Part shown: positions 1 to 64,000 of the stretch, one piece after another
Layout of the letters: each line of letters starts with the position of its first letter
Numbering within the stretch: position 1 is the stretch's first letter
Assembly (NCBI GenBank): GCA_964016885.1
Contig: OZ024740.1
Span: 242,792,001-242,856,000, forward strand
Reading direction: 5' to 3'
Length of the DNA stretch: 64,000 nucleotides
Origin: Eledone cirrhosa
Taxonomy: Eukaryota
Made by a program: the position numbers and the translations under genes
The notes under the pieces: generated by a model
Seen by the model: only the letters and a program-made list of their open reading frames with translations
Databases searched by the model: none
Told to the model about the DNA's origin: nothing

Positions 1-205
1 ATACAGGAAGTCCTCAACCAATTCTCTACCAGATATTTTGTTTTAGTCTCATTCATTCTCAGCCTCACACTCATCGACACAGTCTCAACCTGCTGCATCA
101 AATCCTCTGCCTCCTTCACTGTATTTGTCACCAAAACTATGTCGTCGGCAAATTCAGCATCCGATATCTTTTTCGCCTTAACTCTCCTGCTCTATGCCTT
201 CCTGC
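1..205 (-). mobile_element. RTE-like LINE RT fragment, runs off window start
   Basis: Minus-strand translation RRVKAKKISDAEFADDIVLV...MNETKTKY contains the FADD RT catalytic motif. Confidence 0.8.
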
Positions 206-209
206 AGTC

Positions 210-493
210 ATGGTTTTCATTGACTTTAGGAAGGCCTTTGATTCTGTGGACCGTCACTGCCTAATGAAGATCTTAAAGGTTTATGGAATCCCCAAGAAGA
301 TGGTGGACCTGATATCACTGCTCTACACCAACACCAAAGCCCAAGTCATTACACCTGATGGGATGACAGAGTTCTTTAAGATACTGGCTGGAGTGCTCCA
401 GGGAGATACATTGGTTCCCTACCTTTTTATCATCGTAGTGGACTATTGTATGCGCCTTGCACTGGAGAAACACCAGGAACCTGGCTTTACTGT
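210..493 (+). mobile_element. RTE-like LINE RT fragment (inverted 5' segment)
   Basis: FIDFRKAFDSV...GVLQGDTLVPYLF RT motifs; ends at (TA)n. Confidence 0.85.
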
Positions 494-646
494 AATATAT
501 ATATATATATATATATATATAATTGGTGTGGGATGCTTAAAGCGTCTGTAAATGGTAGGCCGTTTGAGCACTCAATGCTCTTACAGAGCAGAGTATGATA
601 TCACATAAGAAACGGGGAATCAATGTTGTGACGAATAAAATTTATT

Positions 647-743
647 AGACATATTACAATCGTTTCTCTGGCGACCAGCTCGCGGCACGATCGATGTAAT
701 GATCGAACCTGACTCTGAAATCACAAGGTCCTCAGATACGTCT
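647..743 (-). ncRNA. Type-I hammerhead ribozyme motif with long stem II
   Basis: Minus strand agacgtat-CUGAGGA-(about 62 nt)-GAAAC-gauu-GUA-auaugucu; 8-bp stem I; followed by AATAAA. Confidence 0.6.
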
Positions 744-2104
744 CGATTCTACGAAACAGAGTTTCCAAATGTCCAGTTACACCCGCGGCCCTCACTCGGC
801 AGCTTAGATCCTGTTGTTGTCATTTGATAAGTGGTCAAGAATTGTACACATCATCGGTATTTTTGGCCACTCATGGCCATCCTATATTTGGTTCCTTTCA
901 TTTGCCACCTGTCAATCAAAGTTGTTTCTTAAATCGGAATTACTACTGTAGGCGGTAAGGGGTTGTATGATTGAATCACTCACGCCCTGTCGCAGCCTTC
1001 CTAACCTGTAGGCGCCCGCACCCATGTCCATGTTTCGCGCAGGCCTGATACATATGGGTACTTATACACCCACAGCGATCACATACACACCCAAAACTGT
1101 ATTATATGTGACAATCACGGTAGATATTGAATGTGCAGCGAATACTTAGAAAGAACTTTAAAAAAAATGGAAAAAACATTTAAAAGAACGTTTCAGAAAA
1201 ACACACCCTCAAAATACCTTAAAAAACACGCATTTCAAAAAGAAAAACCCTGTAAAAAGAACGTTTTTAAAAGAATGCTTGAAAGTATCTTTCAAAAAAG
1301 TTATTTCAAAGGTATTTTTGATAAATATACACATATCTACACACACACACACTGTACTCAGGAAAGCGTATATAGTTAAGACGCTGTTAATACAGATGAA
1401 AAAATACAGATGAAAAAATGGAAGATCTACACATACATATGTATACACTTACACAGACATGTTCATACAAATACATCCACCCAGACATGTATATACATGT
1501 ATGCATATGTGCATCGACACACATACATACATGTACCTGCACATGGGCATGCTTATACATCTCAAAAAAAGCACATACTTGATGAATACCTACATATCCA
1601 CACATATGACACATAAAATATTATATGAGACGACATTCTTGAGGCTTGGACCCAACCCATTCATGTGGCAATATAAGCCTGAAAGTGCATGCACAATATG
1701 CATAAATGCAATAGCTATGTAGTAGCCATGCACACATCATAGATAACATGGGTGGCACATATATAAATGTGTGTACGTACATAAAATAAAATAAAATAAA
1801 ATACTGGAAAAATGAATGTATACATGAAAAAGATGCAGAGGGGGTATCTGTTCACCTGGACATATTGGGATGTGCATAAAGTTGCATAAAATACCTGAGG
1901 ACTGTGATGCATAGGGTTATATAAGATACAGAAGGACTGATGATCCAAGGGACTGGGTAAGAGCCTGCACATCAACCATGCGCATGAGACAGGTTTCATG
2001 ACAGGTGGACACAGGGGACCGTGTAAATATACACAAACAAGTTATATATATTGTGAATGTGTAGAATATCCTTTTCATAACAGTATATATGAAATGTACA
2101 TGGA

Positions 2105-2670
2105 ATGGATGCATCAGTGGAATATACCAGCGGCTTGTGTTGTAGGCATGTGTATAGCATTCCTATATCCTTTGAGAATGTTGTAACCAGGTCAAGATTT
2201 TTCCTCATCATGCAATGGGTCGGTAGTTTTTTGCCAAGTGGGTGTCTTTGTTCTTGGGGACCAGTAATGTTTGTGCTAATGTCAACCATTCTGGTATAAG
2301 TGTATCTCCCTTAAGAACTTGTTGGTAGAGGTCGGTAAGGTACCTCCGATAGAATATCAGTTTTTTGTACCAGTAGCCGACAATCATGTCTCTTCCTAGT
2401 GTTTTCTTATCTTGGAGTTTTCCTATCACAGTTTCAAGGGTACCCTCACTTATTTTGTATGTTTTTGTTGTAGTGTAGGAACAATACTTCTTTTGGATTT
2501 CTTTTAGCCACACTGCATCTTGGTTGAAATTCTTCTTTTCACCCCATATTTTTCTCAAAAAGGATCTATGTCTTTCTGGGATAGGGCCTCAGTGACACTT
2601 AATATTTTGCCCTTCATATCTCTATAGACTGATGTTTGATTTCGTCTGAATCTTTTATTAAGCACTTTTC
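2105..2670 (-). mobile_element. Decayed R4/Dong-type LINE fragment
   Basis: IWGEKK...GRDMIVGYWYK...PEWL...LVPKNKDTHLAKNYRPI, homologous to the ORF at 17304. Confidence 0.75.
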
Positions 2671-4379
2671 TTTCATCTACCTTCTTCATGTATCGGCATA
2701 TGTATGTATGTATGTATGTGTGTATGTATGTATGTATGCGTGTATGTATGTATGCATGCGTGTATGTATGTGTATATGTCTGTATTTACAACGGACCTGA
2801 CATTTCTCTTTCTTGTATACATGATTTCCTTCTGACAGACGTTATCACCAACATAATTTCCAGTAAACTTGCTAATATATTTCATCTTTATAAATTAAAT
2901 GAATGCAACATACATTTTAGTGGATTCAAGATTTACTGATAATTACATACATAAATAAATAAATAAATCGATAAATCAATGAACAAAAACATAATTATTT
3001 AGTAAATTACAAAATATAAGTAAATATAAGTGAGAAATTTTTTCCATTCAGATTATCAAATCATATCTTGACAAAATTTAAACATTATTCATGAATATAT
3101 ACTGATAATTATTTCACAAAACCATTGATAATTGTTGAATTAGCTTAAGAATAAATAAATAAATATATAAAATGGAGCTACAGCATCTTACATATATTCC
3201 TGCTTTCTACAGAGTGCATCAAGTACATTTTATTGTGGCACTAGCATTAGGAATACTGTTGAAGAGTCCTCCCAACTCTTTACGGAGAGTACTGACTGTA
3301 TTTATTGCATTGATCACTAACACTAGAGAGTTTGTTGTGACTTTCACACAATTGACGGGTCCTCTCAAACCTTTGTTGGCATGGGTTTTACAGCTGGATA
3401 CCCTTCCTTCCTATCACCAAATACCTCATAGAGTGTACTGGGTGCTTTTTTGAGGCACCATCACTTGAGTGGTTGTGTTATGACTAGTGATTACTCTCAA
3501 CCCTTTTTGGCATGGTTCCTATTGCTAGAAGTCCTTCCTAACACCAACCACTGTACAGAGTGTGTTGAATGTGTTTTATCATGGCACCAGCCCTAGGGAG
3601 GCTGTTGGTCTTAGACTCAATGTGGCTGCTATTTTTAACAGATCAAGCGGCTATCATTGGTTTATCTTGTTGGTTGTAAGGGCTCCCTAAATAATTCACA
3701 AGTTTGGACAAGTGATATGGTGTAAGAGCAAGTTCCTGGTAAGTTTCTGGTAACTCAACCCTCTTCAAGTTACCTGTAATTACTAATTCATTTAAATTTT
3801 GTCTATATCCTCTTCATCACCACCCTCATCACATTCACCCTTCCCCAATCATGATGATGATGATCATCATCATCATCACCACCATCATCATTGACATCCT
3901 CAGAGTATTAACATCATTAGTTTTAACATATGTTTCTCTCTGTTGGCACTGGTTGGACTATGCCATTCCTATGTAATGGTACTTGAATGGCAGCCAAGAC
4001 TCTAATGTACTAAACCTCGATTATATTGCCAATGTCTACTTGCTATATCTCTACAATTACTATTACTGTAGACATTGACAGAAACAGGCATTAATTAATT
4101 AAACAAAAAATAAATGTTTACTCATCTAGTTTGCCCATACTCTCTACCTCACCTTCATTGGTCAGTGATACAAAAACTAAAAGTTTCCTAATTTTTCAAC
4201 AGTTACCATTTTACTGCAGCACCATCAACATGACCACAACTGCTACCAGCTCCACCACTGTCACCACTATAGTCTGTACTTTTGTCATCATCTCTGCAAC
4301 AACACATTTGTTTTGTTCTGTCTTATTAATAACTCCCAACCGCCACCTGTTCTGTACTAACAAGAATCCCCAGCACCAC

Positions 4380-4760
4380 CATCATTATTATCACCTTATT
4401 CATGACCATAAGTAACATTTCTACCATCACCATTACTATATACACACCATTAACATCATCATCATCATCTTCATTATCATCTTTCTCTTCCTCATCACTA
4501 TCATCAATCTTAACATTCTCATCATCACTTCCATCACTGCTACCACCAGCACCACCACCTTCAGCATCCCCACCACCTTCATTATTACCAACACCTTCTC
4601 CATCACTACTCCGTCCACCACCACCACCACCACCACCACCACCACCACCTCCTCCACTATCCTCACCATCTCTACGTTCTCCACCAACTACACCATTAAC
4701 CTACCCAACCGCCACCATCACCACTACTCCCTCCATCTCTGTCTCCACCAATAGCATCAA
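4380..4760. repeat. (CAC/CAT)n low-complexity tract
   Basis: Degenerate trinucleotide repeats. Confidence 0.85.
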
Positions 4761-4959
4761 CCAGCTATATTGGTCCTACCATCTTACTTATGACAGCATG
4801 AGATTCACTAATCCTAATTCTAATAAAAAATACTGTATTTGAATTAATTAATTAATTAATTAATTAATGGCTTAGAAGAATTTACTACAAATTATTTCAA
4901 TATTAATATGATAGTAGTAACATATCTCTTTATCTGTCTTAAACACATACCTAAACACA

Positions 4960-5500
4960 TGGCAGATCAAGCTACTGGAAAAATTCAATTAGCAATGCCT
5001 TCACTCCATTATGGGCATTCATTGGCAGGACAATGTAACAAACGAGGAAAATCTCAAGATGGCCGATATCACAAGCATTGAGAGCATGCTAATGCTGAGA
5101 TAGCTCTGCTTGGCAGGTCATGTCTCACACATGAACGACTCTAGGATGCCAAAGGCAGTTTTCTATGGTGAACTACGTCAAGGCAAGCGAAACCAAAGGA
5201 CCCATTCGAAAATGCTTCAAGGGCCAACTTAAGTGCTAGCTGGTCCAATATTGATCACAAGGAATGGGAACACCTGGCAGAAAACAGAGAGAAATGAAGG
5301 GCGACCATCAAAACAGCTGCAGCCAGCTTTGAGGAGGGCAGGAAGGTGGCAGCTGAAGACAAACGTCAAAGAAGAAAGCTGTCCGCCACCCAACCACCAA
5401 CTGACCAAGTACACACTTGCCCCAACTGTACCAGAGACTGTGGATCCAGGATTGGCCTCTACAGCCACCTCAGGGTATGCCCCACTTGGAACAGGACAAC
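4960..5500 (+). mobile_element. Old RTE (BovB-like) LINE 3' coding remnant
   Basis: GHVSHM..SRMPKAVFYGELRQGKR and C-terminal CPNC...SRIGLYSHLR; stops and frameshifts. Confidence 0.75.
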
Positions 5501-5878
5501 AATTCTTCCCACTGATCTTCACAACCAAAGAATTTGCCATTCATTCACATTGACATCATCATCATCGTCATCATCATCATCATCATTTTACGTCCGCTTT
5601 TCCCTGCTTGCAAGGGTGGGATGGGTCTTATTGACATATATATATATTGTTAGAAGGAATATTTTATTCTATTACAACTCATATTGCGATAATTTTATTG
5701 TATTTGTGAGCAATACACTTTATGCTAACATTACTTCAATTTACCATATACTCTCAAGACTATAAATTATTTATATTCCTGCTATAATTTCAATGCATGT
5801 TTGTAGTTTTTAATTTAACATATGTGTAAAATTTCAATGTATGGCAACAGAGAAATTGTAAACAAACGTTTATAATAT

Positions 5879-6235
5879 AATTGTTTCTACTTTTGGCACA
5901 AGGCCAGCAATTATCCCAGTGTATTACTGGTACTTTATTTTATCGACCCCATAAGGATGAAAGGCAAAGTTAACCTCGGCGGGATTTGAACTCAAACCAT
6001 AAAGGGACGTAACTATACTGGAAAGCATGGCGTCCAACTCTCTACTGGAACTGCCAACGGTTATAATATAATTGTTTCTACTTTTGGCACAAGGCCAGCA
6101 ATTACTCAGTGTATTACGGGTACTTTATTTTATCGACCCCATAAGGATGAAAGGCAAAGTTAACCTCGGCGGGATTTGAACTCAGAATGGCAATGCTCTA
6201 TGCATCAAAACATGGCGTCTGACCCTCTACCGATA
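5879..6235 (-). mobile_element. Two tandem tRNA-derived SINE copies (Meta-domain-like family)
   Basis: Box B GAGTTCAAATCC then GCCTTTCATCCTT..GGGGTCGATAAAATAAAGTACC; family recurs many times in the window. Confidence 0.75.
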
Positions 6236-7589
6236 ATATAATGTTTTCTAAAATTGACGGCGTGGGGAAAAGGATTTACTTGATTATCAATACCTAAAGG
6301 TTAATCATATGGTTAGAACAAGTTCTAGATTTTAATAGTCTTTTATATCATACACACACACATATATAGATCATCATCATCATCATCATCATTGTCATTT
6401 TAATGTCTGCTTTCCCTGCAAGCAAGAGTTGGACTATATATATGTATATATATATATATATATCACAACAAAAAGCACCCAGTCCATGCTATAAATATGG
6501 TTGGCATTAGGAAGGGCATCCAGCTGTAGAATCCGAGTGAGAAATGGTTCTGTATGAGCAAGAAACAGTCATATGATCTAACTTGTCACACAATGGGCAA
6601 TTGATCTAGCTATGCTAGTATGGAAAATGGACATTAAACAGTGATGATGATGATAACGATAATGATGATGATGTGTGTGTTTGTAATTAGCATTTAAAAG
6701 CCTCTACATAATTGCAAGAAATATCAGCCAAATCTCCCCCAAATTACACCCTACTTACTATCTTAAAAAGAGAAAAGATACATTATGCATGAAAAAGAAT
6801 GTGATGATCACAGCTGACCTTTGATAATTGTCATCATTATCTCATTCAACTTAAGACAGGAAAATGGTAAAAGCAGTAGTGCACCTGAGTAAATGATTTA
6901 ACAGTATTTAGCTCCATCCATAGTTCAAATTCTACTGGAATCAACTTTTGCTTTCCTGCATTTTTGGATGGATGAAATAAATATCAAGTATGTTACTCAT
7001 ATCATTTCCACAAACTATGGAATTTCCACAATAAATGTGTGGTTTTGTACCGCTTTAAGAAACCAATAAAGGTAAACACTAGATTTCAATAAGACAAAGA
7101 AGTTATTAGTGTTGTTTAAAGTCTTACCTAATCAATCAGGTCCAGCCCCAAACAGAAGGATGGGGGCTGATAGGTCAGTTGGCATATACCAAGGATTTTA
7201 AGGGCACTTAGTCCCCTTAAGTTTTAGTTCTTTTATTGTTCTGTTACTTGCAAGTACACCATGTACAGTACTGGTATATGTATATGCCCCTAACCTATAC
7301 ATAGATCATGTATTTAACACTAATTACAAAATGAGTAGTTTGAAATGCGGCCTACATTTTACACCTAGCTTGAAATTATTACCAGGTTTTGGGGGCCTAC
7401 ATCTGTCCTAGGTTTCACTCCATCTGTATTTTCAGGCACAGTATATTTAGAACTATTTAGAACTTCCCTTATAAGGTGGTATGGTATGATTTGAGAGAGA
7501 TTTGGTTACTATTTCATGCAGGTGGAGTGACCCTATAGAAGATTCCTTAAAGGGCTGTTCTGCATTGGAAATATTAAATTGATATCCTT

Positions 7590-8280
7590 TTTACCACCAA
7601 CAACTACCACCACTGATGTTGCCACCAATACCACCTTTACCACCTCTGCCACCAACACCGACCACTACTGATGCTGCCACCTATACCTCCACTTCCACTA
7701 CCACTGCTACCATCTTTACCACATCCACCACCACCACCATCATCAGCCTCAACAGCATTGTAGCATTATCTCACCATCACTGTCCCACTGCTGTTATCAC
7801 AACCACTAACTCCACCAGCTCTTGTCTTTATCACCCCCTCCCCATCACCCCCACCTCCAGTGCCAGTTCTTCTGTCTCTATCACACCCTCCCCACCACCA
7901 TTAACTCCACCAGTGTCAGCTCTTGTCTTTATCATCATCACCCCTCCACACCCCACCACCACCATTAACTCCACCAGTACCAGCTCTGCTGTCTTTATCA
8001 CAACCACCACCACCACCACCACCACAATAACCACCACCCTCACCACAGATTCCACCAGTACCAGCTCTGCTGTCTATCACAACCACCACCACCACCATGA
8101 CCACCACAACAACCACCACCCTCACCACAGATGCCACCAGTACCAGCTCTGCTGTCTTTATCACCACCACCACCGATGCCACCAGTACCAGTTCTGCTGT
8201 CTTTATCACCACTACCACTACCACCACAACCACCACCACCACCACCACTAATGCCACTAACAACACCAGTACTGAACCAA
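7590..8280. repeat. (CAC)n-rich minisatellite
   Basis: Core ccaccagtaccagctctgctgtctttatcac repeats between CAC runs. Confidence 0.8.
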
Positions 8281-10169
8281 TCAAACAATTATGGTGTAAT
8301 TATTACTTGAGAATAGTTTAGAATGTTCACCTCTTCTATGCCCCCCCCCACCACCACCACCTACTTTATCTCACTATACCTCCAGCTTTTATTCAATTTC
8401 CTCCATGTATTTCCAGCCTATCCAACACCTTATAATCTGGGATTAGTCTTACGGTAATCAGACATGTGTTCAAATTAGATCTTTAGCATATACATATGTG
8501 AATATTAACAAGAAATTACATCACCAACTTCATTTTATTCATTGAACAAGGGAAATAGTTATGTGGACAATGTGTGGGTTGTGTGTTCAAATCCATTAGA
8601 GGCAGGCATTTAAATCTCTCTCTCACTCTCCATCTCTCTGCATCTCTCTCTGTCTCTCTCTGTCTCTCTCTGTCTCTCTCTATTCCCCCCTCTCCCCCCT
8701 CACTCTGGTTACAGCTTTTAATTCAGCATTATCCCAGTTAAACTTTGAAATTAGACATTTTCTGTAATTTTCATTAAAATTAACAAAAACAGACCAATAT
8801 CATAACTCGAAATAGATTTAGCTATTATCTCCTCCTAAACATAACCTTAAAAATTTGTGAAACTATTATTCTTCCTCACAATTGCTAATATGCTTTCAAA
8901 CATGCTTTGATTCTTTTTTTTTTTATAAAAAAGAATAAGGTTTTGTATCAATTTTTTTCATTTCTTTTCTTTTTGATGAATTTTGTTTGATAAATTCGGA
9001 ATGTTCCAGATATTTGCTTGAATTGTGAAGAAATAATGTTAGATTCTATTAAAAATTTACAATTTTACACAGCATTAAATGTTAGATTTGTTTATAAAGT
9101 ATTAATGCGCTGCACGTATCTGGTTCAGAATAGGTACACCATGCCCTGGCATACCATAGGAGGTGACTAATAGGGACGGACCAGGAAGAACATACAGCCA
9201 TAAAACATTGCTTTAAAAGGGGCTACTGATGAGCCACAAAGCTAACCTTGTAGGGAAAACAATCTTAAAATTCTTGAATGTTATTGTTTGATTTTTTCAA
9301 CACAGATTAAATTTTGTTTCTGGTCCAAAGATTTGTATGATACATAGGAGTAAATTAGAAAAGAGTTGAGAGAGCATAGAATGAAATGTCTTGTGATATT
9401 TGTTTCAGCTCTTTGACAAATCTTGCTGAAATCAACAGTGGGTTGGTGAAATTATCAGAGCTTCTGATGAGATGCATTGTAGTGTTTGTTTCAGCTCTTT
9501 ACATTCTGAATTTTGTGATGGGTAGATTTAAGCCAGTTACTTGGTTTAACACCACCACCTAGTTCTTGGGTGCTTTTGATATAGTTTACTCTGTTGCAAG
9601 CATTTCAAACAAGTCTCTGGTTTGAGAAACACTTCCCTCCATTCCTCCAACTCATTTTGGAGGATTTGGAAATATAAAGAGAAGCAGTCTTGTATTCTCA
9701 GTTGCTTAATGCTACATGAAACTAGATAATACTCCAGTCTGATAAACCACTAAGCTCAAGAAAGACTTTTTAAGTATTACCAATCTAAGCTAACTCAACC
9801 TGTCATCTGAAAATCATTTTCTCTTTTTCACAAGTTTAAGACTAGCAACAGCAGCAGAACTGTATTATATAACTGCAGCAATTAGAATTCTCAGGAAGTA
9901 AAATGTAAATGATTTCCTCTTGTTGGAGTGTCAAAGTAGCATAAATTGATTAGGTTAAACGTAGAATGAAATGGGTGGAGGGTAATTTCACAGACCTATT
10001 TATTATACATTATATGGGAGGCAAAAAAAGAAGTGCAATACCGATGTGAAAACAGGAATGATAATGAGAGCACAATATAATCTTTGCCCCTGTTACATTT
10101 AAAATTTATTGGACAATTCTCAATTTCTCGTGCCCTCTCTCTTTTTTTCTCCTTCTATTTCACTCTCTG

Positions 10170-10186
10170 TATAATATATATATTTA

Positions 10187-10234
<48 letters not shown>

Positions 10235-10235
10235 C

Positions 10236-10319
<84 letters not shown>
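10170..10319. repeat. (TA)n microsatellite
   Basis: Direct. Confidence 0.95.
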
Positions 10320-10321
<2 letters not shown>

Positions 10322-10872
10322 TCATCATCATCATCATCATCAACGTTTAACGTCCGTGTTCCACGCTTGCATGGGTTTGGACGGGGGTTTTCCCACTTGA
10401 GGCAAGAGTGATTGTCTTGCTCGCATAGGACTGTCTGGCAGGTTTTCTACAGTTGGATGCCCTTCCTAACACCAACCACATTTACAGTGTGGGTCTGGGA
10501 GGTTTTTACCGTGTTGCCTACACGGCCACATTACAGCGTGGACTGTGTGTTTTTTTGTCGTGACACCTACACAATCTCATTTGTTTCGGCCTGGATGGTG
10601 TGGCACCAACATAACTTTACATAGAAGGGGGTGGTGTGGATGGGGTGTGGGGGGGGTGTATTTTGTTAGAGATGCCTACTGACTGTAGTAGGTTTTACTA
10701 TGTATTTAGGCAAGGCAGGTCTTCTCCATTACTGAGTACCGCCAAAGGTCTCGGTCCAGTGACATTGTCTTGGAGAGGTGTAAGTGTGTGAGGTCGGAGT
10801 TTATCAGCTCGTCCCAGGTTTTTCTAGGTCTGCCTATTCCATGGCTACCGTCTATCTTTATTGCCCGGCACT
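10320..10872 (-). mobile_element. 5'-truncated RTE LINE (C-terminus, 3' UTR, (ATG)n tail)
   Basis: GRPRKTWDELI...DRDLWR; 3' UTR closely matches 11802-12460. Confidence 0.85.
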
Positions 10873-10897
10873 TTATATATATATATATATATGTATA

Positions 10898-10928
<31 letters not shown>

Positions 10929-10972
10929 GCCCCAGCATGGCCTCAGCCGGATGGCTGAAACAGGTAAAAGAG

Positions 10973-11026
<54 letters not shown>

Positions 11027-11540
11027 TTATATTGCATTTGTCTGTTTCTCTCTTTCTCTCTTACTGCTCCCTCATTCTCTCTGTTTCTCTCACCTTCTTT
11101 CGCTCCCTCTGTCAGTTACACTTTCTCTCGACTGACCTGTTCCTCGCACTTCCACTCACTCACTCTCTTTTTCTCCCCTTCTCACTTCCTCCCATTTGGT
11201 TAATAGCGGGGTCCTTTCTTGCTCACATCTCACTCACGTCGGACGGTCTGTATTTTTAGCGCTCATGAAATCCACCCAGCTTATGCTGACCGGATAACTA
11301 TGTTGCTTGTTTTTTTCCTATCTTCGGTTTGCTTTTATCCTTCTATGTTGTTTACTTGTCTCATTTGCTTTACGCGCTTCACTTGTCCCAATAGCTTTTT
11401 TTAGTTATTGCTCGCACCAACCTGAGGTATATGATTTTTAATGCGATGAAATACCAATGATGGTTGGCAAATCACTGACGAGGGACTAATTTTATAATAT
11501 GTAACCCATGTGCAACCACGCAGTATTCCTCTTTCTTCTC

Positions 11541-11632
<92 letters not shown>

Positions 11633-11764
11633 TATGTACATATATATATATATTATACAGAGAGTGAAATAGAAATAGAATTTATAAATTTAATTTATAA
11701 TAAATTGAAATGAAAGCAACTGGTGCGTGTGTTTCTTATTGGCAACATGACCCTCCCAAAGTAT

Positions 11765-11801
<37 letters not shown>

Positions 11802-11804
<3 letters not shown>

Positions 11805-14800
11805 TCATCATCATCATCGTTTAACGTCCATCTTCCATGCTTGCATGGGTTTGGACGGGAGTTTTCCCACTTGAGGCAAGATTGGTTGTCCTGCTCGTAT
11901 AGGACTGTCTGGCGGGTTTTCTATGGCTGGATGCCCTTCCTAACACCAACCACGTTTACAGTGTGGACTGGGAGGTTTTTACCGTGTTACCTACACGGCC
12001 ACATTACAGCGTGGACTGTGTGTTTTTTTGTCGTGACACCTACACGTCTGGCGGGTTTTCTACAGCTGGGTGCCATTCCCAACACCAACCACATTTACAG
12101 TGTGGACTGGGAGGGTTTTACCGTGTTACCTACATGGCCACATTACAGCATGGACTGTGTTTTTTTGTCATGACACCTACACGTCTGGTGGGTTTTCTAC
12201 GGCTGGGTGCCATTCCCAACACCAACCACATTTACAGTGTGGACTGGGAGGTTTTTACCGTGTTACCTACACGGCCACATTACAGCGTGGACTGTGTGTT
12301 TTTTTGTCGTGACATCTACACGACCTCATTTGTTTCAGACTGGATGTTGTGGTACCAACATAACTTCACATTTAAGGGGATGGTGTGGATGGGGTGGGGG
12401 TAGTGGGATGGGAGTGTATTTTGTTAGAGGTGCCTACTGACTGTAGGTTTCACTTTGTACTTAGGAAAATTGGGTCTTCTGTATAACTGCGTAGCGCCAA
12501 AGATCTCGGTCCAGTGACATTGTCTTGGAGAGGTGTAAGTGTGTGAGGTCGGAATTTATCAAGTCGTCCCAGGTTTTTCTGGGTCTGCCTACTCCGTGGC
12601 TACCGTCTATTTTTATCGCCCTGCACTTTTTTATACAGCTGTCGTCTTTCATGCGCATCACGTCACCGTACCAACGTAGTCTTCTCTCGAGTAAACAACA
12701 TCTGATCCCTCTTATTCCTAATTTCTCCCTTAGTTCGTTTATGCTTTGCCGTTCATGTATATTACTATTACACATCCAGTGGAGCATGCAAGCTTCGTTT
12801 CTCTCCAGTCTGCGTATATCCTCTGCACACAATGCCCAGGTCTCACTGCCATGTAACATTGCTGTTCGTATGCAAGCATCATACAGCCTGCCTTTCATTT
12901 TTAGAGAGAACCCTTTAGCGGCCAATAGTGGTATACACTCTCTGAACTTTTTTCATCCCGTTCTGACTCTAGCTATTGTACTTTCGGAGCACCCTCCCCC
13001 ACTGCTGATTTTGTCACCCAGGTAACGGAAGGTGTCCACTATTTCTATAGAACCATCTGTGCAATGGAATGAGCTAGTATTCTGTGGGCACTTGCTGCTA
13101 CTTATTGCACCAGAGCGCCATCCACATATAACATCTATATTCTTAGTTAGCTTACCTGTGATCCCACTACATCTTTTATGCACCCATACTTTGCATTTGG
13201 GACATAAAATGGAGTTTCTGCCTACTCCTTTCCTACACACTAAGCATGGCCATTTCCCAGATGGGAACGGTGCCCTATTATCCTTCCTACAAACTAGAAC
13301 TTTAGTCTTAGACAAGTTAACTTTAAGGCCTTTTGATTCTAGGCCATGCTTCCATGTTTGGAATTTCTTCTCTAGTTCAGCCATTGATTCGGCTATGAGC
13401 GTTAGATCATCTGCATATAGGAGTTCCTATGGGCAGCCAGTCTTAAACTCTCTGTTATAGCCTGAAGGGCAATAATAAATAGTAGGGGGCTAAGAATGGA
13501 GCCCTGATGTACACCAACTTTTACGCTAAACTCTTCACTATATTCGTTGTTAATTCTAACCTTGCTGACTGTTTCTTTATACATGGCTTGTATAGCTCTC
13601 ACAAGCCATTCATCAACACTTAGTTTTCTAAGGGCCCACCAGATAATGGAGCGGGGGACTCTGTCAAAGGCTTTCTCCAAGTCAACAAAAGCTAAGTATA
13701 GGGGTTTACTTTTAGCTAGGTACTTCTCCTGTAGTTGTCGTACAATGAAAAGAGTGTATGTGGTACTTTTACCTGACACAAACCCGAACTGCATTTCATC
13801 TAGATCAATTCGCTCTCTGATTAGTTGCGCTATTACTTTTTTTGTGACCTTCATGACCTAGTCAATTAATTTAATGCCTCTATAGTTACCCCTATCTAGG
13901 GCATCTCCTTTACCCTTGTAGCAGTTCATGATGATGATGCTACGCCAGTCCTTCGGAACGGCCCCATTCTGTATGACTTGGTTTACTATCCGGGTGACCA
14001 TAGTGTGTCCCACCGTTCCGGACGCTTTCAGCATTTCAGCAACTATTTCCGAAGGCCCAGCCGCCTTACCCGTCTTCATATCTTTGCTTGCCTTACTTAT
14101 TATACTTCCCTCAACTAGCACTGCTGGTCCCTCTATTGGATCGATGTGGGGGAGACTGTCTTTCTCCCATTTATTCTCCTCATTTAGTAGTCTTCTGGTA
14201 AGGATATAATCTATCTAACTGGCGTGTTCCCCTGATCTATAGGTGATCAAGTGATTGTCTCGTTTTTTGAAGTTAGTGTTACAGATAGTTGGTTATTTGC
14301 GTCACAGAATTCCAGGATTCTGGAGCCTTCCTCATTTCTAGTACCAAACCCATAGCCTCCATGGATTCCGTCATAGCCGTCACAATGTTGTCCAATGTGA
14401 CCATTTAGGTCACCAGCAATAATTGTTTAGTCACTGTCGGTTATTTGGGAGGTAGTGAGCATCAATGTCTCATAGAATCTGTCTTTTATAGTGCCAGGCA
14501 GTCCGGATTGGGGTGCATACGCAGATATTACTGTCACAGTAGTTCTATTTAGGACAAGTCTTATTTTAATTATTCTGTCATTCACTCTATGTACGTCTAT
14601 TATCTTATCTACCCATTTTTCTGCTAACATGATTCCTACCCCTCCCAGCCCATTGTCATTTCCCCCCCAGAAAAGCTTATAGCATTGTTTTTTACCCACA
14701 ATGAATCTAGCAGACCCACCCCTCCACCTGGTCTCTTGGATTCAGCAAACATCAACCTCCTTACGTTCAAGCATTTCTACAACCACGTTAGAGCAACCTT

Positions 14801-14960
14801 TTAAGGTGCCTACATTCACGGTACCAACTCTGAAGTTTTGGATTGCGTTTGGTGGGTGGGAACGGTGGGGTGCGGGGAGGGGTGAGGGGGATGGGGTTGG
14901 GGTTATGTGGGCCATTCGCAGCCGAAACAAAGAGGGGGAGTCCTTGCCTTATCGTCCGGC
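11802..14960 (-). mobile_element. Near full-length, internally deleted, frameshifted RTE LINE
   Basis: APE start FRVGTVNVGTLKG, SAYAPQ; RT NYRGIKL, FVDLEKAFDRV, GVHQGS, YADD; GRPRKTW; (ATG)n tail. Confidence 0.9.
11907..12321. repeat. Three tandem units of about 138 bp in RTE 3' UTR
   Basis: Units start at 11907, 12046 and 12183. Confidence 0.85.
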
Positions 14961-15144
14961 AGCATGAGGTGAATTTGTCTTTATCTTTGACATTGTCACT
15001 GAGTGTCCAGATTTTTCAGACTCTCCAGAATTCCATAGTCCATCCATCATATCGGAAAGTAACCAGAAGTGATAGCATAGGCCGCTGACTTATGATTGGT
15101 CCTAATAATAATGGTATAGAGTGCTGGCGGATGGGAGGGGTATA

Positions 15145-15815
15145 ATTACGGACACACTTCTCCCCGACAATATCACGGTTTTCCTTGACACATTGTCTAG
15201 CAATCCTGAACACCTCACGTTGTAGAACATGCTTGAACATTCTATCCTCTGCTTCCTTTTTGCAAAGTACACTTGTCTCCTAGCTTCTCTCCTGGCCACT
15301 TGATAGTGTTCTCTAATTCCCCCATCCTGCCATACATTCCAAGCCTGCTTTTTGGCCTTGATTGTCTCCTCCACCTTACTGTTCCACCACCAAGTTACTC
15401 TCCTCCTGCCAATAGGTCTGCTCCAGCCACAGATTTCATCCGTTGCTTTCAGCAGTTTCACTTTCAAGAATTCCTACTGTTCCTCTATATTGCACGTCTC
15501 TAATTGCTCTTCCTTATTGTCAAAGGCATCAAGTAATAAGCTTTTAAATTTGTTACTGGCTATGGGGTCCTTCAAATTCCATATTCTTCTCCTCAAGGTA
15601 GTCCTCCTCTGTCATCGAGTACATCTGTTCCTTACTATGAGGTCACTAACTACTAGGCTATGTTGGGAGGTGCATTCCTCATGGGGGAGGTATTTAGTGT
15701 TTACAACAGACACTTTGTCACGTCTTCTAGTAAGGATATAATCTCTCTGGCTGGCGTGGTCCCCTGATCTATAGGTGATCAAGTGGTTTTCTCATTTTTT
15801 GAAGTTTGTATTACA
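15145..15815 (-). mobile_element. RTE LINE internal fragment (APE end and linker)
   Basis: DYILTRR...TWWWNSKV...DIVGEKCVRN. Confidence 0.8.
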
Positions 15816-15816
15816 G

Positions 15817-15851
15817 ATATATATGTATATATATATATATATCTATATATA

Positions 15852-15897
<46 letters not shown>

Positions 15898-15898
15898 C

Positions 15899-15957
<59 letters not shown>

Positions 15958-16074
15958 CACACACATATATATATACATATATATACATATATATATATAT
16001 ATACACACATATATATATATATACACACACATATATATATACATATATATACATATATATATATATATACACAC

Positions 16075-16111
<37 letters not shown>
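15817..16111. repeat. (TA)n/(CA)n/(GA)n compound microsatellite
   Basis: Direct. Confidence 0.95.
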
Positions 16112-16112
<1 letters not shown>

Positions 16113-16119
16113 GTAGAAC

Positions 16120-17160
16120 ACTGGAAGGTAATATCAGTAGTGGTAGACCACTCAGTCCATGGGATGGGTTAGGTAGAAGAGGTAACAGCACCATACCGAG
16201 AACAATTGTTTCATCTTAGCAGATCTTTAGCTCAGACTGGTCATGGTTATACGGAATAGGAAGAATAACCACATGAACGTGCATGCGCAGAACGTTCACT
16301 TCACGCAAGCGATATAATACCACGGGCGAAAGGTGTAAGGGAGATAACTGAAAAAGAGTTGGTAAGAAAATTGGAATGTTGTTGTTATTCAATCCAGAGC
16401 TTTATAGTTATGTAAGAGGTGTTTCAAGACATGTGGACAACGTGTGGAGATTTCATTTCTTGAGTTTAGACAATCGCTATTGCGTAATCTCCTTAGAATA
16501 TTTATCCGTTCAGCAATACATAGTCCACAAGACGAATTGCCCCTTCCATATGGTTTGGACTTAGTGATGGCTTTCCATTGAATGAAGTAAGTCTATACTT
16601 GAGTCCTTGAGGGCCCATACATGGCTCGCGAGTTTCGTGGTTGATCGTTTATATGGGTACCTAAAGGTCGACTGATTGTTCAAGAAACATTCCTTAAATT
16701 GGTCCTCTGCCATAGCCACATAGGATTTGACCTCCTGTGGTTGATTTGGTCAGTTGAAAGTGACCATGGCTTCATAAACTACAGTGGGTGTGTTGCATTG
16801 CTGTTGGAGGAGACAAGCTTCAGGCTTTCGGCAAGAACACCCTGGTGGGGTGCTGCTCTTAGGGTTGTTGGTTATGTGGGCCTTCTCACTCAACGTTAAA
16901 ACTAATGTAGGAGAAAATTGTTTAGCCCTCTTAGATAGACACTTTCCTATAGGTCACAAATACTGCTCCATCTTTAACAGACACAGAGTAAAACTAGGAT
17001 ACTCCTACACTAAGAATATGAAGGCCCACATCACCAACAGTCCTAAGAGCAGCACCCCACCAAGGTGCTCTTGCCGAAGGTTCTTATATATTTGATATAT
17101 TTGATATATATTTATCCTAATCGAGCCCTCTTTGGATTTTAGTCTTCAAATTTATTATTA
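16120..17160 (-). mobile_element. Penelope-like element remnant (GIY-YIG region, pLTR) with inverted 5' part
   Basis: Minus strand SYVAMAEDQFKE...STFRY..TKLASHVWALK...CGLCIAERINI; plus strand PFSLNVKTNVG..LLDRHFP..IFN..VKLGYS; degenerate hammerhead at 16196-16235. Confidence 0.75.
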
Positions 17161-17164
17161 TTAC

Positions 17165-17220
<56 letters not shown>

Positions 17221-17221
<1 letters not shown>

Positions 17222-20200
17222 TGATCAGATCAAGCTAGTAGCACAAAGTCAGCGAAGGGAAAATGAAGCATGTGTCAGTGAAAACGAGGTAAACTGTAAC
17301 ACTTTGAATCCCAGGGTTGGGGCGGAATCACTGGCAACAGAACAAATTAAAGAAAGGAGCGAAAAAGTGGAGGGAGTGCATGCTCAGGATGAAACTCCAA
17401 ATGAAAATAATGAGATCGTAAATGATAAAGAAATGAATGAGAATGAACTTGCCAACTTGAAGGATGAAATTATGATCGAATGGATGAAAATGAAAGAATC
17501 TGACATGGGACAACGAGACACCCTCCCTAAGATCCAGAACTCCAAACAGAACCAAAAGATAATACACAAGACTAACATAATTCTCAAAAACATTATCATC
17601 ACAAACAAACTAAACATTACTGACTTAAATCATCTCTATTATGCATCGGCTAAAGTCACCACTCACTTATGTGGAGTGAAGATGAAAAAACAAAGGAATT
17701 CCCACAAGAAATCTACTTGGCAAGATAACATCAATCGCCAAATAAACCTTCTCCGATCTGACATAGAAATTTTAACAAACTATAAAGTAGGTGAACATGT
17801 TAAACAAACTAAACTTAGAAAATTGCAAAAAAAGTACAGTATAAGATCAACATGTGACATAGACATGCTGATAGAAACAATCAAGCAAAAAGTGTCGGCC
17901 AAAGCTGCTCGTATAAGGCGCTTTGAAAAACGATCTAGATTCTATAAGGACAATAATATGTTCAAAAACAACCAAAGAAACTTCTACAGAAAAATTGGTA
18001 AGTCAACAATAACTGCTAAATCAATACCACCCAAGGAGGAAGTGCAAGAATTCTGGGAAAAGATCTGGGCCGAAGAAAAAGTTCATAACATACATGCCCC
18101 ATGGATAGACAGACAAATGAAAGAAACAGCTCACCTTGAAGAGCAAACATGGGAAAATATAACAGTTGAACAGCTGCGCTTGGCTCTAAGAAAAACCAGC
18201 AAATGGAAATCCCCAGGAAAAGACAAAATACAAAACTTTTGGATAAATGCCTTCACAGAGTCTCATGAGCTGTTAGCCCAACTTTACAATGAAATAGTTA
18301 AGGAGCCAGAAAAGATACCATCATGGCTAGTTAACGGCATTACATTCTTGCTACCGAAGAATGATGAGACAAACAATCCCCAAAATTACAGACCGATAAC
18401 CTGCTTGACCACAATGTATAAAATTTTAACATCAGTCCTAACTGAATACACATATGACCACCTGATAACAAATGACCTATTTCCCATTGAGCAGAAAGGG
18501 TGTAAACGAGGCTCATATGGCTGTAAGGATCAGCTTCTGGTTAACAAAATGATACTGGAAGATTGTCATAATAGACACAAAAATCTATCGATTGCTTGGA
18601 TAGATTATAAAAAAGCATTCGATAGTTTGCCACACAGTTGGATTGAAAAATGTTTAGAGATTTTCAAAATATCCTCCGTTGTCAGGAGGTTTTTGTCATT
18701 CAGTATGAGGACATGGAGAACGACACTCCTTTTGAATAGTGAAACAAAATCACTGGAAGCTGGAGAAGTTAACATTAATTGTGGAATTTTTCAGGGTGAC
18801 TCTTTATCACCGCTTTTATTCTGCATCGCACTTATACCATTAAGTAAAATGCTCAATGAAACAAAACATGGATATAGAGTCTATGACAAAACCATTAATC
18901 ACCTGTTCTACATGGATGACCTGAAACTATTTGCAAAAAATGATGAACAATTGCAAGGGCTATTATCCACTGTGAAGCAGTTCAGTGATGACATTAAAAT
19001 GGAGTTTGGACTAGATAAATGCGCCAAAGCAACGTTCACCAGAGGAAAGCTGCTGAAAAGTTCAGACATTAATCTTGATCGGCGGAATGTGATAACAGAA
19101 CTTGATCAAGAGGAAACTTACAAATATCCAGGTGTTTGTGAAGGAGACGGAATCAAGCACTCGACAATGAGGGAAAGGATAAGGAAGGAATGTTACCGCA
19201 GAGTCAGAGCAATCTTAAGAACGGAATTGAATGCAAGGAATAGGATCGATGCCATAAACACGCTTGCCATACCAGTAGTAACTTACAGTTACAATGTCAT
19301 CAACTGGTCAAGCACAGAGATCCGTAGGCTCGATACAAAAATTAGAAAATTCTTAACCATGCACAGAATGCATCACCCTAAGGCAGATATAGATAGAATA
19401 TATCTCCCTAGGAAAGAAGGAGGACGTGGGTTAATCCAGTTAGACATTGCGTTGAAAACTGCAACAATTGGATTATCCACATATCTAAGGGAATCACATG
19501 ATTGGATGATCAAACTCGTTTTGAAACACGAAAGCACCAAAAGATCATATTCCATTACAAAAGATGCACAAAGATACAGTAATGGACTACAAATTTCAGA
19601 AGTCCCATTTACTGCTGAAATGGAAAACACAGAAAAAGCAAAGCAGGTAAAAGTAACTGCAAAGAAAGAACTGCTACAGAAACTGGCTAAGAAATGGCAA
19701 GAAAAGCCTCTGTATGGAAAATACCCAGAGCGAGCTAACAATCCTGATGTTGACAAAACTTTAACCCATCAGTGGTTGGCATCCTCTGGACTGAAATCGG
19801 AGACTGAAGGACTGATTATATCGGCACAAGATCAGTGTCTGCCAACAAAAAATTACCAAGCCAACATAATAAAAAATGGGTGCAGCCCATTATGCCGTGT
19901 ATGCAAAAAACAACCAGAGACCATTGACCATATAATTTCAATGTGCAGTCCTATAGCTCCAACCGAATACCTAAACAGGCATGACAGAGCTGCACAATAC
20001 ATACATTGGATAATGTGTAAGCATTTTGACCTGCCCCATCAAAAGAATTGGTGGGAGCATCAACCACCTCCCATACTTGAAAAAGATCACATCTCAATCT
20101 TGTGGAACTTTAGCATCCAAACAGACCGAAAAATAGATGCAAATAGACCTGATATAATATTGAAGGACTTTCAAAGGAGGGTATGCCTGCTAATTGATAT

Positions 20201-20600
20201 GTCTGTTCCAATAGATATGAATGTATCTATAAAAGCATTTGAAAAATTGAGCAAGTATAAGGACCTGGAGATAGAAATTGGAAAAATGTGGAAATTGAGA
20301 ACTAAAACAATACCAGTGGTTGTAGGCGCTCTGGGAATGATACCTAAGGGGTCTAACGACTACTTATCGCAAATCCCAGGAAACCCGCGTATAGGAGAAA
20401 TACAAAAGATAGTACTAATGGGAACTGCCCATATACTAAGGAAGATCCTGTCAATATAAGTACATCACAAGTCTAAACACTAAGGATGCATGTGTGAATA
20501 TGTATGTTCTTTCTTGAACATGGCGGACCTTGTTGTCTCTTGTGGTCACTGGTTGTGACTTGGTGATAACTCGTATAAACATAAAGCAAGATAAATGCAA
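17221..20600 (+). mobile_element. R4/Dong-clade non-LTR retrotransposon, 5'-truncated, inserted in (TAA)n
   Basis: (TAA)n on both sides (17173-17220, 20599-20620); single RT-CCHC-RLE ORF; Dong elements are known to target (TAA)n. Confidence 0.9.
17304..20459 (+). CDS. Reverse transcriptase + CCHC knuckle + restriction-like endonuclease (1051 aa; frame stays open back into the flanking repeat)
   Basis: NYRPITCL, IDYKKAFDS, GIFQGDSLSP, YMDD, CRVC-x8-H-x4-C, RHD, RPDI..LIDMSVP, KLSKYKDL. Confidence 0.92.
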   Translation: MNPRVGAESLATEQIKERSEKVEGVHAQDETPNENNEIVNDKEMNENELANLKDEIMIEWMKMKESDMGQRDTLPKIQNSKQNQKIIHKTNIILKNIIITNKLNITDLNHLYYASAKVTTHLCGVKMKKQRNSHKKSTWQDNINRQINLLRSDIEILTNYKVGEHVKQTKLRKLQKKYSIRSTCDIDMLIETIKQKVSAKAARIRRFEKRSRFYKDNNMFKNNQRNFYRKIGKSTITAKSIPPKEEVQEFWEKIWAEEKVHNIHAPWIDRQMKETAHLEEQTWENITVEQLRLALRKTSKWKSPGKDKIQNFWINAFTESHELLAQLYNEIVKEPEKIPSWLVNGITFLLPKNDETNNPQNYRPITCLTTMYKILTSVLTEYTYDHLITNDLFPIEQKGCKRGSYGCKDQLLVNKMILEDCHNRHKNLSIAWIDYKKAFDSLPHSWIEKCLEIFKISSVVRRFLSFSMRTWRTTLLLNSETKSLEAGEVNINCGIFQGDSLSPLLFCIALIPLSKMLNETKHGYRVYDKTINHLFYMDDLKLFAKNDEQLQGLLSTVKQFSDDIKMEFGLDKCAKATFTRGKLLKSSDINLDRRNVITELDQEETYKYPGVCEGDGIKHSTMRERIRKECYRRVRAILRTELNARNRIDAINTLAIPVVTYSYNVINWSSTEIRRLDTKIRKFLTMHRMHHPKADIDRIYLPRKEGGRGLIQLDIALKTATIGLSTYLRESHDWMIKLVLKHESTKRSYSITKDAQRYSNGLQISEVPFTAEMENTEKAKQVKVTAKKELLQKLAKKWQEKPLYGKYPERANNPDVDKTLTHQWLASSGLKSETEGLIISAQDQCLPTKNYQANIIKNGCSPLCRVCKKQPETIDHIISMCSPIAPTEYLNRHDRAAQYIHWIMCKHFDLPHQKNWWEHQPPPILEKDHISILWNFSIQTDRKIDANRPDIILKDFQRRVCLLIDMSVPIDMNVSIKAFEKLSKYKDLEIEIGKMWKLRTKTIPVVVGALGMIPKGSNDYLSQIPGNPRIGEIQKIVLMGTAHILRKILSI

Positions 20601-20621
20601 ATAATAATAATAATAATAATA

Positions 20622-21985
20622 AGCAACGGAATCCAGGTACCAACAGGTGAAATGATAAAGGAAATTGACACTGAAGAAGGATACAAGTATTTGGGTGTTC
20701 TGGAGGCTGATGACATCAAGAACAAAAAAATGAAGGAATTGATAAGATCTGAATACATTCGGAGAGTAAGGAGCGTATTAAAGTCACATCTGAACAGTAG
20801 GAATGCCATAAGTGCAGTAAATTCCCGAGCTGTGTCTATTATTAGGTACAGTGCGGGAATTCTGAGATGGAATGTTGCTGAACAAAAAGAAATGGATAGG
20901 AAGACTAGGAAGCTATTGACTATCTACAACATGTTCCACAAGAGGAGTGATGTCGATAGACTCTACTTAAGGAGATCTGAAGGTGGAAGAGGTCTTATCA
21001 GCATAGAGGACTGTGTTCAGATGGAGAAAAACAACCTACACAAATACATGACTGATAGTAAGGAGCCAATGCTCAGAATTGTACTGAAGAAGAGGACAAT
21101 AGACCAGGGGATGTCCAAGGAGGAAATAATAAGGAGAAAGAGCAGCCTTCATGAAAAATCCCTTCACAGTACCTTCTTTGAGAAAACTGAATTCAGAGAT
21201 CCACAGACATGGAACTGGTTGTAAAGAGAAGACCTTAAAAAGGCTACAGAAGGAATGCTAATGGCTGCGCAACAGCAGGCCCTCAAAACGAAGTGGTTGA
21301 AACACCATATTTACAAGGAGGAGGCTAGCCCACTGTGCAGGATCTGTGGAGAGAGAGAGGAGACTGTGGCTCACATTGTATCCAAGTGTAAACACCTAGC
21401 CCAGACTCACTATAAAGGCTGGAGACATGATGTGATGGGCAGGGTGATCCACTGGCACCTATGCAAAGTAGACAATTTACCACATTCTGAGAAGTGGTAT
21501 GAGCATAAGCCAGAGTCGGTGATAGAAAACGATCAGGTGAAGGTGCTGTAGGATTTTAGGATACAGACGGACAAGAAACTGGAACATAATAGACCTGACC
21601 TGGTGGTTTTGGACAAGGAAAAAGATCGTGCCTGATTGTGGATGTGGCCTGCCCATTCGAGACGAGAGTGCAAGAGAAGGAGAGGGAGAAAATTAACCGA
21701 TACCAGGACTTAAAGTGGGAGGTAAAAAGGATTTGGAACTGCCATGAAGTCAAAGTGGTCCTGATTGTCATAGGCGCACTAGGTACTATCTCAAAAGGTT
21801 TCCAGGGATGGTTAAAGAAAATTGGCCCCGCCACGCTTTTTGGAACGCTTCAAAAGGCATGCTTGCTGGGAACAGCAAGAACCCTCCGATACGTCCTGAA
21901 TATCTGAGGCTGCAGGTAGTGGCTTGATATTCATTTCAACAAACTTTCCAGTTAACTAACATCAATGACTGAGACTCAAAGAACA
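20622..21985 (+). mobile_element. Second R4/Dong subfamily, 3' portion, with stops
   Basis: YKYLGV, EGGRGL, CRICGEREETVAHIVSKC, RPDL, KINRYQDL; ends in (AAT)n. Confidence 0.85.
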
Positions 21986-22010
21986 ACAATAATAATAATA
22001 ATAACAATAA

Positions 22011-22842
22011 TGCTTTCTTTATTAACTACAAGGGTTTACACAAAGTAGACATTAAGGACAGTACAGGACAATACAGGACGGTACAAAAGGGCATTTCTGC
22101 GTGTAAAAAAACAAAAAACAGAGGATGTAATAATAGAACAATGAAAAAATTCCCCAATAGGGGGGAGACTTCCGAGGGACATTCGTGGAGAAAGCACATT
22201 AAAAAGCCACAGTGACCCTGACCACCAGGGCAAGTGCCCTCTCCCAGTTTTCCACCTTTAATTTACAGACACATACTTAGCCTCTCTCACCTATCTTTCA
22301 ACAAAATGCTGGGAAGAGAGCACTTCCCTCTCTACCCTGATTTTCCTTTTCAAATGAAATTTGAAAAAGTTAATCAGGGCATCACCGAAGAGGTAAGTGC
22401 TCGTCTTCAGCCCTTTCAAACGTGTCCACCATACTATCTCTTTCACCATGGCCACCAGACAGATAAAAACTGCCTGCCCTTCCCAGCTAAAGGAAGAGGG
22501 CGGGGCAATCCTCACGATGGACTCAGCTGATAGCCGGATCCATCCTACACGTGACAGCAGGTGTTCGACATAAACCCACAAGTCAGCAATGCTCGGACAC
22601 TGGACGAGTGCGTGCAGGACGGTTTCATCGCCCTGCGCGCATCTCGGACATGCCCGGCTGACGGCACCTCCATGCCTGTAGAGTTTATCCCGAACTGGCA
22701 AAGCTCCTCGGTAGCACTGCCAGGCCAGGGATTTCTGGAATTTGTCCATAGGCCCCGGCTCGAAAGTTTTTCCGAAGAGATTGGCTAGTTGATTTTCGTC
22801 GACGCCTAGAGTTTCCCCAAGTACGTCGTCGCTCTTCCCCAC
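22011..22842 (-). mobile_element. Tx1/L1-like LINE 3' fragment
   Basis: CPRC-x8-H-x4-C ORF2 C-terminus; AATAAA then (TTA)n tail; matches 36501-37365. Confidence 0.8.
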
Positions 22843-23135
22843 TAATACATTTCACTATCATTTGATAATGCATATAAATGCTGAAACCGGTAATAGACAA
22901 TAATTAAATATATAAATAGATAAATAAATGCCATTGTTAAATAATAAATAAATCAACTAATACCTTAACACTTCACACAAAGTAAAACATTTCGTTTTAA
23001 TCATTTTCTAACCCAGAAAAAAGAGAGAGAGAAACAAAAAAGGAAAAAAAGATATTTTTCTTCCTCATAATCGTCTCTTTCTCCCTTTTTTCATATATAT
23101 ATATATCCTAACTCGTGTGCCTCCTCTCCACATTT

Positions 23136-23201
<66 letters not shown>

Positions 23202-23263
23202 ATATATATATATATATATATAAGAGAGTATTGAAGTTTGCTTGAAGCATTGTGGAATAATAG

Positions 23264-23722
23264 GTAAATATCTTTAAGTCGTTTGGAAGCCTCGACAATG
23301 CAAATGGGTAAATCTCCGGGTAACAAGATCCGGTGGTGGAGAGGGAGATGTAAGTGGGTGTACGGTGAGATGCGTGGTGTGTATGAGATGTGTAGAGGAA
23401 TGAAGGAAAGAGTATAAAGGATAAAATTAAAATAACAACACGAGAGAGAGTTACCTTGGGAGAGATTTAATTGTCCCTATATATTTTGGATTCACATCCA
23501 TCAACTGGGGGTTTTTTCCGGGGTGGGGGAAAGGTTGTCTGTCGGAAAGGTTATTTTTATTTTATCCTTTATACTCTTTCCTTCATTCCTCTACACGTCT
23601 TATACACACCACGCATCTCAACGTACACCCACTTACATCTCTCTCTCCACCACCGGATCTTGTTACCCGGAGATTTACCCATTTGCATTGTCGAGGCTTC
23701 CAAACGACTTAAAGATATTTAC
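23264..23722. repeat. Inverted repeat with arms of about 173 bp
   Basis: 23264-23436 is the reverse complement of 23550-23722; flanked by (TA)n. Confidence 0.9.
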
Positions 23723-23770
23723 GTATATATATATATTTTTATATATATATTTTTTTTATATATATATATC

Positions 23771-25310
23771 TGTCGACCTTGAGAAAGCCTTTGACAGAGT
23801 TCCACGTGCTGTAATCTGGTGGGCTCTTAGAAAACTAGGAGTAGATGAATGGCTTGTGAAAGCGGTACAAGCCATGTATAGGGGAGCAGTCAGCAAAGTT
23901 AGGATTAGCAATGAGTATAGCGAGGAATTTAGCGTACAGGTTGGGGTCCACCAGGGCTCTGTTCTTAGCCCTCTCCTGTTCATCATAGTCCTGCAGGCAA
24001 TAACGGAGGAGTTTAAGACCGGATGCCCATGGGAACTCCTGTATGCTGATGACCTCACACTCATAGCTGAATCTATGGTAGAACTAGAGAATAAATTCCA
24101 AACCTGGAAGCAGGGACTAGAGAGAAAGGGTCTCAAAGTCAACATGACCAAGACTAAGGTCCTTGTAAGTAGACGAGAAAACAGAACTCAGATCCCCTCG
24201 GGGAAATGGCCTTGTTCAGTATGTAGGAAAGGTGTAGGTAGCAACTCCATTCTCTGCCCTAAATGCAAACAATGGGTACACAAGAGATGTAGCGGGATCT
24301 CAGGAAGCTTAATTAAGAATGTAGGATTCACATGCAGCAGCTGTGCTGAAACAGCAAGCAGCAAACAGCCACAGGAAACAAGTACCACCAATCTCTGGGA
24401 GGGCCCTGTAGAAACAGTAGACAGCTTCTGCTACCTAGGTGACCGAATTAGCAACGGAGGTGGGTGTTCAGAAAGTACAATAACTAGGGTAAGAACGGGA
24501 TGGAAGAAGTTTAGGGAACTACTACCACTGCTAGCTGCAAAAGGCTTCTCCCTCAGAATGAAAGGCAGACTGTATGATGCGTGTATCCGAACAGCGATGT
24601 TGCATGGTAGTGAGACCTGGGCGCTGAAGGTGGAAGACTTACGTAGATTAGAGAGAAACGAAGCCTGCATGCTCCGATGGATGTGTAACAGTAATATACG
24701 TGAACAACAAAGCATAAATGAATTGAGAGAGAGACTGAGCATAAGAGGAATCAAATGCTGTGTGCAGGAGAGGCGGTTGCGCTGATATGGACATGTGATA
24801 CGTATGAAGGATGACAGCTGCATAAAAAGGTGCAGAGCACTAGAAGTTGATGGAAACCGCGGAGTGGGGAGACCCAAGATGACCTGGGATGAGGTGATAA
24901 AAGCCGACCTTACCCAATTACACCTCTCAAAGACAATGACACACGACCGTGACTTCTGGCGTCATGCAGTAATACAGAGTACCCGACCTCCCATGGGTAC
25001 ATGCTGAAGCATATAAACAATATGCCCCCACACCCCCCACCGCAAGGTGGTCGTGGAGGTGCCACGGCAAAAAGCACCCAGCCCACACTGTAAAGTGGAC
25101 GTGTAGGCGCCACGAAAAAGCACCCAGCACTCACTGTAAATGAGGTTGGTGTTAGGAAGGGCATCCAGCTTTAGAAATCAAGCCAGATCAGTTCCTGTAT
25201 GAGCAAGGCATGGTCAGCCGACCAGACACTGCACACAACACGACAACCCGTCTAACCCATGCTAGCGTGGAAGAACGGACGTAAAACGGTGATGATGATG
25301 ATGATGATGA
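23771..25310 (+). mobile_element. 5'-truncated RTE LINE
   Basis: VDLEKAFDRV, GVHQGS, LYADD; one in-frame TGA at 24783; 3' UTR and (GAT)n tail. Confidence 0.92.
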
Positions 25311-25318
25311 TATATATT

Positions 25319-25349
<31 letters not shown>

Positions 25350-26610
25350 CAATCATCATCACTATTTAACATTTTTTATGCTATCATAAGTTAGACAAAT
25401 TGTCCCATTGTGAGACAAGTCAGACCAGATCTTACTCACAAAAAGCTGTTTCTGGCCTGGTTTCTATGGTTGGGTTGGATGCCCTTCCTAATGCTAACCC
25501 GTTTACAGTGTGGACTGGGTGGTTTTTATTGTGGAACCAAATCAATCAACTGACAGGGTGAATTGGGTGCTTTTTGTCATGTCATCAGCATGACCACTTT
25601 CAAAGTAGGTTGGATGCTTGTCATGTGATCAACTGAACCACTTTACAAGGTAGGCTGGATGCTTTTTGTTGTGTCACTAACGCAACAACTTTACAGTGAA
25701 GACTCGTTGATTTTTGTCATGTCACCATCACGACCATCTCATAAGATGGACTAGTTGTGGTTTGTCGCGTCACTATCACAACCACTTTATAGGGTGGACT
25801 GAGTGCTTTTTGCTGTGTCATCAGCATGAACACTGAACAGGGTAAAGTGAGTGCTCTTTTGTCATGTCACAAACATGACCACCTTACAGAGCGGACTAAG
25901 AACTTTTAGCCATTTCAGCAGCATTGTGGGAGAGCATGTTCAGGTTTCCATGCTTGTATGCATGGGTTAGTCAAGAGAGATGTATCAGATGTGGAAGGTG
26001 GAAGCTGGAGGAGAGTATAGTGCATGTATGCAGGATGGGAATTGCAGAGGTAAGTCTAGTGTGCGGTACTTAGCTGGTGAAGGGTGGAATGTTAAGATGT
26101 GGGAGATGCATGGATGGAAGGGAGAAGATCCAATGCATATTAATGTCCTCTAGATGTTTGCTTCCTACTATGCACATGGAAAGGTATGTCTTCTGTATTA
26201 CTCCATAAAACCAGAGATCTTAATCCTGTGTCATTACCTTTGACAGGTTTAATTGTGTGAGTTCAACTTTTATCACTTCACATCAGACTTTCCTAGGTCT
26301 TCCTACTCCATAGCTTCCATCACCTTTGAGCACCCTGCACATTTTTATACAGCTGTATCTCCTCCATATGCATCACATGTATAATAGCATTGCAATCTCC
26401 TCTCTTGCACATTGCATCTGCCCCCTATTATGTTTCTCTCTCAGACCATTTCCACTTTGCCATTCATGTATATTACTATTAAACATCCATAAAAGCATGC
26501 AAGCTTCATTTCTTTCCAATTTTCATAGGTCCTTTACATACAGCACCCAGGTCTCACTTACATTCAGTATTGTTGTTTATACATAAACATCATGCAATCT
26601 GCTCATTATT
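25350..26610 (-). mobile_element. Older RTE 3' fragment with degenerate array of about 46 bp in the 3' UTR
   Basis: Decayed ETW..ERNEACML..GRPRK at 26190-26610; about 9 eroded units at 25500-25910. Confidence 0.7.
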
Positions 26611-26650
26611 ATGTGTATATATATGCATATATATATATATATCTATGCAG

Positions 26651-26768
26651 ACCACTATATAGTGGAGGAGCTGCTTCACTACTGGCCTCTCATCGGGTGC
26701 AGGACAAAATTATGTCCTGTGCCCAATGAGAGGCTAGTATTGAAGCAGCTCCTTCAGTATATAGTGGT
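26651..26768. repeat. Imperfect palindrome (about 56-bp arms, 6-nt loop) within (TA)n
   Basis: accactatat...gcaggaca aaatta tgtcctgt...atatagtggt. Confidence 0.85.
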
Positions 26769-26939
26769 GGCCATAAATGGACACTGATATATATATATAT
26801 ATATATACATATAATGTAGGAGGTGAGTTTTATTGTAGTACAATAAAGCAATGCAGATATCGGATAAGAAGCACTCTACGGTTTGTAGGACTGGAGTATA
26901 CATAATATATAAGATCAAAAGATGGTTAAAGGAGTTCCA

Positions 26940-27012
26940 TGTATTTTATTATGCGCATTTCAAAAACAAACATCATCATGCAATAATATTTGTGTTTTCA
27001 TCAGATAAAACA
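26940..27012 (-). ncRNA. Minimal type-I hammerhead ribozyme (left arm)
   Basis: uuuuau-CUGAUGA-stem II-GAAAU-gcgc-AUA-auaaaa. Confidence 0.65.
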
Positions 27013-27144
27013 GGAGGACATGATATGAAGGCTAAAAAACACTTTTTTTCCCAATATCACACATCAATCTAAAACTACTTTTCATATGTTGATTTAAAAC
27101 TGCACTATCCACAAGTGTTTTTTAGCCTTCATATCATGTCCTCC

Positions 27145-27217
27145 TGTTTTATCTGATGAAAACACAAATATTATTGCATGATGATGTTTGTTTTTGAAAT
27201 GCGCATAATAAGATACA
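27145..27217 (+). ncRNA. Minimal type-I hammerhead ribozyme (right arm)
   Basis: CTGATGA 27153-27159, GAAA 27196-27199, palindromic GCGC loop, AUA triplet ending at 27207. Confidence 0.65.
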
Positions 27218-27294
27218 TGGAACTCCTTTAACCATCTTTTGATCTTATATATTATATATACATATATATATACATATATATATATACATATATA

Positions 27295-27665
27295 TCATCA
27301 TCATCATCATCATCAGGTTTAGCGTCCGTGTTCCACGCTTGCATGGGTTTGGACGGGGGTTTTCCCACTTGAGGCAAGAGTGGTTGTCTTGCTCGCATAG
27401 GACTGTCTGGCGGGTTTTCTACAGTTGGATGCCCTTCCTAACACCAACCACATTTACAGTGTGGGGCTGGGAGGTTTTTACCGTGTTGCCTACACGGCCA
27501 CATTACAGCGTGGACTGTCTGGCGGGTTTTCTACAGCTGGATGCCCTTCCTAACACCAACCACATTTACAGTGTGGGGCTGGGAGGTTTTTACCGTGTTG
27601 CCTACACGGCCACATTTACAGCGTGGACTGTGTGTTTTTTTGTCGTGACACCTACACGATCTCAT
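27295..27665 (-). mobile_element. RTE 3' UTR-only fragment with internal duplication
   Basis: Matches 10320-10580; (ATG)n tail next to (TA)n. Confidence 0.8.
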
Positions 27666-27671
27666 TTATAC

Positions 27672-27711
<40 letters not shown>

Positions 27712-27827
27712 ATATATATATTTACACATATATATATGTATATATATATATAATAAATTTAAAAAAAAAGTTATTGCTCTACATGACTGAATACAATAAA
27801 TGTAATCTGAGTTTTTCGAATATTAAT

Positions 27828-28016
27828 AATTGTTTCTACGTTAGGCACAAGGCCAGCAATTGCCCAGTGCATTACTGGTACTTTATTTTATCGACCCCGT
27901 AAGGATGAAAGGCAAAGTTAACCTCGGTGGGATTTGAACTCAGAATGGCAAGGGCCGTAACTCTATACGTCAAAGCATGGCGTCCGACCCTCTCCTAATA
28001 CTGCCAATCCACCGCC
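27828..28016 (-). mobile_element. tRNA-derived SINE (Meta-domain-like family)
   Basis: Same family as 47160-47352. Confidence 0.8.
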
Positions 28017-28576
28017 CTATTAATAATATTAATAATAATATTTGATTTGTTTGCCAACACAAGATGCATGCCAACACAAGAGCAAGAATGAGGGGCTCAT
28101 TCTACTGACATGGCTTTAAAAAAGAGGCTGTTTGCATAATTGCAAACGAATCGAATATATATATACATATATATATATATATTGTTATAATTTGGGAGGG
28201 TCATGCTGCCAATAGAAACACATGCACCTGTTGGTTTCCACTTCAATTTATTATAAATATCCAGTTGGTTGGTTCGATAATCGGATGGTTATATATTGCC
28301 AAAGCTCTTTTGTCACACATTCTGTGACTTTCTCAGTGACTGGTTTTTTTTATTTTGTGTCTCTTTTGTTCTGTCCTACGCCATTTAACATCCATTTTTC
28401 CTGTTAGCATATATATATATAAAACTGTTTATCAACCCATCATCTCTCATCTTTCATTCTTTCAATGCATCTATCTATCTATCTGTCTGTTTGTCTGTTT
28501 GCCTATCTATATGTCTGTCTGTCAGGCTGTATATTTCTATTCCTCTGCCTCTCTCTCTCTATATATATATATATAT

Positions 28577-28919
28577 CATCATCATCATCATCATCATCAT
28601 TTCATTTTACGTCCACTTTTCCCTGCTTGCAAGGGTGGGACGGGAACTGATTCTGGCTTGATTTCTACAGCTGGATGCCCTTCCTAACACCAACCTCATT
28701 TACAGTGAGTGCTGGGTGCTTTTTTGCCGTGGCACCTCCACGACCACTTTGCAGTGGAATGATATGGACCCTAGTCCCTATCATCTCATTTCTACAGCTG
28801 AGTAAACTGGAGCAATGTGAAATAAAGTGTCTTGCTCAAGGAAACAACACATCACCCGGTCTGAGAATTGAACTCACAACATTTCGATTGCAAGGCCAAT
28901 GCTCTAACCCCTAAGCCAT
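28577..28919 (-). mobile_element. tRNA-head CORE-like SINE with RTE-derived tail
   Basis: Box A/B head, CCTTGAGCAAGACACTT core, RTE 3' UTR segment, (ATG)n tail. Confidence 0.8.
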
Positions 28920-29296
28920 ATATATATCTTTCATTCTGCCTCTCAGCTTGTCTCTTTATGGCCACCTTTACATGATATGTTATGGGCCTACATTTTAATC
29001 ATTTACTGTTCACTACCCATTTATAGCTTGGTAATATAATACAGAAGGTAGTGAGTGTATGTGTTGGTGTGCATGTATATTTGGTAGGTTTCTGCACCTT
29101 GGCATATATCTTGATGTGTGACTATCTGGCATTTAAATGACCACTCAGTGCATTAATGGCTTAGCTATTGTACAGATGATAGGTCATTACTGTTTGTTAT
29201 TTTGCTAAATATAGTCAAGGCTGTCTGGTTATGGAAGTCACTTTTTAACTAGTTGGTTCCAGTTTCAATACTATTGAGTAGCATCTTGGGTATCTG

Positions 29297-29332
<36 letters not shown>

Positions 29333-29359
29333 CATATGTGCATACATATATATATATAT

Positions 29360-29630
29360 AGTGGCCTTGTAGTAAGGGTGTTGGACTTACGATCAAAATG
29401 TTGTGGGTTTGATTCCTGGGCTGTCTTGCGTGTTGTACTCTTGAGAAAAACAGTTCATTTCATGTTGCTCCAGTATACTCAGGTGTAAATGAGTACCAGC
29501 AACAGGTGGGGGTTTAACCCTGCAATGAACTGGTATCCTGTCCAAGAAAGAGTCTTGTACTCTCAGTCATGTTATGCCATGAAACTGGGATAAGCATTGG
29601 CCTAACAAGCCTTCTGGCTTAAGACAGACT
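29360..29630 (+). mobile_element. Older tRNA-head CORE-like SINE
   Basis: GTGGCCTTGTAGTAAGG...GGTTTGATTCC head and core-like segment. Confidence 0.6.
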
Positions 29631-29635
29631 TTAAA

Positions 29636-29637
<2 letters not shown>

Positions 29638-29708
<71 letters not shown>
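29638..29708. repeat. (GT)n microsatellite
   Basis: Direct. Confidence 0.95.
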
Positions 29709-29711
<3 letters not shown>

Positions 29712-30055
29712 GTAGGTGCAAGCATGGCTGTGTAATTAAGGTATTTGCTTTACAACCACTTGCCTGTGTTCAAACATACTACACAGCACCTTAGCAAGTG
29801 CCTTTTACAATAGCCTCAGATTGACAATACTTTGAGATGAGATTGTAATTTGCAGAAGCATGTCATATATATATGTGTATGTAGGTATGTTTATGTTTGT
29901 GTTTGTGTTTATGTCTGTTCATGTCCCATAACTATGCAGTTCGACAAAAAGTGATTTGAAACAAATAAATTCTGGGATTGATAAGATCAACTTTAAGATC
30001 ATTCCCCAACATAGCTGCAGTCTAATAACTGAAACCAGTAAATTGATAAAAGAGT
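29712..30055 (+). mobile_element. Older CORE-like SINE; related 3' ends at 10927-10975 and 34712-34780
   Basis: gcaccttagcaagtg core; shared end gcagtc..actgaaac..gtaaa. Confidence 0.5.
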
Positions 30056-31889
30056 GTGGGCATGTGTATGTGTGAGAATGTATGTATGTGTATTTGTTGT
30101 AACTAATTTCCCAAACAAAATTCATAACTAACTCTGTTATTGTTTATAAAATAAAATATAAATTAAAAACCAAAATCAAATTAGCTTGTATTTAAGAAGA
30201 TTAAATCAATTTGTTGTTAAGTAATCATGTTCAGCTCCTCTTAAAGTGAACAATAACACAAGAGGTAGCTATTTGATCAACATTTCTAGATACAATCAAT
30301 ATCACCATCAACATTAGTAGTAGCCTCATTTTAACATTATTTTTTGTTTAATCTGATCAAAGCAAATGTAAGATCAAAGGTGGTTCAATCATCACCAACC
30401 AATGGAAAATATACTTTAAATGGTGATGGTGATGATGATTTTCTATGCTGGCATTGGTTTGTATGAGAGAGCATTAGATGATATTTTGACTCCACATCCT
30501 GAGATCCAAACTACACCACTTCTTGCTGTATTTCTTTATTTCTTAAACTCTTTTTGTTTATATCTTGGGTATGTTATGCCAAAATGTTATATTTTGGATC
30601 CTGAGGATAAATTGATAGTCAGACATAGAATGTCAGACAAAATGTTTTGCAGTATTTGTTCTGACCAATGTCAACAATGTATTTCACCCTTTTAGAGACA
30701 ATAAAATAAGATAGCAGTCCAGGGTAATTGATTGTGAATTATTAGTGTGTTGAATGATATTCGCTGTGGTATTTGTTCAAGATCTTTGCATCCTGCTGAG
30801 GTCTACTTTGGTGGTAGACATAAATTAACATCAGGTTTAACACTCTCTCTCTCAGCTTTTGGGTGATTTTAGCAGACTCCACACTGCCTTAAACATACAG
30901 GTGAGGTCTCTAGTTTGAGAATACCCTCCTACCCTCTCACCAATATCAGAGACCATGAAAAGGATCATGGACACTGCCATCCCATTCCTGACTAAACAAT
31001 AAATTTAAAAAAATCAAAGGTGATAAGGAAGTGTTAGAGGAGTTTCTCCACTATATTTTTAAAAGTGGAACAATTATGTAGAAATCACCTTGAGAATTCA
31101 TCCTTTCTTTATACTGTTTAGCCCTGATTGAGTAGACCTATAATCTAAATGCTTCCAGCCATGACCAACCAGTATTCTTATGGATATCAGTGATTATATT
31201 ATCCATTAAGATTTACACCTCCTTTTAAGACATTATAGTATGATGTGAGGGAGGTTTGGCTGCTATTTTAAACAAGTAAAAAGATTACATAAAGGCTTTC
31301 ATTCTGGCTTATCAGTTCTTTATGTTATCATGCTTGATGCAACATAGTGAAGAAGAAGGGAAGCACTCATGACTCTTTTAGTGGCTCCAAGACTGGTAGA
31401 AGGGAAACCTGACCCCAATGCTTGCAACAAAGTAGAGTTTACTAAATATATACAAAAGCCAGGTGATGACATTAAAGCGAACAATGAAGTCTCCCACTCA
31501 AATTGGCCACAGTCGGATTCAAACTGAGAATGCAAAAAAACAGAACAAATTCCAGTAGTCCATCTCCCTAAACAGCTGAAAGGCAAAGTTGACCTCAGTG
31601 AGATTTAAACTAAGAATATAAGGAACTAGATTACATACTGGAGGGCATTTTATCCAATGTTCTAACACTTCTGTCAATTCACCTATCTTTAATAAAGTTA
31701 AGCATTCCTAAAATATGTCAATTAATTTAATCAAACATAACTCTCACTTCTAGCAAAAGAGGAATTATTCATAGAAAATAAAGAAACACCAGTTACTGTG
31801 TTATTGTTGTTTTGCTTCTGTATCAAGGATTGCCATTTATGTCACACCAGTAGATAAGTTGCACCTCTATTTTACATCTTATATATAAT

Positions 31890-32050
31890 GGTTTCTTATA
31901 TAGGAACAATGCCAGTAATTTGGTGGAGGGGAAAGTCGATTAAATCAATCCCAGTGCGTGACTGGTACTTTATTTTATCGACCCCATAAGGATGAAAGGC
32001 AAAGTTAACCTCGGCGGGATTTGAACTCAGATTATAAAGAGCTGTAACTC
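31890..32050 (-). mobile_element. tRNA-derived SINE (Meta-domain-like family)
   Basis: Conserved central block. Confidence 0.7.
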
Positions 32051-33281
32051 TATTACATCTCATATATAATGATTGAAGAACTGCGAGACTGTGTCAAATT
32101 TATTATTTTACATCTTGTTATCAATAAATCATGAATGAATATTATGTAATTTATCTATTAAATTTCTTTGCTCTTGATTAAACATAAAACATCTCATATA
32201 TAATATATTGCTTATTTCAAGATTAACTTCTGTTAAAACTTTCAAATATCAACTTCCATCAGCGTTCATATCATAACATTTTTCCGTATTCATTATCATC
32301 TTTTTTAAATGTATCATAAATTACTTTACTGATTACAGAAGAAAGTATAACACAGTCGTTGTTTAATTTATATGCATATTGTCAATTTACTTTTCAATTT
32401 ACATATCATATCTATATGCATATATATTTGCATATAATATCAATATGCAGACTACATATGCTAGCAGAAAACTGCCCAGGGTACGGTTCTTCTGCTATTA
32501 TTCATAATGTACCGTATATTTTGAATTGAGGTTTTGTAAGTCCAGTAGATAAATCAGATGCTGGTTTTTTATGTTGTATTTTTCATGGTAGCAGGGAAAG
32601 CAGACATTAAACAATGATGAGGATGATGATATATATATATGTGCATGTGTGTGTCTATCCACATATACACACATAAAAATGATATAAAAACCAGTGATAA
32701 AGTTACATCATTTTATTTTTTATACACTTTTTTCTGTACCTCTCTCCTCTCTCTTTTTGTTTTCATAAGTCTTATGCTGAATTGCACAATTGTGATTATG
32801 ATGTAAAATAACATATAACTTGAAACATGTTCACTTCCTCAGGGAGATTTACAAATTACTTTAGTGATAGGAACACTGGTCATTATATGAACCATCCTAA
32901 TGACACTGGCACACATACCATTAAAAGGAATGATGTCGATCAAAGGATTAAAAAATACACTATTAAATAAGAGAGAAAAATATAATTATATAATAAAATT
33001 AGAGCATATATGCTGGAGAGCAATAAAGAGAAAAAGCTATAAAGGCAAGGAAATACATTATCTGGCAAAACCCATCAATTACATAGGATATTATATACAT
33101 ATATATGAGCAAGACATGGTCATCTGACCTCGACTTACTTCAAATAGGACAGCCCGTTTAACCCATGCTAGCGTGGAAAATGAACATTAAACAGTGATGA
33201 GGATGATATATATATATATATCATCATCATCATCATTTAACGTCCATTTCCCACACTTGCATGGATTATACATATATATAT

Positions 33282-33362
33282 ATAGGAAAAAGTATGACCC
33301 CGACGGCAGAGCTCTAGCCGAAACGGCTAGAGCTCTGCCGTCGGGGTCATACTTTTTCCTAT
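33282..33362. repeat. Perfect hairpin, 39-bp arms, AAA loop
   Basis: Exact reverse complement. Confidence 0.95.
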
Positions 33363-33437
33363 TTCCCACTTTACTATCCTAAGTATTGAGTACTCTGGTG
33401 CGTTATGGTCCATATGGTTCTTACCACAATTCCTTTG

Positions 33438-33516
<79 letters not shown>

Positions 33517-34139
33517 AGTGTAATTTTCTACACAAAACGAAGGTTATAGAGAAAATTGAGGTTGGTAATGGCACATGGAATATATAAGAGACAGAATACT
33601 TTTTTGTGAAAAAACATATAATTTTATAAGGTAAGGAAATAATAAAGGGTATAAAAAATGACCGGTTTCGATGGGTCTGCAAAAGCCATCTTTTCAAATG
33701 TTGATTAATATTAAGAAAAATTAATAATACGAAGAGTTAAAATTTGAGATTTGAAAATTCAAGTATAAAATTCATTGTGGGATTTCATAGTAGTTTTCAT
33801 CTAGGTAGCAACAAGTTGATTGTTGTGTCCCTTTCTGGTAGTGAATGAGAAGTTATTTGGGGTGTGGGTTATTTTATAAAGGTCAGATTTAGCAATGGCC
33901 AGCTGGCCAGCTGCTGGTCAGTGAGGGGGTGGAAGCAATATACATACACATATCTTCCTGTGGTCGGTAGGAGAGTGGAGCTTGATAGAAAGGGATTTAG
34001 TGCACTTACACCTATATATACACACATACCTTCATCCACACATACATATACATATACATATACATACACATATAGATATATATATATATATACATATACA
34101 CACATACATACACACACACATACATATACATACACACAT

Positions 34140-34172
<33 letters not shown>

Positions 34173-34197
34173 ACATATATATATATATATATATTAT

Positions 34198-34692
34198 AAA
34201 AAAAGCACACAGCACTCACTGTAAATGAGGTTGGAGTTAGGAAGGGCATCCAGCTGTAGAAATCAAGCCAGAATCAGTTCCCGTCTCACCCTTGCAAGCA
34301 GGGAAAAGCGGATGTAAAATGATGATGATGATGATGATATATATATATGCTTGCAAGGGTGGGACGGGAACTGATTCTGGCTTGATTTCTACAGCTGGAT
34401 GCCCTTCCTAACTCCAACCTCATTTACAGTGAGTGCTGTGTGCTTTTTTTTTCCGTGGTGCCTACATGACCACTTTACAGTGAGTGCTGGGTGCCTTTTT
34501 GCCGTGGCACCTCCACGACCACTTTGCAGTGAAATGATAGGGACCCCAGTCCTATCATCTCATTTCTACAGCTGAGTAAACTGGAGTAATGTGAAATAAA
34601 GTGTCTTGCTCAAGGAAACAACACATCACCCGATCTGAGAATTGAACTCACAACCTTCGATTGCAAGGCCAGTGCTCTAACCACTAAGCCAT
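34198..34692 (-). mobile_element. CORE-like RTE-tailed SINE with inverted duplicate of its 3' part
   Basis: SINE body 34349-34692; inverted copy with tail 34198-34338. Confidence 0.8.
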
Positions 34693-36007
34693 ATATATAT
34701 ATATATGTATTCTTTTATTCTTTTATTCTTTTACTGTCTTCAGTCATTAGACTGCAGCCATGCTGAAGCACCACCTTAAAAGGATCTAGTCAATTGTATT
34801 GATCCCAGAACTTATTTTATTGATCTCCTTTTGTCAAACCAGTAAATTACAGGAAATAAACTCAATCACAAACATAAACACAGACACAATCATACACAAA
34901 TAGAGAGAAGGGGAGTGGTGTGCTAATGAGGAGGGGTGCATCACTGAAATTGAAAGGAAAGGTATATGCTTCCTGTGAGAGAAGTGCCAAGATTTACAGG
35001 ATTGAAACATGGATGATTAACATGTAGCAGCAGAGAAGGCTGGAAAGAATGGAAATGAGAATGGTCTGGTGGATGAATAGAGTATTACTAAGAGCAAGAA
35101 AGTATGTATATATGTTTGGCCTCTGATGGAATTATACAGTTGCCATAGTGACACACAGCATGTATTGGGAATTTTTAACCTGGTAGAGCCCATTCATTTG
35201 CCAGAGAAGAAGAGAGAGGATGACAGAGAAGGAGTGGGAAGGAGAGAGAGAAGGTCGGCCCCAGTACTGGACTAGTAATTTTTTTATTGACCTTGAAAGG
35301 ATGAAAGGCTAAATGGACTTCAGCAGAATTTGAACTCAGAGTACAGAGCTGGAACAAATACTTCAAAGCATTCTTTCTAACATTGTAATGACTCTGCCTA
35401 TTCGCCATCTCAGAGAGAAGATGACAAACAAGGAATTGTAGAGGATGATGGGAATAGAGCCAGTGAAGAATGTTGTGAAGAAAAGTAGAATGAGGTAGTT
35501 GGGTCATATGCTGAGAAAAGATGGAAGTGATTGGGTGAGAGGATTAAAGGAAATTAATAGGGAAGGAAGCAGAGGAAAACGAATTCCAAGAAAATCATGA
35601 CTAATGATGATGGACTAGGAAATGAAAACTAGAGGTTGATTGGGGAGGGGATGCAAATGATAGGAAAATATAGAGAAGGTTGTCAAAGTGCCTTCAAGGA
35701 TAACTCCTGCTTTTAGCAGGGTAAATGGCCTTAGAATTATTCTGGATTTAATGCGTGGCTTCTATATACTGGGTTCAAATATTGCACTATGGTGCACAGG
35801 ATACAGAGAAGAAACCAATGATTTCCTTTGGTCCGGACTAAATTGTTTAATACTCGCACATAATCCCAAATTTACCACTAATAAGTAAATGTGTGTGCTC
35901 TGAATCACGGACTGGAACTTCGGAAGTGTAAGTCCCGTGAAATGATCGAGTGAGTGGGAAAGTTCAGTTTATCTAGTTTGATACACTTATATATATATAT
36001 ATATATA

Positions 36008-36174
36008 ACACTGTAAATGTGGTTGGTGTTAGGAAGGGCATCCAGCTGTAGAAAACCCGCCAGACAGTCCTATGCAAGCAAGACAATCATTCTTGCCTCA
36101 AGTGGGAAAAACCCCGTCCAAACCCATGCAAGCATGGAACACGGACGTTAAATGTTGATGATGATGATGATGAT
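36008..36174 (+). mobile_element. RTE 3' end with (ATG)n tail
   Basis: Reverse complement of 10320-10490. Confidence 0.8.
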
Positions 36175-36465
36175 ATTATGCAGAGTATTGGATATCTATT
36201 CCAATCACTGCTTTCTGAGTTTGAATCCCACCAAGTTCCACTTGGCCTTTCATCCTTTTGAGGCCAATAAAGAAAGTATCAGCCTCGTGCTTATGCAGCT
36301 CTCTCTCATTCCAGCGTCACATCTTGGATGCTCTTCTTGATCAAGGGAGGATGAGTCAAGAGAATGTCTGTGTCTACTTACGATCTTACGGGCACCTAAA
36401 ACCCTTAGCAACAACATGGTACATACTATCAAGCTAGACTCAATTGTGAGTTCGAGTTGTAGCTT

Positions 36466-36501
<36 letters not shown>

Positions 36502-36761
36502 CTTTCTTTATTAACCACAAGGGTTTACATAAAGTAGACATTAAGTTGTCCATAGGCCCCCGCCCAGTACAGGACTATACAGGGCGGTACAAATGGGCAT
36601 TTCTGCGTGTAAAAAAAACAGAGGATGTAATAAAATAACAAAGAAAAATTCCCCAATAGGGGGGAGACTTCCGAGGGACATTTGTGCAGAAAGCCCATTA
36701 AAAGACCACAGTGACCCTGACTACCAGGGCAAGTGCCCTCTCCCAGTTTTCCACCTTTAAT

Positions 36762-39700
36762 TTACAGACACATACTCAGAGTAGGCCCATCCACTCGGGC
36801 CATTCTTGCCGCTCTCACCCATCTTTCAACAAAATGGTGGGAAGAGAGCACTTCCCTCTCTACCCTGATTTTCCTTTTCAAATGAAATTTGAAAAAGTTA
36901 ATCAGGGCATCACCGAAGAGGTAAGTGTTCGTCTTCAGCCCTTTCAAACGTGTCCACCATACTATCTCTTTCGCCATGGCCACCAAAGAGATAAAAACTG
37001 CCTGCACTTCCCGGCTAAGGGAAGAGGGCGGGGTAATCCTCACGATGGACTCAGCTGATAGCTGGATCCGTCCTACATATGACAGCAGGTGTTCGACATA
37101 AACCCACAACTCAGAAATGCTCGGACACTGGACGAGTGCGTGCAAGACGGTTTCGTCGCCCTGCGCACATCTCTGTCATGCCCAGCTGACGGCACCTCCA
37201 TGCCTGTCGAGTTTATGCCGAACTGGCAAAGCTCCTCGGTAGCACTGCCAGGCCAGGGATTTCTGGAAGTTGTCCATAGGCCCCGGCCCAAAAGTTCTTC
37301 CGAAGAGATTAGCTAGTTGATTTTCGTCGACGCCTAGAGTTTCCCGAAGTATGTCGTCGCTCTTCACTACCACTAATCCTCTATTGAACGCCAAGGTGGA
37401 GTTTCCACCGATCACATTGCCCGATTGGTCGAGGGCTGTGAGCGCCTGAAGACATTCCAGTCTCCAAGCGTTCCATCTCAGTCTTCGCTTGACCCAGGAC
37501 TGCAGCTCCGTCAAGGAGACGAGGTGGGGAAAGACGTGTCTAGCAAACGGCGACCACACCTGATCACCGTCGAGGAAGAGGTGGAGATGTCGTAGCCTGA
37601 GCGCGTGTATGCGCATCATCAGCCACGGCATGCCCAGCCCTCCACGTAGCGGGTGTTGACAGCAGATGGACCGCCTGACCATCGGAGCACGTCCCTCCCA
37701 CAAAAAGCGACAGAGCAAACGCTCCAGCGCAGTCAGGCGGGGCTTAGGACAAGGTACGACGGTCATGCGGTAGCAGATGACGGACGCGATGTATGCGTTA
37801 GCCACCTCCGCTCGACCTTTCAGAGATAGCTTCCTCTCCGCTCATTTCTGGGTGAGAGAAGCCACCCTGCTTGTCACCTCATCCCAGTTTTTGTCCGTCT
37901 GGAGGTCCGGACCGAACCAGACCCCTAGCAATTTAACCAGTCCATCCGTCCAGTGCCCGACGATGCTGCAGAATGGCATGGACCTGCCTCTCCAGGTGCC
38001 GAGCTGGAGGCCCACTGACTTTTCCTGGTTGATCATTGCTCCTCTCACCGCTTCGTATTCTCTTAGTATAGTGCCGATCGCCTCGATGTGTTTGGCATCT
38101 GACACCACTACGGTGACATTGTCCGCATATGCTGACACGGATTTTCCACATCCTAGTTCGCATGGGATCCCCCTCAACGTCTCCAGTTTGTGCCGTAATG
38201 GCTCGAGAGTCAATACGTACAAGAGGGACGAGAGGGGACATCCTTGGCGGACCGAGCGCATGATGTTGAACGGTTCCGAAAGGTGACCGTTCACTCTCAC
38301 CACAGAGCAGATGTCGCTGTGCATGGCAGTGATCCAGCCTCTGAAGACAGGCCCAAAGCCAGCCACCCTCAGGACTGTCGCTAGGTAACGATGGTCGACC
38401 CTATCGAAAGCTTTCGACTTATCTAAATTGATCAAGGGCCCACCCGTGCCAGGTTCCCTAGCTACCCTCTCATTGATGTATCGCATGAGGTGGAGGTTGT
38501 CGTGGATGGATCTCTCGGGAATGGCGCATGTCTGCGCCTCTCCCACCAGACCACCAACGACAAGTTCCAACTCTTTGCTAGCACCTTGGCCAAAATCTTG
38601 AACTCTGTGTTTAGCAGAGTTATGGGCCTGAAATTATCTATGTTATCCCCCTTGTTCAGATCCTTTCTTTGAAGTGCCACCGCTCCTCGGCTCACACAGC
38701 TGGGAATTCTCCCATTCTGTTGCCAGTTGCAGTAGACGTCTGCCAAGAGACCTCCGAACAAGTCTGGCATCTGTACGTAAAGTTCATAGGGCAGACCATC
38801 CAAACCAGGCGATTTACCCCTTGTGCAGCCAGTCATTGCCTCCCGTACTTCAGCGGCTGTTATCAGCTTTTCACAACACTCCGCCTCAGTGGCCGAGAGC
38901 CGCGGCAGTCCGTCGAGGTAGACACTAAAGTTCATCCCTCGATCCGGCCCGCCGCTGCCCCCAAACAGCTGTGCGAAGTGCCGCTGAAAAGCTTCACACA
39001 TTTGCCTGGGATCGAGTAGCATGCGCCCGTCATGGTCCACCAAAGATCGGATCGTGGCTTCATTGCCACGACGCGCCTCCGCCACTCGGGCCCATTGAAC
39101 GGCTTTCGTCCCCTCGTGTCTGAGAGCATGCACCCTAGCTCTGACAACACAGCCTTCGTGCTTTGCATTGAAGAATTGGGCCAATTTCGCAAACCACCAC
39201 TTGTTGTTGACGATGGCCCCCGTCAATGCCTGCTTAACTAGTGTGCTAATCTGGTCTCTGTAGGCCTTGCACGCTGGTAATGACGCCTTTAGCTTCCAGT
39301 AGCCGGGTCCTTGTCTATGAAGCCTATCTAAATCAACCACACAGATCAGGAATTTGTGGAGATCAGGAATTTGTGGTCCATGTAGCTGACTATCTTGAAT
39401 TGTGGACAGCCTATGCTAGACCTATCTATTTCCCTACAAAATACTCTATCTAGATATGATCGGGATGACCCGATATGGTTTGTCCAAGTCCACATAGGCA
39501 CATTCGGGGTATCCAATTGGTACCTGTCAGACAGTTCAAAACGCCTGAGCAGGTTGGTGAGACTCTTGCACCCTCCATCCCTATCCACTAATCTCACACA
39601 GTCCCAGCTTGCATCTAAGATCTTTTTCCAGTCGCCCACTAACACTAAAGAGCGGGACATTCCAAGAAAGGTCTCCAGACACCGGAAGAAATCAGGCCGC

Positions 39701-40059
39701 CCTGCTCCTGTCGGGGCATAGACGGCCACTAGCCTGAAAGCTTGACCGTCTCCACTGGTCACGTCCAGTACCACCAACTTACCTTCTGGGTCCAGGAAGA
39801 TGGCCCGTATGGCGAGATCCAAATCTCTCCTCTAAAAAGCACAGCAACCCCCCCCCCCCGATCCAGGACGACTGGGAGATGCGTACACATCGTAGCCGCC
39901 GAAGATCGGTGCGAAGGCCCGTGCACCACATCTATGTTTAGCGACCTGAGATCGTTCAACAGGTGCCCCTGCTTCCAAGATGACCCCAGGCCACGTACAT
40001 TTATGTACGTGGCCTGGGGTCATCTTGGAATTTATGCTATCTATTCTGAGAGTAGCCAT
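36762..40059 (-). pseudogene. Tx1-like ORF2 (APE-RT), disrupted
   Basis: Pieces 39346-39822, 38462-39340, 37842-38570, 37176-37805, 36762-37145; probable start MATLRI at 40059. Confidence 0.8.
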
Positions 40060-40108
40060 GTTGGCTAGGATAGGAGGAAAACAAGTGAGAGGGGAGAGGT
40101 ACAAAAAA

Positions 40109-41321
40109 TTACCTGTGGCTCTTCTTTAGGAAGTGGGTGGGTGATCCATCCCTCCGACCATTGGTGGGTTTCTCCACGAGAATATCCGTGAATATTCTTT
40201 TGGTGATGTTCCCTCGGTAGTCTCCAATTGATGTGGGGAACATTTTTTTTAATGTTATGTAATTTTTTGTGTAATTTCTATTATTTTTATGTGTGTGAGG
40301 TGCAATTTTGGTGGTGTGTACGTAGTTTGTTTCTGTGATGTTGGTGTGGTGTTGAATGTAATTTAAAAGCTTTTTGTTGTCTGTGTCTATGGCTGTGTAT
40401 TGTGTCTGCTGTTGGGGTGTTGGTGCTTTTTGTGTTTGCTGAGGTGTTGTTGGAGGTGACGATGGGGTAGATGGTAAGGGTGGTGATGGTGGTGGTGATG
40501 GTGTAGGTGGTTGTGGGGGTTTGGTTGTTGATGGTGGTGGAGGAGGTGGGGTAGTTTTCATTTTCTTTTTTTTAAGGTTCTTCCTCTTTTTTTTTGGGGG
40601 GGGGGGATGACGGTAGGGAGTTCTTCCTTTTTTTTGTTGGAATAGTTCTCTACTCTTCGGCCTCATCGCACTCCTTGTCTGATTTGGCTATATCAGGAAG
40701 GGGTATGCTTTCCATTGGTTTTGTGGGTGGTGGAAGAGATGGTGTTTTTGTTGTTGGGGATGGTGATTTCTCTTCTGCCACTGTGTTCTTTCTTTGTTTG
40801 TCTGCTCCAGTTGCGGGGCACGGCATGGGGAGAAGGGGTGGGCGTGTGCCTGTTTTGGTGAGTTTGGGGCAGAATGCCTTAAGGTGCGTCATGTCACCAC
40901 ATCCATGACACCTTGGGTGCCTACCTTCGACAGTCATGGGTAGATGGCTGCCATCGTCCAGGTCTATTACATCGGGGATGGCCTCAACGCTCTCATGGTT
41001 TGCTTGGATGATTAGCTCCATCCCCGACCCTGTCCAATTTTCCTGTCTTATTCGTATGACGTTGAGTATGGCTGTTGAATCTTCACCGTCAGCGAGGATG
41101 GCTGCCGCCAGCCACACCATCTCCACTGAGGGTGGAACCTGGCCTAATCGAACCCTCACGACTCTCTGGCTGCAGTATGTGGGCATCATTGTGATTTCGT
41201 CACTGCGGAGTGGTGCAATGGAGTGAGCTCTGGCTTCCTCTGGTGTAGCGAAGAGCACATCCACAGTGCCATATCTCGATCCCCGGGTTATATATGTTTT
41301 CTGTGCCCAGACGGCACCCAT
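40109..41321 (-). pseudogene. Tx1-like ORF1, disrupted
   Basis: RCHGCGDMTHLKAFCP gag-type knuckle followed by Pro/Thr/Lys-rich tail. Confidence 0.7.
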
Positions 41322-41384
41322 AGCTCTTTGGATCTGTGACTCCGTTGCCCGTTCAACTCACCTGGATTTTGAACCGATCGTGCA

Positions 41385-41418
<34 letters not shown>

Positions 41419-41862
41419 GGTGCAAATACTGAAGGACTTTAAAAAGAGGGTATGCCTGCCAATTGATATGTCCGTTCCAATAGATATGAATGTATCTATA
41501 AAAACATTTGAAAAATTGAGCAAGTATAAAAACCTGGAGATAGAAATTGGAAAAATGTGGAAGTTGAGAACTAAAACAATACCAGTGGTTGTAGGCGCTC
41601 TAGGAATGATACCTGAGGGGTTTAATGATTACTTATCGCAAATCCCAGTATAGGAGAAATACAAAAGATAATACTAATGGGAACTGCCCATATACTAAGG
41701 AAGATTCTGTCAATATGGGTACATCACAAGTCTAAACACCTAAAGATACATGTGTGAGTATGTATGTTCTTTCTTGAACATGGCGGACCTTGTTGTCTGT
41801 TGAGGTCACTGGTTGTGACTTGGTGATAACTCGTATGAACATAAAGCAAGATAAATGCAACT
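41419..41862 (+). mobile_element. Short 5'-truncated Dong copy of the 17221 family
   Basis: Closely matches 20155-20600; (TAA)n on both sides. Confidence 0.9.
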
Positions 41863-41882
41863 ATAATAATAATAATAATAAT

Positions 41883-43010
41883 GCTTTCTTTATTAACCAC
41901 AAGGGTTGACATAAAGTATAACATTAAGGACAGCACAGGACAATACAGGACAGTACAAATGAGCATTTCTGTGTGTAAAAAAAAAAAAAAAATTATATGT
42001 ATAAAAAAAGAAACAAGGAAAAATTCCCCATAGGTGGGCGGGGGAGTCTTCCGAGGGTCGCTCATGGAGAAAGCCGACAAAAAAAACCACGGTTACCCTG
42101 ACTGCTAGGGCAAGCGCCCTCTTCCAGTTTTCCTCCTACAATACTACAGGCACACGCTCTGGGTAGACCCATTCACACGGGCCATTCTTGCCTCTCTCAC
42201 TCACCTTTCAACAAACTGGCTGGAAGGTAGCACTTCTTTCTCCACCATGATTTTCCTTTTCACATGTAACCCAAAAAAGTTAATCAGGGCGTCACCGAAG
42301 AGGAAAGTGCCCGTCTTCAGCCCTTTCAGAGATGCATCCACCATACAACCTCTTTTACCATAGCCACTAGGCAGATAAAAACTTCCTGCCCCTCCTGATT
42401 AAAGGATGGACTCAGCTGAGAGCCAGATCCATTCTACATGCGACAGCAGATGTTCAACATATACACACAAGTCAGCGATGTTCGGACACTGGACGAGTGC
42501 ATGCAGGACGGTTTTGTCACCCTGCACGCATCTCAGACAGGCCTGGCTGATGGCACTTCCATGCCTGTAGAGTTTATCCAGAACTGGCAAAGCTCCTTGG
42601 TAGCACTGCGAGGCCAGAGGTATCTGGAAGTTGTCCATGGGCCCAGGCCCCAAAATTCTTCCCATGAAATTGGCTAGTTGATTTTCATGGACGCCCAGAG
42701 TCTCACCAAGCACGTCGTCACTCTTTCCCTTCACTAACCCTCTATAGAATGCCACGGTGGAGTTTCCACCGATTGAATCACCCGACTGGTCGAGGGTTGT
42801 GAGCGCCTGAAGACATTTCAGTCTCCAAGTGCTCCCTCTCGGTCTTTGCTTGACCCAGGACTGCAGCTCCGTTAAGGAGATGAGCTGGCGAAATATGCGT
42901 CTAGCAAATGGCGACTACACCTGATCACCGTTGAGAAAGAGGTGGAGATGCCAAAGCCTGAGCTTGCCCAGCCCTCCACGTAGCAGGTGTTGACAGCAGC
43001 TGGACTACTT
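41883..43010 (-). mobile_element. More diverged Tx1-like 3' fragment
   Basis: CLRC-x8-H-x4-C; same 3' terminus plus (TTA)n. Confidence 0.8.
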
Positions 43011-43019
43011 GATCATCTG

Positions 43020-46000
43020 AGTGCATCCTTTCCACAATAATTATAACAAACTCTTCTCCGATTATGAATCTGGTTTGAGCAGGGATTGCCCCAACTCGAG
43101 CCCCCCCCCCGTTCCCCCACCGAAGCCACCCCTAAAAGAAAAATGTAAAAGGATGAAATGGACCCAAGAAGTGTATAAAGAAGTAATATCTGCATATTAC
43201 TATGCATTAGGTAAGCCATCACAAGACAGACACACTGCAAACTCTTACAAAATTTGGAAAACACGGAATCAAGCTAGCAGATATCTGGATGAAAATAAGT
43301 TAGCAAATGTTAGGAGGGTATCTTCAGAAATAATAGACCCACAGATACTGAAATAACAGAGCTCAAGCATGCTGTGGAGAATGACATAAATATAAATCAT
43401 GAAAGAACTGAAGAATCTACTGGGGATAGTAACCAGTCACAAGTCTTTGCCGAAAGACCACATCTGATCAAATCTCAAATAGGTTTGTAGAAATGAAAAG
43501 TCCTATTGAATCTGCTGAAAATAGCCAGGAATGGGGTATAGAAACTGTACTTGAAGACCAAATTTTTGCTGAAGAACACAGAGAGTTTATGAAGGAATTG
43601 TAACAGAAAATACTGAATGAGCTTGCAGTTGTAAGACATACTAGTATAAATGATAGAGAACCACTTCAAAAATTCCCAAATACAATCCAAAATAAAAAGC
43701 AAATAATGATTGATAACTCTGTAACAAAAGAAATCATTGAAGAATTAGAACCTGATCTTACTGAGTTAAATGAAATCATTTATGCCTCTGCTAGAGTAAT
43801 TGAAACAAGTTATTTACCAGCAAAAAAAAACAAAGAAAGTCAAACTAGGGAAGTAAACCAATTTGGAGGAGTAGAATTGAAAAAGAGATTGGCCTAATGA
43901 GAGGGGAAATATCTTTACTGAAGGAACTAATCACTGGAAATGATATAAGATCCAGTAAGGGAAGAAAACTAAAGAGAAAATATGGACTTTCTTCTAGAGA
44001 TGTACTAATATCAACAAAGGAAACTCTGAAACAAAAAGTCCAAGTAGATTCGAGAAGTAGAACAACTTCTACAGGCAAAAATAAGTTGTTCTCATCCAAT
44101 GCCAAGTCATTTTATAGAGAAATAGGGAAGGAGAAAATAATTATTGAAGACCCTCCTTCCATGGAAGAAGTTGAAAACTTTTGGAGAAAGTTTTGGAGTG
44201 ATGAGAAGTCATATAATGCTAATGTAGATTGGATTAGTTGCTTGGAAAAATCCAACACAGATTTACAAGAACAGGCATGGGAAGATGTCTTCATAGCAAA
44301 CTTAAGGATGGCACTCAATAAAGTTCATAAGTGGAAATCTTCTGGTAGAGACAGGGTGCCAAATTTCTGGCTTTCTTCACTCCCGTGCACTCACAATATA
44401 TTAGTCAAGCTGTTCAACGGAATTATGAAAGATCCAAAAAGTACACCTGACTGGATAGCAAGTGGCCTTACTTACCTTCTCCCAAAGAAAATGAAACTAA
44501 GGATAAAAAAAAATATCGACCCAATACCTGCTTGTCCACCACTTATAAGCTATTAACTTCTATTCTTGTGGAGAAAGCATATGTGTTTATAGAGGAGAAC
44601 AATTTTTTCCCCATTGAACAAAAAGGGTGCCAACCAGGTTCATATGGTTGTAAAGATAAACTCTTGAGAACTGTCATAACAAATGTAGAAATCTCAGTTC
44701 TGTATGCATCGATTACAAAAAAGCATACTGCACTCATGGATTCTGAAATCACTGGACATCTTCAAAATCTCAACTGTAATTTCAAACTTCCTGAAACACA
44801 TGTCATTGTGGAACACAAATCTCCAATTATTTCATTCCAATGTAATACTAAGTTCTAAGAATATAAACATCAACTGTGGCATATTCCAAGGTGACTGACT
44901 TTCACCCTTACCTTTTTACATAGCTTTAATACCCCTTACATCCGAACTTAATAGAACAGGGTATGGTTACAAAATTGACAACAAGAAAATAAGTCACCTA
45001 TTTTATATGGATGATTTAAAGCTATATTGCAAAGACAACGACAAGATGGAAGGCCTTTTGCAGACAGTAAAAACATTTAGTGATGACATCAGGATGGAGT
45101 TTGGACTTTATAAGTGTGCCAAAGCCATTTTCAAAATGGGAGAGCATATCAACTCAAATTCAGTTGAATTAGATGCTGAAACAACCATAAGGGAACTTGA
45201 GCAGGAACAAACCTATAAATACTTAATGGGGCTCTGGCATTCAGCATGCAAGTATGAGAGAGAGGATAAGGAAGGAATGTTACAGGAGAGTATGCAGTTC
45301 TGAGATCAGAACTAAATGCACATAACAATTCCTTAGCAGTTCTAGTTGTCACTTATAGCTTCGGTGTGTTGAACTGGAATATAGGTGAAATTAAAAGAAT
45401 CGACACCAAAATCCATAAGTTACTGATTGTAATAAGATGCACCACCTGAAAGCAGATGTGGATTGTCTTTACCTTTCTAGAACTCAAGGCGCCCGTGGCT
45501 TGATCCAATTTGAGCTTACCTACAAGACCATCACTATTGGACTGGCCAAATACCTTGAAACAATAAACGACTGTATACTGAAACTTGTTGGAAAACATGA
45601 GAGAAGTAAGAAGCTTCATTGTATCTTGAAGGAGAGCAAAAAAATATGCTACTGATCTCATGCTTGATACCCAGGTTGGACAGATTAAGGAAATTGTTGC
45701 AACTGATGCTGCTCAGCATATAAAATTAATAATCTATATGTATGCATATGTATGTATATATATATGTATGTATATGTATTTGTGTGTACATATATATATA
45801 TATGTATATATATATATATGTGTGTGTGTATGTTTATGTATGTGTATGTGTCTGTGTGTGTATGAATGTATATATATATATATATATGAATATAGATGTG
45901 TGTGTATGTGCATATGTGAGTGTGTATATGTGTGTATGTATGTGTATGTTTGTGTGAGTATATATGTATGTGAACATATGTGTGTGTATATATATTTTTC

Positions 46001-46190
46001 TTTTATATATTTTTTTAAAGCTGTAAATTATAATGAATCCGGTGTGTTAACTGGCTTGCCAATATATTCAGCGAGTTTATTTGCCCTAGGTGTCAGGAGT
46101 TTATTTGCCCTAGGTGTCAGGAGGACATTCAACATATAACAGAAATAATACTGAAGGAAAAGGAAAAACAATGACAATAATAACAATAAT
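43020..46190 (+). mobile_element. Decayed R4/Dong LINE, interrupted by a microsatellite, with 3' UTR
   Basis: RMKWT, KWKSSGRD, GIFQGD, YMDDLKLY; 46020-46190 matches the 3' UTR at 55975-56105. Confidence 0.8.
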
Positions 46191-46540
46191 TGTTTCTACT
46201 TTTTAGCACAAGGCCAGCAATTATCCCAGTACATTACTGGTACTATATTTTATCGACCCCCCGTAAGGATGAAAGGCAAAGTTAACCTTGGCAGGATTTG
46301 AACTCAGACTGTAAAGGGATGTAACTGTATGTTGGAAACCATGGCATCTGACCCGCTACCAATACTGTCATAATAATTGTTTCTACTTTTGGCACAAGGC
46401 CAGCAATTACCCAGTGCATTACTGGTACTTTATTTTATCGACCCCGTAAGGATGAAAGGCAAAGTCAACCTCGGCGGGATTTGATCTCAGATCCCGCCGA
46501 GGTTGACTTTGCCTTTCATCCTTACGGGGTCGATAAAATA
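46188..46540 (-). mobile_element. Two tandem Meta-like SINEs, the second ending in a 50-bp fold-back
   Basis: Arms 46431-46480 and 46491-46540. Confidence 0.85.
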
Positions 46541-46569
46541 CTGTCATAATAATAATAATAATAATAAAT

Positions 46570-47148
46570 AGGATGAGGTGTTAGATCTTCAATACATTTA
46601 TTGAGGTGTGATGCGCATTTTATGATTGATCAGCTGAAGGTTTGATCTGTATCGATTGGCCCCAACTCTGGAATGAAAAGCTCATAAGACTTCTGTTATG
46701 GTAATGACAGAATGATTCTCTTTTTATTATTATCATTATACTCTGCTTAGTACAACACCAATATACCTACTGGAAACTATTCATCTATTGCTCACTTTGG
46801 GGAACCTCCTGTAACTGGATGTTACAATCCCTAAATTATATATATATATATATAACAATAATAATAATACAAGGATGATTTGTTAGGCCTTCATTACTTT
46901 TATTGATTGGTGACACATGTTTTGCTATTGATCAGCTCACGGTTCAGTCTGTATCGATCTGGCCCAACACTGGAATCAAAAGCTCATTGGACCTTTCTAT
47001 CATTACAACAGCAAGAGGTCTGACGAGCTTTTCATTCCACAGTCGGGCAAGATCGACATAGATCGAACCTTGAGCTGATCAATTGTGAAACCCATGTCCC
47101 TTATCAATACACATAATGAAGACTTAATAAATTGTCCTTGTATTATTA
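46570..47148. repeat. Three copies (-,-,+) of a hammerhead-bearing repeat of about 140 bp
   Basis: 46570-46707(-), 46862-46997(-), 47000-47148(+) align with each other and with 647-743. Confidence 0.7.
47017..47102 (+). ncRNA. Hammerhead motif with intact core and long stem II
   Basis: CTGACGA 47020-47026, GAAAC 47087-47091, GTC 47096-47098; stems imperfect. Confidence 0.5.
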
Positions 47149-47159
47149 TATTTACACTC

Positions 47160-47352
47160 GGGCGGAGGATTGGCAGTATCGGTAGAGGGTCGGACGCCAT
47201 GCTTTGCAGCATAGAGTTACGGCCCTTTGCAGTCTGAGTTCAAATGCCGCTGAGGTTAACTTTGCCTTTCATCCTTACGGGGTCGGTCGATAAAATAAAG
47301 TACCAGTAATGCACTGGGATAATTGTTGGCCTTGTGCCAAAAGTAGAAACAA
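47160..47352 (+). mobile_element. Full-length tRNA-derived SINE (Meta-domain-like)
   Basis: Box A TGGCAGTATCGG, box B GAGTTCAAAT, central GCCTTTCATCC block, end AGTAGAAACAATTATT. Confidence 0.8.
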
Positions 47353-47480
47353 TTATTATATTTACACTCTGTTTAGCTCTACAACTCGCTACAGACGTGA
47401 ACCTAAACATTGAGTGCTCACCTGGATGAGCCTACAGTAACTTCACGTTACACTCCCTGGATATATATATATATGTGTGT

Positions 47481-47826
47481 ATCATCATCATTCATTTCAT
47501 TTTACGTCCGCTTTTTCCCTGCTTGCAAGGGTGGGACGGGAACTGATTCTGGCTTGATTTCTACAGCTGGATGCCCTTCCTAACACCAACCTCATTTACA
47601 GTGAGTGCTGAGTGCTTTTTTTGCCATGGCACCTCCACGACCACTTTGCAGTGGAATGATAGGGACACCAGTCCCTATCATCTCATTTCTACAGCTGAGT
47701 AAACTGGAGCAATGTGAAATAAAGTGTCTTGCTCAAGGAAACAACACATCACCCGGTCTGAGAATTGAACTCACAACCTTTCGATTGCAAGGCCAATGTT
47801 CTAACCACTAAGCCATGTGCCTCCAT
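47481..47826 (-). mobile_element. Full-length CORE-like SINE with RTE tail
   Basis: Box A TGGCTTAGTGG, box B GTTCAATTC; matches 28577-28919. Confidence 0.82.
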
Positions 47827-47901
47827 GTGTATATATGTATATATACATATACGTACTATATAAAACTCTTAAATTAGTATGACTTAGTAATATATATATG
47901 T

Positions 47902-48940
47902 ATCATCATCATCATCATCATCATCATCACCGTTTTACGTCCGTTCTTCCATGCTAGCATGGGTTAGACGGGTTGTCCTGTTGTGGGCAGTGTCTGGTCG
48001 GCTGACCATGCCTTGCTCATACAGGAACTGATTCTGGTTTGATTTCTACAGCTGGATGCCCTTCCTAACACCAACCTCATTTACAGTGAGTGCTGGGTGC
48101 TTTTTGGTGGCGCCTACATGTCCACTTTACAGTGTGGGCTGGGTGCTTTTCCGTGGCGCCTACACGTCCACTTTACAGTGTGGGCTGGGTGCTTTTCCGT
48201 GGCGCCTACACGTCCACTTTACAGTGTGGGCTGGGTGCTTTTCCGTGGCGCTACACGTCCACTTTACAGTGTGGGCTGGGTGCTTTTTCGTGGTGCCTAC
48301 ACGTCCACTTTACAGTGTGGGCTGGGTGCTTTTCCGTGGCGCCTACACGTCCACTTTACAGTGTGGGCTGGGTGCTTTTCCGTGGCGCCTACACGTCCAC
48401 TTTACAGTGTGGGCTGGGTGCTTTTCCGTGGCGCCTACACGTCCACTTTACAGTGTGGGCTGGGTGCTTTTCCATGGCGCCTACACGTCCACTTTACAGT
48501 GTGGGCTGGGTGCTTTTCCGTGGCGCCTACACGTCCACTTTACAGTGTGGGCTGGGTGCTTTTTCGTGGTGCCTACACGTCCACTTTACAGTGTGGGCTG
48601 GGTGCTTTTCCGTGGCGCCTACACGTCCACTTTACAGTGTGGGCTGGGTGCTTTTCCATGGCGCCTACACGTCCACTTTACAGTGTGTGCTGGGTGCTTT
48701 TTGGTGGTGCCTACACGTCCACTTTACAGTGAGTGCTGGGTGCTTTTTGGTGGCGCCTACACGTCCACTTTACAGTGTGGGTTGGGTGCTTTTTCGTGGC
48801 GCCTACACGTCCACTTTACAGTGTGGGCTGGGTGCTTTTTGGTGGCGCCTACACGTCCACTTTACAGTGTGGGCTGGGTGCTTTTTATCCGTGGCGCCTA
48901 CACGACCCCCTTGCAGTGTATATATGGGGGGATTCTTGTG
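47902..48940 (-). mobile_element. RTE 3' UTR fragment hosting a minisatellite
   Basis: 47902-48110 is the reverse complement of 25110-25310. Confidence 0.85.
48080..48918. repeat. 46-bp minisatellite, about 18 copies
   Basis: Unit ttacagtgtgggctgggtgcttttccgtggcgcctacacgtccact. Confidence 0.95.
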
Positions 48941-49599
48941 TCTCTGTGTGTGTGTGCATATGTGAATGCTACAGTGTAGCAACAATTTACTGTTATAAAC
49001 AGTGGTAGTATTGTATTTTTGCAGTGTTCTGTACTACTCCACCAACTTTATAACAGTTAGAGACATCAGACACGCTATAATATGTATGAAGTTGAATGAA
49101 AAGTTATTGTTATCATTGTTGTGGGTTTTAGCTCCAGATCAGCTCTGATCATGCACACCTGTGAACAAAGGTATTAAAGCTCTGACAATCTTGTCTTTAT
49201 TTCTTCTTTCAAGTGTCCTTTTTTGAATATGTAATTTGAAGGAGATTTATTTGACTGATATTTTAGCAAGTTGAGCAAATACACAGACTTCTTTGTTGGC
49301 TCAGTTATATTTAGGAAATATTACTATTCACTATTGTTGTTTGTTAAAAGAAAAGCAAAGTACTCCCAGCATGAGGTTGGTTGGAAGGACACTAAAATTT
49401 GAGAAACTTATTGAAACTTTATAAAACAGATACAATGGTAAAAAAAAATCATTACCTAATGGAATTGTGAAACAAAAACTATATTCTAAATAACACTTAA
49501 AACACTTGAAATATAAAAATATTAAAACTTCATAAATATATACTCCACTCATGAGAAATTCAAAAACCCACCATCTAAACGTAATGTGTTAAGTAGCTG

Positions 49600-49697
49600 T
49601 TCCAGCTTATATACGAGGTGTGCATTTTTACCCATTTCCCAGACATAAAACAGGTCGGCTTATATTCAGATTGGCTTGTATTCCAATATATATGGTA
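49600..49697 (-). mobile_element. Pogo/Tigger-like MITE terminus
   Basis: Minus strand taccatatatattggaatacaagcc...aatataagccgac resembles TACCGTATATACTCGAGTATAAGCCGAC-type TIRs. Confidence 0.5.
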
Positions 49698-49698
49698 A

Positions 49699-52300
49699 TT
49701 AATTTGCTGCATGATGGTTCACATAATTTTTATCCCTTGTTTATTGCCAAACATATACTTTTGTTTGTATTTTAACCATATTCTATCATCTGTTCCCACT
49801 TATATGACAGAGGATATGATTTCAACAATCTTTATGCTATTCTATGTATTTTCCCTCTTTAAGATTTTTCATAGCAAGACTTAATATTTTTGTCATATAT
49901 TGAATTCAGAGAATTATATATTTGCATGCGAATAAATATGCAAAACCCTGATTTACATTTGATATAACATCTGATGTTCTTTGATATTTATGGCAACATT
50001 TATGCATTGAATATTTATTATTTGATATTTTTCTTGAAAGTCGCTTTAAATACAAAAAATTTCACATTCAATGTTCTGTGATCAAAACGTTTAACAAATT
50101 TTGATATTTATAGATTTCTTGTTGATTTCAAATAGCATATAGAATCTCATGCAGTTTTATCCTGAACATTAGAAAGAATAAGTGAGGAATATTTGATCAC
50201 AACTATCAACTCAGAAGACTACATAGGTCAGTTAATGTCAACAAGTCTGAAACATCCATAAAAGTATTAGTAGACCAGACCAAATTTTATGAACATCACA
50301 ATAAATTCTCCAATATTATATAAATTCTGCAAACATTGAGCAGTATTTTGATTCAAAAATTTAAATTCATGGCACACATTTTCCACACATTGGTTTACAT
50401 TTATTCAAGTATTCTGGAAAGCAAAAACGTCCATAAAAAGCCTGTTTATTATTTTATCACCATTAGTCTAATTTTCGCTGAAGCTCACAGAGGAGATGAC
50501 GAAGGACCATGATGAATGGAGAGATGCTGTGCTGGAAAGAACCTGTCCCACCCTTGCAAGCAGGGAAAAGCGGACATAAAATGATGATGATGATGATGAT
50601 GATGATGATGTCATTGCATTTCTGAGCACAACTCTGTGTGCTTTGGGAATATGCAGTGATTGGTTTTGGTGTTTTTTTTATTTTATTGAAAGTATTCTTC
50701 ATAATCAGAGGGACTCAAAAGATTAGTCTTTATTGACAGATCTTTTATAGATTTATATAACAGCAGATACAAATAGGATTGATATATCTCAACTTATGGA
50801 ACCACTCAGTAATATGTCCCATGCTCAAGAAGAGTAACTTCTCAGATCTGAACAGCTACCAAATAACAAACTAGCACTAGCTAACCAACTCCTATATCTT
50901 TATCAAGTCACACAGCAGTTGTTAGGAAGAAAATGATCCCTCAGAAATAGCATTTGTGTGGGATTGACATTCGTGAGTATACTTCTAGAAATGAATCATG
51001 GTCAATTCTGGGTTCTGAAACTGTATGCATCAACCAGACATACAACAGGTCTGAAACAACCATAACAGTATTAGTAAACCAGACAAAAGTTTATGGATAT
51101 CACAAATATTATTAAATAGTTTCTGCAAACAGTGAAGTATCTGGACATCAAGGTATACTCTTAATTTCAGCATACATGATTAGTGTGTTACCATGTTTCA
51201 TAATCCTTTGTGTTTGATTGGTCAGTTCTATAGAAACAACCAATCAGTTATTCATTATTGACCAAAATTCTAGGGTTATGCCTAAGTAACATTACAGAAT
51301 TGCCTATTCAAATGTTCCAATTGTCTGAGACTTACTTTTGAACATTATCTTTCCACTTCTGGCCTTCCTATTGATAAACCATCCACAATATGGTGAAACA
51401 AACTTGGCGTGGGATGTTTCACATGTCCTGATATGTAATTGTATGTTGCTAGATTACAATGCAGACCCACAGATAGATTCTTCATATTCTAGATTACTGC
51501 CTGTTATCCATCTGTTCATCTGTTTATCAGTCTGTAGGCATGAACATTTTAGGACACAGATTTGAAGCCATGATTTTTGACAACCTATGCTTCACTTGGT
51601 AAAACATTTCCTGAAGATTTTGCATAAATGAATGCAGTCTCCATAAATGTGTTCATATACCAAATATTTCTTGGATTATTTTATTTATGAAATATTTTAT
51701 GAATTCTTTCTTAAATTATTTGTGGGCTCAAAATAAAATCACCAAAAATTGACTTAAAAGATAATAACTTCATGGTTCCACTCTTAATACCATCTTACAT
51801 GTTTTATGGTATCCAAGATAGAAAATCAAAATCTTTGATGTCTGGAATGTCTAATGTCTTCCACCCCACTTCTTTATCTGTTTGCTACAATCATTTTCTT
51901 TTCTTTTTATATTATTATTCTTGGGACATTAAATATATAATATTTCTCTGAAAAGCAACAGATATTAATGTTTATAGGAACTTTATCTAATAAAACTGTG
52001 GTAATAAGATTCATCAAAATATATCTAACGGGTTTTAAGATGCTATAATAAATATGCAGTGTTTACAGCATTCCAATAATATACTAGTCTCTAGAATTTG
52101 TCATAAGCTAATATGATCAGAGCACTTTTCTCTCTCCTCCAGTTTGAATTCTCTTTCTTTTTCTCTCAAAGCATACTACATACAAACATTGATTTTTTTC
52201 CCCTCTACTGATTCTATCAAATTTCCTAAATGGTTTTACAGTTCTACATCCAGCCAAGAATCGTTCAATAAAATTTCAGAGATGCTAAGCTATATATTAT
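49699..52300 (-). pseudogene. Candidate endogenous viral element: decayed bunyavirus-like L (RdRp) fragments
   Basis: Ordered motifs WFHKLRYINP, YCSMFAEF, KLHEILY, HKYQRTSD, KNLKEGKYI, YVNHHAAN* amid stops and frameshifts. Confidence 0.5.
50470..50610 (+). mobile_element. RTE (family of 60721) 3' end with (ATG)n tail
   Basis: Matches 61080-61208. Confidence 0.8.
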
Positions 52301-53219
52301 AAGTCTCTGGTGTAAAGAAGGAAACCCTAAAGTTACAGTGACATTCTTTCATGCAAACTTTTCTGTTATTCAACATTACATAGAATTATTTTTACCGATT
52401 ATAAATATATCAACAACTGTCCATTAGTGAACCTACTTCCAAAGCATTCCTTGAAATACATAGTGAAACAACAGTTTAATGTGGAGCCTTGGTGATGCTG
52501 TCTGGCTATGTGTGAGGAAATGTTCTTAGACTAGTAATGTGAACTATTTTCATTAGAAATTAATTTCAGCCAATCATTTCAGAATATCAATTAGTATTTT
52601 TATTTATTTATTATAGTCATGTTAAAGAAAGAAATACAATTATAAAACTTAAAGCAGGTTTTACATAATTGGGAATGTGAGAGATGATTGTTATAATTAA
52701 TGAAGTTTGAACATTTAAAAGATTAGTTTAGTGTTTTTGTGAGAACACATGAGAGAAAAGTTAGTTGCACAGTGTGGTAAGCCTTTGAATTGAACATCAT
52801 AAGGTTTTATACAGTGCTTAGAGAGAAAGTGGGTAAAGAGAATGGGAAATATGGAGGCATTAGACATATGAGTAGCACACATTTATGCTGGCCAGAAGAA
52901 CAGAATCTATATCAGTTGCAAGAGCAGGAATAACAAACTACAGACCAAAATCTGAAATTTATCAATAAAGAAGTGTTTCTTATTGAAACAAAGTACATTT
53001 TTCTGAAGGAAACTAAAAATATGATGCTATTGAGTAGTAATAATCACCATCACCACGATCTACTAGAAATAGCAGCCAAATATCCCACAAATTATAACCT
53101 AACAACCTAAAAAATCATTGGGTAATGTAATCGCAAGTTACACTGTTCCATAAAAAGTATCCTTCTTCAAGAGAAAGTAGGTTGGGTCCAATGACTGAAA
53201 CTATTCTAATTAGGCCTTG

Positions 53220-54050
53220 AGGATCAGAAGACATCTGAAGATGGAATAATATCAACAAGGTTTCTTCTTCTTCTTCCAAATCCTTTAGATCCTGGTATTG
53301 GTTAATTTTCTCCTCCTTATTTTCTTGCACTCTTGTATCAAAGGCCAAGCTATATTTATAACTAAGCAAGATATTTATAGTGAGTCTGGGCTAGGTGTTT
53401 ACACTCGGATATGATGTGAGCCACAGTTTCCTCTCTCTCTCCTCTCTCTCCCTCTCTCTCTCCCTCTCCCTCTCTTTCCTCTCCCCCTCCCCCCCCCCTC
53501 TCTCTCTTCCACAGATCCTATGCAGCAGGTAACATTCCCTCAGTAGCTTTCTCAAGATCCCCTTTCTTTAACCAGTTCAATATCTGCAGATCACTGAATT
53601 CTGTTTTCTTCAAAAAGATGCTATGAAGGGCTTTTCATTCAGGTTGTTCTTCCTCTTTGTTGTTACTTCTTTCTTGAACCTCCCCTTGTCTATTGTCTCC
53701 TCCCTCAATACAGTTATAAGCATTGGCTTGTTACTCTCAAACACATAAACAGCTCTTCTCCATCTGAACACCATCCACCACGCTGATTAGACCTCTTCAG
53801 ATCTCCTTAACCATTTAACATTTAAACTGGCTGTATCTGGCCAGAATTCTCTCACCTCTTTCTGTTCAAATCAGCCATAATTGGCCACTCATACTGATGA
53901 TATGGTATTGTTCTCAAAATAAATAATATAAAAATCTCATAAATTCAATATTATGTAAGATAATTATGTGAGGTAAAGCCTTTACCGTGAAAATATAATA
54001 GTAAATATAGAGTAATGTAAATGCTAAAGGGTTAAGTATAGTCTATCAAC
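53220..54050 (-). mobile_element. Decayed Dong fragment (20622 subfamily)
   Basis: FDTRVQE..KINQYQDL; DRLYLRRSE split by a MITE. Confidence 0.7.
53811..54031. mobile_element. piggyBac-like MITE with TTAA TSD
   Basis: TTAA|ccatttaacattta...taaatgctaaaggg|TTAA; removing it restores the Dong sequence gatagactatacTTAAggagatct. Confidence 0.8.
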
Positions 54051-54519
54051 AGTCAATCAACATTATTATTATTATTAATATTATTATAATTTGAAACTTC
54101 TTTTGAGTTCTTCTTCTTTCCAAATCATGCTGAATGTCAACTTGGCACCTGAGATAAAATTTGATAATACACACATTCTACAATAAATTGTCACACAAAT
54201 AATTGTTTCGATTTTTGGTACAAGGCCAGCAATTATTCCAGTGCATTACTGGTACTTTATTTTATTGACCCGGTAATGATTAAAGGTAAAGTTCTTTACG
54301 AGGTCGATAAAATAAAGTACCAGTAATGCACTGGGATAATTGCTGGCCTTGTGGCAAAAACAGAAACAATTATTTGTGTGACAATTCATTGTAAAATGTG
54401 TGTATTCAATTGTCACACAAATAATTGTTTTTATTTTGAGCACAAGGCCAGCAATTATCCCAGTGGTCACACAAATAATGCCACTAGGGCACAAACAACA
54501 GTAAATGCCTTGCAAAGTT

Positions 54520-55780
54520 TTCAAATTGATAATGCCCTTCTTAGGACATGGGCAGTACCAGTCAGCACTATTTTCTGTATTTCTTGCAGCGATGGCTTTC
54601 CAGTATTTCCAGTGGTCGTCCAAATATTTTTGAGTACCCTTTGTTATCATTGCAAGTGCACCAACTATCATTGGTATTGTACAGGCCTTAAGATGCCACA
54701 TTTTCTCAATTTCAATTGATAGATCTTCATACTTGCTGATCTTTCCAAACTCTTTTAAGGAGATGTTATGATCTGATGGAATGCTCATGTTAATTAAGAA
54801 ACATGTTTTCTCTTTATGGTCCTTCACAATTATACAAGGGCTCTTTGTCTTGATTGTTCAGTCAGTATTCACAGGGAAATCCCAGAGGATTGTTGTGTTC
54901 TCGCCTGGGTGATGATTGTACCATTTTCCCTCTGTTTTCAGACCATTAAACTTACACATTACCCAGTGTAAGTATTGCCCCACTTTATCATGCCTCATTT
55001 TATATTCTTGGGCAGCTAAAAACTTGTTGCCTGAAACCAGGTGTTCTATGGTCTCAACATGCTCATCACAGAATCAACACTTTTGGTCAGTTCCATTTCT
55101 GATCACATAGGCTTGAAAGTTGTGTGTTGGAAGACACTGGTCTTGTGCAGCCAAAATGAAGCCCTTGCTCAATGCCTTTAGCCTAGAATTCTGCACCCAC
55201 TGATGGGTGAGGGCTTGATCTACATCAGGTTCTTTGCTATGGAGAACATACTGCCAATTCGGTGGCTTTTTCTCCCATTTAGTGTACAGTCTCTGTTGAC
55301 CTTAATATTTTGCCAACACTTTGATATTCCTTGCAGCTTTTATTGCAAAATTGCCATTATTATTTTCAAACTGTATTCCTAGTTCTACCACAAACTTCCT
55401 ACCTTCCTTTGTGACTGAATGTAACTTCTTCTCCCTTCATGAACTGTGACCATTTTCATCATCCAGTCATCTGTGGTTTTAAGGTACTGATTGAGTTCAA
55501 TGGTTGATATCCTATATAAAAGCTCTAGCTGGATCATTCCTCTACCTCCATTTTGTCTAGGGAGATAGAAATGATCCACATCTGCTTCTGGGTGATGTAT
55601 TCTATTACAGGTCAAATGTTTCCTGATTTTGATGTTCATTTTCTTGATTTTGTTAACGTTCCAATTTATAATATTGAAACTGTAGGTGACAACAAGGATT
55701 GCAGTGCATTTATGGCAGATAATTTATTTCTCGAGTTAAGCTCTGTTTTCATAACAGCATGTACTCTCTGGTAGCATTCC
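54520..55780 (-). mobile_element. Decayed R4/Dong 3' half
   Basis: HHPEADVDHFYLPRQNGGRG; FILAAQDQ; KISKYEDL..MWHLK. Confidence 0.8.
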
Positions 55781-55785
55781 TTTGT

Positions 55786-55922
55786 AGCATAGTTATGGCC
55801 CTTTGCATTCTGAGTTCAAATCCGCCAAGGTTAACTTTGCCTTTCATCCTTACGGGGTCGATAAAATAAAGTACCAATAATATACTGGGATAATTTCTGG
55901 CCTTGTGCCAATAGTAGAAACA

Positions 55923-55924
<2 letters not shown>
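55786..55924 (+). mobile_element. Truncated Meta-like SINE with (TTA)n tail
   Basis: Central block and 3' end. Confidence 0.75.
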
Positions 55925-55970
<46 letters not shown>

Positions 55971-55974
55971 GTTG

Positions 55975-56250
55975 TTGTTGTTGTTTTTCCTTTTTCTTCA
56001 GTATTGTTTCCGTTATATGTCAAGTGTCTTCCTGACACCTAGGGCAAATAAACTCACTGTATATATTTGTAAGCCAGTTAACACACCAAATTGATTATAA
56101 TTTTCAGAGAGATAGTGCTCTTCTCAATATGTGTGCAGTACCAGTTAAAACAATCTTTTGTACTTCTTGCAGAGAGGGTAAACCAGGGATCATTCTCAAA
56201 TACTGTTCTGTTCCTTTCTTGATCATTCCCAGTGCTCCTACAATCACTGG
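55975..56250 (-). mobile_element. Dong 3' end
   Basis: PVIVGALGMIKKG...VLTGTAHILRRAL; ends at (TAA)n. Confidence 0.75.
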
Positions 56251-56796
56251 AAGATTCTTGGGTGCAGAGTTCTGAAACATACCTTCTAGTGGAACTTTAT
56301 TTCAGCTGTTTGTATTGATGATGATGCTCTTTCAATCATTACCCTATATCTTAGTAAGAGGAAATAATATTACGAGAGTCCCAAAAATGTTTGAAGCGGC
56401 GGTGAAATGAACTTGCATCAGCTTATAACAGAAACTAGGTTGCAGTCATGAATTTTCAGCAACTTACTTATAGCTTTGCAGCATTTACAACAGATAAATC
56501 GATAAATATGAAATGATTGTTTAGATTATGTCTAGAGAACAAATGGGGGAGTATGATTTGAGAGCGATTTTGCTACAATGTTTAACAGATCAAGCAGTTA
56601 TGTTTAGGTTTTCATTGCCTCAGTAACATTAATATTACAGTATTTGGTGTTAGCAGTAATTGTGTTGTAGCGGGTGGCAAATTAGCAGAGTCAGGAAAAC
56701 ATTAGATAGAATATTTTGAGATATTCGTTCTGGCTCTCTGCACTCAGAGTTCAAATCCTGCTGAGATCTATTTCACATTTAATTCTTTTAAGTTTA

Positions 56797-56830
<34 letters not shown>

Positions 56831-57094
56831 TATGAGTACAATACTGGGGTTGAGTCTTCTTGTATATCTCTTTCTTACTTCCTCTCTTTCACACTCTCTC
56901 TTTCCTTCTCTGGAAGAAATTAGTTGTATTCAGACCTGGAGAGGAATAAGCTCAGCCAGGTCTAAAATGCACACAGCATGCCTTATTGCTACAGCCCCCC
57001 CCCCCCCATGACTCCATCAAGAGTTACAGTTCCATACATAGATTACTAATGTAGGTAATTGAATGACAGGACAGATGTGACATTATTATTTTTT

Positions 57095-57282
57095 GGTGGA
57101 TTGGCAGTATCGGTAGAGGGTCGGACGCCATGCTTTGACATACAGATTTACGGCCCTTTATGGTCTGAGTTCAAATCCCGCCGAGGTTAACTTTGCCTTT
57201 CATCCTTACTTTGTCGATAAAATAAAGTACTAGTAATACACTGGGATAATTGCTGGCCTTGTGCCAAAAGTAGAAACAATTA
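57095..57282 (+). mobile_element. Meta-like SINE
   Basis: Matches 47160-47352. Confidence 0.8.
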
Positions 57283-57914
57283 TTTTTTGGAAGCTTTTTT
57301 TATCACTTAATCAGAGGAGGAAGGGCAGCACCTATAATATTTCCTAAGGCCTTTAAAACTGAAGAGAGGAAAGAAGTAGGTTAGTTTCAGACTGGATACC
57401 TAGGCTAAATGCTGGCAACAAAGTGACCACCACTAAAGGTACCCAAAAACTAGTGACAGACAAAAAAGTTACTTTGAAGAGCTTCCACACAGCTTGTTCC
57501 TAACAAATTTCTTTCACAAGACCTGAGGCTATGCCCAAATTGTCACACAGTGGGATCACACCTTGTACCATATAGTTGCGAAGTGAATTTTTAACCATAA
57601 TGCTATAGTAAATGTTGGTATTTGTTATTGATTTTTTACCCTTTAGGTTAGTCGAAGGCTGGCAATAATTAACCAGGCCTATGATTAAAAACCTCAGGCT
57701 GACTCAAATTGAACAAGCAAGAAAGACCAGTGAAGCTTTTATATCCGATTGGCACAGACTTAGGAATGATTTCTAAAATCACTGTGTTTAGCTTATGATC
57801 TTGTTGGGTTTTATAACCAACTGTCATCTGAGCAAAAGTTTCTGGAAAGTTCTTAATGTATGCAAAAGATGTGTCTTATTTTCCATATGCCAAGTAACAG
57901 ATTAAAAATATATC

Positions 57915-58172
57915 CCAAAGCACCCAGCCTACACTGTAAAGTGAATATTATACCATGATAAAAGGCACCCAGTTGTAAAGTGATTATGTAGGTGTCATGA
58001 CAAAAATCATGCAGCACACACTGTAAATGTGCTCGGTGTTAGGAAGGGCATCCAGCCATAGAAACTGAGCCAAAAACAGTTCTGTATGAGCAAGACACGA
58101 CTTGCCTCAAATGGGACAACCCATCAAATCCATGCTAGCATTGAAAATAGATGTCAAACGATGATGATGATG
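57915..58172 (+). mobile_element. Old RTE 3' UTR with 2-3 eroded 46-bp units
   Basis: ggtgttaggaagggcatccagc; (ATG)n tail. Confidence 0.65.
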
Positions 58173-59029
58173 AAGAGGCTATAAGTGTAAACTATAAACT
58201 ATACATATAGTTAAGAGAGAGAGAGAGAATTTGAGTCTATTTTACAAGTATAATTAAGCAGGCCATCATTTTGTATATCTAGGCCTGCATTGTCCAATGT
58301 GTCCATCCTATATTCCAAGATGGTATGGTGTGATTTGAGAGAGAGATTTAGTTGTTATTTCAAACAGATTGAGCTGCCATGTACAAGCTTTTGTTTGGCT
58401 TACTTCACAATGAGGGTGTCAGTAGTATTGATGGCAAGGGAATGGAGTAGGCTCTACTTGCTGTCAAGATGATAGGAACAATGAGGATGTTGTTGATATT
58501 GCTGCTGTTGTTTATTCATGATTCAGCTCTGATCAAAGATACTTGGGTATGCCCATCCTGTATTCTTTCTTTGTTCTTTTCAGACATAGTATATCCAGAA
58601 TTACATTAGTAAATGTACCCTTCCTTTTTTAAATGGTAAGATGTGTTATAAGGAGGGGATTTGGCTGCTATTTCTAGAAGATTGGGCAACCACATATAGA
58701 CTTACTTTTTGACCTATGTTATAATGATGGTAGCTCTGGTGGTGGTGGTGGTGAAGAGAGAGTGTTATTATGGTGTTAATGAGGCTGCTGGTGATGTTAA
58801 TAGTAGGTGGTTGTTATTCATATTTATAATTGAGTAGTGATAGCAACTATGGTGATAATGTTAGTGGTGATTAGTAATAATGATATTAAAAAGTCATTTG
58901 GTGAGACCAAGTACTGTCTGGCATCTGACGAGAGTATTGTCTGGGAGAGAGAGTGATAAAGAGAGAGAGAAAGAGAGATAAACACATACACAGACAGATG
59001 TAAAGAGTAAACAGAAATAACAAAGCAAA

Positions 59030-59293
59030 CATACATACATACACACATACATACATACATACATACATACATACATACACACATGCATACACACATACAC
59101 ACACACACATACATACACACATACATACACACACATACATACATACATACATACATACATTACACACATACATACATACATACATACATACACACATACA
59201 TACATACACACACACATACACACATACATACATACATACACACACACATACATACATACATACATATATACACATACACATACATACACACAA

Positions 59294-59326
<33 letters not shown>

Positions 59327-59352
59327 CACACATACATACACACAAACATACA

Positions 59353-59386
<34 letters not shown>

Positions 59387-59401
59387 CACACATACATACA
59401 C

Positions 59402-59438
<37 letters not shown>

Positions 59439-59703
59439 TACATACATACACACACATACATACATACACACATACATACACACACATACATACATACATA
59501 CATACATACATACACACACACATACATACATACATACACACACACATACATACACACAAACATACATACATACATACATACATATATACACACATACACA
59601 CACACACATACATACATACATACATACACACACACACATACATACATACACACACACATACATACATACACACATATATACACACACATACATACATACA
59701 TAC

Positions 59704-59736
<33 letters not shown>

Positions 59737-59985
59737 TACATACATACACACACACATACATACATACACACATATACACACACACATACATACATACATA
59801 CACACATACATACATACATACACACACACATACATACACACATACATACATACATACACACATACATACATACACACACACATACACACACACATACACA
59901 CACACATACACACACACATACACACACACATACACACATACATACATACACACACATACATACATACATACATACATACATACAT
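59030..59985. repeat. Long (CATA)n/(CA)n compound microsatellite
   Basis: Direct. Confidence 0.95.
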
Positions 59986-60315
59986 TGCAAACATACAGAC
60001 AGATACTTTAATGCTGTATAATTTGCAGTTATTATTTCCAAGAACTGTCCTTGAGTGATGATTTAAGTATGTAGTATAGCTGGAACAAAGTCCTCAGTTT
60101 AACTCATTCTTAAATGCTTACTAAGCAATATGAATAGCTTACACTGCAATATATCCGATTAAAATGATAATCTTACTTTTTATCTTTTAATCCTAACTTG
60201 TAATCATTTCTTTAAAATTGCTATTTATTTGCATTGATATATATATATATAGTAAATAATATATATATATACACACATACACAAACATTCACAGACACAC
60301 ACACACATATATATA

Positions 60316-60637
60316 TCATCATCATCATCATCATCATCATTTTACGTCCGCTCTTCCCTGCTTGCAAGGGTGGGAAGGGTCTTATTCAGCACAGCATCTC
60401 TCCACTTGTCACGGTCCTTCGTCATCTCCACCGTGAGCTTCAGCAATCTGAGGTCTGTTCTCACCACCTCCACCCATGTTTTTCGTGGTCTACCTCTATC
60501 ATGTCTTCCTTCAACTGGCATTTCCAGGCACTTCTTCACCCATTGGTCATCCTCCATGCGCATCACATGTCCATACCACCGCAGTCTCCTCTCTTGCACA
60601 CCACACTCCATCCCCCTCAGACACAGTTTCTCTCTCA

Positions 60638-60642
<5 letters not shown>
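60316..60642 (-). mobile_element. RTE 3' fragment (left arm of fold-back)
   Basis: ERRLRWYGHV...GRPRKTW; (ATG)n tail. Confidence 0.9.
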
Positions 60643-60686
<44 letters not shown>

Positions 60687-60720
60687 CATATATATACATA
60701 TATATATACATATATATATA

Positions 60721-61208
60721 CGAAAGGCCGGTTGTATGATGCCTGTGTGAGGAGCGCGATGCTGCATGGTAGTGAGACATGGGCAGCAACCGCAGAGGAT
60801 ATGCGACGGCTGGAGAGAAATGAGGCAAGCATGCTCCGTTGGATGTGCAGTGTAAATGTGCGTGAACGACGCAGCATAAATGTGTTGAGAGAGAAACTGT
60901 GTCTGAGAGGGATAGAATGTAGTGTACGGGAGAGGAGACTGAGGTGGTATGGACATGTGATGCGCATGGAGGATGACCGATGGGTGAAGAAGTGCCAGGA
61001 AATGCCAGTTGAAGGAAGACGTGGTAGAGGTAGACCACGAAAAACATGGGCGGAGGTGGTGAGAACAGACCTCAGATCATTGAAGCTCACGGTGGAGATG
61101 ACGAGGGACCGTGACGAGTGGAGAGATGCTGTGCTGAATAAGACCCGTCCCACCCTTGCAAGCAGGGAAAAGCGGACGTAAAATGATGATGATGATGATG
61201 ATGATGAT
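60721..61208 (+). mobile_element. RTE 3' fragment (right arm)
   Basis: KGRLYDAC...HGSETW...GRPRKTW; ORF runs into the (ATG)n tail. Confidence 0.9.
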
Positions 61209-61799
61209 ACACACAGATAATATTTCATCATCCTAATTTGATGTGTTTTCCATGCTAGCGTTATGGTGTTATCAGATGTAAGCACTCTACACTGTGGGTA
61301 CCATAAGGTATTACATAAAAGGTATCAGACAGAGTATCAATATTAATAAAAGGAAAAGAGACAGTATCATATATTTAACATCAGTTTATTTCATTGCATC
61401 ATACTCATTATGTACATTTTAAAGGCATCAAAATGTTGTTACACAACAGTTATCTGATGTGTTGTTCACATTTCAGTATCAAGCAAGCTTATGCTTACTT
61501 GATACTAAAATGTAAACATCTCTTCGATGACATACATATCAAAACCAAAAACAAAACTTTATTTTCATTTACATTTAAACACCTATCTCATGACAGTGCA
61601 TTGGATAACTGCTGTATAACAACTTTTTGATGTCTTTGAAATGTACATTAGGGTATGATGTGAGATACTGCCTCTCTTGCTTTTCTAAATATGCATTTAT
61701 ATATATGTGTATATAAATCAGAGAAGTCTTGATAAAAGTTATTTATATGCAATAATTTAACAGGCATGATTTCATTTTGCATGAGTTCATTTTGCAGCC

Positions 61800-62400
61800 A
61801 TGTGATTGCTGGTTGAATCTGCTTTTTCTTCCACAGATTTCTTCCACTAGGATCTCTTGGTAGTTGGTTACCAATATGGCAACTTCCATTAACATCACAT
61901 GACAGTATCAGCACAGCCTTTTCTTTTGTACTCAGCAGTTGATTTTGCTTAAACCGATTTTTCTTCTTTCAGCTCATTTATGCTTCATCTTTCATTACAT
62001 CCAGCAGAGCATGCAATATTGTATGCTGTACATAAGTCTCATATTATTTGACTTTCACTCAAAGAAAAACTTAATTTGTTGCCAGCACATATAATAGTGC
62101 ACAGAACGCTTCTCATTCCTTCTTACTGTGACTAATGCATTTGGATTACCATCTTCCATTGCTGCTTAGGTCACCTAGGTAAAAAAAAAAAGCTGTTAAC
62201 TACTTTTAGGGAGCCTTATGGGTATTTGAAAGAATTTTTTTCATCAACTCTTACTGCTAACTATTCTGGGAGGGACATCTGCTATGTACAAAGTCCTTCA
62301 ACTCACTTAATTTCCCTGTAATTGTAATTCATGCCTTGTGTATCCATAATTTACCTTTTCTGTATAACAAGCATGGCCACTGCCCAGATGATAGTAGAGT
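61800..62400 (-). mobile_element. Very old RTE remnant
   Basis: SGQWPCL..RKG; CMLCWM; SINELKE. Confidence 0.55.
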
Positions 62401-62548
62401 TCAGTATTCACTTTCACAAAAATATTCATCTTTGATAAGTTTACTTTTTGACCACTTGATTCCAATAGGTATCATATCGATATATTTGAGATATTTCATT
62501 ATTTATTTTACTTATATAAGCAGAATTTTAATAGGAAGATAACTGCTA

Positions 62549-63640
62549 CATCATCATCATCACCATCTTACATCCATTTTTCCATGCTAGCATGGGTTAG
62601 ACGAGTTGTCCTGTTGTGGGTAATGCTAGGTTATGTGACCATGTCTTGCTCATACAGAATTGATTTGGACTTGGTTTCTACAGCTGAATGCCCTTCTCAA
62701 TGCCAATCTCATTTACTGTGAGTACTTTTTGTCATGTTGCCTACACGTCCACTTTACAGTGTGTACTGGGCACTTTTTGTTGTGACACCTACACATCCAC
62801 TTTACTGTGTGGGCTGGGTGCTTTATATCGTGACACCTACACGGTCACTTTACAGTGGGAGGGTAGAAGGTAGGGTATACTGAGTGTGTGCTTCAGTTTC
62901 GGCCTGTGCCCGTGGAAAGTCGGATCTTCTGTATTAGTGCATAATGCCAGAGATCTTGGTCCTGTGTCATCACCTTTGAGAGGTGCAATTGGGCAAGGTC
63001 AGCTTTTATCACCTCAACCCAAGTCTTCCTAGGTCTCTTCACCCCAAGATTTTCATCGATTTTGAGTGCTCTGCACCTTTTTTTTGCAGTTGTCATCCTT
63101 CAGATGCATCACATGTCCATACCAACATAATCTCCTCTCCTGCACACAGCATTTGATTCCTCTTATGCCTAATCTCTCTCTCAGTTTATTTATGCTTTGC
63201 CGTTCGCGTATACTACTATTATACATCCATCGGAACATGCAAGCTTCATTTCTTTCCAATCTTCGCAAGTCTTCAGCACACAGCGCCCATGTCTCACTAC
63301 CATGCAACATTGCTGTTTGTATGCACGCATCATACAGTCTGCCTTTCATTAAGAGGGAAAAGCTTTTTGTAGCCAGTAGTGGTAGTGGTAGTAGCTCCCT
63401 GAACTTCTTCTATCCCGTTCTTACTCTGGCTACTGTACTTTCAGAATACCCACCACAGCTGCTAATTCAATCACCTAAATAGCAGAAGCTGTCTACTGTT
63501 TCTACAGAGCCCTCCCAGAATTTGGTAGTGCTTGTTTCCTGCGGTCGTTTGCTGCTTACTGTTCCAATGCAACTCCTACATGTGAAGCCTACATTCTTAG
63601 CTAAACTTCCGTAGATCTCACTACATCTCTTGTGTACCCA
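62549..63640 (-). mobile_element. 5'-truncated RTE LINE (23771 family)
   Basis: MKGRLYDAC..HGSETW..RPRKTW; 3' UTR with about 3 units of 46 bp. Confidence 0.88.
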
Positions 63641-64000
63641 TAGTTTGGCTCAACTTATAATAGAATATTATAAGTTGAGCAGAAGCAAGGGATCATCCTG
63701 GTGGGAACTTATAGAGCTTCATATGCAAATGAGATTAATCACCTCATTTACACAGACGAGAAAACTATATATTTTCGCCTGTTTTCAAAGTCCAGTGGTT
63801 ACAAGTGCAGGAGGGATCATCCTGGTGGGAACCAGTTCAGTTCGAAATGCATTAACTATTGTCCCCCTTGCTTCTGCTGGACACCGCCAGGTGGTGATAG
63901 CTTCCGGTGTTTTGTATAGCTACGGCTTTCTAAATGTTTATTTATAAACATACCGTTTATATATATATATATATATGTTGTATTAGGTAATTCTGAAGAA

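Follow-up and report, generated by a model that had tools for sequence, protein, structure and literature searches.

Hammerhead-like repeats that lie a few hundred nt apart may be tandem units of a retrozyme or the ends of a larger mobile element, and we investigated which of the two is found at positions 46570..47148 of a stretch of Eledone cirrhosa DNA. This stretch, called the window here, is 64,000 nt long (contig OZ024740.1 of assembly GCA_964016885.1, positions 242,792,001-242,856,000, forward strand), and all coordinates below refer to it. The window is repeat-rich animal DNA with many microsatellites, SINEs and LINE pieces, and we take its SINEs to be octopus-like in look. Our analysis indicated that the copies belong to an old, abundant family of hammerhead-bearing ends of the Penelope-like element (PLE) type and are not a retrozyme array at this locus. 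Most probably, they represent modules from the 3' terminus (pseudo-LTR) of a PLE family with a high copy number, now in a decayed state.

Homology of the Copies

The original prediction described three diverged copies, two on the minus strand and one inverted, and this description was borne out. The cores are located at 46688-46610 (c1, minus strand), 46990-46912 (c2, minus strand) and 47020-47098 (c3, plus strand), and the spacing between c1 and c2 is 302 nt. The blastn identities were 79% for c1/c2, 78% for c2/c3 and 72% for c1/c3 (E-values from 1e-26 to 6e-18). A distant homolog had been proposed at 647-743, and it was recovered by an HMM built from c1-c3 alone, which placed it at 736-642 on the minus strand (E = 7.4e-7; next match, E = 0.29). 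The identity of this far copy to c1-c3 was 64-67%. None of the six pairwise scores among the four copies was reached by shuffled sequences (0/300).

Hammerhead Core, Stems and Fold

All four copies could be aligned in the order stem I, core, stem II, GAAA, stem III, site of cleavage, stem I and AATAAA. Stem III has 2 bp with a 4-nt loop in every copy, and stem II has 60 nt in c1-c3 and 62 nt in the far copy. The far hammerhead (649..741, minus strand) has an intact core, a 6-bp stem I and a GUA cleavage triplet. Both core halves (CUGANGA and GAAA) and the UH cleavage site were intact in two of the four copies, c3 and the far copy. The same two copies were the only window matches of a strict core pattern with a 45-75 nt spacer, a range picked after the copies had been seen; 0.09 matches were expected, and two matches were reached in 0/100 shuffles.

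Each copy had been described as damaged at different positions, and this was confirmed. The changes G5U and G12A leave c1 with a dead core, and U4C, G5A and G12A do the same in c2; in c3 the core is intact, the first stem I pair is broken and the base of stem II is weakened. The predicted consensus needed two corrections. Its 60 nt proved to be the length of the entire stem II, and the distance between the two stem II motifs that it was said to separate is 45 nt. The core, given as CUGAUGA, becomes CYGACGA by the majority letters of the family (positions 4 and 7). The remark that the extended stem II is atypical was supported, as it forms a structured domain of 60-62 nt. Judged by the core halves, the stems and the majority letters, the copies would carry a type I hammerhead, with stem I open and a long structured stem II, which agrees with the hammerhead identity first proposed.

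The drawn hammerhead structure pairs 87% of 100 cells in the four sequences, compared with 23-45% for slid partners. Four of its 25 pairs change on both sides, a count equalled in 11/500 shuffles. Three covariation measures gave 10-36/500 shuffles, and the pair-type count was unremarkable (225/500). These covariation values, and those of the tail below, are based on 3-4 sequences and on structures drawn from those sequences. The double change of c1 at 15.2-16.2 in stem III, one of these four, probably reflects two CpG decays, as the family majority has C and G there.

No copy folded unusually well (fold z of 0.64, −0.99, −0.66 and −1.00), and the named hammerhead fold was 13-24 kcal/mol above the MFE in all four. 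The hammerhead fold of the copies was not recovered by RNAalifold. Rfam gave no match at the gathering threshold, and no hammerhead was present among its 16 window matches at E-values up to 10. Spurious miRNA-like Rfam matches at 46431-46540 derive from a near-perfect foldback of a SINE fragment.

Two Probable Insertions with Inverted Arms and One-Sided Tails

The first copy, c1 (46552..46722, minus strand), consists of a leader of ~35 nt, the dead hammerhead (46691-46607), AATAAA and (ATT)n. Next to it on the plus strand is a tail, X1 (46726..46835), which has a bulged helix A at 46740-46789 and a helix B at 46811-46825 and ends at (TA)n. A (TA)n tract at 46836..46853, likely the target, lies before c2 (46854..46994, minus strand). 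This copy begins at stem I and contains the dead hammerhead (46993-46909), AATAAA and (ATT)n. It is followed by c3 (46995..47159, plus strand), with a 25-nt leader and a hammerhead at 47017-47101 whose predicted cleavage is after 47098. A second tail, X2 (47352..47461, plus strand), has helix A at 47366-47415 and helix B at 47437-47451 and also ends at (TA)n. It is split from c3 by a later SINE insertion (47160..47351, plus strand), tRNA-type by eye with A/B-box-like motifs. The SINE is flanked by an exact 18-bp target duplication (47142-47159 = 47352-47369), and other copies of it are present in the window.

The order at the locus is, accordingly, inverted c1, forward X1, (TA)n, inverted c2, forward c3 with X2, and (TA)n. 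It is best read as two insertions, A and B, each with an inverted left arm that has no tail and a forward arm that has one. The evidence for the tail comes from the c1-c2 spacer. Its 110 nt of X1 match X2 at 47352-47460 on the plus strand (69%). Compared with the sequence 3' of c3, the spacer matched in antisense only (score 70, 0/1000 shuffles). In the sense of c1 and c2 no match was found (68/1000 shuffles; upstream of c2, 267/1000). On these grounds, X can be taken as the 3' tail of the element.

In the tail, helix A carries a bulge of 2 nt, and helix B lies immediately ahead of (TA)n. Among three tail sequences, 5 of 16 pairs change on both sides (4/500 shuffles); the covariation measures gave 2-4/500 shuffles, and the pair types 31/500. 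A second hammerhead in the tail was considered and rejected by eye, as both copies have two core mismatches.

A tail was also found at the far copy (521..596, minus strand), with helix A at 594-570 and helix B at 546-532, followed by (TA)n. It was the best non-training match of a covariance model of tails X1 and X2 alone (E = 0.002), although the far copy had been considered when the structure for this model was drawn. When the far tail was simply aligned to X1 and X2, the match was weak (87 and 17/1000 shuffles). From the cleavage site to helix A there are 58 nt for c3, with the SINE set aside, and 61 nt for the far copy. The order of hammerhead, tail and (TA)n therefore recurs at c3 with X2 and at the far copy. 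The complete module has ~300 nt and comprises the leader, the hammerhead, AATAAA, an ATT-rich spacer, a two-hairpin tail of ~100 nt and the (TA)n target. In its hammerhead, stem I has 3 bp, stem II has 60 nt, and stem III has 2 bp and a palindromic loop.

The original prediction had seen in this locus the tandem hammerhead layout of non-LTR retrozymes. This part was not supported here, since the spacer is an inverted tail plus (TA)n and both same-strand cores are dead. Its alternative of a pLTR-derived family gained support from the inverted arms, the one-sided tail and (TA)n. A hidden 140-nt tandem, which would appear as terminal redundancy of the 5' and 3' ends of the unit, was not significant (125 and 100/1000 shuffles).

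Upstream of the far copy, a broken frame (735-1118, minus strand) ends at the UGA of the far core; by eye it is GIY-YIG-like and resembles a PLE C-terminus. Pfam found nothing relevant in the three frames upstream of the far copy (3/3), where an irrelevant match had E = 0.045. For one frame, phmmer gave no match and a word search gave 0/19 candidates. The PLE assignment is inferred from the terminal modules.

Tail-Like Sequences and Other Repeats in the Window

An unrelated, younger element is located at 33282..33436 (plus strand). Its parts are a perfect foldback of 39 bp with GAAAC at the centre, a hammerhead-like 3' half in which the palindromic stem III is longer, and a helix A-like tail at 33368-33394. 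It is bounded by (TA)n on both sides and occurs as a single copy in the window. The element was the best new match of the model R1, built from three tails (E = 0.007). Its foldback arms are 100% identical and are joined at the core, and its layout of inverted arm, tail and (TA)n is that of insertions A and B. Its hammerhead identity is only putative, because the 5' core half is absent. Together with it, all four tails (X1, X2, the far tail and the 33.3-kb tail) end at (TA)n.

A helix A descriptor, written after three of its four matches had been seen, gave 4 matches in the window compared with 0.17 in shuffles, and 0/200 shuffles reached 3. The fourth match, at 25805-25855 (plus strand), falls within another dispersed repeat, and no hammerhead was seen in its vicinity. 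The second-best new match of R1, at 26632-26739 (E = 0.014), was rejected as a tail, for it is a long foldback. The overlapping region 26635-26775 forms a long foldback with imperfect pairing (fold z of −14), is enclosed by (TA)n tracts and has CCGAUGA in one of its arms; it may be a MITE or a further inverted PLE end.

Further repeats were observed in the window. Both arms of an inverted repeat at 26905-27255 fit a minimal type I hammerhead descriptor (27152-27207, plus strand; 27004-26949, minus strand), which may be due to chance or to another family. A tandem array with a 46-bp unit at 47976-49010 derives from a dispersed repeat, which also forms shorter arrays at other places in the window. 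At 60314-61209 there is an inverted duplication of a LINE fragment, with 329-nt arms of 94% complementarity that are 238 nt apart. A near-intact LINE is found at 17121-20600 (plus strand), with an ORF of ~1,080 aa (RVT_1, E = 2e-28), a (TAA)n tail and, by look, a C-terminal restriction-like endonuclease. It is presumably of the R4/Dong type.

Family-Wide Evidence from Public Contigs

Contigs from four public runs were aligned to 46575-47145; runs X1-X3 represent one sample of organism A, and run X4 represents organism B. The numbers of aligned contigs were 3,628, 3,531, 3,492 and 1,280. These numbers suggest that the family has many hundreds to thousands of copies at the least, where contigs are not to be equated with loci. 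No run contains more than 0.29 of the sampled words, and so the contigs are probably not from the individual of the window.

Of 85 rows of differences between the contigs and the locus, 40 were listed and were mapped onto the drawn structure. Among these 40, invariant core positions were hit by five, and four of the five restore the canonical base. Another 18 of the 40 listed rows affect paired positions. In 12 of them a mismatch is mended, in 3 a wobble becomes a Watson-Crick pair, 2 form a joint pair swap, and in 1 the mismatch stays; none of the 18 breaks a pair. The remaining 17 of the 40 fall in loops, free core positions and flanks. The majority letters restore G5 and G12 in both c1 and c2, and also three of the four listed helix A positions. 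Loop III is GCGC in c1, and in c2 by majority; together with stem III it makes an 8-nt palindrome.

The family varies at two core positions. Position 7 is C in 71% of the depth at 46986 (run X1), and position 4 is C in 53, 56, 58 and 43% of the depth at 46687 in the four runs. G5 is kept in 84% of the depth (run X1). Lineages with U4 and lineages with C4 have probably both spread, because masters that all had C4 would lose C4 and G5 about equally by CpG decay. A loose-end consensus at 47041 (36-52 contigs, runs X1-X3, agreement ~0.6) revealed a sister lineage with the core CCGUCGA. This consensus agrees between runs up to ~35 nt upstream of the core, and beyond that point the three one-sample runs differ. 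The fading hints at a common short 5' boundary and hence at a non-autonomous form.

The summed depth of run X1, which is not a copy number, was 161,584 at 47055-47074 in distal stem II and 3,907 at 47015-47034, a 40-fold peak. The peak is only a hint, because c3 has no listed difference over 47060-47083. Joints in contigs from other loci also reflected the module. The sense hammerhead-tail joints 46578>46724, 47098>46724 and 47128>46720 were each found in three of the four runs, and so was the inverted joint 46989>46735. In these data the (TA)n tract is skipped, and a likeness of 80% with short sides can yield false joints; tandem arrays may occur elsewhere in the genome.

Alternative Origins

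The best surviving alternative, which we still regard as improbable, is a non-LTR retrozyme that exists mainly as head-to-tail monomers, its RNA being cut at successive hammerheads and circularised, with this locus a scrambled relic. No ORF lies next to c1-c3, the hammerhead is of type I and the copy number is high, all of which would suit such an element, as would a loose-end consensus that fades like a short non-coding unit. By the retrozyme sizes described in passages of PMC7229834, the ~300-nt module is within range. In a part of bioRxiv 10.64898/2026.07.22.740005, animal retrozymes are argued to be pLTR-derived, and with such an origin retrozymes and PLE ends are related classes. Like the non-LTR retrozymes described in portions of both sources, this family is non-coding, has a type I hammerhead and a unit length of a few hundred nt, and probably originated from PLEs. 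However, the c1-c2 spacer is the tail in antisense and is present once, and the same-strand copies c1 and c2 have incomplete hammerheads with 2-3 core changes each. No head-to-tail monomer joint was found among the 15 joints listed of 129 or the 12 bridged joints listed of 102. Passages of PMC7229834 define retrozymes by tandem units with complete hammerheads and by circular RNA, and neither was seen at this locus, where we found no run of at least two consecutive head-to-tail units. In addition, the coral retrozyme hammerheads described there have typical helix sizes and loop contacts, unlike those of this family.

A hammerhead SINE moved by a LINE (for example 17121-20459, with its (TAA)n end) would explain the (ATT)n at the ends of c1 and c2, which resembles that of neighbouring SINEs, and would make the inverted layout a result of independent AT-rich insertions. 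The near-intact LINE ORF of the window could supply the machinery, and hammerhead SINE-like repeats of schistosomes are described in passages of PMC6765202. We consider this explanation very unlikely. The copies showed no similarity to the LINE 3' end (blastn and by eye), and neither promoter boxes nor a target duplication were seen by eye. Moreover, independent insertions leave unexplained the 33.3-kb foldback, with identical arms joined at the core. Finally, it is hardly credible that the repeat is real and its hammerhead a chance likeness or a long-dead scaffold never active in the family, for although Rfam has no match, the fold is the MFE in no copy and the sister lineage has two core changes in the loose-end consensus, the core halves and stems I and III are kept across families that are 64-67% alike, stem I has double changes and the majority letters restore G5 and G12.

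Comparison with Known PLEs

The preferred reading, ends of PLE type, was compared with published systems. According to passages of PMC4209133, helix III of PLE hammerheads is short and palindromic, and the hammerheads occur in pairs, one on each strand, at distances of 100-700 bp; such a palindrome is treated there as a sign of hammerheads that presumably cut as dimers. Like the copies studied here, the hammerheads of metazoan PLE pseudo-LTRs in those passages are of type I with a short stem I and a palindromic helix III, and they are mostly single or in opposite-strand pairs and form heterogeneous subfamilies. Two differences were found. What these passages call a large helix II has 6-8 bp, whereas stem II here is a multi-helix domain of 60-62 nt, and the U4C lineages common here are unlike the hammerheads they describe. 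A natural viroid U4C variant had much reduced activity according to a part of PMC3088659.

In the PLE insertions described in passages of PMC8557442, an inverted copy with a truncated 5' end is present and only one end bears a tail; (TA)n is preferred by several clades. The Hydra clade and other hammerhead-bearing PLEs described there share with this family a 3' hammerhead, a short tail, (TA)n and inverted truncated copies. By eye, helix A is present 3' of the hammerhead in the consensi Hydra-2_Amil and Hydra-2_Ajap, with a variant in Hydra-1_Crog, and was absent by eye in three of the six new Hydra-clade consensi in the same part of that source. In its File S2, stem II plus loop is at most 24 nt in 31 of 34 rows, and the three deviating rows have 28, ~48 and 53 nt. 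'Half-core' Naiads have spacers of 35-50 nt in these passages. Long hammerhead spacers thus appear to have a partial precedent in three of the 34 rows of File S2 and in the half-core Naiads. The octopus element Hydra-1_Obim, as given there, has a short stem II and a 3' end different from that of this family. Identity with the published octopus Naiad or Hydra consensi was considered and set aside, since four family motifs had 0 occurrences in the part of the PMC8557442 supplement at hand, where line breaks may hide matches.

Passages of PMC11167929 report that an Anolis PLE protein cuts at ATT, that two RT starts define the tail, and that RNA with a dead hammerhead was inserted. Poseidon of Anolis carolinensis, as described there, has AT-rich/ATT targets, two 3' ends with or without the tail, and a hammerhead upstream of the tail, as in this family. 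Its ORF starts inside the hammerhead and its tail has 30-40 nt; here there is no ORF, and the tail has two hairpins and ~100 nt, about three times the PLE length published in those passages.

In the literature outside Repbase and Dfam, covered mostly by titles and listings, neither helix A nor the conservation of a multi-helix stem II of 60 nt across PLE-type families was described. We also searched for the family in other sequence collections. A metagenome scan with a family 20-mer gave one locus, where the match was confined to the 20-mer in a bacterial-looking gene. A viral contig scan gave 21 loci, none of which extended past the motif, and there were 0 core matches in all 22 viral and metagenome loci. 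A prokaryote genome scan with the family motif gave 0 loci.

Proposed Mechanism and Implications

Within the PLE reading, we lean slightly towards a derivative that is short and non-autonomous; the chances that the copies are instead truncated ends of a PLE with coding capacity are close to even. By analogy with the PLE literature, a transcript that bears the module would be bound by the RT-endonuclease of a PLE, and AT-rich DNA would be nicked. Reverse transcription may then begin at either of two places, the ATT spacer or the tail end. The product would consist of two adjacent arms, an inverted one that is 5'-truncated and has no tail, and a forward one that includes the tail. The hammerhead would probably cut only weakly, as a dimer through the palindromic stem III or with the help of a protein, and it is perhaps dispensable for insertion. 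Most likely, the long stem II and the tail hairpins serve in protein binding or in folding.

A bolder idea, which we offer tentatively and think rather unlikely, is that this is a PLE-dependent, non-autonomous family of thousands of copies in which the 60-nt stem II is kept better than catalysis, as U4C and U4C with A6U were amplified, and that the shared bulged tail hairpin is a PLE RT signal that sets the second 3' end across unrelated families and phyla.

The association of hammerheads with PLE ends has been known since 2014 and is in itself ordinary. What is unusual here is the long structured stem II, the U4C lineages and the two tail hairpins kept by compensatory changes. A 60-nt stem II escapes Rfam here and would likewise be missed by descriptors with short loops, so that hammerheads may be undercounted in genomes of this kind. 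The family offers candidates for the role of the hammerhead in PLEs and for the RNA signal of PLE proteins, namely the distal part of stem II, the tail helix with its bulge and the natural core variants that are still able to spread.
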